A DNA stretch of 64,000 nt from an uncultured Planctomycetaceae bacterium (GCA_963813715.1 CAWFAK010000007.1:256001-320000); one strand, 5' to 3'. Shown: positions 1 through 64,000, counted from the first letter of the stretch. A program made the numbers and translations. The notes: a model not told the origin generated them from the sequence alone.

Positions 1-1653
1 GGCCCGATCCGGCGTCCCGCTGGCAGCCGGACGGATTGCATCGTCCGTCGGCCGTGATCCGTCTCGATCAGTTCGACTGGTCCGAAGGAACGTGGCAAGG
101 TCTGCCCCGCTCCGAACTCGTGCTCTACGAATTGCACGTGGGCACGTTTACTCCGGAAGGCACGTTCGACGCCCTGGCCGCCCGCCTCGAGGATCTCCGC
201 AGTCTGAGAGTGACGGCCGTCGAGCTGATGCCGGTCTGTCAGTTTCCCGGCGGGCGCAGTTGGGGCTACGACCTCGCGCATCCCTTTGCCGTGCAGAACA
301 CCTACGGCGGACCGCGAGGCCTGCAGCGGCTAGTGGCCGCCTGCCACCGCGTCGGTTTGGCCGTCTTTATCGACGTCGTCTACAACCACTTCGGTCCCGA
401 GGGGACTTACGTCGGCGACTTCGGTCCCTACTTCACCGATCGGTATAACACGCCGTGGGGTCGGGCCATCAATTATGACGACGCCGGCTGCGACGCCGTG
501 CGGGCCTATGTGCTCGACAACGTGCGGATGTGGATTCGCGACTTCCATGTCGACGGGCTGCGGGTCGACGCAGTGCACGCGGTCTACGATTTTGGGGCGC
601 GGCACATCTTGCGCGAGATCAAGCAGATGGCCGAGGCCGAAGCCTCGCGACTCGGACGTCCCGTGCACATCATCGCCGAAAGCGATCTCAACGACGTCCG
701 CTTGATCGATCCGCCGCGCGCCGGCGGCTACGGCCTGGACGCTCAGTGGGCCGACGATTTTCATCACGCCGTCCACGCCTTTCTGACCGGCGAGCGCACG
801 AGTTACTACTCCGACTTCGGCCGCGCCGAGCAGATCGTTAAAGCGCTCAATCAATCGTTTGTTTTCGACGGCATTCACAGCCCGTTTCGCAATCGGCGAC
901 ATGGCGGGCCACCGGGACCACACTCGGGCGATCGCTTCGTATTCGCCATTCAGAATCACGACCAGATCGGCAATCGGCCGCGCGGCGATCGCCTGGGCAC
1001 GATCCTGGAGCCTGCGCAACAGCGCGCTGGCGGCCGGACTGCTGTTGCTCGCGCCCTCGATCCCACTGATCTTCATGGGGGAGGAGTACGACGAAACGCG
1101 TCCCTTCCCCTACTTCTGCTCGTTCGAGGATCGGGAAATCGCCGACTCCGCCCGCCGCGGACGCCGGTTGGAATTTGCCTACGAGGGGAACGAAGACGAA
1201 GTCCCCGACCCGCAGGCGCGCGAAACCTTCGAGTCGGCGAAGCTGAGCTGGTCGTGGAAGGGATCGCGGCAAGCCGGCCTCCGGCAGCTGTATCAGACGC
1301 TGCTGGACCTCCGCCGGCGGCGATTTCCGCTGGCCCGCTCGCACGCGCATCGGGCCTCGCTGCTCAAAACTGGCACGGACAGTCCGGGAATTCTGCGGCT
1401 GGAACGATCGATTGCGGTCGAGAGTTGTGGCGCTCCCACCGGGGCCACCGGGGCACAGGAGGAATCGCTGGTCGCCTACTTCAATCTCGAGGGACGCGAG
1501 GAGCGGCTGCCGGACGGCGAACGGCCCGACGGACGATTGTTGCTCGCTTCCGAGGATCTGCGGTTCGGCGGCGCTCGCGAGGAGTCCGCCCCCGCGGATA
1601 TCCTGATGCCGTTCGAGTTCTGGATCTTTGGGCCGAGCCGTTGGAGCGATTGA
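1..1653 (+). CDS. treZ: Malto-oligosyltrehalose trehalohydrolase (GH13), 5'-truncated by window edge, apparent frameshift near 1030
   Basis: YELHVGTFT, WGYD, DVVYNHFGPEG, GLRVDAVH, IAESD and QNHDQIGNR in ORF 36; continues in ORF 859..1653 as LLLLAPSIPLIFMGEEY; stop TGA 1651-1653 overlaps the next ATG. Confidence 0.9.
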
Positions 1654-4600
1654 TGAGTTCCACGCTGACTCCCCAAGCCGCAATCCCCGAACGCGAAGCC
1701 GCGAGGCCCGTCATTGACGCACCGTTGATCGACGCCCAGCTGATCGACGCTCTGTTGGAATCGGTTAAAAGGCGTCTGCAAGAGCGACGGCTCCCCGAGG
1801 CCACGTACCGCCTGCAGGTGCACCACGCCTTCACCTTCCGCGACGCCCGGCGGATCGTCGATTACCTGGCAGCGCTCGGCGTCAGCGACTGTTATCTCTC
1901 GCCCTACATGATGGCCATCGCCGGCACCGAGCACGGCTATGACATCGTCAATCACAACACGCTCAATCCGGAGATCGGCAGCGAGCAGGACTATCACGCC
2001 TTCGTCGAAACGCTCAAGTCGCACGGGCTGGGGCAGATCATCGACGTGGTGCCCAATCACATGGGCGTCGGCGACGCAAATGCCTGGTGGACCGACGTGC
2101 TGGAAAACGGTCCCGGCTCGCCCTACGCCTCGTTCTTCGACATCGACTGGAACCCGCTCAAGCCCGACCTGGCCAATAAGGTCTTGCTCCCCATTCTGGG
2201 CGACCAGTTCGGCAAGGTGCTCGAGGAGCAGCAACTGGTGCTCGCCTTCGAGGATGGAGGCTTCTGGCTGCACTACTACCAGCGGCGGTTGCCCATCGCG
2301 CCCCACTCGTGGGCGACGATTCTCGGCTATCGCATCGAGGCTCTCGCGCAAGCACTCGCCGGGGACGAGCCGCACCTGCTCGAATACCAGAGCATCCTCA
2401 CGGGGATCGGCCATTTGCCCGGCATGACCGAGACGGATCCCCAGAAGGTCTGCGAGCGTCGCCGCGAAAAAGAAGTGCTCAAGCGGCGACTGAAGGAGCT
2501 GGCCGAGGCGACCCCCGCCGTCGACAAGTTCATTCAGGAAAATGTGACGCTCTTTAACGGGACGCGCGGCGAGCCGCAAAGCTTCGACTTGCTCGACCAG
2601 CTTCTGGCGGAGCAACCGTATCGGCTGGCCTATTGGCGGGTCGCCAGCGACGAGATCAATTATCGGCGGTTCTTCGACGTCAACGAGCTGGCCGCCATCT
2701 GCATGGAGAACGTCGACGTCTTCAACCAGACGCACCGTTTGATCCTGCAGTTGGTGAACCAGGGGCAGGTGCAAGGGTTGCGGATCGACCACCCCGACGG
2801 CCTGTACGATCCGCCCGAATATCTCCGCCGGCTGCAGAAGGCCCGCTTTCTGCAAATCTGCCGGCAGGCGTTCGACGAGGAGATTGCGCCCGCCGAATCA
2901 ACTGCTCCATCGGCCGAGCCGACAGCCGGCGTCTCCGCAGCGGCTGCAACGTCCGACCGCGCGGGCACCGGCGCGAACGGCAGCGCGTCCGCACAGTCCG
3001 CGCCATCCGCAGCGCCGACGTGGGAAACCCTGGAGCCGCTGCTCGTCGATCGCTTCGACACGCTCGCCCGCACCGAACGCAACGACGTGCTGATCCGTCC
3101 GCTCTATGTGGTGGTCGAAAAAATTCTCGAGCCCGGCGAACGTTTGCCGGAAAGCTGGCCCGTCCACGGCACGACGGGATACGACTTTTTGGCTCAGTTG
3201 AACGGCATCTTCGTCGACCGCACGAGCGCCAAGGCGTTCGACAAGCTGTACTCGCAGTTCATCAAGCACACGGTCAACGTCCAGGAGCTGGTCTACCGCT
3301 GCAAGCTCTTGATCATGCAAGTCTCGATGTCGGCGGAAGTCAGCATGCTGGGACACCAGCTCGATCGGATCTCCGAGCGCAATCGCCGGAGCCGCGACTT
3401 CACGCTCAACAGCCTGACGGAGGCCCTCCGCGAAGTGATCGCCTGCTTCCCCGTTTACCGCACGTACGTCACTGCGCCTCGGCGTGCTGGACCGCGACCG
3501 CCGCTACATCGAGCTGGCCGTCGCCCGGGCCAAGCGAAAAAATCCGGCGACGAGCGCCTCGATTTTCGATCTCGTCCGCGACGTGCTTTTACTCAGCCAA
3601 ACTTATGCTCCCGACGACGCCGCCCGTGAGGCCTTGGAACGTTTCGTCGGCCGGTTCCAGCAGTTCACCGGCCCGGTGATGGCGAAGGCCGTCGAGGATA
3701 CGGCTTTCTACATTCACAACCGGCTCGTTTCGCTCAACGAAGTCGGCGGAGATCCGGCGATCTTCGGCTCGCCCCTCTCCACGTTTCATCAGCAGAACCT
3801 CGAGCGGCAGGCGCACTGGCCGTACTCGCTCCTGGCGACCTCCACGCACGACACGAAGCGCAGCGAAGACGTGCGGGCGCGCATCAACGTCCTTTCGGAA
3901 ATGCCGCGAGAATTCCGTCGCCGGGTGTTCCGCTGGGCCCGCCTCAACCAGACGAAGAAGGCCCGCGTCGAAGAGGGCCCCGCCCCTTTGCGGAACGACG
4001 AGTTCCTGCTCTATCAGACGCTGATCGGTAGCTGGCCGCTCGAGCCGATGGACGCGGCCGCACGCGCCGCGTATTGCGAGCGGATCCAGAACTACATGCT
4101 CAAGGCGACGCGCGAAGCCAAGGTGATGACCAGCTGGGTCAGCCCCAACGAGGACTACGAACGGGCGACTCGCGAATTTGTCGCCGGGATCTTGGACCCG
4201 TCGCGGCGCAATGCCTTCCTGCCGGATTTCGAGCCCTTCGCCAAACAGATCTCCGAGCTGGGGCTGTGGAACTCGCTCTCGCAAACCGTGCTGAAGTTGA
4301 CCGGCGCCGGCGTGCCAGACCTCTACCAGGGAACCGAGATCTGGGACTTCAGCCTGGTCGATCCGGACAATCGTCGACCGGTCGACTACGAACGGCGTCG
4401 CGCGTTGCTCGCCTCGCTCGAGTCGCGGTTGGCACAATCGGTCGATCAGCTGGGAGACCTGTCGCGTGAGTTGGTCGCCAGTCCGCGGGACGGACGGATC
4501 AAACTTTTTGTCATTTGGCGGATGTTGAATTTCCGTCGGCAGCATCCGGGGCTGTTGACCAGCGGGCGCTATTTGCCACTCGATGCGACCGGTCCGCGGT

Positions 4601-4893
4601 CCGAACACGTCTGCGCGTTCGTTCGCAAGACGCCGCAATCGGCGCTGGTGGTCGTGGTCCCGCGGCTCATCGGAAAGCTGTGTGGCGAGGCGGGGGGCCC
4701 TCCGCTCGGTCGAGACCGTTGGGGCGACACATTCGTCAGCCTCCCCACCCAACTGCAATCTGCGAGTTTTCGCAACCTCTTCACGGGCGAAATCGTGGGG
4801 CCGAGCCAGCCCGGCTTTTCTGAAGCGGGCCGCTGGTCGATAGGGGACATACTGGCGACTTTTCCCGTCGCCGTCCTCGAACGCATCGACTGA
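1653..4893 (+). CDS. treY: Malto-oligosyltrehalose synthase, apparent frameshift near 3480
   Basis: ATYRLQ, HGYDIVNH, DVVPNHMG, INYRRFFDVNEL, GLRIDHPDGL, VVEKIL; then ORF 3484..4893 with STHDTKRSEDVRARI and DLYQGTE..SLVDPDNRRPVD. Confidence 0.92.
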
Positions 4894-5444
4894 ATTGTGT
4901 CCCCGCTGCTTTGCCGCGCCCGTTCTGCGCGCTCTCCATCGGAGCGTCGCAAGACTTGAATGTGGGCAGTCTGCGCAAAACGTAGGGGATGTTTGGAGGC
5001 CGAACCGATCGCGAATTGACCAACGTCAGAGCAAAATCCAGCCGCTGGGGGGACGATCGAGCGAAATCTCGCATGAAAAACGGGGATTCGGCAGCCGTGG
5101 TCAGGGGCCAGGCCGGCGGCACGTCTCTTGCGAAACTGCAAGGCGTTTGGATCGCACACATCCACCAAGAGGTACGGAAGGAATGAATCGCCACGCACGG
5201 ACGTGCCACTCGCATTTATGACTAAGGCCGAAGCAGTGAAGCAGGAACGGGCGACACGCCAATATTCCGTGCGGCAAACTCCCAACGCGATTCACCCCCA
5301 ACCGGTTAACGGCCCCGGCGCCGCCCGGGGCGGACGGATGAACGTCTTCGCAGCTCAGTCGCTCGTTGACGCGCGACCGTCCCGCTTGGGGCGATTCCGG
5401 CCAAGCCGGGGACGCTTGATCGGCGCCGGCGCCAACGGGCGCAA

Positions 5445-6152
5445 GTGCCCTTCCCGGCCACCACCGAGAAGTGGCAGGGATTCGGGTCCGGCCTGATTGG
5501 CATCTTCCGGGAACGTCTGGGAGCCCAGGAGACGCGGCGACGCTTGTTGCACGCCACTCCTGGTTTGCTCCCCTTTGTGCTTTGGGTCGTGCCCCACGAT
5601 CCGCCGTCGTCCGTCCGTTTCCTGAGCATTCTCGGCGGCTTGATCATCGTCCTGGCGGCGATCGCCTATTACCAGTTTGGTCGCGTCCAACGAGCGGCCG
5701 AAGGCGGCCGAGACGTCATGGGAGCGGTCTTTGGTTATGCCACGGTCGTGCTCGTCACGATGTTGTTGTGCCCGCGGCACGTCGAGCTGGCCTTCGCGGC
5801 GCTGGCCGTGCTGGCCTTCGGCGACGGCTCGGCCACTTTGGGTGGCCTGTTGATGCGCGGCCGCCGCCTGCCGTGGAATTCGCGGAAGTCCATTTTCGGC
5901 ACGATTTGTTTCGTGCTCGTGGCGACGCCGCTTGCCGCGCTCATCTATTGGGGCCAGGCTCACGACGCTTACGAAACGGCGGCCGTCCCCCATGTCGGCT
6001 TCCGCATGGCCCTCTTCGGCGCACTAGCGGCAGCGGGAGCGGCGGCTTTGGTCGAATCGCTCCCGGTGAAGTCGAACGACAATCTTCGCGTGGGAACGAC
6101 CGCGGCCGTCGTGCTGGTGATGTTCCAGTATCTGGTCGTCGGCTGGGCCTGA
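5445..6152 (+). CDS. CTP-dependent polyprenol/phytol/diacylglycerol kinase-like membrane protein
   Basis: Multi-TM; RRRLLH, FGDGSATLGG, LPWNSRKSIFG and VESLP..NDNL match the dolichol/phytol kinase family. Confidence 0.7.
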   Translation: MPFPATTEKWQGFGSGLIGIFRERLGAQETRRRLLHATPGLLPFVLWVVPHDPPSSVRFLSILGGLIIVLAAIAYYQFGRVQRAAEGGRDVMGAVFGYATVVLVTMLLCPRHVELAFAALAVLAFGDGSATLGGLLMRGRRLPWNSRKSIFGTICFVLVATPLAALIYWGQAHDAYETAAVPHVGFRMALFGALAAAGAAALVESLPVKSNDNLRVGTTAAVVLVMFQYLVVGWA

Positions 6153-6285
6153 GCGATTGTTGGCTTTGAACGACAATAGACAAACTCGGCCCCTCGCCGC
6201 CTCATTGTCTGTTAGCCGGTGGCGTGGCGATTGAGCGGCGTCCATCGGCGGTCAGTCGTGGCCGGCTCTTCGCCGAGGCGCTGTC

Positions 6286-6920
6286 ATGTCGAAACAGCCA
6301 ACTGAAACGCGCACAAGCCCGCACTCCGACGAAAATGGCACAACGTCACCTGGCCCGGACCGCTTTGGAGCGCGCTGGCGGCGGTCCTGTTGCTCTTGCT
6401 CACGATCGGTGCGGGGCTCGAAGTCCGGCATTACAAGGAACGACGCCTCATCGCGCGGCTCGAGCGTCTGGGAGCGCAATGTCGTACGACGGTCGTCGCT
6501 CCAAATTGGCTGCGAGAACTCGTTGGCGACCGTTGGCTGACACCTTTCGAGCGAACCAATGCCGTCCTCTTCAACTTCTACACGCCGCCGGATTTTAATC
6601 TCGCTGACGAAGATCTGTCTTGTCTGGCTGATCTGCCCAACCTGGAGCACTTGTCGCTAAACCGAACGCGTGTGACGGACGAGTCGCTCGTCCCGTGGGA
6701 GCGGCTACCGTCGCTCAAGATTTTGCGGCTCGTCGATACGGATGTCTCCGATGACTGCGTGGAGCATTTGTTGAAACTGACGACCCTCGAAGAACTCGAC
6801 CTGTACCGAACGCAGGTCACGGCCGCCGGAGCCACGCGACTGGAAAAACTGCCTAATCTGAGATTCTTTCGTGGGCCGGACACAGAATTTCCTCGATACC
6901 TTCCCCCGTCGTCCAAATAG
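6286..6920 (+). CDS. Membrane-anchored leucine-rich-repeat protein, apparent frameshift near 6370
   Basis: LPNLEHLSLNRTRVTD, LPSLKILRLVDTDVSD and LTTLEELDLYRTQVT repeats after a hydrophobic N-terminal segment; ATG 6286 lies in another frame. Confidence 0.7.
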
Positions 6921-6962
6921 TCGGCCGAGGCGCTCTTACGTCGGGTTCTGCAACACGCCAAC

Positions 6963-7003
6963 AAAAAAACCGAGGGACCCGGCCGCAGCCAAATCCCTCG
7001 GTT
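6963..7003 (-). terminator. Intrinsic terminator downstream of the 7028..7588 gene
   Basis: Minus strand AACCGAGGGA..TCCCTCGG followed by a run of 7 T. Confidence 0.65.
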
Positions 7004-7027
7004 CGATTTCAATTCAGTTCGTCGGGC

Positions 7028-7588
7028 TCAGTCGAGAATCTTGGAGGTGTCCTTCAAGATCTCGGCAATCGAGTCCGAGGTGAGCTGGCCGGGCGCGAAG
7101 GCGTGATTGACCTTCACGTCGCTCTTGACCCACATCAACACGGTGACGTCGGCCTTGTCGGAGAGCTGGTAGTCCGGCGGACCCATCGGGCCGTCGAAGA
7201 TCGTCAGCGGAACGTTCTCGATCTTGTTCTTCTCGGCCAGGGCCTTGAGCTTGGATTCGGCGTGATCCGGGTCGTCCGTGAGCAGGACGACGAACGCCTT
7301 CATCCGCTTGTCCTTGTTCTTGGCGACTTCCTCGTCGACCTTCTTCACGAGGGCAGTGACTTTGTCGTCGATCTTATGCGTGAAGACGGCGACCACCGGG
7401 TTGCCGCCGTAACGGCAGCGGTAGCAGAGCTTCGTGCCGGCAGCCGGGCCGGTCACGTCCTGCACCTGAAACGCGGCAGGCGCTTCGCCAGGCTTCAAGC
7501 CGGAGGCAATCTCGGCGGCTTTGACGCTGACGAAGCCGATGACGGCCGTCGCGAGGCCCGCCATCGCAAGAAGAGACAGTTTTCGCAT
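7028..7588 (-). CDS. Secreted thioredoxin/redoxin-like protein with CYRC motif
   Basis: Signal peptide MRKLSLLAMAG..VKAAE, GGAG RBS, GLKPGEAPAAF..LCYRC (CxxC). Confidence 0.6.
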   Translation of the reverse strand: MRKLSLLAMAGLATAVIGFVSVKAAEIASGLKPGEAPAAFQVQDVTGPAAGTKLCYRCRYGGNPVVAVFTHKIDDKVTALVKKVDEEVAKNKDKRMKAFVVLLTDDPDHAESKLKALAEKNKIENVPLTIFDGPMGPPDYQLSDKADVTVLMWVKSDVKVNHAFAPGQLTSDSIAEILKDTSKILD

Positions 7589-7769
7589 CACGTTCTCCAT
7601 CGTTTAAGTGGGCGAATCGTTGAGTTCAGAAGCCCAGTTCACCGTGCGGCAGTTCGCATTATGTTAGGCAGATCGGCCATTTCGGCCAAGCCGCAGCCGC
7701 GAGCCGGCAATGACATTTCCGAATGTTAAGAATCTACCAACACCTGTGCTCTTTTGAACATTTCCCGGG

Positions 7770-8336
7770 CTATTTGAGCGATTCGACGGCGGCAGCCACG
7801 GCCTTGGCATCGCCGGCCGGGTCAACCTTTGTGTTCTTGACGACGATCTTGCCCTGCTTGTCGATCACAAATGTCCACCGCTTGGCGGTGACGCCACGCT
7901 TCAGGTCGACCATCTTGCCGTTGGCGCCTTTGACCTTGGCTAACCGGCCGGGCCCGACGGGAACGCCGAACGCCTTGGCGATCTCGCCTTTCTCGTCGGC
8001 CAGCAGCGTGAAGTTGAGTTCTTTCACCTTCTTAAAGAGCTGGTGATTAGCCACCGAGTCGCCGCTGACGCCGACCACTTCGACGCCCTTGGCGGTGAGC
8101 GCCTGCATGTCGTCGCGGAAGCCACAGGCCTGCTTGGTGCAGCCGCCCGTGAGATCGGCCGGGTAGAAGTAAACGACGAGCACGCCCTTCCCCACGTGGT
8201 CGGCCGAATCCCAGGTCTTGCCCTGATCGTCGGTCGCCGTGAAGGACGGGGCTTTGTCGCCGACATCGATCGCACGGGCCGCATTCATGCCAACACCAAC
8301 AAATGCCAAGGCCAACAGCAACGCAAGCGGTTTCAT
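7770..8336 (-). CDS. Secreted peroxiredoxin (BCP/PrxQ type)
   Basis: Signal peptide; VGDKAPSF, YFYPADLTGGCTKQACGFRD, GVSGDS, RWTFVID. Confidence 0.88.
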   Translation of the reverse strand: MKPLALLLALAFVGVGMNAARAIDVGDKAPSFTATDDQGKTWDSADHVGKGVLVVYFYPADLTGGCTKQACGFRDDMQALTAKGVEVVGVSGDSVANHQLFKKVKELNFTLLADEKGEIAKAFGVPVGPGRLAKVKGANGKMVDLKRGVTAKRWTFVIDKQGKIVVKNTKVDPAGDAKAVAAAVESLK

Positions 8337-8378
8337 CGGCGGATTCTCCAGGCGGGCAGGTTCGGGCGGGTGATGCCC

Positions 8379-9362
8379 TCATTCTGTCACGCCGCGGAGC
8401 GGCCCGTCAACCGGGGCCGAACGCAGCTCGCCGGCCGGAGTGTGGGCGGCCAGTTGGGCGATCATGTCTTTGGTCGCCGCCTCGACCGCCTGCTCCCAGT
8501 TCGCCTCGCCAAAGCGACTCCGCCAGGGCTCGCGAGAGTGGGCGAAGTTGATGCCGCGGGCATTGTTGACGAGGGCGCCCAGCCCATTCTCGTCGAACGC
8601 CCCCGCGACGTCGGCCGCTCCGCCACCCTGCGTGCCGTAGCCCGGCACCAGCAAGGGCGCGTGCGGCATGAGGGCCCGCAGCTCGGTCAACTCGCGCGGC
8701 CAGGTCGCTCCGATGACGGCGCCCACCGCGCCGTATTTCTCGCTGCCGGCCGTTGAGGCGGCCAGTCCCTCCACCATTTGGGCGACGTGCTGATACATCG
8801 GCCGCCCGGCGGCGACCGGATCCTGAAACGTGCCGGCTCCCGCATTGCTCGTGCGCGTGAGCACATAGACACCCGCGCCGCGCTCGCGCGACAGCTTGAC
8901 GAAAGGCTCGAGCGTGTCGCTGCCCATGTAGGGATTCACCGTCACCGCGTCGGCCGCGAAGGGCGCCGCGTCCGGATCCTCGCCCGCCAGGTAGGCCGCC
9001 GCGTAAGCCTCGGCCGTCGAGCCGATGTCACCGCGCTTGGCGTCGCAGATCACGATCAAGCCGGCGTCGCGGGCTTTGCGAATCACCCGCGCCAGCACGG
9101 CCACGCCCTCGGGCCCCACTTGCTCGAAGAACGCTGACTGCGGTTTCACCGCCGGCACGAGCGGCGCCACGACGTCGATCAGGCGGAAGCAGAATTCTTC
9201 ATAGGCGGCCGCCGCGACCTCGGCGCGACTGCCCTGACAACGAGCCTCAGCCGCCCGGATGACCGGCGCGGGCAAATCGGCCAGACGCGGGTCGATGCCC
9301 ACCAGGGCCGCCGTCTGCTTTCGCAAAACGGCCGCGTTGAGCCGCACGCCGAATCCGGTCAT
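8379..9362 (-). CDS. pyrF: Orotidine-5'-phosphate decarboxylase
   Basis: VGIDP, AVKPQSAFFE, DAKRGDIGSTA, TVNPYMG, RTSN, LVPGYGTQGG. Confidence 0.93.
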   Translation of the reverse strand: MTGFGVRLNAAVLRKQTAALVGIDPRLADLPAPVIRAAEARCQGSRAEVAAAAYEEFCFRLIDVVAPLVPAVKPQSAFFEQVGPEGVAVLARVIRKARDAGLIVICDAKRGDIGSTAEAYAAAYLAGEDPDAAPFAADAVTVNPYMGSDTLEPFVKLSRERGAGVYVLTRTSNAGAGTFQDPVAAGRPMYQHVAQMVEGLAASTAGSEKYGAVGAVIGATWPRELTELRALMPHAPLLVPGYGTQGGGAADVAGAFDENGLGALVNNARGINFAHSREPWRSRFGEANWEQAVEAATKDMIAQLAAHTPAGELRSAPVDGPLRGVTE

Positions 9363-9675
9363 CGTCCGTCCGCTCGCTTCATTTCGACGTCTCAAGGTCG
9401 TCCGCTAACCCCAAAGCCGACACGGCGCGGACGATTTTGCCTCTGGTGACAGTTGTAACGCGCGTACGGACGGCCGCAAACCATCCGCGCAACTACCTAC
9501 GGCAGTCATGGCTCGACCGGGGATTGGACCAATTCCACCGGATGAGAGGCTTTCTGGGAGCAAGTTTTGATACCCGTGCTATTTTTTGCCGTCCCCAAAA
9601 CCGGGCAGAGATTCCGGTGACGTGGAGTTCGGCCGTGGGACGCGGCCATCGCCAGCGCGAAGCGAGAAATCTTCG

Positions 9676-10914
9676 ATGACTCTTGCCGATCTGGAAGCCA
9701 CTCCGGAAGTCACTCTGGAAAAAACGGTGCAGAACGAGATGGCCTATTCCTCCGCCACGACGTCCGTCCCCACCCTCCAGCCGGAAGAGAAGGAGCAGGC
9801 CCTCCGCGCCGCCAAGATCCTGATCGTCGATGACGAGCCGATCAACGTCAAACTGGTGCGGAAGTATCTCGTCCTGGAAGGCTATCACAACTTCGTCCTC
9901 TCCACCGACTCCCGCGAGGTGATGTCGCTCATCGAACGGGAGGAGCCCGACCTCGTGCTGCTCGACGTGATGATGCCGCACGTCAGCGGGCTCGACATTC
10001 TGTCCGCCATTCGCGCGAGCGAGAAATGGCGACACCTGCCGGTGATCATTCTGACGGCCGCGAGCGATCAGAATACCAAGCGCCGCGCCAACGAGCTGGC
10101 CGTCAACGACTTTCTCGGCAAGCCGGTCGACCCCCAAGAGCTGATTCCCCGCATTCGCAACGTGCTGATCGTCAAACAGCACTTCGATCACCTGCAAAAA
10201 TACTCCGAGCAGCTCGAAGCCGAAGTGCTGCGACGCACTGCGGAGTTGGCCCGCTCGCGGCAGGAAGTGATTCATTGCCTGGCCCGAGCAGCCGAGTTTC
10301 GCGACGACGACACCGGCCGGCACGTGTGCCGCGTCGGCCGCTACGCCCGGCTCATCGGCGAAGAGCTGGGCTGGAAGGGTGAACAGCTCGAAATGCTCGA
10401 GCAGGCCGCGCAGCTGCACGACATCGGCAAGATCGGCATCCCGGACTCGATTCTGCTCAAGCCGGGCAAGCTGGGGCCGGACGAAATCGAGATCATGCAG
10501 AAGCACAGCGCCTTCGGCAAACGGATCACCCAGAGCCTGCCCAATCACGAAATGAACTTGCTCCGCGGTCACGCCGAGCTGGGCTCGAAGCTCTTGCAAT
10601 CGACCGACTCGCCGATTCTCGCGCTGGCCGCCGTCATCGCCATCAGCCATCACGAGAAATTCGACGGCAGCGGGTACCCGTTGGGTCTCGCGGGCGAAGA
10701 CATTCCGATCGCCGGCCGCATCACGGCGGTGGCCGACGTGTTCGACGCACTCAGCAGCAAGCGTCCTTATAAGCCCCCCTACCCGGCCGAAAGATGTTTC
10801 GAGATGCTCGAAGAGGGACGGCGTCGCCACTTCGACCCGCACGTTTTAGACGCGTTCTTCCGCCGTCGCAAACAGATTATTGAAACCCAAATCCAGCTGG
10901 CCGACATCGATTAG
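9676..10914 (+). CDS. REC + HD-GYP response regulator (putative cyclic-dinucleotide phosphodiesterase)
   Basis: ILIVDDE..LLDVMMP..KP receiver; LHDIGK, HHEKFDGSGYP, VADVFDAL, KRPYK; start codon uncertain. Confidence 0.9.
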   Translation: MTLADLEATPEVTLEKTVQNEMAYSSATTSVPTLQPEEKEQALRAAKILIVDDEPINVKLVRKYLVLEGYHNFVLSTDSREVMSLIEREEPDLVLLDVMMPHVSGLDILSAIRASEKWRHLPVIILTAASDQNTKRRANELAVNDFLGKPVDPQELIPRIRNVLIVKQHFDHLQKYSEQLEAEVLRRTAELARSRQEVIHCLARAAEFRDDDTGRHVCRVGRYARLIGEELGWKGEQLEMLEQAAQLHDIGKIGIPDSILLKPGKLGPDEIEIMQKHSAFGKRITQSLPNHEMNLLRGHAELGSKLLQSTDSPILALAAVIAISHHEKFDGSGYPLGLAGEDIPIAGRITAVADVFDALSSKRPYKPPYPAERCFEMLEEGRRRHFDPHVLDAFFRRRKQIIETQIQLADID

Positions 10915-10941
10915 CGTCGGCGGGTTTCGGGCGAGCGCCGT

Positions 10942-11529
10942 TCAGAACAGTCCGATCGCGAAGAACACCGCCCCGGTCACACCCAGGGCCAGGCTGCCCA
11001 CCCACAGCCCGCTCTTCTTGGTCAGCACGGCGATTGCCGCCAGCGCAATGGCGATCTGGAAGAAGGTGACCGATCGCGCCAAGACGACATGATGTCGCAT
11101 GTGCGCGGCCGAGTCGGCTTCCTTCCTTTCCGCGGCCGTTTTCAGCTTTTCCATGTCGTGATCGTACTCCGCCAATTTGGCGGCGTCCTTCTCGCTCGAC
11201 GTCTTGCCGAGGTTGCCCAGCAGCTCGACTTTGGAGGCCAGGACCGTCGCCTTGATGCTCTTCGATTGATAGTGGCTCCACTCGTTGGCCGCGTCGATCT
11301 GTTCCAGCACGGCTTCATTCGCCGCGTGGCCGGCCAGGAGCGCGGCGACGGCGGCAATCACGGCCAAGAGCGCCGTCGTGAGGGCGACCCGCATATTAAA
11401 CGGGTTCGCTTCATGGGCGCCTCCCCCCGCATGTCGGCGACCATGATCGGCCCCGTGCGAACTTTCGTGAGCGGCTTCGTTCACCGTCTCGTGCAGATGC
11501 TCGGTCGGAACTTCGATCTCTTCGGGCAC
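10942..11529 (-). CDS. DUF4337-like membrane protein
   Basis: GTG start after GGGGAG; His-rich N-terminus, VALTTALLAVIAA, WSHYQSKSIK, FFQIAIALAAI. Confidence 0.7.
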   Translation of the reverse strand: MPEEIEVPTEHLHETVNEAAHESSHGADHGRRHAGGGAHEANPFNMRVALTTALLAVIAAVAALLAGHAANEAVLEQIDAANEWSHYQSKSIKATVLASKVELLGNLGKTSSEKDAAKLAEYDHDMEKLKTAAERKEADSAAHMRHHVVLARSVTFFQIAIALAAIAVLTKKSGLWVGSLALGVTGAVFFAIGLF

Positions 11530-11660
11530 TGGTGGAACTCCCCTCGGCCCAACAGAACGGCGCGCGATCTGCCCTCGATCATGCCGCTCGGGGCCGCCAG
11601 GAGCAAGATGCCGGTGCAGGCGAGAGTAGACGAGCGGCGATTTAACGAAGAACGGGTGCT

Positions 11661-11740
11661 CGGGTGGCACTGGCGGCTTGTCCGCCAGTGGGTTTTGTCA
11701 CGATAGAAGACACTGGCGGACAAGCCGCCAGTGCCACCCG
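11661..11740. repeat. REP-like inverted pair
   Basis: CGGGTGGCACTGGCGGCTTGTCCGCCAGTG (11661-11690) and its exact reverse complement (11711-11740); each arm is itself a hairpin. Confidence 0.85.
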
Positions 11741-11807
11741 ATTAGACAGAACGCGAGCGGTGCGCAGACGAAGCGGGAGGAAAGCTCGATGACGGCAGCG
11801 GGGCGAC

Positions 11808-12059
11808 TTAAAGTGAGAGCTTGCCCAGCCGGTGGCAGGTCCAGCGACGGACGAGGCAGACGACGCGCTCCAGCGTGTCGCGATCGAAGTATTCCAGCCG
11901 CTCTTTACCGGCAAATGGATAGTCGACGCTGCGAATGACCGCGATCAAATCGGCGGTCGACATCACGCGGCGGATCTCTTCGTCCGAGAGGACAGAGATG
12001 CTTTCCAGATCGAATTGGCGAACGGACGAGTCTTGCTCAACGAGCGTATTCATGGCCAT
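11808..12059 (-). CDS. Small hypothetical protein (83 aa)
   Basis: AGGAG RBS upstream of ATG; protein-like composition. Confidence 0.55.
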   Translation of the reverse strand: MAMNTLVEQDSSVRQFDLESISVLSDEEIRRVMSTADLIAVIRSVDYPFAGKERLEYFDRDTLERVVCLVRRWTCHRLGKLSL

Positions 12060-12455
12060 TCAGCGAACTCCTGGCCTGAAACCAGTCGCAAACGTCATGC
12101 CAACGCCTCCGGCAAGGGCGACAGCCGCCCCGCCGGTCCCCAAACCTCTGTACTTTCACTCGAATGTCGCGTTTGCGGCTCAAAAGCCAACTTGCTGACT
12201 CCGTATTTCCCGAATCTGCAGCCGCTGATTTGCTCGACTGGTAATCAGCCCTGTTCAAGACTCGGGCACGAGGAACTGGCTCGGAGCGAGCCGGGAAACG
12301 CGGATTCGCTTGAAAAAAAGGAAGGACGCGTCAATTATGGCCCCGCGACGCACAAGTTGGCAAGGACTTAGGCCCCGATCGAAATCCTCGCGCCCCAGCC
12401 GAAGTTCCCGCTGGTCGTGGCGGATTTCGCCGGACGACCTTATTCTCAGTGAATC

Positions 12456-12902
12456 ATGGACGTTGCGGGCCCCAACGACCAGGCTGCGTTTGGCGTTCCG
12501 CATGCCGCGGCGAGCGAAGAAGTCGCCGAGACGGCCAAGCCCCGGCAAACGCGTCCGCCCCGCCCGTATGTCGCCCCTCGCAACGCGCTCGAGCAATCCG
12601 TCGCCGACTTGTGGCAGGAGATCCTCAAGCTCGAGTCGATCAGCGTCGACGAACGCTTTCTCGACTTGGGGGGCGACTCGATCCTGGCGGGCCGGATCAC
12701 CGCCCGCTTGTGTGCGCTGTATTCGAGCGAGCTGCCCATGTCCGTGCTGTTCGCCACGCCGACGATCGCCGCCGTCGCGGAGATGATCGAGCAGAGAACC
12801 GCCGCCCCGCCGCACGACGACGAGATTGAAAAGCTCTTGGCAGACATTGAGGCTCTTTCGGACGCCGAGGCCGAGCGCCAACTGACCGAAGAAGCCGACT
12901 GA
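12456..12902 (+). CDS. Stand-alone phosphopantetheine carrier protein (PCP/ACP) with acidic C-terminal docking-like tail
   Basis: YVAPRNALEQSVADLWQEIL..FLDLGGDSIL..LFATPTIA; tail IEKLLADIEALSDAEAERQL. Confidence 0.85.
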   Translation: MDVAGPNDQAAFGVPHAAASEEVAETAKPRQTRPPRPYVAPRNALEQSVADLWQEILKLESISVDERFLDLGGDSILAGRITARLCALYSSELPMSVLFATPTIAAVAEMIEQRTAAPPHDDEIEKLLADIEALSDAEAERQLTEEAD

Positions 12903-12955
12903 CCTCACCCCCTCCGTTCCCCTCCTCCAATCGATCTCACGCCGTCCCAACGCCG

Positions 12956-15900
12956 ATGGAAATCCAAAACGAGCGGATCGCCCGTCTGTCTCCCGCGAAG
13001 CGAGCGCTGTTGGAAGCCCGCTTGCGGCAGTCGCGCACCGCTGCGCCGATCGGCGCGATTCCTCGTCGCAATCCCGACGAGCCGGCGGTCTGCTCGTTCG
13101 GTCAGCGGCGGCTCTGGTTCCTCGAGCAGTTGGAACAGGACCTGGCGGCCCACAACGTGGCTCACGACGTCCACATTCGCGGACCGCTCGAGGTCGAGTG
13201 CTTGCGACGCGCGCTCGAATCCATCATCCACCGCCACGAAGTGCTCCGCACGGTGATTCGGGCCGACGGAGGCGAGCCGGCTCCTTTTGTGCTGCCGCCC
13301 GCACGGTTCGAGCTGCCGATCCACGATCTGCGGCATCTCGACGGATCGTCTCGCGAAATCGAATCCGAGCAATTGGGCACGGCCGACCGGAACCGTCCGT
13401 TTCGTTTGGATCGAGACCCGATTCTCCGTGCGTCGCTGCACATCCTGGGCGACGAAGAATTCTTGCTGGCGATCACCATCCATCACATCGCATCGGACGG
13501 CTGGTCGGGAGCCATTCTCTCGCAAGAGCAGTGGGCGTTTTACGAGGCGTTCCGTTGCGGCGAGCCCCCCACACTGGAGCCGCTGCCGCTGCAGTACGCC
13601 GATTACGCCGCTTGGCAGCGCGAACGGCTGCAGGGAGAGCGACTCGAAAGTTTGCTCGGATTCTGGCGGACGCAGCTGCACGATCTCACCGTCCTGCAAT
13701 TGCCGACTGATCGTCCCCGGCCGACGCGGCCCACGTTTCGCGGGCAGCTCGTCGAGTTCGATGTGGCTCCCGAAGTCGTTAGCGGTCTCCGCATGCTGAG
13801 CGCCGAGGCCGACGCCACGCTCCACATGACGCTACTCACCGCGTTCGCCGCTCTGCTCGCCCGCTACTGCGGCCAGTCCGAGGTTCCGATCGGCGTGCCG
13901 TCCGCGGGGCGGATGCGCCCCGAGCTGGAGACGCTGATCGGTTACTTCGCGAACACGCTGGTCATCCGCGCCGACCTGTCCGGCAATCCGAGTTTCCTCG
14001 CAATGTTGGAGCGGGTGCGAACGACTTCGCTCGCGACCTATCAGCACGATGAACTGCCCTTCGAGCGGCTCGTCGAGGAGCTTGACCCCCAACGGTCGCT
14101 CGATCGCAACCCGCTCGTGCAAATCCTGTTTCAGCTGACCGATTTCGTCCGCCCCGAATCGCGCGTCGGCCCGCTCGTCTGCACGCACGACAGTCCGCGC
14201 CACCAGGCATCCCGCTTCGATCTGCAGCTCGCCGTGCGACCGGTGGGCGAAGGCCTGCGCGGGCAGCTGCTGTATGCGGACGATCTGTTCGACCCGCCGA
14301 CCGTCGACCGCTTGATTGGCCATTATCAAACACTGCTGCAGGGAATCGCCGCCAATCCGGACGCGCGGCTCGACGAGTTGCCGATCCTCACTGAAGTCGA
14401 GCGAAGCCAGTTGCTCGTCGAGTTCAACCAGACACAGCTCGACGTCCCCCGCGGTCCGGCAGGGCAGTCGCTCGGCGTCCACGAGCTCTTTGCCGCGCAG
14501 GCGGCCCGAACGCCCGACGCCCTCGCCGTGGACGACGGTCAGGTCAAACTCACCTACGCCGCTTTGAACTCGCACGCCGAACGGCTGGCCGCCCGCATGC
14601 GAGCGGCCGGCGTGGCAGTCGAGTCACGCGTGGGAGTCGTCGCCGAGCGGACACCGGAGATGGTCGCCGCTATCCTGGCGATCTGGAAGTCCGGTGGCGC
14701 GTATGTCCCTTTGGATCCCCGCTTGCCGCAGGAGCGACTCGATTTCCTGATCGACGACACGGGCGCCTCCCTCATCGTCGGCAGCCAACCGTTGCCCCTG
14801 TCTCGCTCGAATGTCACGTTTCTGGATTGGAGCGATGTCCGATCGGCTCCCGCTTCGGATAGCGACGCTTCGCTGAGTGACGACGGGAGTGCCGCGGGCG
14901 AACGACTCGCCTACATCCTGCACACGTCCGGCTCGACGGGCACTCCGAAAGGCGTCGGCGTCGTCCAGAGTGCCATCGTCAACATGCTCACGTCCGTCCG
15001 AGAGATCACGGGCTTCTGCGCGGCCGACCGCGTCCTGGGACTGACCACGTTGTCGTTCGATATTTCGGTCGTCGAGACGATGCTGCCGTTGATCACCGGC
15101 GGTGCGATTCGGCTGGTCAACCGGGACGACGCGCTCGACGGCCGTCGGCTGCGGGCGATCGTCGAGAGCGCACAGGTGACGTTCCTGCAGGCCACGCCGG
15201 CAACCTGGCGGATGCTCGTGCAGACGGGCTGGCGGGGATCGGCAGGGCTCAAAGCGATCACGGGCGGCGAATCGCTCAGCCGCGAGCTCGCCGACCAGTT
15301 GCTCGACCGCGTCGACACTCTCTGGAACATGTACGGCCCGACGGAAACGACCGTTTATTCCACTGCCGTCAAAATTGAACGCAACACGCCGATCACGATC
15401 GGGCGGCCGATCGGCAACACGCAGGCGTACATCCTCGACGGCTCACACAACCTGGTGCCGATCGGCATTCCGGGCGAGTTGTATCTGGGCGGGGCCGGAC
15501 TGGCCCGAGGGTATTGGAACCGCCCCGAGCTGACGGCCGAGCGGTTCGTCCGCAATCCGATTCAGCGACGAGCCTGCCGACCGACTCTACCGCACGGGCG
15601 ACGTCGTCCGTTGGCGACCCTACGGCGAGATCGAGCTGTTGGGCCGGGCCGATCAGCAGGTCAAGCTCCGCGGCTTTCGCATCGAGTTGGGAGAAGTCGA
15701 GTCGGTGCTCAGTCGGCATCCCACCGTCGCGCAGGCCGCGGCCAGGATCTGCGACGACGGCACGAACGATCCGCGGCTCGTCGCCTATTTCGTTCGCGCG
15801 ACAAGTGGGGCAAACGGCAGCGGTTTGGTCCTCGACGCGTCGGCCCTCCGCAGCTTTTTGAAGTCGAAGCTGCCCGACTACATGGTGCCTGCCCTACTCG

Positions 15901-17168
15901 TGGAGCTGCCGGCGCTGCCGCTGACCGGCAGTGGCAAGGTGGATCGCAAATCGCTGCCCGCCCCAACCACAGCCATAGCCACAGCGGCTCCCGCGGCCGA
16001 CCCGTCACCGATCACCGCCTCGACGCTGGACGACGTCGTCGAACGCGAGTTGGCGGCGATCTGGCGACGGCTGCTCCGCGTGCCGCTCGTCCGTCCCGAC
16101 GACAGCTTCTTCGACTTGGGTGGGCATTCGCTGTTGGCCGTGCAGATGCTGGCCCAGGCGGAAAAACTGTTCGGCAACGCGCCGCCCTTGCGAGCGATCT
16201 TCGAACGGCCGACCCTGGCCGAAGCGGCCGCCGCGATCCGCTCGCGGCAAACTCGCACGGCCGTTCCGACCATGCGGCTGCGGTATGAGCCGGCCGATCC
16301 ATCGCACGCACGGAAACCTCCACTGATCATTGCCCCTTCGTTGTTCGGTCACTCCAACGAGTGGGATCCGCTGCTCTCCGCGCAGCCCACCGATCGACCC
16401 ATTCACGGCCTGGAGGTCGACGGCGACGAACCTTATTGGAGCGACGCTCCCAGCCTCGACGAGATGGCCGATCGCTTCTGCGATTCGGTCTGTCTCGCGC
16501 TGCCGGAGGGGCCGTTTCATCTCGCTGGTTACTCGTTCGGCGCATGGCTGGCGTACGCGATGGCCTGCCGTTTTGCCGAGCTGGGCCGCACGCCCCTCTC
16601 GGTCATCCTGGTCGATTCGCAACTGTGGCGGCGCCCGCGCTCGTGGCGCGATCGAATCATGCGGGACGTCCCCTCGATGATTCGCAATGTTCCCCGCTGG
16701 TTGGCGAACAAACTCGACGCGGGATCGCTGCTGGGAGCCAGCGATCACGTCGCCCGACGTTGGACGTCCTCACAAAGCGGGCGAACGACTCGCATGCTGA
16801 TGACGGGCAGTCAAACGAACGGTCACACCAACAGCGAGATCGACGCGGCCATCACGCGCGCGTCGGGCGTCTTCGACCTCGACAAGTTGCCCGAGCTTTA
16901 TCGCCGCCGAATGATTCTGAGCTTTCGGGCCCAGGCCGCCTACGAGCCGCGACCATTCCGCGGCAGGCTCGCCTATTTGCAGTGCCAGGTTCGCCCGCTC
17001 GTTCACCGCAACCTGACCGATGGCGGCTGGCGGACGCTCGTGACCGGGCCCGTCGAAACGCATCGCATTCCCGGCTCGCACTCTTCCGCCGTCAACGGCC
17101 GCTTCGCTCCCGAGGTGGCGGCGGTGCTCTTTCGCGTGATGGATCAGGCCGAAGCGGCCGCGCGCTGA
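12956..17168 (+). CDS. Single-module NRPS C-A-T-TE, apparent frameshift near 15565
   Basis: C: SFGQRRLWFL, HHIASDGWS; A: YILHTSGSTGTPKG, SFDISV, NMYGPTE, GELYLGGAGLARGYW, GRADQQVKLRGFRIELGE, LTGSGKVDR; T: FFDLGGHSLL; TE: GYSFG. Confidence 0.92.
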
Positions 17169-17352
17169 ACCGTATGGCGCGCTGCAACGCCACTGGCAAT
17201 GGACCGGCCGGCCGCTCGCCAAGAACGCGATCCGAGGCTAGGATCCAAGGCGTCATTTCTGCGGGCCGAGCTCCTTTCTGCAAAACGAGCGGCTTCCGAT
17301 TCGGGGGCCTGAGCAACCCCAGACGTACGCCAGGGGCCACGAGGCAACCTCC

Positions 17353-18618
17353 ATGAGCAACGACTACGGATACTCCCCCCGCGGCGGCATCCGCTTGCTG
17401 CCGATTTTGATCGCCGTGGTGCTGATCGGCATTACTTTCGCCCGCGGCTGCCAGCAGGGGCCGTTCGGCCGCAAGCAGCTCGTTGGGATGGGACCGGAGC
17501 AGGAATCCAAGCTCGGCGCACAGGCCTACTCGCAGGTCCTCTCACAGTCGCACGTGAGCGCCGACGCGCGCACGACCGACGTCGTCCGCAAGCTGGCGGA
17601 GGACCTGGTGACCGCCTCGCGCGATCCCGAATTCGTGCGTCAGACCGGCCTCAAGCCGCCCGACTTCAAATGGGAGTGCAACGTTGTCGAGAGCAAGGAG
17701 GTGAACGCGTTCTGCCTGCCGGGGGGCAAGATCGTCGTTTACACCGGCATCTTGCCTGTCGCGCAAACGGAGAACGCGCTGGCGGCCGTGATGGGACATG
17801 AGATCGGCCACGCGCTGGCCCACCACGGAGCCGAGCGGATGGCTCAACAGCAAGTCGTGCAGATCGCTGAGGGGGCCGCCGCCGGCGCCTTCTCCGACAT
17901 GGACCCGCAGCGCCAGCAACAAGTGCTTGCCATGATGGGCATGGGCAGCAAGTTTGGCGTGCTCTTGCCCTTCAGCCGCAAACACGAATCCGAGGCCGAC
18001 CGCATCGGCCTCTTGTTGATGGCGGCGTCTGGCCGCGATCCGCATGCGGCGATCGATTTTTGGAAGCGGATGGCCCAGATGAATAAAGGTCAGCCGATGG
18101 AGTTCATGTCGACGCATCCGAGCCACGAGCGGCGGATCGCCGACCTCGAGGCGCACATGGACGAGGCGATGGCCTTGTACGATCGGGCCCCGAAGAAAAT
18201 CCCCGATCAGCCGTTGCCGGGAATCTCGACGGCGCAGCTCCCGTCCGACACGACCTCCGATCGCAATTCGCTCGTGCAGAGTCCGACCACCGCAAGAAGG
18301 CCGACCGAGAGTCCGACGCAACCGCGTTCGCGTCCCACGGTTCCCCGCAAAGTGCTGCAGGTGCTCGATTATGTCCTCGAGCACAATCAGGCTCCGGAGG
18401 GTTACGAGGGGGGCCGCGAGTTTCGCAACCTCGGCACGGGGGGCGACCAGTCGCTGCCCAACTTCGACAACAAGGCCAACACCATCCGCTATCGCGAGTG
18501 GGACGTGAATCCACACGTCGCCGGCAAGAACCGCGGTGCCGAACGACTGGTGACCGGATCGGACGGACGCGCCTATTACACGGCCGATCACTATCGAACC
18601 TTTTTGCGGATTCGCTGA
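17353..18618 (+). CDS. M48 (Oma1/LoiP-like) zinc metallopeptidase fused to a C-terminal barnase/RNase Sa-type ribonuclease
   Basis: N-terminal TM; VNAFCLPGGKI, GHEIGH (HExxH), ESEAD, STHP; P/T/S-rich linker; GYEGGREFRN, YREWDV, RGAERLVTGSDGRAYYTADHY. Confidence 0.85.
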   Translation: MSNDYGYSPRGGIRLLPILIAVVLIGITFARGCQQGPFGRKQLVGMGPEQESKLGAQAYSQVLSQSHVSADARTTDVVRKLAEDLVTASRDPEFVRQTGLKPPDFKWECNVVESKEVNAFCLPGGKIVVYTGILPVAQTENALAAVMGHEIGHALAHHGAERMAQQQVVQIAEGAAAGAFSDMDPQRQQQVLAMMGMGSKFGVLLPFSRKHESEADRIGLLLMAASGRDPHAAIDFWKRMAQMNKGQPMEFMSTHPSHERRIADLEAHMDEAMALYDRAPKKIPDQPLPGISTAQLPSDTTSDRNSLVQSPTTARRPTESPTQPRSRPTVPRKVLQVLDYVLEHNQAPEGYEGGREFRNLGTGGDQSLPNFDNKANTIRYREWDVNPHVAGKNRGAERLVTGSDGRAYYTADHYRTFLRIR

Positions 18619-18620
18619 CC

Positions 18621-19115
18621 ATGGACGTGCACTCTCTGTTTCGGGCGGCGCCCCCCTTCTTGCACCAGTGGGCCGCGCCGCTCCCGCAGGCGTACGAATT
18701 CGCCTGGTCGATCCAGCAGTCTCCGGGGCGTCTGGCCGTCGTGCGGGCCATTCGCGGAGCCAAGTCGCGCTCCGCCAGCGACTTGTTCGACGAGATCGGA
18801 GCGGCCCTGCAGCTGCCCGATTATTTCGGCGAGAATTGGAACGCCCTCTCCGAGTGCCTGACCGACCTCGAGTGGCTGCCGGGCGACGCCTACCTGCTCG
18901 TCGTCACCCAGAGCGAATTGCTGCTCGACCGGGAGCCGAACGAGTTGCCGACCCTGCTGAAGGTGTTGGAAGGCGCGTCCCACGACTGGGCGACGGCCGA
19001 AGATTCGCAAGAGAATGCGCGCCCCTTTCATGTCGTGTTTCAAGCGGAAGCTGCCAGCGCGGCCAAATTCGAGGCGAGGGTCCGGGCGACCGGACAAACG
19101 CTCGATCCGCTTTGA
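18621..19115 (+). CDS. Barstar-family RNase inhibitor
   Basis: LFDEIGAALQLPDYFGENWNALSECLTDLEWLP; ATG 2 nt after the RNase-fusion stop. Confidence 0.88.
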   Translation: MDVHSLFRAAPPFLHQWAAPLPQAYEFAWSIQQSPGRLAVVRAIRGAKSRSASDLFDEIGAALQLPDYFGENWNALSECLTDLEWLPGDAYLLVVTQSELLLDREPNELPTLLKVLEGASHDWATAEDSQENARPFHVVFQAEAASAAKFEARVRATGQTLDPL

Positions 19116-19166
19116 GATCCGGTGCCCCCCCGCCCAGCTTTGCCTCGAAACCCCGGCGGCCGGTAG

Positions 19167-19233
19167 CGTAGGGCAAGCTGCCAGCTTGCCCCTGTCTCAC
19201 GCTTAGTAATGGCAAGCTGGCAGCTTGCCTACG
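19167..19233. repeat. REP-like inverted pair (GTAG type)
   Basis: CGTAGGGCAAGCTGCCAGCTTGCC ... GGCAAGCTGGCAGCTTGCCTACG. Confidence 0.8.
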
Positions 19234-19357
19234 TGCGACCAGCGGATGCCCGTGGGGTAGGTGGCACGTTGCTCGGCGGAGAGCTACAAAAATGGTTGGA
19301 GGTGCCGCGCACGAGCGCTGGCTGCCTTCCTTTCGACAGGTGCTTGAGGGACAGGGC

Positions 19358-21690
19358 GTGGCCGGCGATCAATCTTCCAAGCCGAACAAGTCGCAGTCCG
19401 AGCCGATCTTCGCCGACGGCTCGGAATCGCCCAACGCGCAGACGCGGCTGACGGATTCCACCGACTCTCCGTCGGGCGCCGCCCGCAGCGCGACGCATCA
19501 AACGCCCCAATCCTGGATCGGCCGCGACATCGCCCGCTACAAGGTCATGGAATTGCTCGGCATGGGGGCGATGGGCGTGGTCTACCGCGGCTTCGACACG
19601 CTGATCGAGCGCGACGTCGCCATCAAGATCCTGCCCGCGGAACTCGCCGGCGACAAGTCGACGCGCGACCGCTTCCTGGCTGAAGCCAAGTCGGCCGGGC
19701 GACTGACGAATCCGCACGTGGTCGCTCTGCACGAAATCGGCCAGCAAGGGCAGACCGATTACATCGTGATGGAGCTGATGAACGGCGGCAACCTGGCGCA
19801 GATCATGCAGCGGTCCGGCGCTTTCTCGCCCGAGGAAGCCACGCGGATCGTGGCCGACGCGTGTCAGGGTCTGGCCGCCGCGCATGCCGCCGGCATGATC
19901 CACCGGGACATCAAGCCGAGCAACCTGCTGCGAAATGCCGAAGGGGCCGTGAAGCTCGCCGACTTCGGGCTGGCCAAGCGGACGATCGGCGCCGGCCAGC
20001 ATCTCACGCTGACGGGGCAAGTCGTCGGCACTCCCTATTACATGAGCCCCGAGCAGTGCCAGTCGAAGACGCTCGACGCCCGCAGCGATATCTATTCGCT
20101 CGGCGCGACGTATTACAGCCTGCTCACCGGCGTGACTCCCTATCACGACATCGAGAGCACCGTGCAGGTGATGTTCGCGCACGTTCACGGCGATCCGCTT
20201 GATCCGCGCAAGATCAATCCGGCCATCCCCGAAGCCTGCGCCGGGTTGTGGCCCGGGCGACGGCGAAAAAGCCGGACGACCGTTACCAGTCGGCCATGGA
20301 GATGTATGCCGATCTGTCGGCCGCGCACGTCGCCATCGGCGGCCGCCCCTTCAGCCTGCACGGCTCGGCAATTGGCAGCGCTTTGGCGTTTCAATCGGCG
20401 TCTCAAGTTCGTCGCGCCCGCAGACGCTGGCGGCTGCCCGTCGCGCTCGTGTTTGCAGCGGCCGTCGTGCTGCTCGGCGCGTGGGGCGCGTGGCTCGGCC
20501 TGCGCCCGCATGTTCCGATTGCCGGCACGCCGCCGCAGGGTGACGGCCAGCCGGCGGTGACGGCTCCGCTGGCGCAGGGCGTCACCGATTCGACGATTAC
20601 GTTCGGCTGCACGACCTCCTATTCGGGGACGAATCAGCAAGTCGGCCAGAACTTTGTGGCCGGTATCCGAACGGCGTTCGACTCGATCAACGACCAGGGG
20701 GGCATCAACGGCCGCAAGCTGAAGCTGATCGTCCTGGATGACGGCTACGAGCCCGATCGCGCCTTGGCCAATATGCGCGACTTGTACGAAAGGCGCAAGG
20801 TCTTCGCGATCGTGGGGAATGTCGGCACGTCCCCGGCCGAGAAAACCGCTCCCTACGCGATCGCCCACAAGCTGCTGTTATTCGCGCCTTGCACGGGCGC
20901 CGCTTTCTTGCGACCCGAACCTCCCGACCGCTACATCTTCAATTACCGGGCCAGCTACGCGGAGGAGACGGCGGCCCTCGTCGATTACTTCGTCAAGGTG
21001 CGACGGATCCCGGCCAATCGCATCGCCGTCTTTGCCCAGAACGACGCGTACGGGGAGGACGCCTTTCAAGGAGCGGCCCGCGCGATGCGGAAATTCGGCG
21101 TGCTCCCCGAACAGATCCTCCGTGCCGGCTACGAGCGCAACACAATACAGGTCCACGAAGCAGTCGACACAATCGTGAGTCACCGCACGAAGATCGACGC
21201 CATCGTCATGGCTCCCACCTACGGGGCGGCGGTCCTCTTCGTGAAGGGGCTCAAAGACCGGAACATGAACGTGGCGCTGGGCGCCCTCTCACTCGTCGGC
21301 GGCACCAGCCTCACGGGGCTGTTTCAGGCCACGGGCCCCCAATATGGAGAGGGGCTCATCGTTTCGCAGGTCGTCCCGCACTATCTGTCGGGGGCGACGG
21401 GCGTCATTCACTACCGGGAGTTGCTCCACAAGTATCATCCGGAAGTGGAGCCCGGCTTCCTCTCGCTCGAAGGCTTTATCGCCGCCCAGTGCCTGGCCGA
21501 AGGGCTCAAACGCGCCGGCCAAGAGCTGACGACTGAAAAACTGATCGACGCGCTGGAATCAATTCGCGACCTGGATCTGGGCATCGGCCCGATCATCAGC
21601 TTCGGCCCCTCACGTCACGAAGCCTCGAACAAAGTCTGGGGCACGGTTCTCGACCGCGAGCGGAACTTCCAGAATCTGGACCTCGAATAG
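19358..21690 (+). CDS. Hanks-type Ser/Thr kinase - TM - periplasmic LivJ-like substrate-binding domain, apparent frameshift near 20250
   Basis: LGMGAMGVVY, VAIK, HRDIKPSN, DFG, GTPYYMSPEQ; TM LPVALVFAAAVVLLGAW; GGINGRKLKL..DDGYEP, GNVGT, NYRASYAEE, QNDAYG. Confidence 0.85.
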
Positions 21691-21734
21691 GCGCTGCCGA
21701 GGCCGGCACCGGCGCGGTCGAACTCTCGGAACGT

Positions 21735-23631
21735 CTAGCGGCCCGCGAGCGACAGCCGGAACGCGACCATTTCCTCACCGTTACGGGCGAGTAGCACGTC
21801 GCCGGCCAGCACCGGGTGGTTCCAGGTCTTCCCTTCGATGGCCGGGACCTTGGCCAATTCCTTGAACTCGTCTGGGCTCGCCGAACGAGTGCGAGCCCCC
21901 CTTGCTCCGACAGCACCAAGAGCAATTGTTGTTCGGACAGCAGGATCAATTGGCCATGGCCGTAGCGGCCCCCCTTCCAGCTCCGCTTGCCGTCGGCCAG
22001 GTCGATCGAGGCGAGGAATCCGTTGTCGAAACCGTACGCATGCCCCGCGTGGATGACGAAGTCGTTGTAATAGGGCTTGAGCCCCTGCGAGGTCCAGCGG
22101 TCCTCGGTCGTCCAACCGGCCGGCCCGTGGGCAACCGCAACGCGGCGCACGCCGACGCCGCCGGCCATCCCGGATCCGCTGCCGATCAGCAAGTCGCCCT
22201 CCGCCGTGAGTGAGGGTTGCACGATGCCGTCGCTCTCCCAGTCGTACTTCCACAGCAGCGTGCCCGTTTTCGGGTCGACGCTGACCGCGCCGCGCTGTTG
22301 AGCAGCAAAACCTGCTTCACGCCACCGATGGTCACGAGCTGAGGCGAGCTGTAGCCGCCGCCCTCCCCTTTGGGGCCCAGCCAGCGCAATTTTCCGATGA
22401 CGAGGTCGTACGCGACGAGTCGGCCGGCCGTCGCCACGATCACGAGGTTGTCGACCACCAGCGGCGAGCCGGCAAAGCCCCACATCGGGAGCTTCGCGCC
22501 GGTGTCGGCCGCGGCGTTGTGCGACCAGGCGAACGCGCCGTCGCCCGCGTCGAGCGCGTTGACGAGGCCCGTGGCGCCGCAGGCGTAGACGCGATCGCCG
22601 TTCAGCGTCGGCGTGGCCCGCGGGCCGGCCCCGGCGTTCGACTCCCAGAATCGGGTGGGGTCGGCGTGTCTCCAGATCGGCTGGCCCGTGGTCACGTTGT
22701 AGCACGCGACGATTTCCTCTTCGCCTCGCTGCTCCTGCGTGTAGAGCAAGTCCCCGCGGACGGCGAACGACGACCATCCCGGCCCAACCAGCCGTCGCCA
22801 CAGCTGCACGGGAGGCGACTTCGACCAGTCGGTGGCGATCTTCACGCCCCGCACGATGCCGTCGCGCTCGGGACCGCGAAAGCCGGGCCAATTGGCGATC
22901 GCTTGCGGAGCGGCGGGTTGAGTGCTGGTCGTTTTGACTCCGGTCGATTTGGTGGCGGTCGTGCTCGCAACCGCGGTCGTCTTGTCGGTCGGCTTGGTGC
23001 CGCCCGCATTGTTCCGGGCGATTGCCGTGACAGCGCGTGGGGCCGGCGGGGCGAGCGCCGGCAGCGACGCCGGTTCGTTGCCCTCCATTTGCAAAAGCCG
23101 TTCTTCGGGAGTCGGCGTCCAGCGCCAATGCAGGTCGGAACGGCCGTCGCCGGAGATTCCGCCCGTGCGGACGAGCGTGAGCGCACCGCAGGCCAAGAGC
23201 AGCGTGACGACCATCGTGGGCCGTCTGATCCACCACGGGAAGGGGGATGTCGCCGCCGCCCAAAGCACCAAGGCCAGGCACAGCACAGGAATACAAAAAA
23301 TGGGCAGCATGAAGCCCATCATGCCGGTCGCGATCGACTTGTGAACGTAGAGTGACGCGGCAAACATCCCGCCGACCATCACCGCCAGCGCCCCGATCCG
23401 TTCCAGCCAGGCCGCCCGACTGAAAAACAGCCACCACACCACGACCGCCAAGCCGCCACCAAAGATTCCCCCCATGATCCCGAATAACGCGGCATCGGGA
23501 ATAAGCCGCGGGAGAAGCAGCCACGCGAACGACTGCAGCAGGACGATCACGACGCCGGGCCAAAGACGCAACGGCCTTGGCTCGGATCGCCCATCCTGGG
23601 CTCGCGGTTCGTCCACGGCAGAGGTCTTCAT
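21735..23631 (-). CDS. Membrane-anchored PQQ-like (BamB-type) beta-propeller protein, apparent frameshifts near 22290 and 21890
   Basis: N-terminal TMs; WPGFRGPERDG, GPGWSSF, GPRATPT, GFAGSPL, GYSSP, KTWNHPVL..RNGEEM. Confidence 0.82.
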
Positions 23632-23819
23632 CGGCCTGCCCTCCCCGAGTGCTTCAATCCCGAAAGCGTCCGCTTGAGTCGACGATTCGACGCCTGGACT
23701 CGACAATCTCCCTGCCGAACGACTCGCCTGCCCAGCGGGACCGTTTCCGTTCCTCGCGGAGCCTTGTTAGTCTCGACCCGGAATTCGTCGCTGGCCCGCA
23801 GTTATTCGCTACTGCCACC

Positions 23820-25160
23820 GTGGAGCTTAGATCGTGCGTCAGCGCCCTGGGAATTCTGATTGTGTTGCTGGCTGCCGTGATTGTGCCGGCCGGTTTGGTC
23901 CTGGCCGAGTCGCCGCCGCCTAAGAACGCCGCTCCGGCAACGTCGCCGGCCGCGCCGACGGGCCCGCGCTTCGACCCGGTGACGGCCACCGAGGCCTACG
24001 TCGCCCGGCTGACGCCCGAGCAGATCGCCAAGTCCGACTCCTACTTCGAGGGGGGCTATTGGCTGAAGCTGTGGGGCTTCCTCGTTTCGTCGGCGATCTC
24101 CGTGATCCTGCTGACGACGGGCCTGGCGGCGCGGATGCGGAACCTTGCGGAGCGCCTCATCCGCTTCCGCTTCGCGCAAGGGCCGCTTCGCACCCTGGTA
24201 TTTGGGGCCCAGTACTTCTTATTCACGACGGTTTTGAGCTTTCCGCTGGACGTCTATGCGGGATACTTCCGGGAGCACCAGTACGACCTTTCGAACCAGA
24301 GTTTGGGCGACTGGCTCAAAGATGCCTCGATCGGAGTGGCGGTGCTGGCCGTCATCGGCGGGATCGCGCTCATGGTGCTGTACGCGATCTTGGGCCGCGT
24401 GCAGAAGAGCTGGTGGATCTGGGCGTCCGTGGCCTCGGTGGCGTTCTTGTTCGTCGTCAGTTTGCTGGCGCCGGTTTACATCGCGCCCCTCTTCAACAAG
24501 TACAAAACGCTCGACGATCCCAAGATCCGCGATCCGATTTTGAGCCTGGCCCGCGCCAACGAAATCCCCGCCGACCGGGTCTACGTTTACGACGCTTCGA
24601 AGCAGACGAAGACCATCAGCGCCAACGTCAGCGGCGCGCTCGGGACGATGCGGATCTCGCTCAACGACAACCTGCTTAATCGCTGCAACCTGGCATCGAT
24701 CCGCGCGGTGATGGCCCACGAAATGGGTCACTACGTCCTCAATCACATCTACAAGGGACTGATCGAAATGGGCCTGGTGCTGACGATCGGCTTCGCCTTC
24801 GTCGCCTGGGGCTTCCAGCGGATCGTGGCCCGCCGCGGCGCGGCGTGGGGCATCCGCTCGATCGCCGACCCGGCCGGGCTGCCGCTGATCGTGCTGTTGT
24901 TCGGAATTTATTTCTTCGTCATGACGCCGGTGACCAACACCATCACCCGCACGGCCGAGATCGAAGCCGACGCCTTCGGCCTGAACGCCGCCGCCGAGCC
25001 CGACGGATTTGCCGACGCGTCCCTGCTCCTCTCGGAGTACCGCAAGATGCACCCCGGCAAATTGGAAGAGATCGTGTTCTACGACCACCCGAGCGGGTAC
25101 AACCGCATCCTGATGGCGATGACGTGGAAGGCCGAACACCCGAACACCGGCAGTCACTGA
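23820..25160 (+). CDS. M48 Ste24-like membrane zinc metalloprotease
   Basis: Multi-TM; IAPLFNKY, VYDASKQT, AHEMGHY, EIEADAFG, YDHPS; start uncertain. Confidence 0.88.
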   Translation: MELRSCVSALGILIVLLAAVIVPAGLVLAESPPPKNAAPATSPAAPTGPRFDPVTATEAYVARLTPEQIAKSDSYFEGGYWLKLWGFLVSSAISVILLTTGLAARMRNLAERLIRFRFAQGPLRTLVFGAQYFLFTTVLSFPLDVYAGYFREHQYDLSNQSLGDWLKDASIGVAVLAVIGGIALMVLYAILGRVQKSWWIWASVASVAFLFVVSLLAPVYIAPLFNKYKTLDDPKIRDPILSLARANEIPADRVYVYDASKQTKTISANVSGALGTMRISLNDNLLNRCNLASIRAVMAHEMGHYVLNHIYKGLIEMGLVLTIGFAFVAWGFQRIVARRGAAWGIRSIADPAGLPLIVLLFGIYFFVMTPVTNTITRTAEIEADAFGLNAAAEPDGFADASLLLSEYRKMHPGKLEEIVFYDHPSGYNRILMAMTWKAEHPNTGSH

Positions 25161-25218
25161 GTTTTCGGCCTGATCCCCCGCATCATTCGACCTTCCTCTT
25201 TTGCAAAGGTTTGTTTCC

Positions 25219-27339
25219 GTGAAGCGGTTTGCCTCGCTCGCAGTTCTTCTGCTCTTCCCGGCAGTGCTCCTCGCGCAAGACACGGCCCCGCAGCCGCCCG
25301 TCGCGCCACTCGGCCGTTCACGTACGAATTTCAGGGCCGCTCGATCTCCGATCCGTATCACTGGCTCAAGGAAAAGTCGAATCCGGAGGTTATCGCCTAT
25401 ATCAAAAGCGAGAACGCCTATCGCGAGAGCCTGACGAAATCGCTCAAGCCGTTCGAGGATCGGCTCTACAGCGAGATGCTCTCGCACATCAAGCAGACCG
25501 ACCTGAGCGTGCCGGTTCGCGACAACGGTTATTGGTATTACTCGCGCACCGTCGAGGGAAAGCAGTACCCGATCTTTTGTCGCAAGGCCGGCAGCCTGAC
25601 GGGAGCTGAGGAAATTCTGCTCGACGTCAACCAACTGGCGACGGGCAAGAAGTTCCTCTCCGTGCGGCCGGTCGGCGCCAGCGACGACGGCCGGCTCTAC
25701 GCCTACCTCAGCGACGTCACCGGCTTTCGCGAGTATTACCTCTCGGTCAAGAACCTGCGAACCGGCCGCGTGCTCGAGGACAATTTTGTCAAAGTCTCCG
25801 ACGTCGAATGGGCCGGCGACAACCGGACCCTGTTCTACGTGATCGAAGACGCGGCCAAGCGGCCGTTCAAGCTGTTCCGCCACGTCGTCGGCCAGCCCAA
25901 GGCGCAGGATGCCTTCCTCTACGAGGAGAAGGACGGCAATTACAACCTGGCCGTCAGCCGCACGCACGATAAGAAGTTCGTCGTCCACAGCTCGGAAAGC
26001 TCGAATACGACCGAGCAGCACGTTTTGGACCGCGACACACCGACCGGCGAGTTTCGGCTCGTCGCGCCGCGGACCGTCGGAGTCGAATACACGGTCGATC
26101 ACCGCGACGGACTGTTTCATATCCGCACGAACAGAGACGGCGCGATCAACTTCAAGTGGATGACCTGCCCCGCCGCTGAGATTATGTCAGGCAAAACCGA
26201 TCCGCGCGGCTGGAGGGATTTCGAGCCCTATCGGCCCGACGTCTTTCTCGAGCACCTTGTACCGTTCAAGGACTATGCCGTCGTCGCCGAGCGCGAGGCG
26301 GGCATCACCCAGCTCCGCGTCTACGACTTTCACTCGCAGACCGCGTATCGCGTTTCGTTCCCCGAGCGGAGCTACACGGTCGAGCTGGGGGCCAACCCTG
26401 AATACGACATCCGCGACATCCACTTCAACTACACGAGCCTCGTGACGCCGCTGTCGGTCTTCGATTTCGACCTGGCGACGCGCGAGCGGAGGCTGCTCAA
26501 GGCGACTGACGTACCCGGCGGCTTCGATCCCAAGAACTACGTCACCGAGCGGGCCGCGGCGACGGCGGCGGACGGCGAAAGTCCCCCTGTCGATCGTTTA
26601 CCGCAAAGGTTTAATCAAAGACGGCAAGGCTCCCCTCTTCCTCTACGGGTACGGCTCCTACGGCATCACCACGGACCCGGAGTTCGACCCGTCGCGGCTC
26701 GTGCTCCTCGATCGCGGCGTCGTCTTCGCGATGGCCCACATCCGCGGCGGAGCCGACATGGGGCGGAACTGGTATCTCGACGGCAAGCTGATGCACAAGA
26801 AAAATACGTTCACCGACTTCATCGCCTGCGCCGATTACCTCGTGAACGAAAAGTACGGCTCCCGCGAGCGACTGGCCATCGAGGGTCGGAGCGCCGGCGG
26901 CCTGTTGATCGGCGCGACGCTCAATTTTCGCCCCGATCTGTGCAAGGTGGCCCATCTCGGGGTGCCGTTCGTCGATCTCATCAACACCATGCTCGACGAA
27001 TCGCTGCCCCTGACGACGCAGGAGTTTTTGGAGTGGGGCAATCCCAAGCAGCCGGCGGCCGGCCGTTACATGAGGGAGTATTCGCCCTACGACAACTTGG
27101 CGAGGACTGCCTACCCGGCAATCCTGGTGACGACCTCACTCAACGACAGCCAGGTGCTCTACCACGAGCCGACCAAATACGTCGCCCGACTGCGGACGCT
27201 GAAGACGGATAAAAACCCACTGATCCTGAAGTGCAACATGGACGCCGGCCACGGCGGAGCCAGCGGCCGCTACGAGGCGCTCCACGAAAAAGCCTACGAG
27301 CTGTCGTTCATCCTGACCCAACTCGGGGTCACGAGGTAA
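25219..27339 (+). CDS. ptrB: Oligopeptidase B (S9A) with signal peptide, apparent frameshifts near 25315 and 26580
   Basis: DPYHWLK, YYSRTVEGKQYP, YGYGSYG, AHIRGG, GRSAGG, LNDSQV, AGHGGASGRY. Confidence 0.88.
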
Positions 27340-27346
27340 AACGGAG

Positions 27347-27466
27347 GGGTGGCGGGGGCGTTGCTTTGCGGAAGCCCCCGGCAGTTCCGGTCGCTCGTTT
27401 TCGTGAGCATCGCCGCACTTCGTGCCGATGTTCCGGGGCTTCCGCTCCGCGAGCACCCGGCCACCC
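27347..27466. repeat. REP-like imperfect inverted pair between convergent genes
   Basis: GGGTGGCGGGGGCGTTGCTTTGCGGAAGCCCCCGG vs CCGGGGCTTCCGCTCCGCGAGCACCCGGCCACCC. Confidence 0.6.
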
Positions 27467-27493
27467 GATCGGCCGGGCACCCGATCGTGTGCG

Positions 27494-28879
27494 TTATTCC
27501 GGCTGCGGCTCGGGGCGGACGAGGGCGCGGACGATCGGCGACGTCAGCATGGTCGTGACGATCGCCATCATGACCATCATCGCGAAGAGCTCCGGCGAGA
27601 TCACGCGCAGATCCAGGCCGATATTCAGCACGATCAACTCCATCAGCCCGCGCGTGTTCATCAGGGCGCCCAGGGCCGTGGCCTCGCTCCAGCTCGAGCC
27701 GGTCAAACGGGCGGCGGCGAGCGTGCCGCCGAACTTGCCGAGCGTCGCGATCAGGATAATCACGCCGCACCAGAACCACGGCCCCGCCCCGGTCATCAGG
27801 TCGATGCGCATCCGCATGCCGGTGAGCGCGAAGAATGCCGGCAGCAAGAGCACGGTCACGATCTGCTCGGTGCGGCGGGCAAAGTCGCGGGCGAAGTCGC
27901 TGTCGTGCGGGATGAGGGCTCCGAGCAGGAACGCGCCGAAGATCGCATGGATGCCAATCAGTTCCGTCGCGAGAGCCGAGGCCAGCAAGGTCACGAACAC
28001 CACGCCGGCGGCCGTTCGCGAGAGCCGTTTGGCCGAGGGGTGCCGGGCCAGCCGGACGACGAGCGGACGCACGACCAGGATCATGGCCGCGATATAGGCG
28101 ACGGTGCCGGCTACCACGTACAGCCCCTGGTCGACGTGAGCCTTGGCAACTCCCACGACAAAGGCCAACAGGCCCCAGGCTGTGACGTCGTCCATGGCCG
28201 CGCAGCTCAGCGCCATCACGCCGATCGGCGTGCGCGAGATTCCCTGGTCGGTGAGAATTCGGGCCAGCACGGGAAAGGCCGTGATCGACATCGCCACGCC
28301 GACGAACAGGGCAAAATTCGTAAACGGCACGTCGTTGGTCGACAACCGCGGGTACAGCGCCAGCGCGAGCAACGAACCCAACAAGAAGGGCACGACGATG
28401 CTCGCATGTGACGTGGCCACCGCCACCCGCGCCCGCCCCTTGATCAACCCGGCGTTGAGCTCCAGGCCGACGATGAACATGTACAAGATCACGCCGAGCT
28501 GGGAAATCACCCCCAAAAAGGGCGCGACCGTGGCTGGCAGGACTCGGGCCGAAAGATCGGGACCCAGGAACGACGGGCCAAGCAGAATGCCCGCCATCAC
28601 CTCGCCGATAACCGGCGGCTGCCCGATGTAGACGAAGATGCGTCCGAGAATCTGCCCGACCGCGATCACCGCCACGAGGGCCACCAGCACGTGCATCAGC
28701 ACGTCGCTCTGTTGCGGCGATCCGGCTGCCGCGTCGGAAACGGCCGTCGCCGCGGGCGCCGGGGCTTCGAGCGATTGGCCGAAACTGCGGATTGCCAAAA
28801 AGGCGGCAATCGTGCCGGCCACCATCACGGTGTAGCCGACAAAACCCAACGCCTTTCTCGGAGGAGCAGTATCAAGCAC
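27494..28879 (-). CDS. Cation:proton antiporter (CPA2/Kef-like)
   Basis: GQPPVIGEVMAGILLGPS, MFIVGLE, MSITAFPVLARIL, MDDV, GKFGG, LMNTRGLMELIVLNIG. Confidence 0.9.
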   Translation of the reverse strand: MLDTAPPRKALGFVGYTVMVAGTIAAFLAIRSFGQSLEAPAPAATAVSDAAAGSPQQSDVLMHVLVALVAVIAVGQILGRIFVYIGQPPVIGEVMAGILLGPSFLGPDLSARVLPATVAPFLGVISQLGVILYMFIVGLELNAGLIKGRARVAVATSHASIVVPFLLGSLLALALYPRLSTNDVPFTNFALFVGVAMSITAFPVLARILTDQGISRTPIGVMALSCAAMDDVTAWGLLAFVVGVAKAHVDQGLYVVAGTVAYIAAMILVVRPLVVRLARHPSAKRLSRTAAGVVFVTLLASALATELIGIHAIFGAFLLGALIPHDSDFARDFARRTEQIVTVLLLPAFFALTGMRMRIDLMTGAGPWFWCGVIILIATLGKFGGTLAAARLTGSSWSEATALGALMNTRGLMELIVLNIGLDLRVISPELFAMMVMMAIVTTMLTSPIVRALVRPEPQPE

Positions 28880-28883
28880 GGCA

Positions 28884-30172
28884 TTAGAAGGTATGCGTCA
28901 GGCCGACTCCGATCCAGTGAGCCTGGGCATTGACCGTGCTGTTGCTGAAGTCGCCACCGACCAGGGCGCTCGTCCCGACGGTCCGCTGCGGGCCGAAGGA
29001 GTACTGGTAGGCCAAATCGAGATGCCACGTGTCGACCAGCGTGGTCCCCCAGCCGAACGTGAATGAGTTTTCGAGGGTGGCCGGGATCCAGGGGGTGAGA
29101 GTCGAGCTGGGGATGGTGCCCGAGGTGTAGATGTAGCCCAACCGAATCACGCTGGCGTCGGAATAGAACCACTCATAGCCGGTCCGCACCGAGACGCTGT
29201 CCCACCAGTTGAGGGGAATCGACTGGTTGAACACCGGGCCCAGGAAGTGCGTGAAGATCGGGTTCGACGGAATCGTTCAGCTCGATGTTGATGTCCTTGA
29301 ACGCATCGGCCCAGTCGACCCACACGACGTCGAGCGAAACCCGCTGCCGGTGCGGCAGGTCCTGCTTGAGACCGATGCCGACCGTCGCCGGCCAGCAGAT
29401 GGTGGTCAACGTATTGAAGTGGCTGCTGACCGGCTCCGGTGCGAGGCCATAGACGGTCGCATCCATGTGGCCGTTGAGGCCGAAGTGGTCGGCGCTGGTG
29501 TAGGCGGCACCGAGCATCGTGGTCTCGGTCAATTTGTACTGGGCGCCGACCGACCAGGTCGGAGAGACGCCGTCGCCCACAAGCTTGATGCTGGTCGGCG
29601 CACCGGCAAACGGCCCCTGCTGAATGAAGAACGGGGTCTCGAGCTCTTCGTAGCTGTATGAGATGCCGAGCGTGGCACCGATCGTGAGATTGTCCATGGG
29701 CCGCCAGGCGATCGCCGGCAAGATCTTGATCAGCGAGCCGAACGACTTGTACGACTGGTTGCCCAACACCGGATTGTTGAGGTCCCATCCGGCGGCGAAA
29801 CCGGCGGGAGCGAAAATGCCGATGCCCCAGGCCCAGTTGCCGTTCTCGCTCTTCTGGAAATACGAGAGCGACGGCAGCTCGAGCGGACGGATCTTGGCCG
29901 ACGCGTCGTCGTTGATCGGATTGCTGTAATGCAGATCCGTGATCAGCGTGTCGCCGCTGACCTCGAAGAGCCCGTTCCCCTCGGCATTGAGGATACCGGC
30001 CGGGTTGGAGAGGATCACGGCTCCGTTGTCGGAGAAGGCGATGTTCGTGCCGCCGCGGCCGTCGGTGATCGCTTCGTTGCTGTCGCGAATCACGCCGTCG
30101 GCCCGAGCCGACGATGCCGCCAGAACCAACACGCCAAACGCAGCAGAGACAATTCTTGAAACGGATGTTCAT
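28884..30172 (-). CDS. FadL/OmpP1-like outer-membrane channel for hydrophobic compounds, apparent frameshifts near 30155 and 29270
   Basis: Signal peptide ..AASSARAD; GRGGTNIAFSDNGAVILSNPAG hatch motif; amphipathic beta-strands; C-terminal VGLTHTF. Confidence 0.78.
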
Positions 30173-30536
30173 TTGCACCGGCCCGTTGAGATCCGTCTAC
30201 CGGGATGGTGCGCGGCAGGAGGTCCGCGCGGCCCGGGACCGAAGCTTGGGGAAGCCTCCTCCGTGAGACCGTCACGGGGATATCGGTCCGGCCGCCTTCG
30301 CCGCATCAAACGCTTATGCGTTGTCTGCGCATCGTAACTCCGTTCTGAGCGATGTGACGAGCACATCCGGCATCGTCGAAACGCGAGCTACAACCGGCAC
30401 GCTTTCACGCGGCGTCGCAACTTGCCAGAGGGGCGTGCGACCGTGGCGGGAGCCCGACGGCGCGCGGTAAGAAAAGGCACCGCTTACTTCGTGTGCGGCT
30501 CTTTGAAGGCCCAACCGCTGCGCCGGCCAACTCGCC

Positions 30537-31475
30537 TCAGCCTGCCTGACCGTGCACGCGGAGCTCGATCGGCAGCGGGAATTGGGCGAATTCCTCACGA
30601 ATCGTGTGAGGCTCGACGACGGCCCCGTAGCGGTCCATCAGGTAAGCCAGACAGTCTTCGACCACCTCTTCCGGAGCGCTCGCCCCGGCCGTCACGAGCA
30701 CCGTCTCGCAGCCTTCGAGCCATTGGGGATCGATCTCGCTGGCGGCGTCGATCAGATAGGCCGGCTTGTTCCCTTCCTTGGCGATCTCGGCCAGGCGATT
30801 GCTGTTGGAGCTGTTGCGGCTGCCCAGCACGATCACGACGTCCGAGGCGGGCAGCAGCATCTTCACCGCGTCCTGCCGGTTCTGGGTGGCGTAGCAGATG
30901 TCCTTCTTGGGCGGGCCAACGATCTTGGGAAACCGCCGCTTGAGCCGATCGATGATCTGGCTCGCCTCGTCGACGCTGAGCGTCGTCTGCGTGATGTAGG
31001 CCAGGCGGTCGGGATCGGGGACCTCGAGCGCGTCGACGTCGGCCACGCTTTCCACGAGCTGCATCTGCCGCGGAGCTTCGCCCATCGTGCCGACGGCTTC
31101 GTCGTGGCCGGCATGACCGATCAGGATCACCGTGCGGCCTTCGTTCGCGAAACGGATCGCCTCGAGATGGACCTTGGAAACGAGCGGGCACGTGGCGTCG
31201 ATGGTGGCCAGGCGACGCGTGCGGGCCTCTTGACGCACCTGCGGGCCGACGCCGTGGGCGCTATAAACCAAGCGGCCCCCTTCGGGCACGTCGGCGATCT
31301 CGTCGACGAACACAACGCCGCGGCGGCGAAAACTCTGCACGACGTGATTGTTGTGGACGATCTCGTGATAGACGTAGAGCGGCGATCCGAAGAGCTCGAG
31401 CGCCCGCTCGAGGGTCTGGATCGCCATCACGACGCCGGCGCAGAAGCCGTGGGGATTAGCCAGCAGGACTTTCAT
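30537..31475 (-). CDS. ispH: 4-hydroxy-3-methylbut-2-enyl diphosphate reductase
   Basis: GFCAGV, EIVHN, SAHGV, DATCPLV, GHAGHDE, TQTTLS, DICYATQNRQ, SSNSNRL, TAGASAPE. Confidence 0.96.
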   Translation of the reverse strand: MKVLLANPHGFCAGVVMAIQTLERALELFGSPLYVYHEIVHNNHVVQSFRRRGVVFVDEIADVPEGGRLVYSAHGVGPQVRQEARTRRLATIDATCPLVSKVHLEAIRFANEGRTVILIGHAGHDEAVGTMGEAPRQMQLVESVADVDALEVPDPDRLAYITQTTLSVDEASQIIDRLKRRFPKIVGPPKKDICYATQNRQDAVKMLLPASDVVIVLGSRNSSNSNRLAEIAKEGNKPAYLIDAASEIDPQWLEGCETVLVTAGASAPEEVVEDCLAYLMDRYGAVVEPHTIREEFAQFPLPIELRVHGQAG

Positions 31476-31564
31476 GGTTCGTTCCTTGCCTTGCGGCGAC
31501 CTTGCCCGTCCGCGACTTCCTGCGCGAGAAGCTTGGACCAAATCCTCGCGCTCGACAGAGCGCG

Positions 31565-32629
31565 CTATCCGGGAGCCCCTGCGGTTTGCGGCTCCGCAGT
31601 GACCATGTTCACGAAATAGTCGGCCGACTCCTCGTCGGCGAAACCCTTCTGCACGTTGATGAAATCCTGTTCCGCTTCGAGAAACACGTCGACCACATCC
31701 GGGTCGAAGTGCACGCCCGATTCGTCGACGATCAGCGACTTGGCCACGTCGTGCGTCATGGCGTTCTTGTAGACCCGTTTGGCCGTGAGCGCGTCGTACA
31801 CGTCGGCCAGCGCCACGATGCGGCCGACGAGCGGAATTTCCTCGGCGACCAGGCCCTGCGGATAGCCGCTGCCGTCGAAACGCTCGTGATGGGTGAGCGC
31901 GATCTCGCGGGCCATGCGAAGGAACTCGGCATCGGGCTGGAGCCGGCCCGCCGCTTCGAGCGTGTCGGCCCCGATGCGGACGTGCGACTTCATGATCTCG
32001 AATTCGGTGTCCGTCAGCGGCCCGGCCTTCAACAGCACGCTGTCTGGAATGCCTACCTTGCCGATGTCGTGCAGCGGGCTGGTGAGGTAGATCAGGTTGA
32101 CGTATTCCGCGTCGATTTCGTCGCGGTATTTCGGCTTGCGGCTCAAGCGGTCGGCCAGAATGCGGCAATACTCGCGCATCCGCTCGAGGTGCGCGCCCGT
32201 CTCGGGACTCCGCGACTCGGCCAGCTTGGCGAGCGTGAAGATCGTCAGGTTGCGGCTCTCCAACGAGAGCAAGCGCACGCCCGACTTCACCCGCACGCGC
32301 AGCTCGGCCGGATGAAACGGCTTGGAGATGAAATCGTCGGCCCCGGCGTCGAGCCCCTGCACGACGTTGTCGGTGCCGTCCCGCGAGGTGACCAGAATGA
32401 TGTACACGTAACTAGCGAAGCTGCGCTCGCGAATGCGGCGGCACAGCTCGAGGCCGTTCATCTCCGGCATTTCCCAGTCGGAGATGACGATGCGATACAG
32501 CCCCGTCCGCAGGATTTCGAGCGCCTCGCGCCCGTTGTGCGCGGCCGTGACCTCGTAGCCGGCGCCCGACAGCGCCTCGCCCAACAGCTCGAGTGCGATT
32601 TCATCGTCATCCACAATCAAGATGCGCAT
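31565..32629 (-). CDS. REC + HD-GYP response regulator (RpfG-like)
   Basis: ILIVDDD..ISDWEMP..SKP; ETGAHLER, LHDIGK, HHERFDGSGYP, ADVYDAL, KRVYK; ATG overlaps the kinase 3' end. Confidence 0.92.
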   Translation of the reverse strand: MRILIVDDDEIALELLGEALSGAGYEVTAAHNGREALEILRTGLYRIVISDWEMPEMNGLELCRRIRERSFASYVYIILVTSRDGTDNVVQGLDAGADDFISKPFHPAELRVRVKSGVRLLSLESRNLTIFTLAKLAESRSPETGAHLERMREYCRILADRLSRKPKYRDEIDAEYVNLIYLTSPLHDIGKVGIPDSVLLKAGPLTDTEFEIMKSHVRIGADTLEAAGRLQPDAEFLRMAREIALTHHERFDGSGYPQGLVAEEIPLVGRIVALADVYDALTAKRVYKNAMTHDVAKSLIVDESGVHFDPDVVDVFLEAEQDFINVQKGFADEESADYFVNMVTAEPQTAGAPG

Positions 32630-35600
32630 GGAACTTCTCCGGAGAGCACAGTTTCAGCCAGCACGGCGTCGGTCCGTTCGGGCGACGTCGCGGGGACCAA
32701 CGGCAAGGTTTCCTGCAGGAACCGCCGACTTTCGTATTTGAGTTTTGCCAGAGTGTCGCGGGCCGCGCCGATGTTGCCGCTCTTGGCCAACATTTCCAGA
32801 TCGCCCGACACGGCGCGAAGCGGCTCGGCCGACAGATTCGCGGCCGCCCCCTTCAACCGGTGGGCACAGCGTCCCAAAAGATCGCAGTCGCCGGCGTCCG
32901 CGGCCGTTTTGATCTCGTACAAATCGGCACCCAGCCGCGCGTGGAGCTTGACCAGCAGCTTGTCGGCCAGCTCGGCCTTGCCCAGGCAGCGCCTCAGGAG
33001 CGACGGCCGATCGATGACGATGGCCAGATCTTCGGCCGGATCCTGCTCGGCTTCGACCGCGGAGACAACCGCCGCCGGCTCGGGCATCTGGGCCACCTCG
33101 AACGGTTCCGGGGCCGCGCCTTCGGTCGCCGACAGCTGCACTTCGATCGTCTCGACGAGCTTGAAGGGATCGAAGGGCTTGCAGATGTAATCGTTCATGC
33201 CGGCGTTCAGGCACCGCTCGCGTTCGCCGGTCAGCGCGTTGGCGGTGAGGGCGACGATCGGCAGCACCGGCCCCGTGGCGCCCGCCGCCCGCTCGGCCTC
33301 GCGAATGTGCTGCGTCGCTTCCAGGCCGCCCATCTCGGGCATCTGGCAGTCCATCAGCACGAGGTGGTATTTCGTCTTCTGCACGGCTTCGACCGCCTGC
33401 CGGCCGTCGCCGACAACATCGCAGCGGTAGCCGGCCTGCGTGAGGATCTCGACGGCCACCTGCTGATTGATGTCGTTGTCCTCGGCCAGCAAAATGCGAA
33501 CTCCCTTTCGCGACGTGCGCGGAATGACGAAGGCTTCCGTCGTGTCCTTGCGCCCCAAGCGGGGACGGGCCTTTTCGGTGCCGTCATTGCTGACGACCGC
33601 CAACAGGGCCTCCATCAGCGCGGTCCGCATGATCGGCTTTGAGAGGCAATCCACAAAGCCCAAATTCCGCAAACGCAGCAAATCCTGCGGTGCCCCGACC
33701 GGCGTGAGTAGCATCAGGGCCGGCTTGCCCAGCTCGGGCAGCGAGCGAACGGTGGCGGCAAACTCCTCTTTGGTCAAATCGCTGACCCCGAGATCCCAAA
33801 GGGCAAAACTGTAGTGCGCTTGGGTGGTGGCCGCCTGTTCGAGCCGTTTGAGGGCTTCCGCTCCGCTCGTCACCTCGCTGACTTCCAGCCCCAGGTTGAC
33901 GAGCTGTTCGGCAACGATCGGCCGGCTGGTCTCGTTTTGATCGACGACCAGGGCCCGCAGACCCTGCAACGGCTTGAGCCGGTTCGCGTCGGCCTCTCCG
34001 GACAGCTCAGCCACCTCGAACGGCAGCGAGAACCAGAAGGTCGAGCCGCGGCCCACCTGGCTCTCGAAGCCGATGGCGCCCCCCATCAGTTCGCACAACT
34101 TCTTGCAGATCACCAGCCCCAGGCCCGACCCACCATATTTCCGCGTGATCGACGCGTCGACTTGAGAGAAGGCCTGAAACAGCCGGTTGAAGCGGCTTTC
34201 CGGAATGCCGATGCCGGTGTCTTCGACGGTAATGCGGAGCGTGGCGACGCGGTCGAGCTGTTCGACGACGGCGATGCGGACCACCACCTTGCCCCGCTCG
34301 GTGAACTTGATCGCGTTGTTCACCAGGTTGGTGATCACCTGCCGCACGCGGCCCGGGTCGCCGATCAGGCGCAATGGCACGCCCGGATCCGCAAAGTAGG
34401 CCATCTCGAGCGACTTTTCCTTGCACTTATGCGCCATCAGCTCGATCACCGGCTCAATGGTGGCGTGCAGGTCGAACGGGATCTTTTCGACCTCGAGCAT
34501 GCCCGCTTCGATCTTCGAGAAGTCGAGCACCTCGTTGAGCAAGTCGAGCAGCGACGTGCCCGAGAATTTGGTCGTCTGGGCGTACTTGCGCTGTTGCGAG
34601 TTGAGCGGCGTCGACATCAACAGGTCGGTCATGCCGATCACGCCGTTGAGCGGCGTGCGCAGCTCGTGCGAAATGTTCGCCAAAAATTCGCTCTTCGCGC
34701 GGTTGGCGGTTTCGGCCTCGACGCGGGCGGCGTGCAGCTGCTTGTTGTAGTCGGTGAGCTGCTTCTGCGTTTGCGACAGCTCGGCGACGAGCCGCTCCAA
34801 CTGCTTGGTCCGCTCGCGGACCCGCTCTTCCAAATTGAGGTTGAGGTCGCGGATGGTGCGGTTGTCGCGATCGAGCCGCTCGACCATCGAGTTGAACTGG
34901 CGGGCCAGGATGTCGATTTCGTCGTTGCCCGTCGGCGTGAGCCGCTCGGAAAGCAGTCCACTACCGACCCGGTCCATGGCGGCGACCATCACGTCGACCC
35001 GCTTGGTCACCGAACCGGCCATCAACGTCGCGTAGAGCACGCCTGTAATGGCCGCGGCGGCCGTGATGTACAAGGAGTGGGCTCGCAGCTCGCGGACGGC
35101 CTCCACCTGGTTGTTCTTGTCGGGGTCGTTGATGATGTCGGTGGCCCGCTGCCGCGCGACCTGGCCGATCATCAGCGCCGTGGTCGTAATGATCAAAAAC
35201 GAGCACAATCCCAGGCGGAACCGCAGCTTGCCCCGCGGCACGGCGCGATATTCAATCGACACTCCGTGCGCCAACAGGTGGCGAATCACGGTGCTCATGC
35301 AGTGTTCGACGGCAAAGAACGTGGCCAACAAGGCCAGGTTGATGCCCATGAACACGGCCCAGGTCAGGTTGATGAGCATGTCAACCGGAGCGCCGTGCCA
35401 GCGCAAATAGAGCGACACGGGCAACAGGCACGTCAGCGGCGTGAACCAGGCCTCGATGCGGTGATGCCGCGCCGAAAACAGGACCGCGTCACGGCCGGCC
35501 TGCTGGGCGTAGACCGGGTCGAACGGTTCGCCCCACTGGATACATTTGAGCACGTGCCGAACGCGCCTGAGCTCCCACAGAGCGATCAGCACGGTCGCCG

Positions 35601-35823
35601 TCACGCACTGCAGCACGACGGTGATGGCCGAGACGCGGAAGTGGTAGCGTAGCGCCGGGTCGAGCCGCAACGTCAGCTCGACGTAATAGATGACGAGCAA
35701 GCCGCCGATCGAGCCGCCCAAACGCGTCACGATCATCATCAGCAGGATGTACTGATGACCGAAACGGTTGAGGTATTTCTCGGTCAGCGATTGCTTCACG
35801 GCTGTGGCCTGTTTACCGGCCAA
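32617..35823 (-). CDS. Membrane hybrid sensor histidine kinase (multi-TM - HAMP - HisKA - HATPase - REC - REC - HPt; RpfC/BarA-like)
   Basis: About six hydrophobic segments; GNDEIDILARQFN HAMP; ANISHELRTPLNG; NAIKFT; DTGIGI; GGSGLGL; LAEDN..LMDCQMP; AHRLKGAA. Confidence 0.93.
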   Translation of the reverse strand: MAGKQATAVKQSLTEKYLNRFGHQYILLMMIVTRLGGSIGGLLVIYYVELTLRLDPALRYHFRVSAITVVLQCVTATVLIALWELRRVRHVLKCIQWGEPFDPVYAQQAGRDAVLFSARHHRIEAWFTPLTCLLPVSLYLRWHGAPVDMLINLTWAVFMGINLALLATFFAVEHCMSTVIRHLLAHGVSIEYRAVPRGKLRFRLGLCSFLIITTTALMIGQVARQRATDIINDPDKNNQVEAVRELRAHSLYITAAAAITGVLYATLMAGSVTKRVDVMVAAMDRVGSGLLSERLTPTGNDEIDILARQFNSMVERLDRDNRTIRDLNLNLEERVRERTKQLERLVAELSQTQKQLTDYNKQLHAARVEAETANRAKSEFLANISHELRTPLNGVIGMTDLLMSTPLNSQQRKYAQTTKFSGTSLLDLLNEVLDFSKIEAGMLEVEKIPFDLHATIEPVIELMAHKCKEKSLEMAYFADPGVPLRLIGDPGRVRQVITNLVNNAIKFTERGKVVVRIAVVEQLDRVATLRITVEDTGIGIPESRFNRLFQAFSQVDASITRKYGGSGLGLVICKKLCELMGGAIGFESQVGRGSTFWFSLPFEVAELSGEADANRLKPLQGLRALVVDQNETSRPIVAEQLVNLGLEVSEVTSGAEALKRLEQAATTQAHYSFALWDLGVSDLTKEEFAATVRSLPELGKPALMLLTPVGAPQDLLRLRNLGFVDCLSKPIMRTALMEALLAVVSNDGTEKARPRLGRKDTTEAFVIPRTSRKGVRILLAEDNDINQQVAVEILTQAGYRCDVVGDGRQAVEAVQKTKYHLVLMDCQMPEMGGLEATQHIREAERAAGATGPVLPIVALTANALTGERERCLNAGMNDYICKPFDPFKLVETIEVQLSATEGAAPEPFEVAQMPEPAAVVSAVEAEQDPAEDLAIVIDRPSLLRRCLGKAELADKLLVKLHARLGADLYEIKTAADAGDCDLLGRCAHRLKGAAANLSAEPLRAVSGDLEMLAKSGNIGAARDTLAKLKYESRRFLQETLPLVPATSPERTDAVLAETVLSGEVPCAS

Positions 35824-35854
35824 GCGGAGGGGGCCGCTCGTCGGGATGAATTCC

Positions 35855-36910
35855 CTATTTCTTCCCCCGGCTGCCCAAGTGCAGGCAGATCAGCCGCTGG
35901 AGTCCCCCGACGAGATCGGTCAAATTCACCGAGCGGCAGCGGGTCGCCAGCGCCAGGATCTCCCGGCGATAGGCCTGCCAGCGCTCGAGGAAGTGTTCCT
36001 CGTGCTTGCGTTCCCGGATCACGCCTTCGATGTATTCGCGGTTGCCGCTCCACAAGTCGCTGACCTTGAGGTCGCCGCAGGCAATCGCGCGGGCGAAGAC
36101 GCCGCTGGTGAAGTCGTCCTCGCCGATCTCGCGCTGCCAGGTGGTGATCATGTTGCCGATGCGGCCCATGCACTGCCCGCGCCACACCGCCTCACGAACC
36201 ACGCCCATTTCCGCGCGGTCGAACCGGGGCGAGCACATCATGTCCATGGTCGAAGAGACCATCATGTGCATGTTGTGCGGCAGGTAGAGGTCGTGCTCGA
36301 CCAGGTTGAACATCTCGGGATATTCATCCATCAGCCGCGAATAGCGCATCACGTTGAACAGCTGCCGATAGTCGAACTGCAACAGCTCGGCGAACTCGGC
36401 GTGGCGGGGAAAGTCCTTCACGCGGCGCTGGATCTCGTTCCAGATATCGAGCGTGAACCGCGCGTAGGCCCGCTGGTGCGGCAACAGCGATTTCTTCAGC
36501 TCCTGTCCGCCCGTCTCGAGCAAGTCGAGCAGGTGTTCCAGAAAGGCGAGATCCTTCTGATTGTCGGCGACGTCGTCGAGCATGACGTCGAGCATCACGC
36601 CCAACACCTTGGTGTCGGCCACCTCGTTCTCGAGGGACGGCTCGCAGCAGGTCAGCCGCGTGATCTCCACGCCGCGCCGTGCCCAGGTCCACAGGAACGG
36701 ATCGCGACGGCCAACTTGCGCGTAGCCCTCGACCCAGCCCGCGAGCGGGCGGCTCAATTTGATCGCGAGGACGTGCGCGATTTCTTGTTCGATTAATTCG
36801 GCATTGGGGAAGAAGTCGGGCATGACCACCGGTTCACTGGCCGCTCGAACCGCGTCCGAGCCGGCCGGGGCCAGAAGTTGTTCCACTAGAAGTTGAGGGT
36901 TCACGGTCAC
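35855..36910 (-). CDS. Putative class I terpene synthase / isoprenoid-diphosphate-using enzyme
   Basis: 351 aa with helical character; Asp-rich MLDDVADN (DDxxD) and GRIGNMITTWQRE, which has the N-x3-T-x3-E spacing of the NSE/DTE motif; AGGA RBS before GTG. Confidence 0.62.
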   Translation of the reverse strand: MTVNPQLLVEQLLAPAGSDAVRAASEPVVMPDFFPNAELIEQEIAHVLAIKLSRPLAGWVEGYAQVGRRDPFLWTWARRGVEITRLTCCEPSLENEVADTKVLGVMLDVMLDDVADNQKDLAFLEHLLDLLETGGQELKKSLLPHQRAYARFTLDIWNEIQRRVKDFPRHAEFAELLQFDYRQLFNVMRYSRLMDEYPEMFNLVEHDLYLPHNMHMMVSSTMDMMCSPRFDRAEMGVVREAVWRGQCMGRIGNMITTWQREIGEDDFTSGVFARAIACGDLKVSDLWSGNREYIEGVIRERKHEEHFLERWQAYRREILALATRCRSVNLTDLVGGLQRLICLHLGSRGKK

Positions 36911-37175
36911 GTTCCTGGTCTACGGGAGGTGCTGAGGGGAAAGTTCACCGCGGACCAAAGTCCGCCCGTTCTAACGTGCGCTCCGCGCCGTTCTCGATAT
37001 TCCTTTTCGTTCGCGATTTTCTGCGCTCTCGATATTCCTTCCTGTCGATTCCGTTCGCTCCGGCTCCTGTGCCGACTACTTTGTTGCCGACTTCTTCGCT
37101 CGTCGTCTTTACGCTTCCGCCGCGGTTCGCACCGCGCGTAGATCACTAGGGCCTCCGGGGTTAATGAGGCACGAA

Positions 37176-37203
37176 AGCCTACTCCACGACTGAACTCTGT
37201 CAA
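37176..37203 (-). promoter_or_regulatory. Sigma70-like promoter for the terpene synthase - kinase - HD-GYP - ispH unit
   Basis: Minus strand TTGACA-16 nt-TAGGCT next to an AT-rich patch, about 265 nt upstream of the GTG. Confidence 0.5.
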
Positions 37204-37588
37204 CCGGCGCGTCCGTCAGTTTTTTCAGAATCTCTTTCGATCGACTTCGTTAAGTTTTTGACTTTCTGGAAAATTGGACTAAAGTGTGAGCATCGCATCT
37301 TCAGGCAGGTTCCAGTCGGGACATCAGATCCCGTTTTCTCGCCATCTCTTGCCGTTTGCGGTTGGCTCTTCCGGTCAGCGGATCGTCGACTTTTCGCGGT
37401 GTGCGTCTTTTCGCGGTGTGATTGAGACGATCGCCAAACTCAACGCGATCGTGCCGCGTTCCACTTCGCGATGAAGCGGCACCCGCCCGCATTGGACGAG
37501 TTCCGCAAGCCGACCTCGTTGATCCCACAACCTCATTGATCCACATCAGAGAATCCGCAAGCCCCGAATTTTCGAGGACGATTCCCCC

Positions 37589-38392
37589 ATGCCCCTCTTC
37601 TCCAAGCTGGACGACGCGCTGGAAGCCCTGACGCAGGGCCGCATGATCATCGTTGCCGACTCCGAAGACCGTGAGAACGAAGCCGACTTTCTCGTTGCGG
37701 CGGAACGGATCACATCGGAGAACGTGCACTTCATGATTTCGCACGGACGCGGACAGCTCTGCATGCCCGTCGTGTCGCAAATCGCCCGGCGCCTCAGCCT
37801 CAAGCCGATGGTTCCGCGAAAGAGTGCGTCGATGCCCTGCTTCGCCGTGCCGGTTGACCACTCGCTGTGCAAAACGGGAATCAGCCCAAAAGAACGGGCG
37901 TTCACAATCCGGAAGATCGTCGAAGATTCGACGCGGCCCGACGACTTTCTGCGGCCCGGACACATCTTTCCTCTGATCGCCCGCGACGGCGGAGTGCTCG
38001 AACGACCGGGTCACACCGAGGCCACCATCGACCTGATGCGACTGGCCGGGCTTCCGGCCGCGGGAGTGCTCTGCGAGATCTGCAGCCGCGACGGGGAACA
38101 CATGGCGACCGGCCGCGAACTCCTGGACATCGCCAAGAACTTCGGCCTGCCGATCATCACCATCGACAACGTGATCGATCGCATGCAGGCAAAGGTCCGC
38201 GCAGCGCTCGTCGAACGGCGCCGGCCGGCACCCCAACCATCGCCTGGTGGCACAGCTCACGAGCACCAATGGCGCGAGCGTCAATGGCCCAGGCGTCAAT
38301 GGTACCGGGGCCGGGCGGGTTCCCGCCTGCGCTCCGCCTGGGCCGCACAGACGCAACGGCAAACATCAGCCGACTCCCCCGTCACCGCTTGA
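37589..38392 (+). CDS. ribB: 3,4-dihydroxy-2-butanone-4-phosphate synthase, stand-alone; C-terminal tail probably frameshifted
   Basis: DRENEAD, GQLCMP, TGISPKERA, RPGHIFPL, GGVLERPGHTEA, LCEI. Confidence 0.85.
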   Translation: MPLFSKLDDALEALTQGRMIIVADSEDRENEADFLVAAERITSENVHFMISHGRGQLCMPVVSQIARRLSLKPMVPRKSASMPCFAVPVDHSLCKTGISPKERAFTIRKIVEDSTRPDDFLRPGHIFPLIARDGGVLERPGHTEATIDLMRLAGLPAAGVLCEICSRDGEHMATGRELLDIAKNFGLPIITIDNVIDRMQAKVRAALVERRRPAPQPSPGGTAHEHQWRERQWPRRQWYRGRAGSRLRSAWAAQTQRQTSADSPVTA

Positions 38393-39038
38393 CGGAACTT
38401 CCCGGGACTGAAGAATTCGGCGCGAGCCACTTCCCGTTCGCCGTATCGAAGAGCAACAACTCGCTCGTGCCGTGCGCTTCCGGGCCGTGCTTCGCGCCGC
38501 CGAGGATCGAAATGGCGATATGGCCGTTATCGACGCCAACCAGCACGCGGTACGGCTCGAGCGTCACGCTTCCCACCTCGCGATCGTCGGCATCCCACAC
38601 GCGGACGATGTAGCGCAGCTCGCACTCTTTGCCTGCGAGCGTCGCGAAGCCGTCGACGGGGACGAACAGCGACACAATTCGACGCGTGTCGACCGTAGTC
38701 GGGCCGACGTCGACGTAGTCCCGCAGTCCGCCGTACTTCTTCGACGTGTACCAGGCGGCCAGCGGATGCTTGGGCATCTGCACGGGCTGCCAGTTCCCCT
38801 TTTCGCGATATTCGGGATGCGCGGAGATGGTGAAGCCTTTGTTGCCCGCGCGTTGTTGCGCGAGCACGGTAATCACGTCGCCCTTCTCGGAGATGGCCGC
38901 TTGCTGCGCATCGATCCGCCGTGTACGGACGAGCGATTCGGTGGCGAGGCTGCCTGTTCCGACAAGTGATTGAGCGGAGGCGGACGACGACAGCGCGGCG
39001 AGCAGCGCGCACGAGAGGAACGTGGCGGGGATTCTCAT
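38382..39038 (-). CDS. Secreted hypothetical protein
   Basis: GAGG RBS; signal peptide MRIPATFLSCALLAALSSSASA. Confidence 0.6.
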   Translation of the reverse strand: MRIPATFLSCALLAALSSSASAQSLVGTGSLATESLVRTRRIDAQQAAISEKGDVITVLAQQRAGNKGFTISAHPEYREKGNWQPVQMPKHPLAAWYTSKKYGGLRDYVDVGPTTVDTRRIVSLFVPVDGFATLAGKECELRYIVRVWDADDREVGSVTLEPYRVLVGVDNGHIAISILGGAKHGPEAHGTSELLLFDTANGKWLAPNSSVPGSSVKR

Positions 39039-39275
39039 TTGGCCCTCAACTCGGATGCTGGTGATCGCACTCACGTGACGCGGCGCGCGGCCATCCTCGG
39101 GCAGGCTTTGCCACGAGACCGGTTCACATGGTGTTTTGCGTTTGAGTACGACCGCTGCGGCCAGGTCAGAGATGGGTGAAAGCGCCTGGCCACCTCCGTG
39201 AATTGGCGGATGGACGGTCCACCAGGATACCAAGCCCGCGCCGATAAACAGCGCAAATTCCGAAGAGCCAATTTC

Positions 39276-41245
39276 TTAGCAGCGCGCCGCGGCTCGCTTT
39301 TTGACCAGCTGGAAGTGAACAACCGTTACAGCGGTAAAAGCGAACAGCACCCCGTAATAGATGTTGAAGGCGCGCTCGTTCGAATCGGTCAGCGGACCTG
39401 TGATCGCCTGCGCGATCGCATTCTGCACGAGCAGCACGAGCCACATCGCGGCAGCCGCGTGCGGGAAGATGTTGCCCCGAAAATTCCGCGGCAACGGCCA
39501 GACCAGCACCCAAACGGCGATGCCGAACACCATCAGCAAGTAGTCCGGGGCGAGCGCGTGCTGCAGCCGCCGATCCCAGACCCGCTCATCGTAGCCGTAA
39601 GTGTTGAACCAGCCCTTGATCCCGTACTGCAGCGACAGCCCCAGCCCCGCCAGCAGGCCGAGGGCCAGCCCCAGTCGCTCGAGATTCGGGTCACCCTCGG
39701 CAGGCGTCCCGGAATTCTTTCTCGGCCGCGAATTTTCGCAGAGCCAAGCAATACCAGCCCATGCCCGACGAGGATCACGGCCGCCAGGTAGAGCCGCATC
39801 ACGGTGAGGCCCAGCTCGAACGAGCGGGTGCGGACGCGAGCATGGTCCGGGCCGAGGAATTGGGTGAGGTTCACCAGGAACTTGTCCAGGCGGTTGAATA
39901 CCCGGTCAATTTGGAGCGTACGACCCCACTCGGCGTACTGCTCGACCGGAACGAACAGGCCAACGACCAACGCGGCGGTCAGGATCAGACCGACCCATTC
40001 GACGCTCGTCGACGGGCCCTTCGGATTCGCACTGCTTTCCGCAGAATCGATCGGCCGCTTGCGGTAGGCGAAGTAATACGCCGCGGCAAAGACACTGACG
40101 ACGGCAAAGAAGAACGACGACCACTCCAGATATTTCCAGTGAGCGAAGTGATCCGCCAACGTCTGGGGAAACCGAATCAACCAGGGCACCTCCAGCCGAA
40201 ACACGGTGCTCAAGAGCCAGGTCAGTCCCAGAAAAATCAGCAGCCACTCGAAGTTCGGCCCGGCGACCGAGCGTCGCGAGGCAACGATCGCCCGCTCGCG
40301 CTCGGACATCGGCCGATTGACCAGGAAATAGGCCATCCCAAAGGCAAAGCCCATGCTCAGGCCGCCCGACGACTCCCAACACCTCCAAAAGTTGAATTGC
40401 ACGCCCGGAAAGACGGTCGGAGCCCACTTCCAAGTCTGAAACAGCGCCCAGCCGATGCCGTTGACGATTGAGGCGGTCAGAATCAGGCCGACGTTCTTCC
40501 AGTCTCGCCGCCAGACCTCGAACGCCAGAAAGCCAAGAATCAGGCCCAGGTGATGCACGGCTTCGGTGCAGTCGATGATCATGCGGCGGAGGTTGGGATT
40601 GGCTTTCAGATCCTCGTACTGCGCTTGAATCGAGTCATAAAGCGGCAAGAAGCACTGCGGGTAATGCTCGATCAGGAACTGCGCGAGGTACGCGCCGGTC
40701 AGCCCGCAGGCAATCCGCAGGAACCAGTGCCAGACCCGCGTCTCCTTCAGCGAGCCGGTCCAAGCCAAAAAGCAGGCGCCGATGCCCGCCCACTTTGCTC
40801 CGGCGAGGAACATCCACAGAAAGCCGTACGCCCGGGAGATCGGCACAAACCGATCGACGCCGAGCGTCGCGTTGGTCATCAGTTTGCCTTCGAATAGGCT
40901 CGGCCACTGCATCCAACCTTGGATGCCGGCAATGCCGATCCCGAAGGTCAGCGCGGCCACGATCCAGCCCGAGGCGTAACGCCGCGACTGTTCCCTCCGC
41001 GGATCGTGGGCCAAATACCACCACGCCGCTCCCCAGGTGACGCCGGCAAAAACGCAGCCCTTCCAGGCACCAAACCCGGAGCAGCCGCGAACGGCCCAGG
41101 TCATTCCTCCGAGCGCCACGAAGAGCAGCGTCGGCAAGACCAGGTCGTGCAACAGGTCAGAATGCGGAGTGAAGGTCGACGGCGGGTCGGCCATTGCGGC
41201 CGCAGGGCCCTTGCCGGAAGCGGGGCCCGGTGTGGTATTCATCAA
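39276..41245 (-). CDS. Large polytopic membrane protein of unknown function, 3' part frameshifted
   Basis: Many TM segments in ORF 39533..41245, continuing in hydrophobic ORF 39276..39539. Confidence 0.6.
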
Positions 41246-41382
41246 GCGGACTTTCTGGCGGTCGGCCGAGCGAAGACTTTTCGCAAAATGCTCGGACCAA
41301 AGGCCAGTTTAATGCCGCGACAAACCCGGTCCAATCAAGCCTCGACCCAGATTCGTGCGACGACCGACCTTAATTGACAGAC

Positions 41383-41456
41383 TGGGTGCATGCCCACGGC
41401 CCGGCGTGGGCATGCATGCAGGACATGCCCACCCAAAGCTGTGGGCATGGCACCCA
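41383..41456. repeat. REP-like inverted pair
   Basis: TGGGTGCATGCCCACGGCCCGGCGTGGGCATG ... CATGCCCACCCAAAGCTGTGGGCATGGCACCCA. Confidence 0.7.
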
Positions 41457-41590
41457 TCATTCCAGCCCGGTCCATCCACCAGCGGACCCTGACGAGCCGA
41501 CCCCGAGCCTCGACCAGCCGGCCCGTGTCAGAGCGGTTGACCGCGACGGTGCTCGGTCCCCGTCAGCATTTTCTCGAGCGGAACCAGCGC

Positions 41591-42392
41591 ATGACCCAAG
41601 GCAGCGACTACTCCAGCGACACTTTTGCCACGTTCTACGATCATCTCGACGTCTACGTGAATCGCGCCGACGTCGACTTCTTCGTCTCGGAGTCGGTCGC
41701 CGCGCGCGGGCCCGTGCTGGAACTCGGTTGCGGGACCGGACGCGTGCTGCTCCCCTGCGCGGGCCGGCGCCACCATTTGGGGTTTGGACGCTTCAGAATC
41801 GATGCTGGATCGCTGCCGGGGCAAGCTGGCATCCGAGAATGAGGACGTGCGGAATCGAGTGGTGCTCAAGCGCGGCGACATGCGGGACTTCCGCTACGAC
41901 GTCCCGTTCCAACTCGTGACGATTCCGTTCCGCCCCTTCCAACATCTGAACACCGTGGCCGAGCAGCTCGCCTGCCTGGCGTCGATTCACCGCGCCCTGG
42001 CCGAGGGAGGCCGACTGATCCTCGACGTCTTCAATCCGTCCCTTACGGCGCTCGTCGACCAAACGCGGTTGCAGGAGCAATCGAGCGGCGCGCCCTTCAC
42101 CCTGCCCGATGGACGCGTCGTCGAGCGGACCGAGCGGGTCACCGGCCGCGACTACGCGAAGCAAATCGTGTTCGTCGACCTGATCTTTTCCGTGACGCAT
42201 CCCGGCGGCCAGCGCGAGCGGCTCGTGCAGGCGATCCAGATGCGCTACCTGTTCCGATACGAACTCGAGCACCTGTTGGCCCGCAGCGGATTCGAGATCG
42301 TGGCCGCCTATTGCGATTACAAGCGCACGCCTCTCGACGCAGGTCCGGCCCAAGAGCTGGTGTTCGTCGCGCGAAAACCGAGCCGCGGATGA
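41591..42392 (+). CDS. Class I SAM-dependent methyltransferase, apparent frameshift near 41760
   Basis: VLELGCGTGRV, LDASESML, GDMRDF, PFRPFQHL, GGRLILDVFNP. Confidence 0.85.
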
Positions 42393-43450
42393 CGCTCCGT
42401 GCCGGCGTTCAGGCGAGCAGTCGCGATATCGGATCTCCAGCGAAGATCGACGGCCAATCGTCCCGCGGCGACGTGGGCGCGCAGGGCCCGCGGCCGATCG
42501 TACCGGTCGGAGTCGAGGTCCGCGCGCGTCATGCCGCCGGCACGGAAGGCGTCGTACATTTGCTCGATTCCGTCGGCGACGGTCCAGCGCGGCCGAAAGC
42601 CGGGCACCTCCTGCGCGAGGCGGCTGCAGTCGACGCAATAAGAGCGCCGATCGGCGCCGTTGCCCGGTTCATACTCCAGGCGACTGGGCACCAACTGATG
42701 GATGAGGTCGGCCAACTCGCCGAGGCGGTAATTGTCTTCGGTCCCGCCGACGTTGAAAATTCGGTTGTGGACCAATTGTCGAGGGGCGGCCAGAACGGCT
42801 TCGAATGCGCGGCAAATGTCCTCGACGTGGACAAAGGGCCGCCACGCCAAGCCGTCTCCGCGAAGGATGACGCGTCCGGTTGTCGCCACAGTCGCCACCA
42901 ATTCGTTGAGCGCCAAATCCAACCGCATTCCCGGCGAAACGCCATAAGCCGTCGCGTTGCGGAGGACGGTGGGGCTGAAACTGTCGCTGGCCAGCAAAGC
43001 CAGATTCCGCTCGGCAAGCGCCTTCGACTCGGCATACGAGGTGAGCGGAGTGACAGGCGCATCTTCATCGAGCAGTGCTGATCCCGCGTTGCCGTAGAGG
43101 CTGCACGAGGACGCAAACAGGAAACGCGGCACTCCCGCCTGCTTCGACAGCTCGGCGAGCCGCACCGTGGCCCGCGTGTTGATATCGAGCATCAACTCGC
43201 GGCCCACGCGGCCCAGCGGATCGTTCGACAAGGCGGCCAGGTGGATGACGGCGTCGAGTCCAGCCAGGTCGGCGCGAGTCACGTCGCGGAGGTCGTCGGC
43301 CACGCACGGCACGATCAGTTCCTCATCGTCGAGCGCCGAGTTGCGATAGAGGCCGCTATCGAGGCCGAAAACTTGATGCCGCTGCGCCAAAAGCCGCGGC
43401 ACCAGCAGGCTGCCGATGTAGCCATAACAGCCGGTGACCAGGATCCGCAT
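42317..43450 (-). CDS. NAD-dependent epimerase/dehydratase (extended SDR)
   Basis: ILVTGCYGYIG, HLAALSNDP, ASSCSLYG, YAESK, RPFVHVED; 3' end may be frameshifted. Confidence 0.88.
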   Translation of the reverse strand: MRILVTGCYGYIGSLLVPRLLAQRHQVFGLDSGLYRNSALDDEELIVPCVADDLRDVTRADLAGLDAVIHLAALSNDPLGRVGRELMLDINTRATVRLAELSKQAGVPRFLFASSCSLYGNAGSALLDEDAPVTPLTSYAESKALAERNLALLASDSFSPTVLRNATAYGVSPGMRLDLALNELVATVATTGRVILRGDGLAWRPFVHVEDICRAFEAVLAAPRQLVHNRIFNVGGTEDNYRLGELADLIHQLVPSRLEYEPGNGADRRSYCVDCSRLAQEVPGFRPRWTVADGIEQMYDAFRAGGMTRADLDSDRYDRPRALRAHVAAGRLAVDLRWRSDIATARLNAGTERHPRLGFRATNTSSWAGPASRGVRL

Positions 43451-43678
43451 CTCTTAAGGACCTCGCTCGTTGTGTGTCGCGTGTTGGTTTACCGCTCGCA
43501 GGGGGTTCCTTTCACGGTAAGGTGGACGCTGAGCCGCGGAGAAGACGAATTCGGAGGAGGAAGGATCGGCCCGTCGAATGAGCCCGGCCCCGCTACCGAA
43601 CGTTCCGATTGTGCGTGCCCTGAGGAGATGTCGCCGTCGCGCGACAATCGAGACAATTGAGAGCTGATCGGTCCGCGC

Positions 43679-44098
43679 TCAGTCGTCGGCCGGACGGCGG
43701 CGCAACTGCTTGGCGGCCGAACGCTGGCGCTTGTCGGTTAAGCGGCGGCGGCGGGAGCCGGCGGTCGGCCGAGTCGCTTTGCGACGTTTGGGCTGCGCCA
43801 CGGCCCGAGCCAGCATCTCCCGCAGTTTGTCGTAGCAATCCTGAATGTTCTTCGGCTGATCGCGGAAGCGTTGGCTGGTGAGCAGGAAGTCCCCTGCGTC
43901 CGTCATACGGTGCCGATTCTGCTCGACAAAGCGCACACGAACGCGCTCGTCGATGCTGGGCGACTCGAGCACGCGCCAGCGCATCACGGCCTTGCTGTTG
44001 ACCTTATTGACGTTCTGTCCGCCGGGCCCGCCGCTGCGGGCGAAAGTGAAGGAGAATTCGGCAAGCGGAATGCGCACCGCCGGCGGCACGAACAGCAC
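43679..44098 (-). CDS. arfB: Alternative ribosome-rescue peptidyl-tRNA hydrolase
   Basis: RSGGPGGQNVNKVNSK (GGQ), basic tail PKRRKATRPT..KQLRR; 139 aa from GTG 44098. Confidence 0.92.
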   Translation of the reverse strand: MLFVPPAVRIPLAEFSFTFARSGGPGGQNVNKVNSKAVMRWRVLESPSIDERVRVRFVEQNRHRMTDAGDFLLTSQRFRDQPKNIQDCYDKLREMLARAVAQPKRRKATRPTAGSRRRRLTDKRQRSAAKQLRRRPADD

Positions 44099-44271
44099 TC
44101 GTTCGTCGTCACCAGCATCCCGCGAATCATCGGAACTCGAGAGCATTCAGGGTTTCCCGTCGCGCGAACGTCGACCACTTTATTAGATCACTCTATTAAA
44201 CGGCAGATGCCTCAATTATAGAGGAGCCTGGGTGGCGCTCGATCCTCGACCCATTCAGGAAGGTCCACGAC

Positions 44272-44760
44272 ATGTTTGACCGCGAACTGCGCTTGTACGC
44301 TTTGATGAACGGACTCCTGCAAAAACTGCTCGCCGACGTCGACGAGACGCGGTTCCAGCATCCGTTGTGCGAGGGGGGTAACTCGCCCGCGTGGATCGTC
44401 TCGCATCTGGCCATCGTCAACGATTATTGCCTCAAAAATCTCGGCGACCAGCGGATCGCCCCTGCCGAGTGGCACAAGCGGTTCCGCCCGGGCGCGATGC
44501 CCAAGGACGACACGGCCCCCCGGCCCACCAAGGCCGAACTGTTCGAGGTGCTCGAAAAGGGCCGTCGCCGCATCTTCGAGACGGCCGCCAACGTCGATCC
44601 GGAAAAGATGGATCAGCCGCAAACCTCCGATTTCTTCAAGGATTCGCCGGTGAAGACCATTGGCGACGTGGTCGCCCACCTGCTCACCACGCACTTTGCT
44701 TTTCACGTCGGTCAAATCTCGGCCTGGCGGCGGCTCGAAGGCAAGTCGCACCTCATCTAA
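44272..44760 (+). CDS. DinB-family protein
   Basis: GNSPAWIVSHL and HFAFHVGQISAWRR His pattern. Confidence 0.8.
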   Translation: MFDRELRLYALMNGLLQKLLADVDETRFQHPLCEGGNSPAWIVSHLAIVNDYCLKNLGDQRIAPAEWHKRFRPGAMPKDDTAPRPTKAELFEVLEKGRRRIFETAANVDPEKMDQPQTSDFFKDSPVKTIGDVVAHLLTTHFAFHVGQISAWRRLEGKSHLI

Positions 44761-44897
44761 AGTCCGACGGACAGCCAGGGACCGATCTTTCCTGCATTCG
44801 CCGATTTGCTAAACTCCGCGCCCAGCGGACGCGGAGGTTGCGGGTGAGGTTCGCGCGCCCCGCGGAATTGCGGCAAACCACAAGGACGTGCGGCGCC

Positions 44898-45648
44898 ATG
44901 TACTGTTCCGAGTGCGGCAAACCGGCCACGCGGGAAGTTCTGTTCCAATTGCGGCACCCCCCTGATGTCTGCCGCAACGGCGGTTTCTGTGGCGGCGCCC
45001 GTCGCCGCGGCAGCGACGGTGCCTACAGTCCCGCCGGCTCCGCACCTGCCGATCTCGGCAGCGATGGCTGTGACGCCGGTCGTCGACGTCCCAGTCGCCA
45101 GCGCCCCGACGGTCAATCCGCCCGTCGTTAACTGGGACCAGGAGTGGCGCTACGAGGAATTGATGAAGGTGCCCGAGGTGCGGCGGATCATCGAACGGCA
45201 CGCCTCGATGGCCCGCACGGCAATCAGCGCCGAGCAATTCTCCAAGTTCGCCGACAAGGTCCTGCAGAATCCGATCCCCTCGGATAAGTTCGCCGCCTTT
45301 GCCCAGCCAATCTTCGGCAGTTTTGGGATCCGCACGGGGAAGGATCGCACCACCGTCGTCGACGCGCCGATCGGTCGCGTGATGTTGCGCGTGCTCTGCT
45401 CGCTGGCCCGCCACGGCCAGTCGTTACGGGGCGTCCAGCAAGGACCGGACGGCTGCAGCTTTACGGCCGTGCTGCCTTCGGACCCAATGTCCCTCGAGGG
45501 CGAGGTGTCCGTCATCGTTCGTCGCCGCGAAACGCGCTCGAGCAAGCTGACGGCCGCCATGAAGATCACCGGCCAGCTCTACGATTGGGGCAAGTGCCGC
45601 CGGGCCCTCGACGCGTTCTTCGCGGACATGCAAGTCGACCCCGCCTGA
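44898..45648 (+). CDS. Zinc-ribbon-domain hypothetical protein, apparent frameshift near 44930
   Basis: MYCSECG..(shift)..KFCSNCGTPL, Pro/Ala linker, then a globular domain in ORF 44965. Confidence 0.65.
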
Positions 45649-45808
45649 TCAGGGTCAGTCGTCGCTCGTCCGCGCCGTCACCTGTCGACGCCCGCATGTC
45701 GGCCGCCGGAATGGAACGGTCCGCCTCCAAAGCGTAAGCTCGGTGTGCCCGTGCAACGAAGTTGCTCCGTGGCTGCCCCCCGAACGCGCTTCCGAGAGGA
45801 CCACTCCC

Positions 45809-47405
45809 ATGTCGCAACGAATCAATCGCCGGACTGCGCTCGTCCGCTGCGCGCAGCTGGCCTCCGCCGGCGCTGCCGGGAGTTTGCTGCCGCACACAGT
45901 CACCGGCACCCAAACGTCCGCGTCGATGTCCGTGACAGTGTTACTCAACGAGCCGACCGGCTGGATCAAGCCGGCGCTCTACGGCCAGTTCACCGAGCAC
46001 ATCGGCGGCGTGGTTTACGACGGCATCTGGGTCGGGCCGAATTCGAAGGTGCCGAACATCGACGGCATTCGCCGCGCGCTGGTCGAACACGTCCGGCGGT
46101 TGGGGAAAATCGTGATCCGCTGGCCGGGCGGCTGCTTCGCCGACGCCTACGATTGGCGCGACGGCATCGGACCGCGCGAAAAGCGGCCACGCCGTTTCGG
46201 CCGCTGGGAAGAAGTCACCGAGTCGAACCAGTTCGGCACGCACGAGTTCATCAAATTCTGTCGGCTGTGCGGCGCGGAGCCGTATCTGGCCGGCAACGTC
46301 GGCACAGGGACGCCCGAGCAATTTCAGCGGTGGGTTGAATACTGCAATGCTCCGGCGGGCGCAACGTCGCTGGCCGACGAGCGGGTGGCCAACGGCGACC
46401 GCGATCCGTTCCGCGTCCACTATTGGGGTGTCGGCAACGAGAGCTGGGGCTGCGGCGGCAAGTTCACGCCCGAGGATTATTGCACGCAGTACCGCCGTTT
46501 CACGGAGTGGCTGCCCGGCTACGGCGTGCCACTCTACCTCATCGCGTCGGGACCAAACGGCAACGACCTCGACTGGACGCGGCGGTTCTTCAAAAAGTGG
46601 AGCGACTACGCCCGCGCGCCGCTCTCCGGCTGGGCCGCACACTACTACTGCGGCACGACCGGCCACGCGCTCAAGTTCACGCTCGACCAGTGGTACGAAA
46701 TGCTGGAGAAGGCCAACCGCATGGAGCGGCTGATCGTCGATCAGTGGGCCGCCATGGGCGAATTCGATCGGGCCCACAAGGTCAAACTGCTGATCGACGA
46801 ATGGGGCTGCTGGCATCCGAAGGGCACGGAGCTCAACCCGCACCACCTATTCGAACAGAAGTCGTGCCTCCGCGATGCGCTGTGTGCCGCCCTCACGCTC
46901 GACACGTTCAATCGCCATGCCGAGAAGATCGATATGGCGAACGTGGCGCAGCTCGTGAACAACATCCACACGCTATTCCACGCCGACGGCGACAAATTCG
47001 TCGCCACGCCCAACTTTTACGTCTTCGAGATGTACCGCCCGCACCAGGACACGCGCGGCGTGCGGATGGACGTGCAGGCTCCGGCGGTCAAGTTTCACGC
47101 CGGACATGAGCAGCAGATCTTCCGCGTGGCGGGATCGGCGTCGCGGGCGGACCGCAAGTTGACCGTCACGCTCGTCCACACGCACGCGAGCGAACCGGCC
47201 GAGGTTTCGTTCTCAATCCGCGGCGGCTCGGCCGATCACGTCGAACAGACGGTGCTCACACACAGAGACGCTCAGCGCGCACAACACATTCGAGAGTCCG
47301 CACGAAGTGGTGCCGCAAACGTCGAGCACGCCGCACCGCGGGGCGACGTTCACGTGCGTCCTGCCGCCGGCGTCGGTGAATCGATTGGACGTTGCGATTG
47401 CCTGA
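45809..47405 (+). CDS. GH51 alpha-L-arabinofuranosidase with Tat signal, apparent frameshift near 47270
   Basis: RRTAL Tat-like leader; YGQFTEHIG, RWPGGCFAD, FGTHEF, WGVGNESWGCGG, IDEWG, MANVAQLVN; tail AHNTF..LPPASV in shifted frame. Confidence 0.88.
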
Positions 47406-47450
47406 TGACGCCCGAAGAGCGGATCCGCTTCGACCCAGCAGAGACGAGCC

Positions 47451-48122
47451 GTGACCAGCCTGACCGTCGAGAATTACCTCAAGGCGATCCTGCAGATCTC
47501 ACTCGAGAGCGGCAGCACATCGGTCTCGACGGGTGAAGTTGCCGCCGCGCTCGGCGTACTGCCGGGAACTGTCACCAGCATGCTCAAGACGCTGGACGAG
47601 GGGAAGCTCGCCAAGTACACGCCCTACGAGGGGGTCGTTCTCACCGCCGCGGGTCGAAAGGCAGCAATGCGGATTCTGCGCCGGCATCGCCTCATCGAGT
47701 CGTTCCTGGTGAAAACGCTCGATCTCCCGTGGGACGAGGTCCACGGTGAAGCGGAAAATATGGAGCACGCGGTCAGCGACCAGCTCATCGATCGGATTGA
47801 CGAGTTCCTCGGACGCCCACAGTACGATCCGCACGGCGATCCGATTCCGACGGCCGAGTGCAAGCTCCCGGCCCAACGCCAGACGGCCACCCCACTCACC
47901 GAGTGTGCGGCGGCAGCGCGGATCAAGATCGGGCGCGTGATCAACCAGGCACCGGAGTTCCTCCGCTTTCTCTCGGCGTCCGGCATTGCGGTTGGAAGCG
48001 TCGCCACGGTTGTGTCGAACACGCCCGAGGCTGGAATCGTGCGTCTCGATCTCGGGCGACGCACGGTCGACCTCGGTTATTCAGCCGCAGGACAGTTGCT
48101 GGTCGAGCCCATCAAGCGCTGA
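47451..48122 (+). CDS. mntR: DtxR/MntR-family metal-dependent repressor with FeoA-like domain
   Basis: VENYLKAI, TVTSMLK, RRHRLIESFL, VHGEAENMEH, DPHGDPIP. Confidence 0.88.
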   Translation: MTSLTVENYLKAILQISLESGSTSVSTGEVAAALGVLPGTVTSMLKTLDEGKLAKYTPYEGVVLTAAGRKAAMRILRRHRLIESFLVKTLDLPWDEVHGEAENMEHAVSDQLIDRIDEFLGRPQYDPHGDPIPTAECKLPAQRQTATPLTECAAAARIKIGRVINQAPEFLRFLSASGIAVGSVATVVSNTPEAGIVRLDLGRRTVDLGYSAAGQLLVEPIKR

Positions 48123-48176
48123 TCTGCGTCAGGCGGTCAGCTTCCAGCACGCCCGTTCTCCGATTCTCGGTTGGAC

Positions 48177-48214
48177 TTGACAATTCGAGCGCCAGAGATT
48201 TTGATTAGTCAAAA
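48177..48214 (+). promoter_or_regulatory. Promoter with overlapping palindromic operator (putative MntR box)
   Basis: TTGACA 48177-48182, 17 nt, TTTGAT; palindrome TTTTGA-TTAG-TCAAAA at 48199-48214 in a very AT-rich intergenic patch. Confidence 0.6.
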
Positions 48215-48273
48215 ATTGTGATTTGATTAACTGCATTTGTTACATTTGACAATATGAAAAATGAGAGGTGGGC

Positions 48274-49376
48274 ATGGGCAGACTCGGCGTTCGACACAGT
48301 TCGCGCGGCGGTTTTACGCTGATCGAGCTGCTCGTGGTGATCGCGATCGTCGGAATTCTGGCGGGGCTGCTGTTGCCCGCCGTGCAGGCCGCCCGCGAAT
48401 CCGCGCGGCGGATCCAGTGCGTCAACAACCTCAAGCAAATCGGCTTGGCGCTCCATCACTACGCGGACGCCAACCTCTGCTTTCCGCCCTCGTACGTTCA
48501 AGGATCCGCGACTGCGACCGGCGTCTCTTATGGCATCAAGGTCCCCGATTTGGGCTACAACAACGTGAACGGATGGGGGTGGGGCGTCCTGATCCTGCCC
48601 TACCTCGAACAGGGCAACCTCCTTCAGAAGTTCAGAATCAACCTCCCGTGCTGGGCAACGGAAAACGCGACGGCTGTCCAGACCCAAGTCTCGGTGTACC
48701 TCTGCCCTTCGTCGTCAAAGCCCGGCGCCTTCGACCCGTTCGCGCTGCAACAGTACACGGCAGGCACTAACGAAGACCCTCTGAATCCGGCTCCGTACGA
48801 CCCCCCGATCTTATTTTCGCACGGCCACTACGCGCTCAACGCGGGTCAAAACGGGCCTTGGAATCGCACCAGCGCGTATTCCCTCGATTTCACGGTTCCG
48901 GAACCCGTTACAGTTGGCTCCCAAGTCGAATTTGACATTATCAACGGGCCGTTCTACCGGAATTCCCATACGCGCCGCGCGACGTCACCGATGGCTTGTC
49001 GCAGACCGTCTTCGCCGGAGAAGCGGACCCCATCCTGTGCAACAAGACCTGGGTCGGCGTCGTTCCCTGGAGCATTATTCCGCCGCAGGTCCCGCCCATC
49101 GGGATCGGCGACACCAATAGCGGCGGTTGCCTGGTCGGCGTTCACAGCGGCCCCGACGTGCACGACCATCCGAACATCATCATCCACCCGCCCGACGATC
49201 CCTTCGGACATACGGACGAAATGTACTCGGAGCATGCCGGTCAAACCGGCGGCAATGTCCTGTTTGGGGACGGTTCGGTCCGGTTCATCAGTGCGTTCAT
49301 CGACCAGGACACGTGGTGGTTTCTGTCGACGATGAACGGCGGCGACACCCCAGACTTGTCGACCTTGGAGGAGTGA
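48274..49376 (+). CDS. DUF1559 prepilin-type N-terminal protein, apparent frameshift near 48975
   Basis: [73 protein letters not shown]. Confidence 0.92.
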
Positions 49377-49439
49377 CTAGCCCGTGCGAATTCGGGTTCG
49401 CCGCCGAAATCGGCGCGGCCGGCAAGGGAAGTTGAGAAA

Positions 49440-49786
49440 ATGGCCGACGAAAAAAACGTGAGAAGAGCGGCTGTTGCGGCGACTGGCGTTGTGCGCTGCT
49501 GCTGGGGACCTGGTTTGCCTATTGGGACCGGACTCCCCAGGTCGGGGGGGACAAAGAGAGCCTGAAGGCCGTCGAAGCACTTTACACCGCCGTCAGTTCC
49601 CGCGACACGTCGCGACTGACGCATTGCGAAGAGCAACTGCACGCACTGAGGGATCAGGGGAGATTACCACGTGCGGCCGCCGACTATCTCGACGGCCTGA
49701 TTAGCACGGCGCGAGGAGGCAATTGGAAGGGAGCGACGCACAAGATTTTCGACTTCATGAGAGCGCAGCGCCCTCCCGAAGCATGA
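49440..49786 (+). CDS. Small membrane-anchored helical protein missed by the ORF track (frameshift near 49490)
   Basis: ATG 49440; the shifted frame reads ALLLGTWFAYWDRTPQVGGDKESLKAVEALYTAVSSRD...IFDFMRAQRPPEA stop. Confidence 0.6.
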
Positions 49787-49886
49787 AGCCCCTTCACGGA
49801 TCGCCGAGTGACGATGGCCCACATCGCGGCCGCGGAAGCGCTTGTGCGCCGCCGTGAGCGATCCGAGTCGCGGACGCGCCTGGAAA

Positions 49887-50855
49887 TCACCCTCGCGTAG
49901 CCACCCCCAGCTTGAACAGCCTCTCTGCATTGATGTGCCCGATCTTTTCGCGGTCGGCCGGGCTGATCGGCGCGTCGTTCAGGAACGCGACGGCCTCCTT
50001 GGAGTCGGCGAACGGATAGTCGACTGAAAAGAGGATGTGGTCGACGCCGAATACCGACAGCGCGCATTGCAGCGGCGGGACGGTCGTGTAGCCGCAGGTG
50101 GTCAGGTGCACGTGCTCGCGGACCGTATCGGCGATCGACGGGCGACCGACGCGCAGGCGGCTCATGGCGAAGTCGGCTCACATCAGCGAGAACGGCAGGT
50201 TCTCGCCCATGTGGCCGACGACGACTTGCAGCCGCGGGTGACGGTCGAACACTCCTCCCAAAACCATCCGCAGCACGTGCAGGCCGGTTTCGGCATGCCA
50301 GCCCCAGCCGGCCGACCCAAGTGCCACGGCCGTCATCGGCTCCAAGCCGCTGAAATAGATGTCGGCAACGCCTTTCGGCGGGTAGGTCGGGTGCAGGTAC
50401 ATTGGCACGCCGAGCCGCTCGATCGCCGCCAGCATCGGCTCGAACTCGGGCGCGTCGAGAAAGCGCCCCTGCGTGTGCCCATTAATGATGATGCCACAGA
50501 AGCCAAGTTCCTCGACGGCTCGGCACGCCTCCGCGGCGGCCGCTGCCGGATCCGGCGTCGGCAGGCTTGCCAGCGCGTTGAACCGCGTCGGATGCGATTT
50601 CATGGCCGCGGCGGCGTAGTCGTTGAACTTGCGGGCGAGCGAAACAGCTTCGGCCGTGCCGACCTGCTGCGAACCGGGCGCAACCGCGGAGAGGACCTGG
50701 ACTTCGATCCCCGCGGCGTCCATCGCCTTGAGCCGTCCGTCGCCGACGTCGGCGAGCGCGTCGACGATAAACGGTGGCGGCTTCACGACGTTGCCAAAAG
50801 CGGCGCCGACGTCCTCGGCCGGCAGCATGTGCTCCTCGAGCGTGATCAGCCTCAT
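49887..50855 (-). CDS. Amidohydrolase_2 family protein (ACMSD/aromatic decarboxylase-like), apparent frameshift near 50175
   Basis: MRLITLEEH, YLHP, GHMGENLPF, ILFSVDYPF, NAERLF. Confidence 0.85.
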
Positions 50856-50880
50856 GGTCGACTCCCTTTGTAGAGAGGGT

Positions 50881-52448
50881 TCACGGCTTGGATGACGGTG
50901 GCAAAACGCGTTCCTCGATCCAGCCCCGGACGACTTCCATTCCAAACCGCTGGAGCTGTTTCAGCAGCGTTTTGATCCGGTCGCGGTCGAGATCCTGCTC
51001 GTAGGCCCGCAACAGCGCGCCCGACTGGGCCTCGCCCAGGATCGAAATCAGCGCCGGCATCAGTTCTTCAAGAATGCCCCACGCGCGGTCCTTCGCCACG
51101 TCGGAGCAGACGGGGACTACCGTCGCAAGCGAGCTGCCGAACAGCTCGCGGACGTACGCGACGGCGTCGTGCATCGCCTGCTCTTTGGGCCGCGTCGGCT
51201 CTCGCCATTCGTAGGGGGGTGTCCACTCCAGCACGGGACGCAGCAAGTCGACGTGCGTGACGATGCCCAGCATGGGCGGCCGCTTGAGCTGCGGCTGCGA
51301 CTGGTACCACGCGGCCACGTCGCCGAGCGTGCGGCGGTCGGCTTCGCGGGCCGGCGAGTGTCCGTCCATCACCACGAGCACGGCGTGCGATTCGCGCAAG
51401 GCCTCGCGGATCTCCTCCAACTGCTCAGCCGAGGCCCCGGCTTCGCCGTATCCGGGCGTGTCCAACAAGCGTGACGCGGACCGGCGGAGTGCCGAAGCTC
51501 GCCTGGTAGCGGTGGACCTCGCGCGTTTTCGGCAGCAGGTCGACGGCCGCCTGATGCACGCCGGTGAGCGCGTTGATCAGGCTCGACTTGCCCGAGCTGA
51601 CTTGTCCGACGAGGGCCACGTTCACCGTCTGGGCGCCGGACGGAGCGAACGACTCTTGCTCGCCCTCCTCCGCGGTATGCCCTCCACCGGACTGAAAATG
51701 TCGGCGGTACGCATCGGCCCCGCCGCGGAGCCGGCCGCTGTTCATCTCGATCAGGTAAAAGCCCATCTCGCGGATGAAGCGCAAATAGATCACCGCCAGC
51801 ACTTCGGTTTGCAGCTCGGTCGTGATCGGGTCGGCCGTCATCCGCGAGGTCCACAGCCGGGCGATGTTGGCCGGATTCATCAGGATCGAGGCGGCCCAGG
51901 TCGTGTTCTGGATGCGGCGAATCCACTTGGGAGCATGCTGCAACGACTGCCACTGCTTGATCGACAAGAGGCGGCTGCCGGGCAGCGAAGTCAGCAGCCA
52001 CTGCTCCATGTCGTCGAGGGCCAACCGCACGGCGGCCAGCACTTCGGGCACGGTCAGCGACGAAAACGGGTCGGCGGCGTCGGGAAAATAATTTCGCGCA
52101 AGGGCCGTCGCCAGCTTTTGGGCCTGCTGGCGATAAAAGTCGGGATCGGTGAGCTCCGCGGGCGTGAGTTGATCGACTTGTTGTTGAAACTCCCGGACGA
52201 TCAGCGCCGCCCTGCTCGTCCCGCGGAGTCCAATGCGGCGCGATCGGAACGGCGTGCCCCAGCCGCAGCGGGTGTCCCGCCCGCCAGAATTGCCCGAGCA
52301 GCCAGGCCGCGAGCCAAAAGAGGGGCGCGACCCACCACGCCCTGCGCAACAGGCCCGTCTCCCACAGGGCAAACCCGCCGAGCACGCCGTAAATCACCAC
52401 CGGCAGGAAGACGAGGAGGCCGATGACCGCCGAGCGCCGTGAAATCAC
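50881..52448 (-). CDS. Membrane-anchored Era/MMR_HSR1-like GTPase, several apparent frameshifts
   Basis: N-terminal TMs; G1 GQVSSGKSS, G3 DTPG, G4 THVD; GTG overlaps the upstream TGA. Confidence 0.72.
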
Positions 52449-53621
52449 GCGTGGGTCTCCGACATCGTGGTCTTCCAGAGGGCGACGCCTTTGCGCAATT
52501 GTTCCTGATACATTTCACGCAGCTCGCTGGCGTCAGGCACGTGACCTTTGCGGACCTCCAAAAAGTACCAGTTCCAGACCCAGCCCGAGGCATACATGAA
52601 GGCAAACGCCGCCGCCGCGTTGGCGGCCATTCCCACCCAGGGAATGAATTTCAACAACTCGCGCAGGCCCATCGCAGCGCCACGCGTCCGCCCATCGCCA
52701 CCGTGACGTGCGCGAGCGCGGCCGCGTCGAGGTGCTGCTGGTTGACGCGGGCCAACCGATGGGCGAGGTGCGACTGAATCGCCATCACCACGGGCAAATC
52801 GATCCACGGAACGGGGACCGCCGCAGCCGACGCTGCCAGCACGCTGTGCGCCAGGATGATCGGCAGCGAGCGCTCCTGTTGAATCTCGAGCAGGGCCTCG
52901 CGCAGGTGATCCATCTGCAGCAGCGTTTGGCGATAGGCGCTCGGCAACAGATCGAGGATCGGCCGTCTTCAGCCGCGGCCCGCCGAACTCCGGCGTGGCG
53001 AAGCCTTCGTCGGCCGGCGTCAGATCGACCGGGACGGCCCGATCGAACAGCCCGTCGAAGCGATCGTACTGCGCCTGCAGACAGCGGCGGAGATCCTCAC
53101 CGACCGAGGCGGGCAGCGGCCGGGGCGACGAGTCGAACGGATCCGGGTCGGGATGTTGTTGTCCCACGTAAGCGTCGTGCAGGCAGGTGACGGCCAACAG
53201 CACGGGCCGCTCGGCGTTGGCTTTGCGGATCTGCTTGAGTGGTTGCACGACCTCCTCGGTGGCCTGGTCGGTGGCGCGAACGGTGACGATCAAGAGGTGC
53301 GTCTTCGCGTCGAATTGGGCCGAGATCCTCGCTCGCGTCGTAGCCGGCCTCGCCCAGACCCCGCGTGTCGAGAAACTGGACGACGGGGACGTCAGCGTCG
53401 GGGAAGCTGAAGAGCCGCGAGTGTCGCGTTTGCGGACGAAATCCCCGGCCGATTTCGGCGTCGGCCGCCCCGGTGAGGTAGCGGACGATCGAAGTCTTTC
53501 CACTCCCCGTCTTGCCCAGCAGCCACAGGCAGGGAATGGGGGCGTTGGCCAGCAGCGCGGAACGGCGGCGGAGGAACTCGTCCTTACGCTCGGGTCCGAA
53601 GAACTTCCAGGGATTCCACAT
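52445..53621 (-). CDS. Era-like GTPase with C-terminal YcjF/DUF697-like hydrophobic domain, several apparent frameshifts
   Basis: G1 GKTGSGKTS, G3 DTRG; AAAVPVPWID and LLKFIPWVG. Confidence 0.72.
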
Positions 53622-53890
53622 GCCGTTCGTGGGTCGCGAGATAGGGAGAGTTTGAACGTCGCGGCCGGCCGCGGGTTCACGGAATTCTCAGTTCCGGGGG
53701 TGCCGAGAACAAGCCTGCGTTTGCCAGCGGGTGGGGTGATCGCGAATAATCGGGGATGATCGTCAATAATCGAGGCTGTGCGGCGCCGCCGTAAGGGCAG
53801 CGCCCGGCCCGCGTGCGGAGCTTGTCTCCGGAACCGTTGGGCTTGTCGCATCATTCCGGGTCGCATAAAAGACCCAGACTGCGCAGTCCC

Positions 53891-53935
53891 CTGAACTCCA
53901 GGGCGCTGCACTCGAAGGCGCTGAACTCAAGGGCG
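53891..53935. repeat. Three tandem 15-bp imperfect direct repeats
   Basis: CTGAACTCCAGGGCG / CTGCACTCGAAGGCG / CTGAACTCAAGGGCG. Confidence 0.7.
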
Positions 53936-53974
53936 TGCAGGCACGACCTTTATAACGAGAGGATTTGTCGGGAA

Positions 53975-55769
53975 ATGGCGGTGTTGTTACAGCTCAAAAA
54001 CGCGACCAAAAGTTACGGGAACCAGGTGCTCCTCGACGACGCAGAGTTTACGCTGGTCGACGACGTGAAAGTCGGTTTTGTCGGCCGCAACGGCGCGGGC
54101 AAGAGCACCCTCTTGCGCGTCCTCCTGGGCGAGGAAGAACTCGAGCGAGGCGAGGTCATCTGCCATCCCAAGCTGCGCTTGGGCTATCTGCGCGCAGCAC
54201 GACCCGTTCCATCCCGGCGAAACGGTGCTCGACTTCTTGATGCGCGACAGCGAGCAGCCCGACTGGAAGTGCGGCGAAGTGGCCGGCCAGTTCGAGCTCA
54301 AGAGCGAGCTCCTCGAAGGCCCCGTCGCCAAGCTCTCCGGCGGATGGCAGACGCGCGTGAAGCTCGCCGCCCTCTTGCTGCACGAGCCCAACCTGCTGCT
54401 CCTGGACGAACCGACGAACTTCCTCGACTTGCGCACGCAGATTTTGCTCGAACACTTTTTGCGCAACTACCAGGAAGCCTGTTTGATCGTGTCGCACGAC
54501 CGGGCCTTTCTCCGCGCCACCTGCACGCAGACGCTGGAGCTGGCCCGCGGCAAGCTCACGATGTTTTCCGGCAAGATCGACGCCTTCCTCGAAAACCAGA
54601 CGGAGCGGCGCGAACGCGACGAGCGGACCAACGCCACTGTGCTGGCCAAGCGTCGCCACCTGGAAGAATTCATCGCCAAGAACAAGGCCCGCGCCAGCAC
54701 GGCCACCCGCGCCCGCTCCAAAAGCCGGCAACTGGAAAAACTCGACCTGATCCAGATCGATAACGACGAACCGACGGCGAAAATTCGCGCGCCGGAGGTC
54801 GAGCCGCGCAAGGGCCCGGCCGTCCGCTGCCGCGAAGTTTCCATCGGCTATCCGAATCGCGAAGTCGCCAGCCACATCGATCTGGAAATCGATCACGGCT
54901 GGCGGGCGGCGGTCGTGGGAGACAACGGCCAGGGGAAAACGACGCTGCTCCGCACGCTCGTCGACTCACTCAAACCGCTCGCCGGCGAAGTTCGCTGGGG
55001 TTACGGCTGCAACGTGGGCGTCTACGCGCAGCACGTTTATACCAGCCTGCCGGACAAAGAAACCGTGATGAGCTACCTGGAACAAAAGGCGGCCATCGGC
55101 ACCAAGACACAAGCCATTCTCGACCAGGCGGCCTCCCTGCTCTTCCGCGGCGACCATGTGGAAAAACCCGTGTCGGTCCTCTCCGGTGGCGAGCGCGCCC
55201 GGCTCTGCCTCGCCGGCCTGCTGCTGGCTCAACACAACGTGCTGGTGCTCGACGAACCGGGCAACCACCTCGACGTCGACACCGTCGAGGCCCTGGCGGA
55301 GGCGTTGCTCGGCTATCAGGGGACGGTGATCTTCACGAGCCACGACCGGTACTTCATGAAGCGCGTGGCGACCTGCATCATCGAGGTTCGCGATAGTCGC
55401 GTCGTCAACTATCGCGGCGACTACGAGGCCTATCTCTACGCCGTCAACAAAGAGATTGATCAGGGCGAGCGGGAGCGGGAAAGTCGCGCACGCCCGGCGG
55501 CCGCCCGGCCCGCGGCAGCGACGGCGGAGAAGAAGCCGTCCCGCCCCGCCCCCAAGAACGAGCGGGCCGCCCGCAAGGAGATCATCAATCTCGAACGGAC
55601 CATCGCCCAGCTCGACACCCAAAAACGGGCGACCAACGACCAGCTGCTGAAAACCACCGATGCGGCCGAAGCCCTGCGTCTGCACAACGAAGTGACGGCG
55701 CTCGCGGCGCAAATCGCCGAAGCCGAAGACCGCTGGTGCCAACTGCAAGAAGAAGTGGCCGCGGAGTGA
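53975..55769 (+). CDS. ABC-F family ATPase, apparent frameshift near 54195
   Basis: GRNGAGKST, LSGGWQTR, LLDEPTN, VSHDR; GDNGQGKTT, LSGGERAR, LDEPGNHLD, TSHDR; no TM; coiled-coil tail. Confidence 0.92.
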
Positions 55770-55809
55770 GGACTGTTTTCTCAGAGGGCCACTGAGCGAA
55801 ACCTGCGTT

Positions 55810-57081
55810 ATGACCGTCCCTGCCGCACGCGAATCCAGCAACGACCCGAGCAAACCGCTGGCCGGATTGCGGGTGCTCGACTTTTCGCATGCGCTCGCGG
55901 GGCCTTACTGCACGCTCATTCTCGCGGAGTACGGGGCGGACATCTATAAGCTCGAATCGCGCGACGGCGGCGACATCGGCCGCGGCTGGGGACCGCCCAA
56001 CTACGGCGACCAGTCGAGCTTCTTCATGGGGCTCAACCGCGGCAAGTTCGGCATCTCGATCGACCTCAAAAAGGCCGAGGGGATCGAGCTGTGCCTGCGG
56101 CTCGTCGAGACGATGGACGTCTTCCTCGAGAACTTTCGCCCCGGCACGATGGAACGGCTGGGCCTCGGTTACGAAGCGGTCGCGGCCCGCAATCCGCGGA
56201 TCATCTATTGCTCGATCTCCGGCTACGGACAGGACGGCCCCTCGCGCAATGAGCCGGCCATGGACCTCATCGTCCAAAGCTCGAGCGGCCTGATGAGTAT
56301 CACCGGGACCGAAGACGGCGGGCCGGTCCGCTGCGGCTACTCCGTCGCCGACGTGAGCGCGGGCATGTTCGCCATCATGGGGATTTTGATGGCCCTGCGG
56401 TCGCGGGACAAAACGGGCCGCGGCCAATACATCGACGTCTCCATGTTCGACAGCATGATCTCGGGCATGACCAGCTGCTTCATGATCTACCTGGGATCGA
56501 ACACGCTGCCGAAGCCGATGGGGTCGGCCTATCCCACGATCGTTCCCTACCGCGTCTTTTCCGGAAAAGATCGCGACTTCTCCATCGCGATCGGCAGCGA
56601 AAAACTGTGGACGGCGTTTTGCGCCGCCCTCCAGCGTCCCGATCTCGAGCACCATCCCGATTACGCCACGAACCGCCTGCGGGTGAAGAACCGCGCCGCG
56701 ATCGAAGGCCTGCTCTCCGACTTGTTTCGCACGCGTCTGGCGGCCGAATGGCTGAAGATCCTCGGCGCCCAGGGCATCCCCTGCTCGCTCGTCCGTAACC
56801 TTCGCGAAGTAGTCGAGGATCCCCAGAGCGACTTCCGCGGCCTGTTCCCGACGGTGCAGAATTCGCCCGTCGGCCCGCATCGCGTCACGGGAGCGCCGAT
56901 CAAATTCTCCCGCAGTAAGAAAGCCGCCAGCGCCGCCCAGTCACCGCGGACGGCCCCGATGCTCGGCGAGCACACCCGCGAGACTCTCGCGGATCTCTTG
57001 GGCCTCGACACCGCGTCGATCGGCAAACTGGTGGAGAGCGGCGTCGTGTTTCAATCCAAAGAATCGCGCGGCTCGACCTAG
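55810..57081 (+). CDS. Class III CoA-transferase (CaiB/BaiF)
   Basis: PLAGLRVLDFSHALAGPYC, LNRGK, ENFRPG, SISGYGQDGP, GRGQYIDVSM, APMLGEHT. Confidence 0.92.
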   Translation: MTVPAARESSNDPSKPLAGLRVLDFSHALAGPYCTLILAEYGADIYKLESRDGGDIGRGWGPPNYGDQSSFFMGLNRGKFGISIDLKKAEGIELCLRLVETMDVFLENFRPGTMERLGLGYEAVAARNPRIIYCSISGYGQDGPSRNEPAMDLIVQSSSGLMSITGTEDGGPVRCGYSVADVSAGMFAIMGILMALRSRDKTGRGQYIDVSMFDSMISGMTSCFMIYLGSNTLPKPMGSAYPTIVPYRVFSGKDRDFSIAIGSEKLWTAFCAALQRPDLEHHPDYATNRLRVKNRAAIEGLLSDLFRTRLAAEWLKILGAQGIPCSLVRNLREVVEDPQSDFRGLFPTVQNSPVGPHRVTGAPIKFSRSKKAASAAQSPRTAPMLGEHTRETLADLLGLDTASIGKLVESGVVFQSKESRGST

Positions 57082-57106
57082 CGGCCTTGCCACCCTCTCC
57101 GAGTCA

Positions 57107-57164
57107 GGGTGGCTGGGGCCGGCGTCCTCGCCGCCCCCAGTCTCGCGACGCATTCCCAGCCACC
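57107..57164. repeat. REP-like element
   Basis: GGGTGGCTGGGGCC...CCCCCAG followed by inverted CCCAGCCACC. Confidence 0.5.
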
Positions 57165-57173
57165 ACGCAGCGC

Positions 57174-57212
57174 AAAAAGAACGCGACTGGGCCGAAGCAC
57201 AGTCGCGTTCTC
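57174..57212 (-). terminator. Intrinsic terminator of the PRC-barrel gene
   Basis: Stem AGAACGCGACTG/CAGTCGCGTTCT with a T run on the minus strand. Confidence 0.7.
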
Positions 57213-57244
57213 TAGCGCTCTTCAGAGCTGTTCGTTATCCGCAA

Positions 57245-57916
57245 TTACTTCTCGCGACGTTCGCCACCAGTGTTGGCCGGGCGCTCGGTCCCTTGCGGGC
57301 GTTGCGCACCACGGACCGTATTTCCGCGCGGCTGCGGCTGGGTCGGCTGAGTCTGGGTGCCGCGGTTCTCGACGCCGCGATTCTCGGCGCCGCGCTGCTC
57401 CCCGTTCTTCGGCATGTTGTTGTGGTCGCCGCGATAGAACGTCTGCACGCGCTGCTGAACCTTGGGATCGCGCAGTTCGGCGATATCGCGAATCCGCGGA
57501 AAATCGCGGATGCGATCACGGCCGAAGCCGAGCATGAACGCGTGACGGCCAAAATCGAACGTGCCCGCGCCCCACGGCACGGCCACCAGGCCGTTGTCCG
57601 CTGCGATCACCGCGTACTCCAGGCAACCGCTGTCGGTGAGCACGAAGTCTTTCACAGTCCCGAAGCTCGCGTTCCCCTGCAGCATCACGTTGGAGCCGAT
57701 GAGCGTGCTCCCCTGCAGAAAGCGATTCTGATCACGGCCGGCGTCACGAGCGTCCGGAGCGCCCGTGCGATTCTGGCCGACCTGTCCGTTCGGAGCGACC
57801 TCTCCGGCCGGCGGCGCGGCGGGACGACCCGCCTGGCCGAACGCGCTCTGAGCCGTCGGGCAAGCGATACAAGCAACCAAGGCGATGTCAAGAAGTTTGC
57901 GAGCGGAAACGATCAT
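57245..57916 (-). CDS. Secreted PRC-barrel domain protein
   Basis: Signal peptide; STLIGSNV..FGTVKDFVL..EYAVI..LVAVPW. Confidence 0.7.
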   Translation of the reverse strand: MIVSARKLLDIALVACIACPTAQSAFGQAGRPAAPPAGEVAPNGQVGQNRTGAPDARDAGRDQNRFLQGSTLIGSNVMLQGNASFGTVKDFVLTDSGCLEYAVIAADNGLVAVPWGAGTFDFGRHAFMLGFGRDRIRDFPRIRDIAELRDPKVQQRVQTFYRGDHNNMPKNGEQRGAENRGVENRGTQTQPTQPQPRGNTVRGAQRPQGTERPANTGGERREK

Positions 57917-58669
57917 CGGGAAATCCTCTTTGGCAGTTGAATGAGGTTCGTTGAGTCAGGCGAATCAGTACCCAACCGAGGGCGGCACGAGCACAACCCA
58001 CCGGACGCGAGCAATCCGACTGCGTGGGATCTCGGCAAGGCCCGCGAAAGCAATATCGCGTTTGAAAGCACTTCATGTGCCAAATCACAGCTCGAACGAA
58101 AGCGGTGCGCCGGTCAATGTGCGCAGTGAAGTCAAAGTCCGCGGAGCGAAACTCGGGCGTTTCCGAAACGCCTCAATCTGAACTCATCACCTGTCGGCCG
58201 CCCGTGTGCGGCAAGCGGACGCCGCGGGCCGACTCGTCACAATCGGATCGCAGGTCCCCGCAATCGTTGCGACCTCAGCAACGGCCGAACGTCGGTTCGT
58301 GGCGCGGTCCAGATTCCCCGGCGTGCAGATCGGCCGCGCACCGACCGTCGGTGGGGAATGCCTCAGCTTGACGCTGTACATTGGAGCCAACTTCCCAAAC
58401 GCCCTGTGCAACCGGGGTCGGAATTTGGTATTTTTGACGGGCGACGACAGGTTCCGGTCCGGATCCTTTGCGATCACGCGCTTGGTCGAATTCAGGCCGG
58501 AACAACGCTTTAGACCGGTCGAAGCTTCGAAACCCGGTCTCTCTTTCGCGAGTACCGTGTAATACCAGACCGATCCGGTCGAATTAACGACAGGCCGAGT
58601 AAGCGAGTGCGGGACTCGCGGTCTGCCCTGTCTGTTACCAAGTCATTCCTGCCGAGTGGGGAGAGCTGT

Positions 58670-60627
58670 ATGCGATTGCGGGCCGTGTTCGCGGGTGTCG
58701 CGGTTGCGGGTGTCGCGCTGGGATTCGCCGCACAAGGCGAGGCCTGCGCGGCCGACGCCCTGACGGCGGCCAAGCTGGGGCAAAAGATCGGCGACGTCGG
58801 CTTTGTCGACGCGGCCGGCAAGAAGATCACGCTCGACGAGCTCAAAGGGGCCAAGGCCACGGTCGTCGTCTTTTTGTCGTTCGAGTGCCCCGTCTCCACC
58901 AGCTATTCGCCCGTGCTCAGCGACATGAAGAAGCATTACGCCGACCGCGGCGTCTCCTTTGTGGGCGTCTGCGCAAGCGAGGCGGAAACTCCGGCCACCG
59001 TCGCCAAGCGGGCGACCGACTTCGCCCTCGCCTTCCCCGTTTATTCCGACAGCCAGGGGCTCGCGGTCTCCGCCTTCAAGGCCGAGAAAACGCCCGAAGC
59101 CTTCCTGCTCGATCACAACCTCGTGCTCCGCTATCGAGGCCGCGTGGACGACGCGTTTGCAGCGCGGCTCAAGCGCAACCAGCAAATCAAATCGCACGAC
59201 CTCGAAACCGCCCTCGATGAAGTCCTCGCCGGCAAGGCCGTCAGCCGGCCAGTCGCCGAAGCCATCGGCTGCCTGATCGGCGCCGAAAAGCAGATCAAGA
59301 AGGACGGCGCCGTCACGTACTACCGGGACGTGCTGCCCATTCTGCAGGCCAACTGCCAGGAGTGCCACCGGCCCGGCGAGATCGGTCCGTTTTCGCTGAT
59401 GACCTTCAAAGAAGCGGTCAACTGGGCCGACGACATCAAGACCTACACCGAAACGCGGCAGATGCCCCCCTGGAAAATCACGGCCGGCCTGCCGTTCCAC
59501 AACGAGCGCCGCCTGAGCGACAAGGATCTCACCACGCTCGCCAAGTGGGTCGAGGACGGCACTCCCGAGGGCAAAGCCGCCGACGCACCGCCGGCCCGCC
59601 AATTCGTCAGCGGCTGGCAACTGGGCGAGCCGGACCTGGTCGTCACGCCGACGAGCGAATTCGTCGTCGGCCCCGGCGGCCCCGATTTGTTCCGCGTCTT
59701 CGTGCTGCCGACCAATCTGCCCGAAGACAAGTTCGTCGTCGGCTACGAAGTCAAACCGGCCAACCCGCGCGTGGTCCATCACACGCTCAACTTCATCGAC
59801 ACCACGAAGGCCGGCCGCAAGCTCGAAGAAAAGGCCCAGGCCGGCGAGAGCAAAACGAAATCAGAACACGGCTGGGACCGCGGCCCCGGCTATTCGTCCG
59901 ACATGGGCGTCGGCTTCTTCCCGCAGGGCGGCCTCGGCGGCTGGGCTCCCGGACAGCTCGCGCGGCAGATGCCCCCGGGTTACGGCTTCCTCTTGCCCAA
60001 GCACTCGGACGTCGTCGTGCAGGTTCACTACCATCGCGACGGCCGCGTCGAGCACGACAAGCTGCAAATCGGCCTCTACTTCGCCAAGTCGACCGCCGGC
60101 ATGAAGTCCTTCAAGGGCGGCGTCATTCCCGGCCGTTTCCTCGGCGATCCCCGCGAACGATCCGAACTACAAAGTCTACGGCTCGACGACGGTGAACGAG
60201 GACTGCATCCTGCACAACATCACGCCGCACATGCACCTGGTCGGCAAGCAGATCAAAGTCACGATCAAGTTCCCCAACAAGCCGAAAGAAACGCTGCTCG
60301 AGATCGGCTCGTGGGACTACAACTGGCAGGAAACCTACTTCCTCAAAGATCCGCTGAAGCTGCCGAAGGGCACCGATCCTCGACGTCGAAGCGATCTACG
60401 ACAACAGCGCCAAAAATCCCAACAACCCGAACAACCCGCCCAAGCTCGTAACCTTCGGCGAACAGACAACCAACGAAATGTGTTTTGTGTTCTTGGGCGC
60501 CACCTCCGAAGGCAAAGAACGCTCCCCATTCGGCAACCCCTTCGGCGGCGGCAACCGACGCGGACGCCAACGCGAAAAGGCCAAAGAAGCAGCTAAGAAG
60601 GCCGCGGAGAAGCAGGCCAGCCGATAG
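58670..60627 (+). CDS. Secreted redoxin - c-type heme motif - copper type II monooxygenase-like fusion, apparent frameshifts near 60145 and 60378
   Basis: Signal peptide; FLSFECPVS..TPEAFL..YRGRVDD redoxin; CQECH; MPPW; VVHH, QVHYH, PHMH, NEMC ligand motifs. Confidence 0.8.
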
Positions 60628-60657
60628 AGCAGCGACGGCGACAATCTGATTTCTGCA

Positions 60658-60694
60658 CCATGGCTGAGCGGTTTCCGCTCAGCCGTGGCTTTTT
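60658..60694 (+). terminator. Intrinsic terminator
   Basis: CCATGGCTGAGCGG-TTT-CCGCTCAGCCGTGG followed by CTTTTT. Confidence 0.75.
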
Positions 60695-60786
60695 GGTGCA
60701 GGCAGTCCGTGCCACGCACCGGACTTCGATTCTTGATCCAGGTCTGAGTCCTTGTTTGTGAACAGCACGCCATGGCTCGCTGGTCA

Positions 60787-61221
60787 TTACCACGGTCCAT
60801 CAGTGGGTGTCGGCCGTGACCCCGACTGCCATCGACCTTGCTCGTCACGATATCCTTGGTCAACGTCAACTGGATATATGGTCCCATTTTCGAGCACAAA
60901 GGGTCTGCGGCGCTGAAATTGGATAATGTGTCCCGCACTATCCACAGTGACTTCCAACATATGCCACCCAGTCAGACTCATCGGTGAGTCGGTCGTGTTC
61001 GGCAAAAACTGGTACCAGCTGTAGGCCGTATTGGCGTCGGGCGGCCCAAGCGCCTCGGTGATGTCACTCAACGATACGTCCGGCAACCGCAACGCCGCGA
61101 CTCTCGCCCATCTGTTCGTCAAATCATCGGGATTTCCGCGAGGGATGAATAATAAGGCGAGCAACGCGGCAAGCGCGACGGCGAACAACACGGCCAGTAA
61201 GTTCCGTCTCTTCATCGACAT
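60787..61221 (-). CDS. Membrane-anchored hypothetical protein (visibly lower GC)
   Basis: N-terminal TM MKRRNLLAVLFAVALAALLALLF; ITEALGPPD motif. Confidence 0.55.
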   Translation of the reverse strand: MSMKRRNLLAVLFAVALAALLALLFIPRGNPDDLTNRWARVAALRLPDVSLSDITEALGPPDANTAYSWYQFLPNTTDSPMSLTGWHMLEVTVDSAGHIIQFQRRRPFVLENGTIYPVDVDQGYRDEQGRWQSGSRPTPTDGPW

Positions 61222-61318
61222 TCCACTGATTGGCGGCTCACATCCAACACGACGCTATAGGCGTGATTTTGGTCTACGAAATAAGTCGAGCCACCCCTAA
61301 GGCCTCTGTCGCCCCGAC

Positions 61319-61463
61319 GGGTGGCCGGGACAACTTGTTGTCCCGGCTGCGCAGCAGCAAGAGCCTGCTCGCCGAAGTTCACATATGGCTGAAGCGGTCT
61401 GACGCCCGAGCGAGGCACCTCTTGTCGCTTCGCGACCCGGACAACAAGTTGTCCGGGCCACCC
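61319..61463. repeat. REP-like inverted pair (third copy at 63026-63057)
   Basis: GGGTGGCCGGGACAACTTGTTGTCCCGG and CCCGGACAACAAGTTGTCCGGGCCACCC. Confidence 0.8.
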
Positions 61464-61680
61464 TGACTCCCGGAATTCGATCACGCGCCCCGATCGGACG
61501 ATGATCGTTCGATCGCGTCCGCGATCAATTCGGCGTAATTTGCGTTCCCTTCGCTGAACCGGCTCTCCGGGTTCGCGACAGTTCAAGCTGAATCCTGTCG
61601 CCGGCCGGAACTTTCGCCTCCCGCTCGTAAACCGTGATTTTCGGGTCAGACACAAACGCGATTTGCCCGCGCTCGATCGC

Positions 61681-63045
<1,365 letters not shown>

Positions 63046-63158
63046 TGTCCCGGCTGCGACAGGCCCGCGAAAAATCTGGCGAGTTTCTTGCATTCTCGAA
63101 ACAAATCCGCCTTCGAGCCGGTAGTTACGTCGTGACCTCGTCGGTCGGCCTTTCTGCA

Positions 63159-64000
63159 ATGCGTTTCTCCGGAGTCGTGATCCATGTGGCGTTCCGCGCC
63201 GTCTGCTCCGTCGCGCGTTCTTTCGCCGCCCCGCGTCCGTCGGGGCAAGCCGCTGACAAGCCCCCGCAGGCGGCGGTCGATACGCCGCAGCAAGCGGTTG
63301 TCGCCGCGGAATATCGCAAGTTCGAGAAGGTGGCCGCGTTTCTGCGGGCCCGCAACGCGGAGCAGTTCGGCATCACGTCCGCCAAGGGCATCGATGAGGC
63401 GAAGTTCGTGGTCCTCGGCGGGATCGAACAGTGGGTCACAATCCGCGGTCAGGACCGCGACAATCCCGTGTTATTGTTCCTCCACGGTGGGCCCGGGGAC
63501 GTGACCAACCCGTGGACGTTCGCGCTGTTCGCTCCCTGGCTGCGCTACTTCACGGTGGCCCAATGGGATCAGCGGGGCGCGGGGAGGACGCTGCGAAAGA
63601 CCGGCGCCGCCGTCGCGCCGACGCTGACGATCGAGCGGCTGGTGCAGGACGGCATCGAACTGGCCGACTACCTGCGAAAGCGCCTGGCGAAGGACAAGAT
63701 CATTGTCGTCGCCCATTCGTTCGGGTCGATTCTGGGCGTCCGCATGGCGCGGGCACGGCCGGACCTGTTCCACGCGTACGTTGGCACGGCCCAGGTCGCC
63801 GACGAAACACGCAATTACGCCGTCGCCTACGACGCCCTCCTCCAGAAGGCGGGCTGTGGGCGATCAAACTGCCGTCGACGAATTGAGCCGCGTCGGGCCG
63901 CCGCCTTACAAGTCGGGCGCCGGATTTCGGACGCAGCGGAAATGGTCCAACGCCTTCGAGGGCGCGGACAACTTCCTGTTCGGCATGATCGGCCTGACGC
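63159..64000 (+). CDS. Alpha/beta hydrolase (proline-iminopeptidase-like), runs off the window, frameshift near 63852
   Basis: LGGIEQWVTIRGQDRDNPVLLFLHGGPG, WDQRGAGRT, AHSFGS; absent from the ORF track because there is no stop before the edge. Confidence 0.85.
   Translation, partial: MRFSGVVIHVAFRAVCSVARSFAAPRPSGQAADKPPQAAVDTPQQAVVAAEYRKFEKVAAFLRARNAEQFGITSAKGIDEAKFVVLGGIEQWVTIRGQDRDNPVLLFLHGGPGDVTNPWTFALFAPWLRYFTVAQWDQRGAGRTLRKTGAAVAPTLTIERLVQDGIELADYLRKRLAKDKIIVVAHSFGSILGVRMARARPDLFHAYVGTAQVADETRNYAVAYDALLQKAGCGRSNCRRRIEPRRAAALQVGRRISDAAEMVQRLRGRGQLPVRHDRPD

Follow-up and report, generated by a model that had tools for sequence, protein, structure and literature searches.

The question raised by this locus is why a gene resembling terpene synthases should stand directly beside genes for a membrane-bound hybrid histidine kinase, a putative c-di-GMP phosphodiesterase and an IspH in an uncultured member of the Planctomycetaceae. 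The window analysed here is the whole 64,000-nt stretch (GCA_963813715.1, CAWFAK010000007.1:256001-320000), for which the preliminary description had proposed a terpenoid quorum-sensing operon of four closely spaced, co-oriented genes. This layout was recovered exactly: all four genes lie on the minus strand, with a 31-nt gap between synthase and kinase (35824-35854), a 13-nt overlap between the kinase and REC-HD-GYP genes, and an 89-nt gap before the IspH gene. The features of the locus are the following:

35855..36910, minus strand: soluble terpene-synthase-like enzyme, 351 aa (AF2, Foldseek, VIA, invariant motifs)
32617..35823, minus strand: hybrid kinase gene, 1068 aa (Pfam)
35029..35823, minus strand: membrane sensor domain, kinase aa 1-265, some six TM helices (hydropathy and model)
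32617..35028, minus strand: cytoplasmic part of the kinase (Pfam)
34870-35025, minus strand: HAMP, aa 267-318 (Pfam)
34501-34698, minus strand: HisKA, aa 376-441 (Pfam)
34015-34362, minus strand: HATPase_c, aa 488-603 (Pfam)
33145-33495, minus strand: REC, aa 777-893 (Pfam)
32737-32940, minus strand: Hpt (HPt), aa 962-1029 (Pfam)
31565..32629, minus strand: REC-HD-GYP response regulator, 354 aa (Pfam REC and HD_5/HD, motifs in the translation)
30537..31475, minus strand: IspH (HMBPP reductase), 312 aa from MKVLL, cluster-specific paralogue (LYTB, NF002188)
28884..30172, minus strand: FadL/TodX-family outer-membrane channel, in two or three frames (Toluene_X profile)
37589..38392, plus strand: stand-alone RibB (DHBP synthase) paralogue, divergent from the synthase (DHBP_synthase, 4.4e-71)

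Eight indels are listed relative to RNA-library contigs from a near strain, all of them outside the four open reading frames. These contigs span all three gene junctions, and co-transcription of the four genes is possible; the flat depth over genes and spacers, on both strands, means that carried-over DNA may be present among them. Dozens of divergent genomes share the arrangement, far more than chance would produce.

The product of the first gene matches no Pfam family at E<=0.1, PF00348 included, and no NCBIfam model, and hydropathy analysis revealed no transmembrane segment. Its AF2 model (pLDDT 89.9, pTM 0.88) yielded 49 Foldseek matches in the PDB at E<=1e-3, those at the top and all of those listed being terpene synthases, with 9kgb as the best (E 7.1e-5, TM 0.60/0.63). 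VIA comparison gave Z 21.6 against 6oh6 (rmsd 3.2, 278 residues aligned) and Z 20-21.6 over approximately 270-285 residues against bacterial class I synthases generally, the values for prenyl-diphosphate synthases being lower (Z 17-19). The nearest ESM Atlas cluster likewise bears the name terpene synthase. The DDxxD and NSE-like motifs noticed earlier are present as DDVAD (112-116) and NMITTWQRE (253-261), in which D112, D113, D116, N253, T257 and E261 are unchanged across 50 homologues. The N253/T257/E261 triad begins 141 residues past D112, and in class I terpene synthases the NSE/DTE triad usually lies about 140 residues downstream of DDxxD. Two further motifs are invariant throughout the family, which comprises 745 representatives at 50% identity: PHNMH at 211-215 and, C-terminally, HLGSRGxK. 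Pfam misses the window protein and most of the family members scanned; the window protein falls below the gathering cut-off of PF19086 (Terpene_syn_C_2; 23.7 bits), which is passed by distant members (29.6 bits for the ORF of locus L071 and 34.6 bits for P0270). The predicted structure thus shows a class I terpene synthase fold with metal-binding motifs, in a protein whose catalytic role is putative.

The kinase is, as initially described, a multi-TM hybrid enzyme with an HPt domain, carrying HAMP, HisKA, HATPase, REC and HPt domains behind an N-terminus with five strong hydrophobic segments by hydropathy and six long helices in the model. Among NCBIfam models it comes closest to BarA, scoring 511.8 bits, short of the cut-off of 890. 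The sensor domain (residues 1-265) matches no Pfam family and, in a Foldseek search of the PDB, no structure at E<=1e-3. Its conservation peaks in two cytoplasmic loops (84-125 and 183-203), so that sensing may be intracellular, or directed at the enzyme itself, and is not necessarily intercellular.

The distribution of this sensor domain follows that of the enzyme. In 43 of 59 related loci it lies within 400 nt of the synthase on the same strand; counting the whole locus raises this to 49, and the other 10 genome loci lack it. Sensor profile matches were found in 2 of 401 genomes of a phylum sample and 18 of 401 genomes of a class sample, and every full-length match has the synthase directly upstream (2/2 and 18/18, respectively); the domain never occurred without the synthase among the 18 class-sample genomes that carry it. 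The pairing is kept from 99% down to approximately 36% synthase identity, in records labelled Planctomycetaceae, Pirellulales and Phycisphaerae, and in many lineages the two genes are no more than 31 nt apart or overlap. In the sampled Planctomycetota the sensor domain exists solely beside the enzyme, the two forming an obligate synthase-sensor pair. Of 23 soil-subfamily loci (36-45% identity) with 1000 nt or more of downstream sequence, none contained the sensor. Distant relatives of the synthase are followed by unrelated HisKA_7TM-GAF kinases in four low-GC loci, and in locus L070 by an STK-AAA-TPR-GAF kinase and a REC-HD-GYP protein. Synthase and sensor distances, whose comparison the preliminary description had proposed, correlate (r 0.77); this co-divergence is not specific to the sensor, since the correlation is no higher than that of the synthase with IspH (0.79) or RibB (0.84).

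The third gene encodes a response regulator with REC (3-114) and HD_5 (133-312) domains, in which the HD motif LHDIGK and the GYP motif GSGYP were both found, in agreement with its first annotation; it is a putative c-di-GMP phosphodiesterase. The architecture of the phosphorelay is intact, running from His to Asp to the His of HPt and then to the REC-HD-GYP protein. The expected recurrence of the cluster partners around homologues was persistent for the kinase and IspH and frequent for HD-GYP, which is present in 22 of the 34 sensor loci that extend far enough to judge, other lineages having REC-HATPase proteins in its place.

The IspH gene is intact (LYTB, E 2.3e-92; 423.5 bits for the NCBIfam equivalog NF002188, whose cut-off is 420), and its translation contains the cysteine motifs GFCAGV, ATCPLV and DICYAT; three IspH cysteines bind the cluster of this enzyme. 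A check for a second, housekeeping ispH, suggested from the outset, revealed three IspH copies in the genome, the one in the window being an extra, cluster-specific paralogue and the housekeeping copy lying elsewhere. Twenty-five cluster-linked IspH proteins form one clade (SH-aLRT 95), distinct from the housekeeping IspH that these genomes also encode, showing a dedicated paralogue lineage tied to the cluster; a lone IspH is encoded by 18 of 25 other genomes of the family. Precursor supply is also represented by DXS: DXS or DXS-like sequence adjoins the synthase in 15 of 52 loci, a DXS-like N-terminal part is present on 55 of 150 synthase representatives, and either IspH or abutting DXS(-like) sequence occurs in 29 of 34 sensor loci. 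In three of the four distant low-GC loci the kinase gene is followed by one for a polyprenyl synthetase, L063 having none at this position.

Downstream of IspH, the Toluene_X profile is covered across two frames (profile positions 2-298 in 29173-30132 and 309-421 in 28884-29234), and a signal-peptide frame is present as well. Near-strain contigs differ by 1-nt indels at 29268/9, 30146 and 30220 in this region, which suggests that the frame breaks are assembly errors. This FadL-type channel, which the preliminary description did not mention, recurs in 23 of 34 sensor loci and fits the passage of a hydrophobic small molecule. The stand-alone RibB on the other side of the synthase is probably a member of the module: a paralogue is present in 20 of 51 loci, in locus L158 co-directional with the synthase, P0122 is a RibB-synthase fusion, and a second copy of RibBA length is encoded elsewhere in the genome. 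An FAD oxidoreductase is found within clusters of the Phycisphaerae type.

These gene neighbourhoods lead us to favour, with somewhat less than even confidence, a conserved Planctomycetota module for making and sensing an isoprenoid signal with a c-di-GMP output. The cytoplasmic enzyme would turn a prenyl diphosphate derived from the MEP pathway into a small hydrophobic isoprenoid, the extra IspH, together with the fused DXS in relatives, raising precursor supply. The product could partition into the membrane and be detected there by the six-TM domain of the kinase, whose phosphorelay would activate the HD-GYP protein and lower c-di-GMP or, in other lineages, feed REC-kinase relays instead. 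FadL may provide the outer-membrane route by which neighbouring cells perceive the compound. The fold, the linkage and the extra IspH support the preliminary interpretation in part. Weighing against a make-and-sense module are the ten loci and the soil subfamily that lack the sensor, the absence of HD-GYP from a part of the sensor loci, the conservation peak in cytoplasmic loops, a co-divergence shared by other neighbours, and the synthase fusions with REC-PilZ, PilZ or cNMP-binding domains described below. A wider proposal, which we regard as distinctly speculative, is that this family with a terpene synthase fold supplies signal synthases to two-component and cyclic-nucleotide networks, the obligate synthase-receptor pair of Planctomycetota having its own IspH/DXS supply, outer-membrane channel and c-di-GMP output. 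If true, this would be the first bacterial autoinducer system built on a free terpenoid; no description of this synthase-kinase cassette was found in a literature search.

It is possible, though we consider it doubtful, that the enzyme is the regulated output of the pathway. The kinase would then be blind to the terpenoid and respond to a different cue from the membrane or envelope, and the synthase would be under the control of the phosphorelay and c-di-GMP. Its terpenoid would act as an effector, for example as a lipid that modifies membranes, as a volatile with a protective or antagonistic role or as a cue between species. Domains found fused to relatives of the synthase are DXS, PilZ, REC-PilZ and cNMP-binding domains: one form is REC-PilZ-synthase, PilZ-synthase occurs in seven further representatives and cNMP-binding-synthase in four, and P0161, a PilZ fusion, comprises 10 members that do not differ in length. 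The N-terminal REC-PilZ, PilZ and cNMP-binding domains keep the usual order of receiver, then output. In the soil locus L130, a REC protein lies downstream of the synthase and beside a YfiR-like protein. The fusions with REC, PilZ or cNMP-binding domains suggest that the enzyme may also act as an output under regulation; they place it downstream of second messengers, which fits this role as well as that of a signal source. The pairing of the family with three unrelated types of kinase sensor is also easier to understand if the kinases regulate the enzyme. However, the window synthase lacks both receiver and PilZ domains, a DNA-binding regulator is missing from the cluster, and no route from the HD-GYP protein to the enzyme is visible. 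A sensor of a general cue ought to occur apart from the synthase too, yet it was never alone (18/18), and the FadL channel and tight translational coupling suit a ligand loop at least equally.

The high conservation of the cytoplasmic sensor loops, the close spacing or overlap of the two genes in many lineages and the frequent DXS fusions would also agree with an improbable role of the synthase-like protein as a co-sensor, which binds, and perhaps turns over, IPP/DMAPP or HMBPP, docks on these loops and reports MEP flux or Fe-S/oxidative status to c-di-GMP, the fused forms feedback-regulating DXS. Dxs is described as rate-limiting, and IspG and IspH as redox-sensitive bottlenecks, in excerpts of PMC13001223, which is in line with such a role. 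The invariance of the full catalytic motif set across subfamilies and the recurrence of the FAD oxidoreductase and FadL argue instead for a released product, and sensing of MEP flux leaves the outer-membrane channel unexplained. Ordinary synteny, with a cryptic terpene synthase and a precursor-supplying IspH beside an unrelated two-component system, is already disfavoured and appears very improbable. Extra MEP-pathway genes are a known feature of bacterial terpenoid clusters, and the distance correlations are alike for all neighbours, but this reading is opposed by the persistence of the pairing across divergent records labelled Planctomycetaceae, Pirellulales and Phycisphaerae, the separate history of the cluster IspH, a sensor domain that never stands alone and the independent fusions joining the enzyme family to signalling domains.

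With the bacterial class I terpene synthases (PF19086; selinadiene, epi-isozizaene and biformene synthases) the enzyme shares the alpha-helical fold and the placing of DDxxD on a long helix with NSE/DTE approximately 140 residues downstream. It differs from them in lying below Pfam detection, in having PHNMH and HLGSRGxK but no recognisable RY pair, a feature of class I terpene synthases, and in its family context, which is one of systematic linkage or fusion with MEP-pathway and signalling proteins instead of P450-type tailoring genes. As in terpenoid clusters with duplicated MEP-pathway genes, a dedicated IspH, and DXS in relatives, stands beside the synthase; in place of typical tailoring enzymes, however, the window has a complete phosphorelay and an outer-membrane channel.

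Among signalling cassettes, the Rpf/DSF system of Xanthomonas, comprising the synthase RpfF, the hybrid kinase RpfC and the REC-HD-GYP protein RpfG, resembles the locus in its clustered candidate signal synthase, its polytopic hybrid kinase with the HisKA-HATPase-REC-HPt order of RpfC and its RpfG-like output. The synthase here has a terpene-synthase fold rather than that of a crotonase, and none of the proteins scanned from 21.6 to 47.5 kb contains an RpfF-type enoyl-CoA hydratase domain. The cluster also lacks an RpfB-type gene, its sensor domain is a separate family, IspH, FadL and RibB paralogues are added, and REC-kinase relays replace HD-GYP in many lineages.

The preliminary description, in stating that no isoprenoid-based synthase-receptor cassette was known, overlooked ComQXPA of Bacillus, in which the kinase ComP senses the pheromone ComX after its modification by the isoprenyl transferase ComQ, so that the signal carries an isoprenoid group (PMC4008528, PMC5331326). 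Both systems place the gene for an isoprenoid-fold enzyme immediately ahead of a polytopic histidine kinase gene of the same strand. No comX-like precursor peptide gene is present in the 31-nt gap of the window, nor is there a conserved small ORF in the gaps of 14 loci, and the enzyme, with DDxxD and NSE/DTE, is structurally nearer to terpene cyclases than to polyprenyl synthetases, although prenyl-diphosphate synthases also align with it (Z 17-19). By Pfam, the sole stand-alone regulator of the window cluster is the REC-HD-GYP protein, with no DNA-binding regulator of the ComA type, and, in contrast to ComQXPA, the module belongs to a diderm host with a FadL channel.

The genome that carries the module (7.49 Mb in 18 contigs, 82.6% complete) is Planctomycetaceae-like, and the public record closest to the window in a scan with one genome per species is a MAG labelled Planctomycetaceae. 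Four minus-strand open reading frames occupy exactly the positions assigned to them in the preliminary description, with the reported 31-nt gap, 13-nt overlap and 89-nt gap between consecutive genes:

35855–36910 (−): synthase-like gene, 351 aa
32617–35823 (−): hybrid kinase, 1068 aa, with Pfam HAMP, HisKA, HATPase_c, REC and Hpt domains
31565–32629 (−): response regulator, 354 aa, with Pfam REC and HD_5/HD domains and visible HD and GYP motifs
30537–31475 (−): IspH, 312 aa counted from the MKVLL start, NF002188

The IspH assignment is an equivalog-level NCBIfam match (423.5 bits against a cut-off of 420). A promoter and terminator scan returned nothing informative.

No Pfam or NCBIfam model matched the 351-aa synthase, and comparison of its sequence and its profile with PDB sequences gave nothing useful. 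The protein carries the motifs DDVAD (112–116) and NMITTWQRE (253–261). Of 3032 candidates from a word-indexed search, 400 are homologues at E ≤ 1e-3; no precomputed Pfam domain is present among the 120 homologues listed, and those named are “hypothetical protein” entries from Planctomycetes, Planctomycetaceae or Pirellulales MAGs. Across an aligned set of 50 homologues (50–89% identity), residues D108, D112, D113, D116, N253, T257 and E261 do not vary, and neither do two family-specific motifs, P211-H212-N213-M214-H215 and the C-terminal H344-x-G-S-R-G-x-K351. The AlphaFold model built from this alignment (pLDDT 89.9, pTM 0.88) produced 49 Foldseek matches in the PDB at E ≤ 1e-3, those listed being terpene synthases, with tolypothrichol synthase as the best (9kgb; E 7.1e-5, TM 0.60/0.63). 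Bacterial class I terpene synthases were also on top in a VIA-align comparison with 48,161 chains (6oh6, Z 21.6, rmsd 3.2, 278 residues; then 9hqd, Z 21.5, and 4okm, Z 21.3), and prenyl-diphosphate synthases scored Z 17–19. The fold postulated in the preliminary description is borne out by both comparisons of the model, and the protein is a terpene-synthase-fold enzyme of predicted activity.

Sequence links to canonical terpene synthases run through distant members of the family: a paralogue in genome G008 (family profile E 2.6e-53) scores 29.6 bits against PF19086 (cut-off 23.7), the family representative P0270 clears the same model with 34.6 bits, and the closest cluster in the ESM Atlas, 10% of whose members carry PF19086, has the automatic name “Terpene synthase family protein”. 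The distant paralogues of G008 (L071:6445–8690 and L072:5120–8731) include two in tandem, one of which clears Pfam Terpene_syn_C_2; another at these loci is flanked by a cytochrome P450 on one side and an FAD oxidoreductase on the other and resembles part of an ordinary terpenoid biosynthetic cluster. A hydrophobic segment was not found in the synthase of the window, which is thus presumably cytoplasmic. The family comprises 745 members at E ≤ 1e-3 (profile search of 1.84 billion representatives) and is sparse, occurring in 5 of 401 phylum-sample genomes and in a single copy in the genome of the window.

The N-terminal sensor domain of the kinase (residues 1–265) contains five strong hydrophobic segments. 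Its model consists of six long helices (pLDDT 77.8), and six membrane passes are probable, being required for a cytoplasmic HAMP domain. Foldseek found no match to this model in the PDB at E ≤ 1e-3; the ESM Atlas offered a weak lead to MASE10, with low recognition.

Synthase relatives were found at 65 loci in the scan with one genome per species, where the window proteins were compared by tblastn. These loci are labelled Planctomycetaceae, Pirellulales, Pirellulaceae or Phycisphaerae, and synthase identity ranges from 99% down to about 40%. Among the 59 loci with at least 1500 nt downstream, 43 encode the sensor domain no more than 400 nt past the synthase on the same strand, and 49 encode it anywhere in the locus. 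In the reverse test, a profile of 16 sensor domains (A2) matched 2 of 401 phylum-sample and 18 of 401 class-sample genomes; every full-length match (18/18, including the genome of the window) has the synthase immediately upstream on the same strand, and the sole further match is a 57-position fragment in genome G459. The expected recurrence of the synthase–kinase linkage is therefore evident: synthase and kinase are linked in a conserved manner, and obligately so where the sensor domain is concerned. The co-phylogeny anticipated for synthase and sensor stood only in part, since their distance correlation is significant (r 0.77, n 42) but no stronger than those with other neighbours (synthase–IspH 0.79, synthase–FadL 0.73, synthase–RibB 0.84). 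Such values show inheritance of the module as a unit and not specific synthase–sensor co-adaptation.

The composition of the module varies. Within the 34 sensor loci having at least 8 kb downstream, HD-GYP is found in 22, IspH in 27 and FadL/TodX in 23. In Pirellulales-type loci, two large kinases share sensing and relay, and REC-HD-GYP, IspH and FadL come after them; other lineages (L045, L046, L055 and L037) lack HD-GYP and carry REC-HATPase proteins instead. One Pirellulales locus has a 119-codon ORF between synthase and kinase (L015:11000–11359), with no counterpart in the other loci. The order in Phycisphaerae-type loci is DXS-synthase fusion, FAD-dependent oxidoreductase, IspH, sensor kinase, REC-kinase and FadL; their IspH is genuinely related to the IspH enzyme (E 9.5e-59 to 3dnf), and the flavoenzyme is weakly similar to group-A monooxygenases and halogenases. 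Locus L070 comprises FadL, the synthase, a 1693-aa STK-AAA-TPR-GAF-histidine kinase, a REC protein and a REC-HD-GYP protein. At four low-GC loci, with synthases 25–34% identical, a HisKA_7TM-GAF kinase comes next, overlapping or within a few nucleotides (in L061 it is split over three ORFs and the GAF match is absent), and in three of the four a polyprenyl synthetase follows the kinase. The HisKA_7TM sensor of these loci has no detectable kinship with the planctomycete sensor (hhalign probability 0.1%).

The presence of another ispH, raised as a check in the preliminary description, was confirmed, with three IspH genes in the genome of the window. Two or three copies, one of which lies in the cluster, occur in each of five other genomes with the cluster; among 25 other genomes of the taxonomic family, 18 have one copy, five have two, one has three and one has none. 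A quick maximum-likelihood tree of 67 sequences groups the 25 canonical IspH linked to the cluster, including that of L110, whose contig carries the whole module, in a single clade (SH-aLRT 95), with the housekeeping IspH of these genomes outside it, and places the IspH of Phycisphaerae-type clusters in another deep clade. One further IspH-like paralogue, the third and a divergent one, lies outside the window (G000:C5:1176532–1177347, 238.7 bits) and belongs to a deep clade also represented in several other Planctomycetaceae genomes.

DXS is the other recurrent precursor enzyme. A DXS-like N-terminal part is present in 55 of the best 150 among the 745 synthase family members; in P0126, a full DXS (DXP_synthase_N 1.8e-88, Transket_pyr, Transketolase_C) is joined to the synthase domain, and all 11 members of its 90% cluster are 915 aa long. 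One of these members bears just the name [quoted passage not shown]. The source name of the fusion P0126/P0281 (915 aa) is likewise just “1-deoxy-D-xylulose-5-phosphate synthase”, which leaves the terpene-synthase-like C-terminal domain unannotated. The synthase has DXS or DXS-like sequence directly next to it in 15 of 52 loci, and 29 of the 34 sensor loci have either IspH or abutting DXS(-like) sequence. The genome of the window has one ordinary DXS, about 300 kb away. An excerpt of PMC13001223 describes Dxs as rate-limiting and IspG and IspH as bottlenecks, so that the module carries flux-controlling steps of the MEP pathway.

Downstream of IspH, a FadL/TodX-like gene (28884–30172, −) is spread over two or three reading frames in the assembly. 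Contigs of a near strain from RNA libraries differ here by 1-nt indels (29268/29269, 30146 and 30220), which makes assembly errors, and not a pseudogene, the probable cause of the frame breaks. For FadL, lateral diffusion of hydrophobic substrates is described in a passage of PMC7728783, and a role with long-chain AHLs in one of PMC9938287. A Na+/H+ exchanger gene (27494–28879, −) is found after FadL in about 10 loci of Planctomycetaceae and, in a few further loci, upstream of the synthase; it could represent local synteny or a loose module member. The M48 CAAX-protease-like gene (23577–25160) was rejected as a member, being absent from all related loci searched. On the other side, a stand-alone paralogue of RibB (DHBP synthase; 37589–38392, +) occurs alongside the module in 20 of 51 loci; RibB is co-directional with the synthase in one genome (L158:8251–8835) and fused to the synthase domain in P0122, and a RibBA-length copy is present elsewhere in the genome of the window. 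The AT-richer spacer upstream of the synthase contains a 32-codon ORF (37200–37298, −), conserved (59–100%) in the four nearest relatives only, which perhaps represents a DNA element with a regulatory function and not a peptide.

Contigs covering the region at 95–99% identity are present in four rhizosphere or soil metatranscriptome runs. They bridge synthase and kinase (X1 record 6, 35119–36186), kinase and HD-GYP (X1 record 4, X2 record 11) and HD-GYP and IspH (X3 record 19). Depth is flat over genes, spacers and the divergent ribB, which is compatible with carried-over DNA, and the contigs may thus reflect such DNA.

Other family members are fused to regulatory domains, all N-terminal to the synthase domain: PilZ in P0161, P0187, P0220, P0222, P0225 and P0271, two PilZ in P0265, REC with PilZ in P0202, and a cNMP-binding domain in P0208, P0212, P0238 and P0258. 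The P0161 cluster has 10 members of 452 aa each. A FastTree phylogeny of 230 synthase domains unites all 46 loci linked to 6-TM kinases and all 55 DXS-fused representatives in a single clade of 144 (support 0.97). Of the eight PilZ fusions, four fall in a group of 12; the cNMP fusions and soil loci belong to a clade of 41, and the 7TM-kinase-linked loci to a clade of about 27. A metagenome scan for PilZ-fused forms (alignment A4) recovered 42 loci, all of the unfused soil subfamily. The sensor domain was found in none of its 23 loci with at least 1000 nt downstream, and in all four long loci (L123, L130, L135, L137) the synthase is divergent from an adjoining TonB-dependent receptor. A YfiR/HmsC-like protein and a REC protein also adjoin the soil synthase at L130:4916–9614. 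These surroundings are another signalling-flavoured context.

Four independent lines connect the synthase family with signalling, namely an obligate partner kinase, the unrelated kinases of distant members, receiver, PilZ and cNMP fusions, and HD-GYP or YfiR-like neighbours, and three connect it with isoprenoid precursor supply, namely the IspH paralogue, DXS fusions and polyprenyl synthetase; that mere synteny underlies the module appears very improbable. Gene neighbourhoods lead us to favour, tentatively, a loop in which an isoprenoid would be made and sensed, with c-di-GMP as the output. Because no sensor domain turned up apart from the enzyme, the most straightforward interpretation is that the kinase input depends on this enzyme and would be either its product or the enzyme protein itself. 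The same observation, together with the FadL-type channel for hydrophobic molecules, which would be part of the loop, argues for making and sensing over the rather unlikely reading of the synthase as a regulated output, suggested mainly by the fusions. A role as co-sensor of isoprenoid diphosphates, with which the conserved cytoplasmic loops and the DXS fusions would be consistent, is improbable.

A make-and-sense loop would give a role to an enzyme family now annotated as “hypothetical” or, when fused, simply as “DXS”, and would connect isoprenoid metabolism with c-di-GMP lifestyle control in Planctomycetota, whose signalling is, to our knowledge, largely unknown. Should the product not be what the kinase senses, terpene synthases would still emerge as possible outputs of PilZ, cNMP and receiver domains. 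Containing one enzyme, one kinase and one c-di-GMP enzyme, the module is a directly testable candidate.

Most of the signals that bacteria exchange between cells and perceive through dedicated receptors are acyl-homoserine lactones, fatty acids, peptides, furanones or quinolones, and we know of no described free terpenoid with a dedicated kinase receptor. A search of the full-text literature, with subscription journals and bioRxiv supplements outside its scope, likewise found no free terpenoid signal with its own kinase receptor and no terpene synthase linked to a kinase, HD-GYP or PilZ, or fused to DXS. The gene order of an enzyme followed by a polytopic kinase is alike in ComQXPA, whose pheromone is an isoprenylated peptide according to passages of PMC4008528 and PMC5331326, but the module of the window has neither a precursor-peptide gene nor a DNA-binding regulator. 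A ComX-like peptide was rejected, as a small conserved ORF is absent between synthase and kinase in 14 loci. An RpfF-type synthase, as in the Rpf system, is also absent from the module, whereas its kinase–regulator pair shares the domain architecture of RpfC/RpfG.
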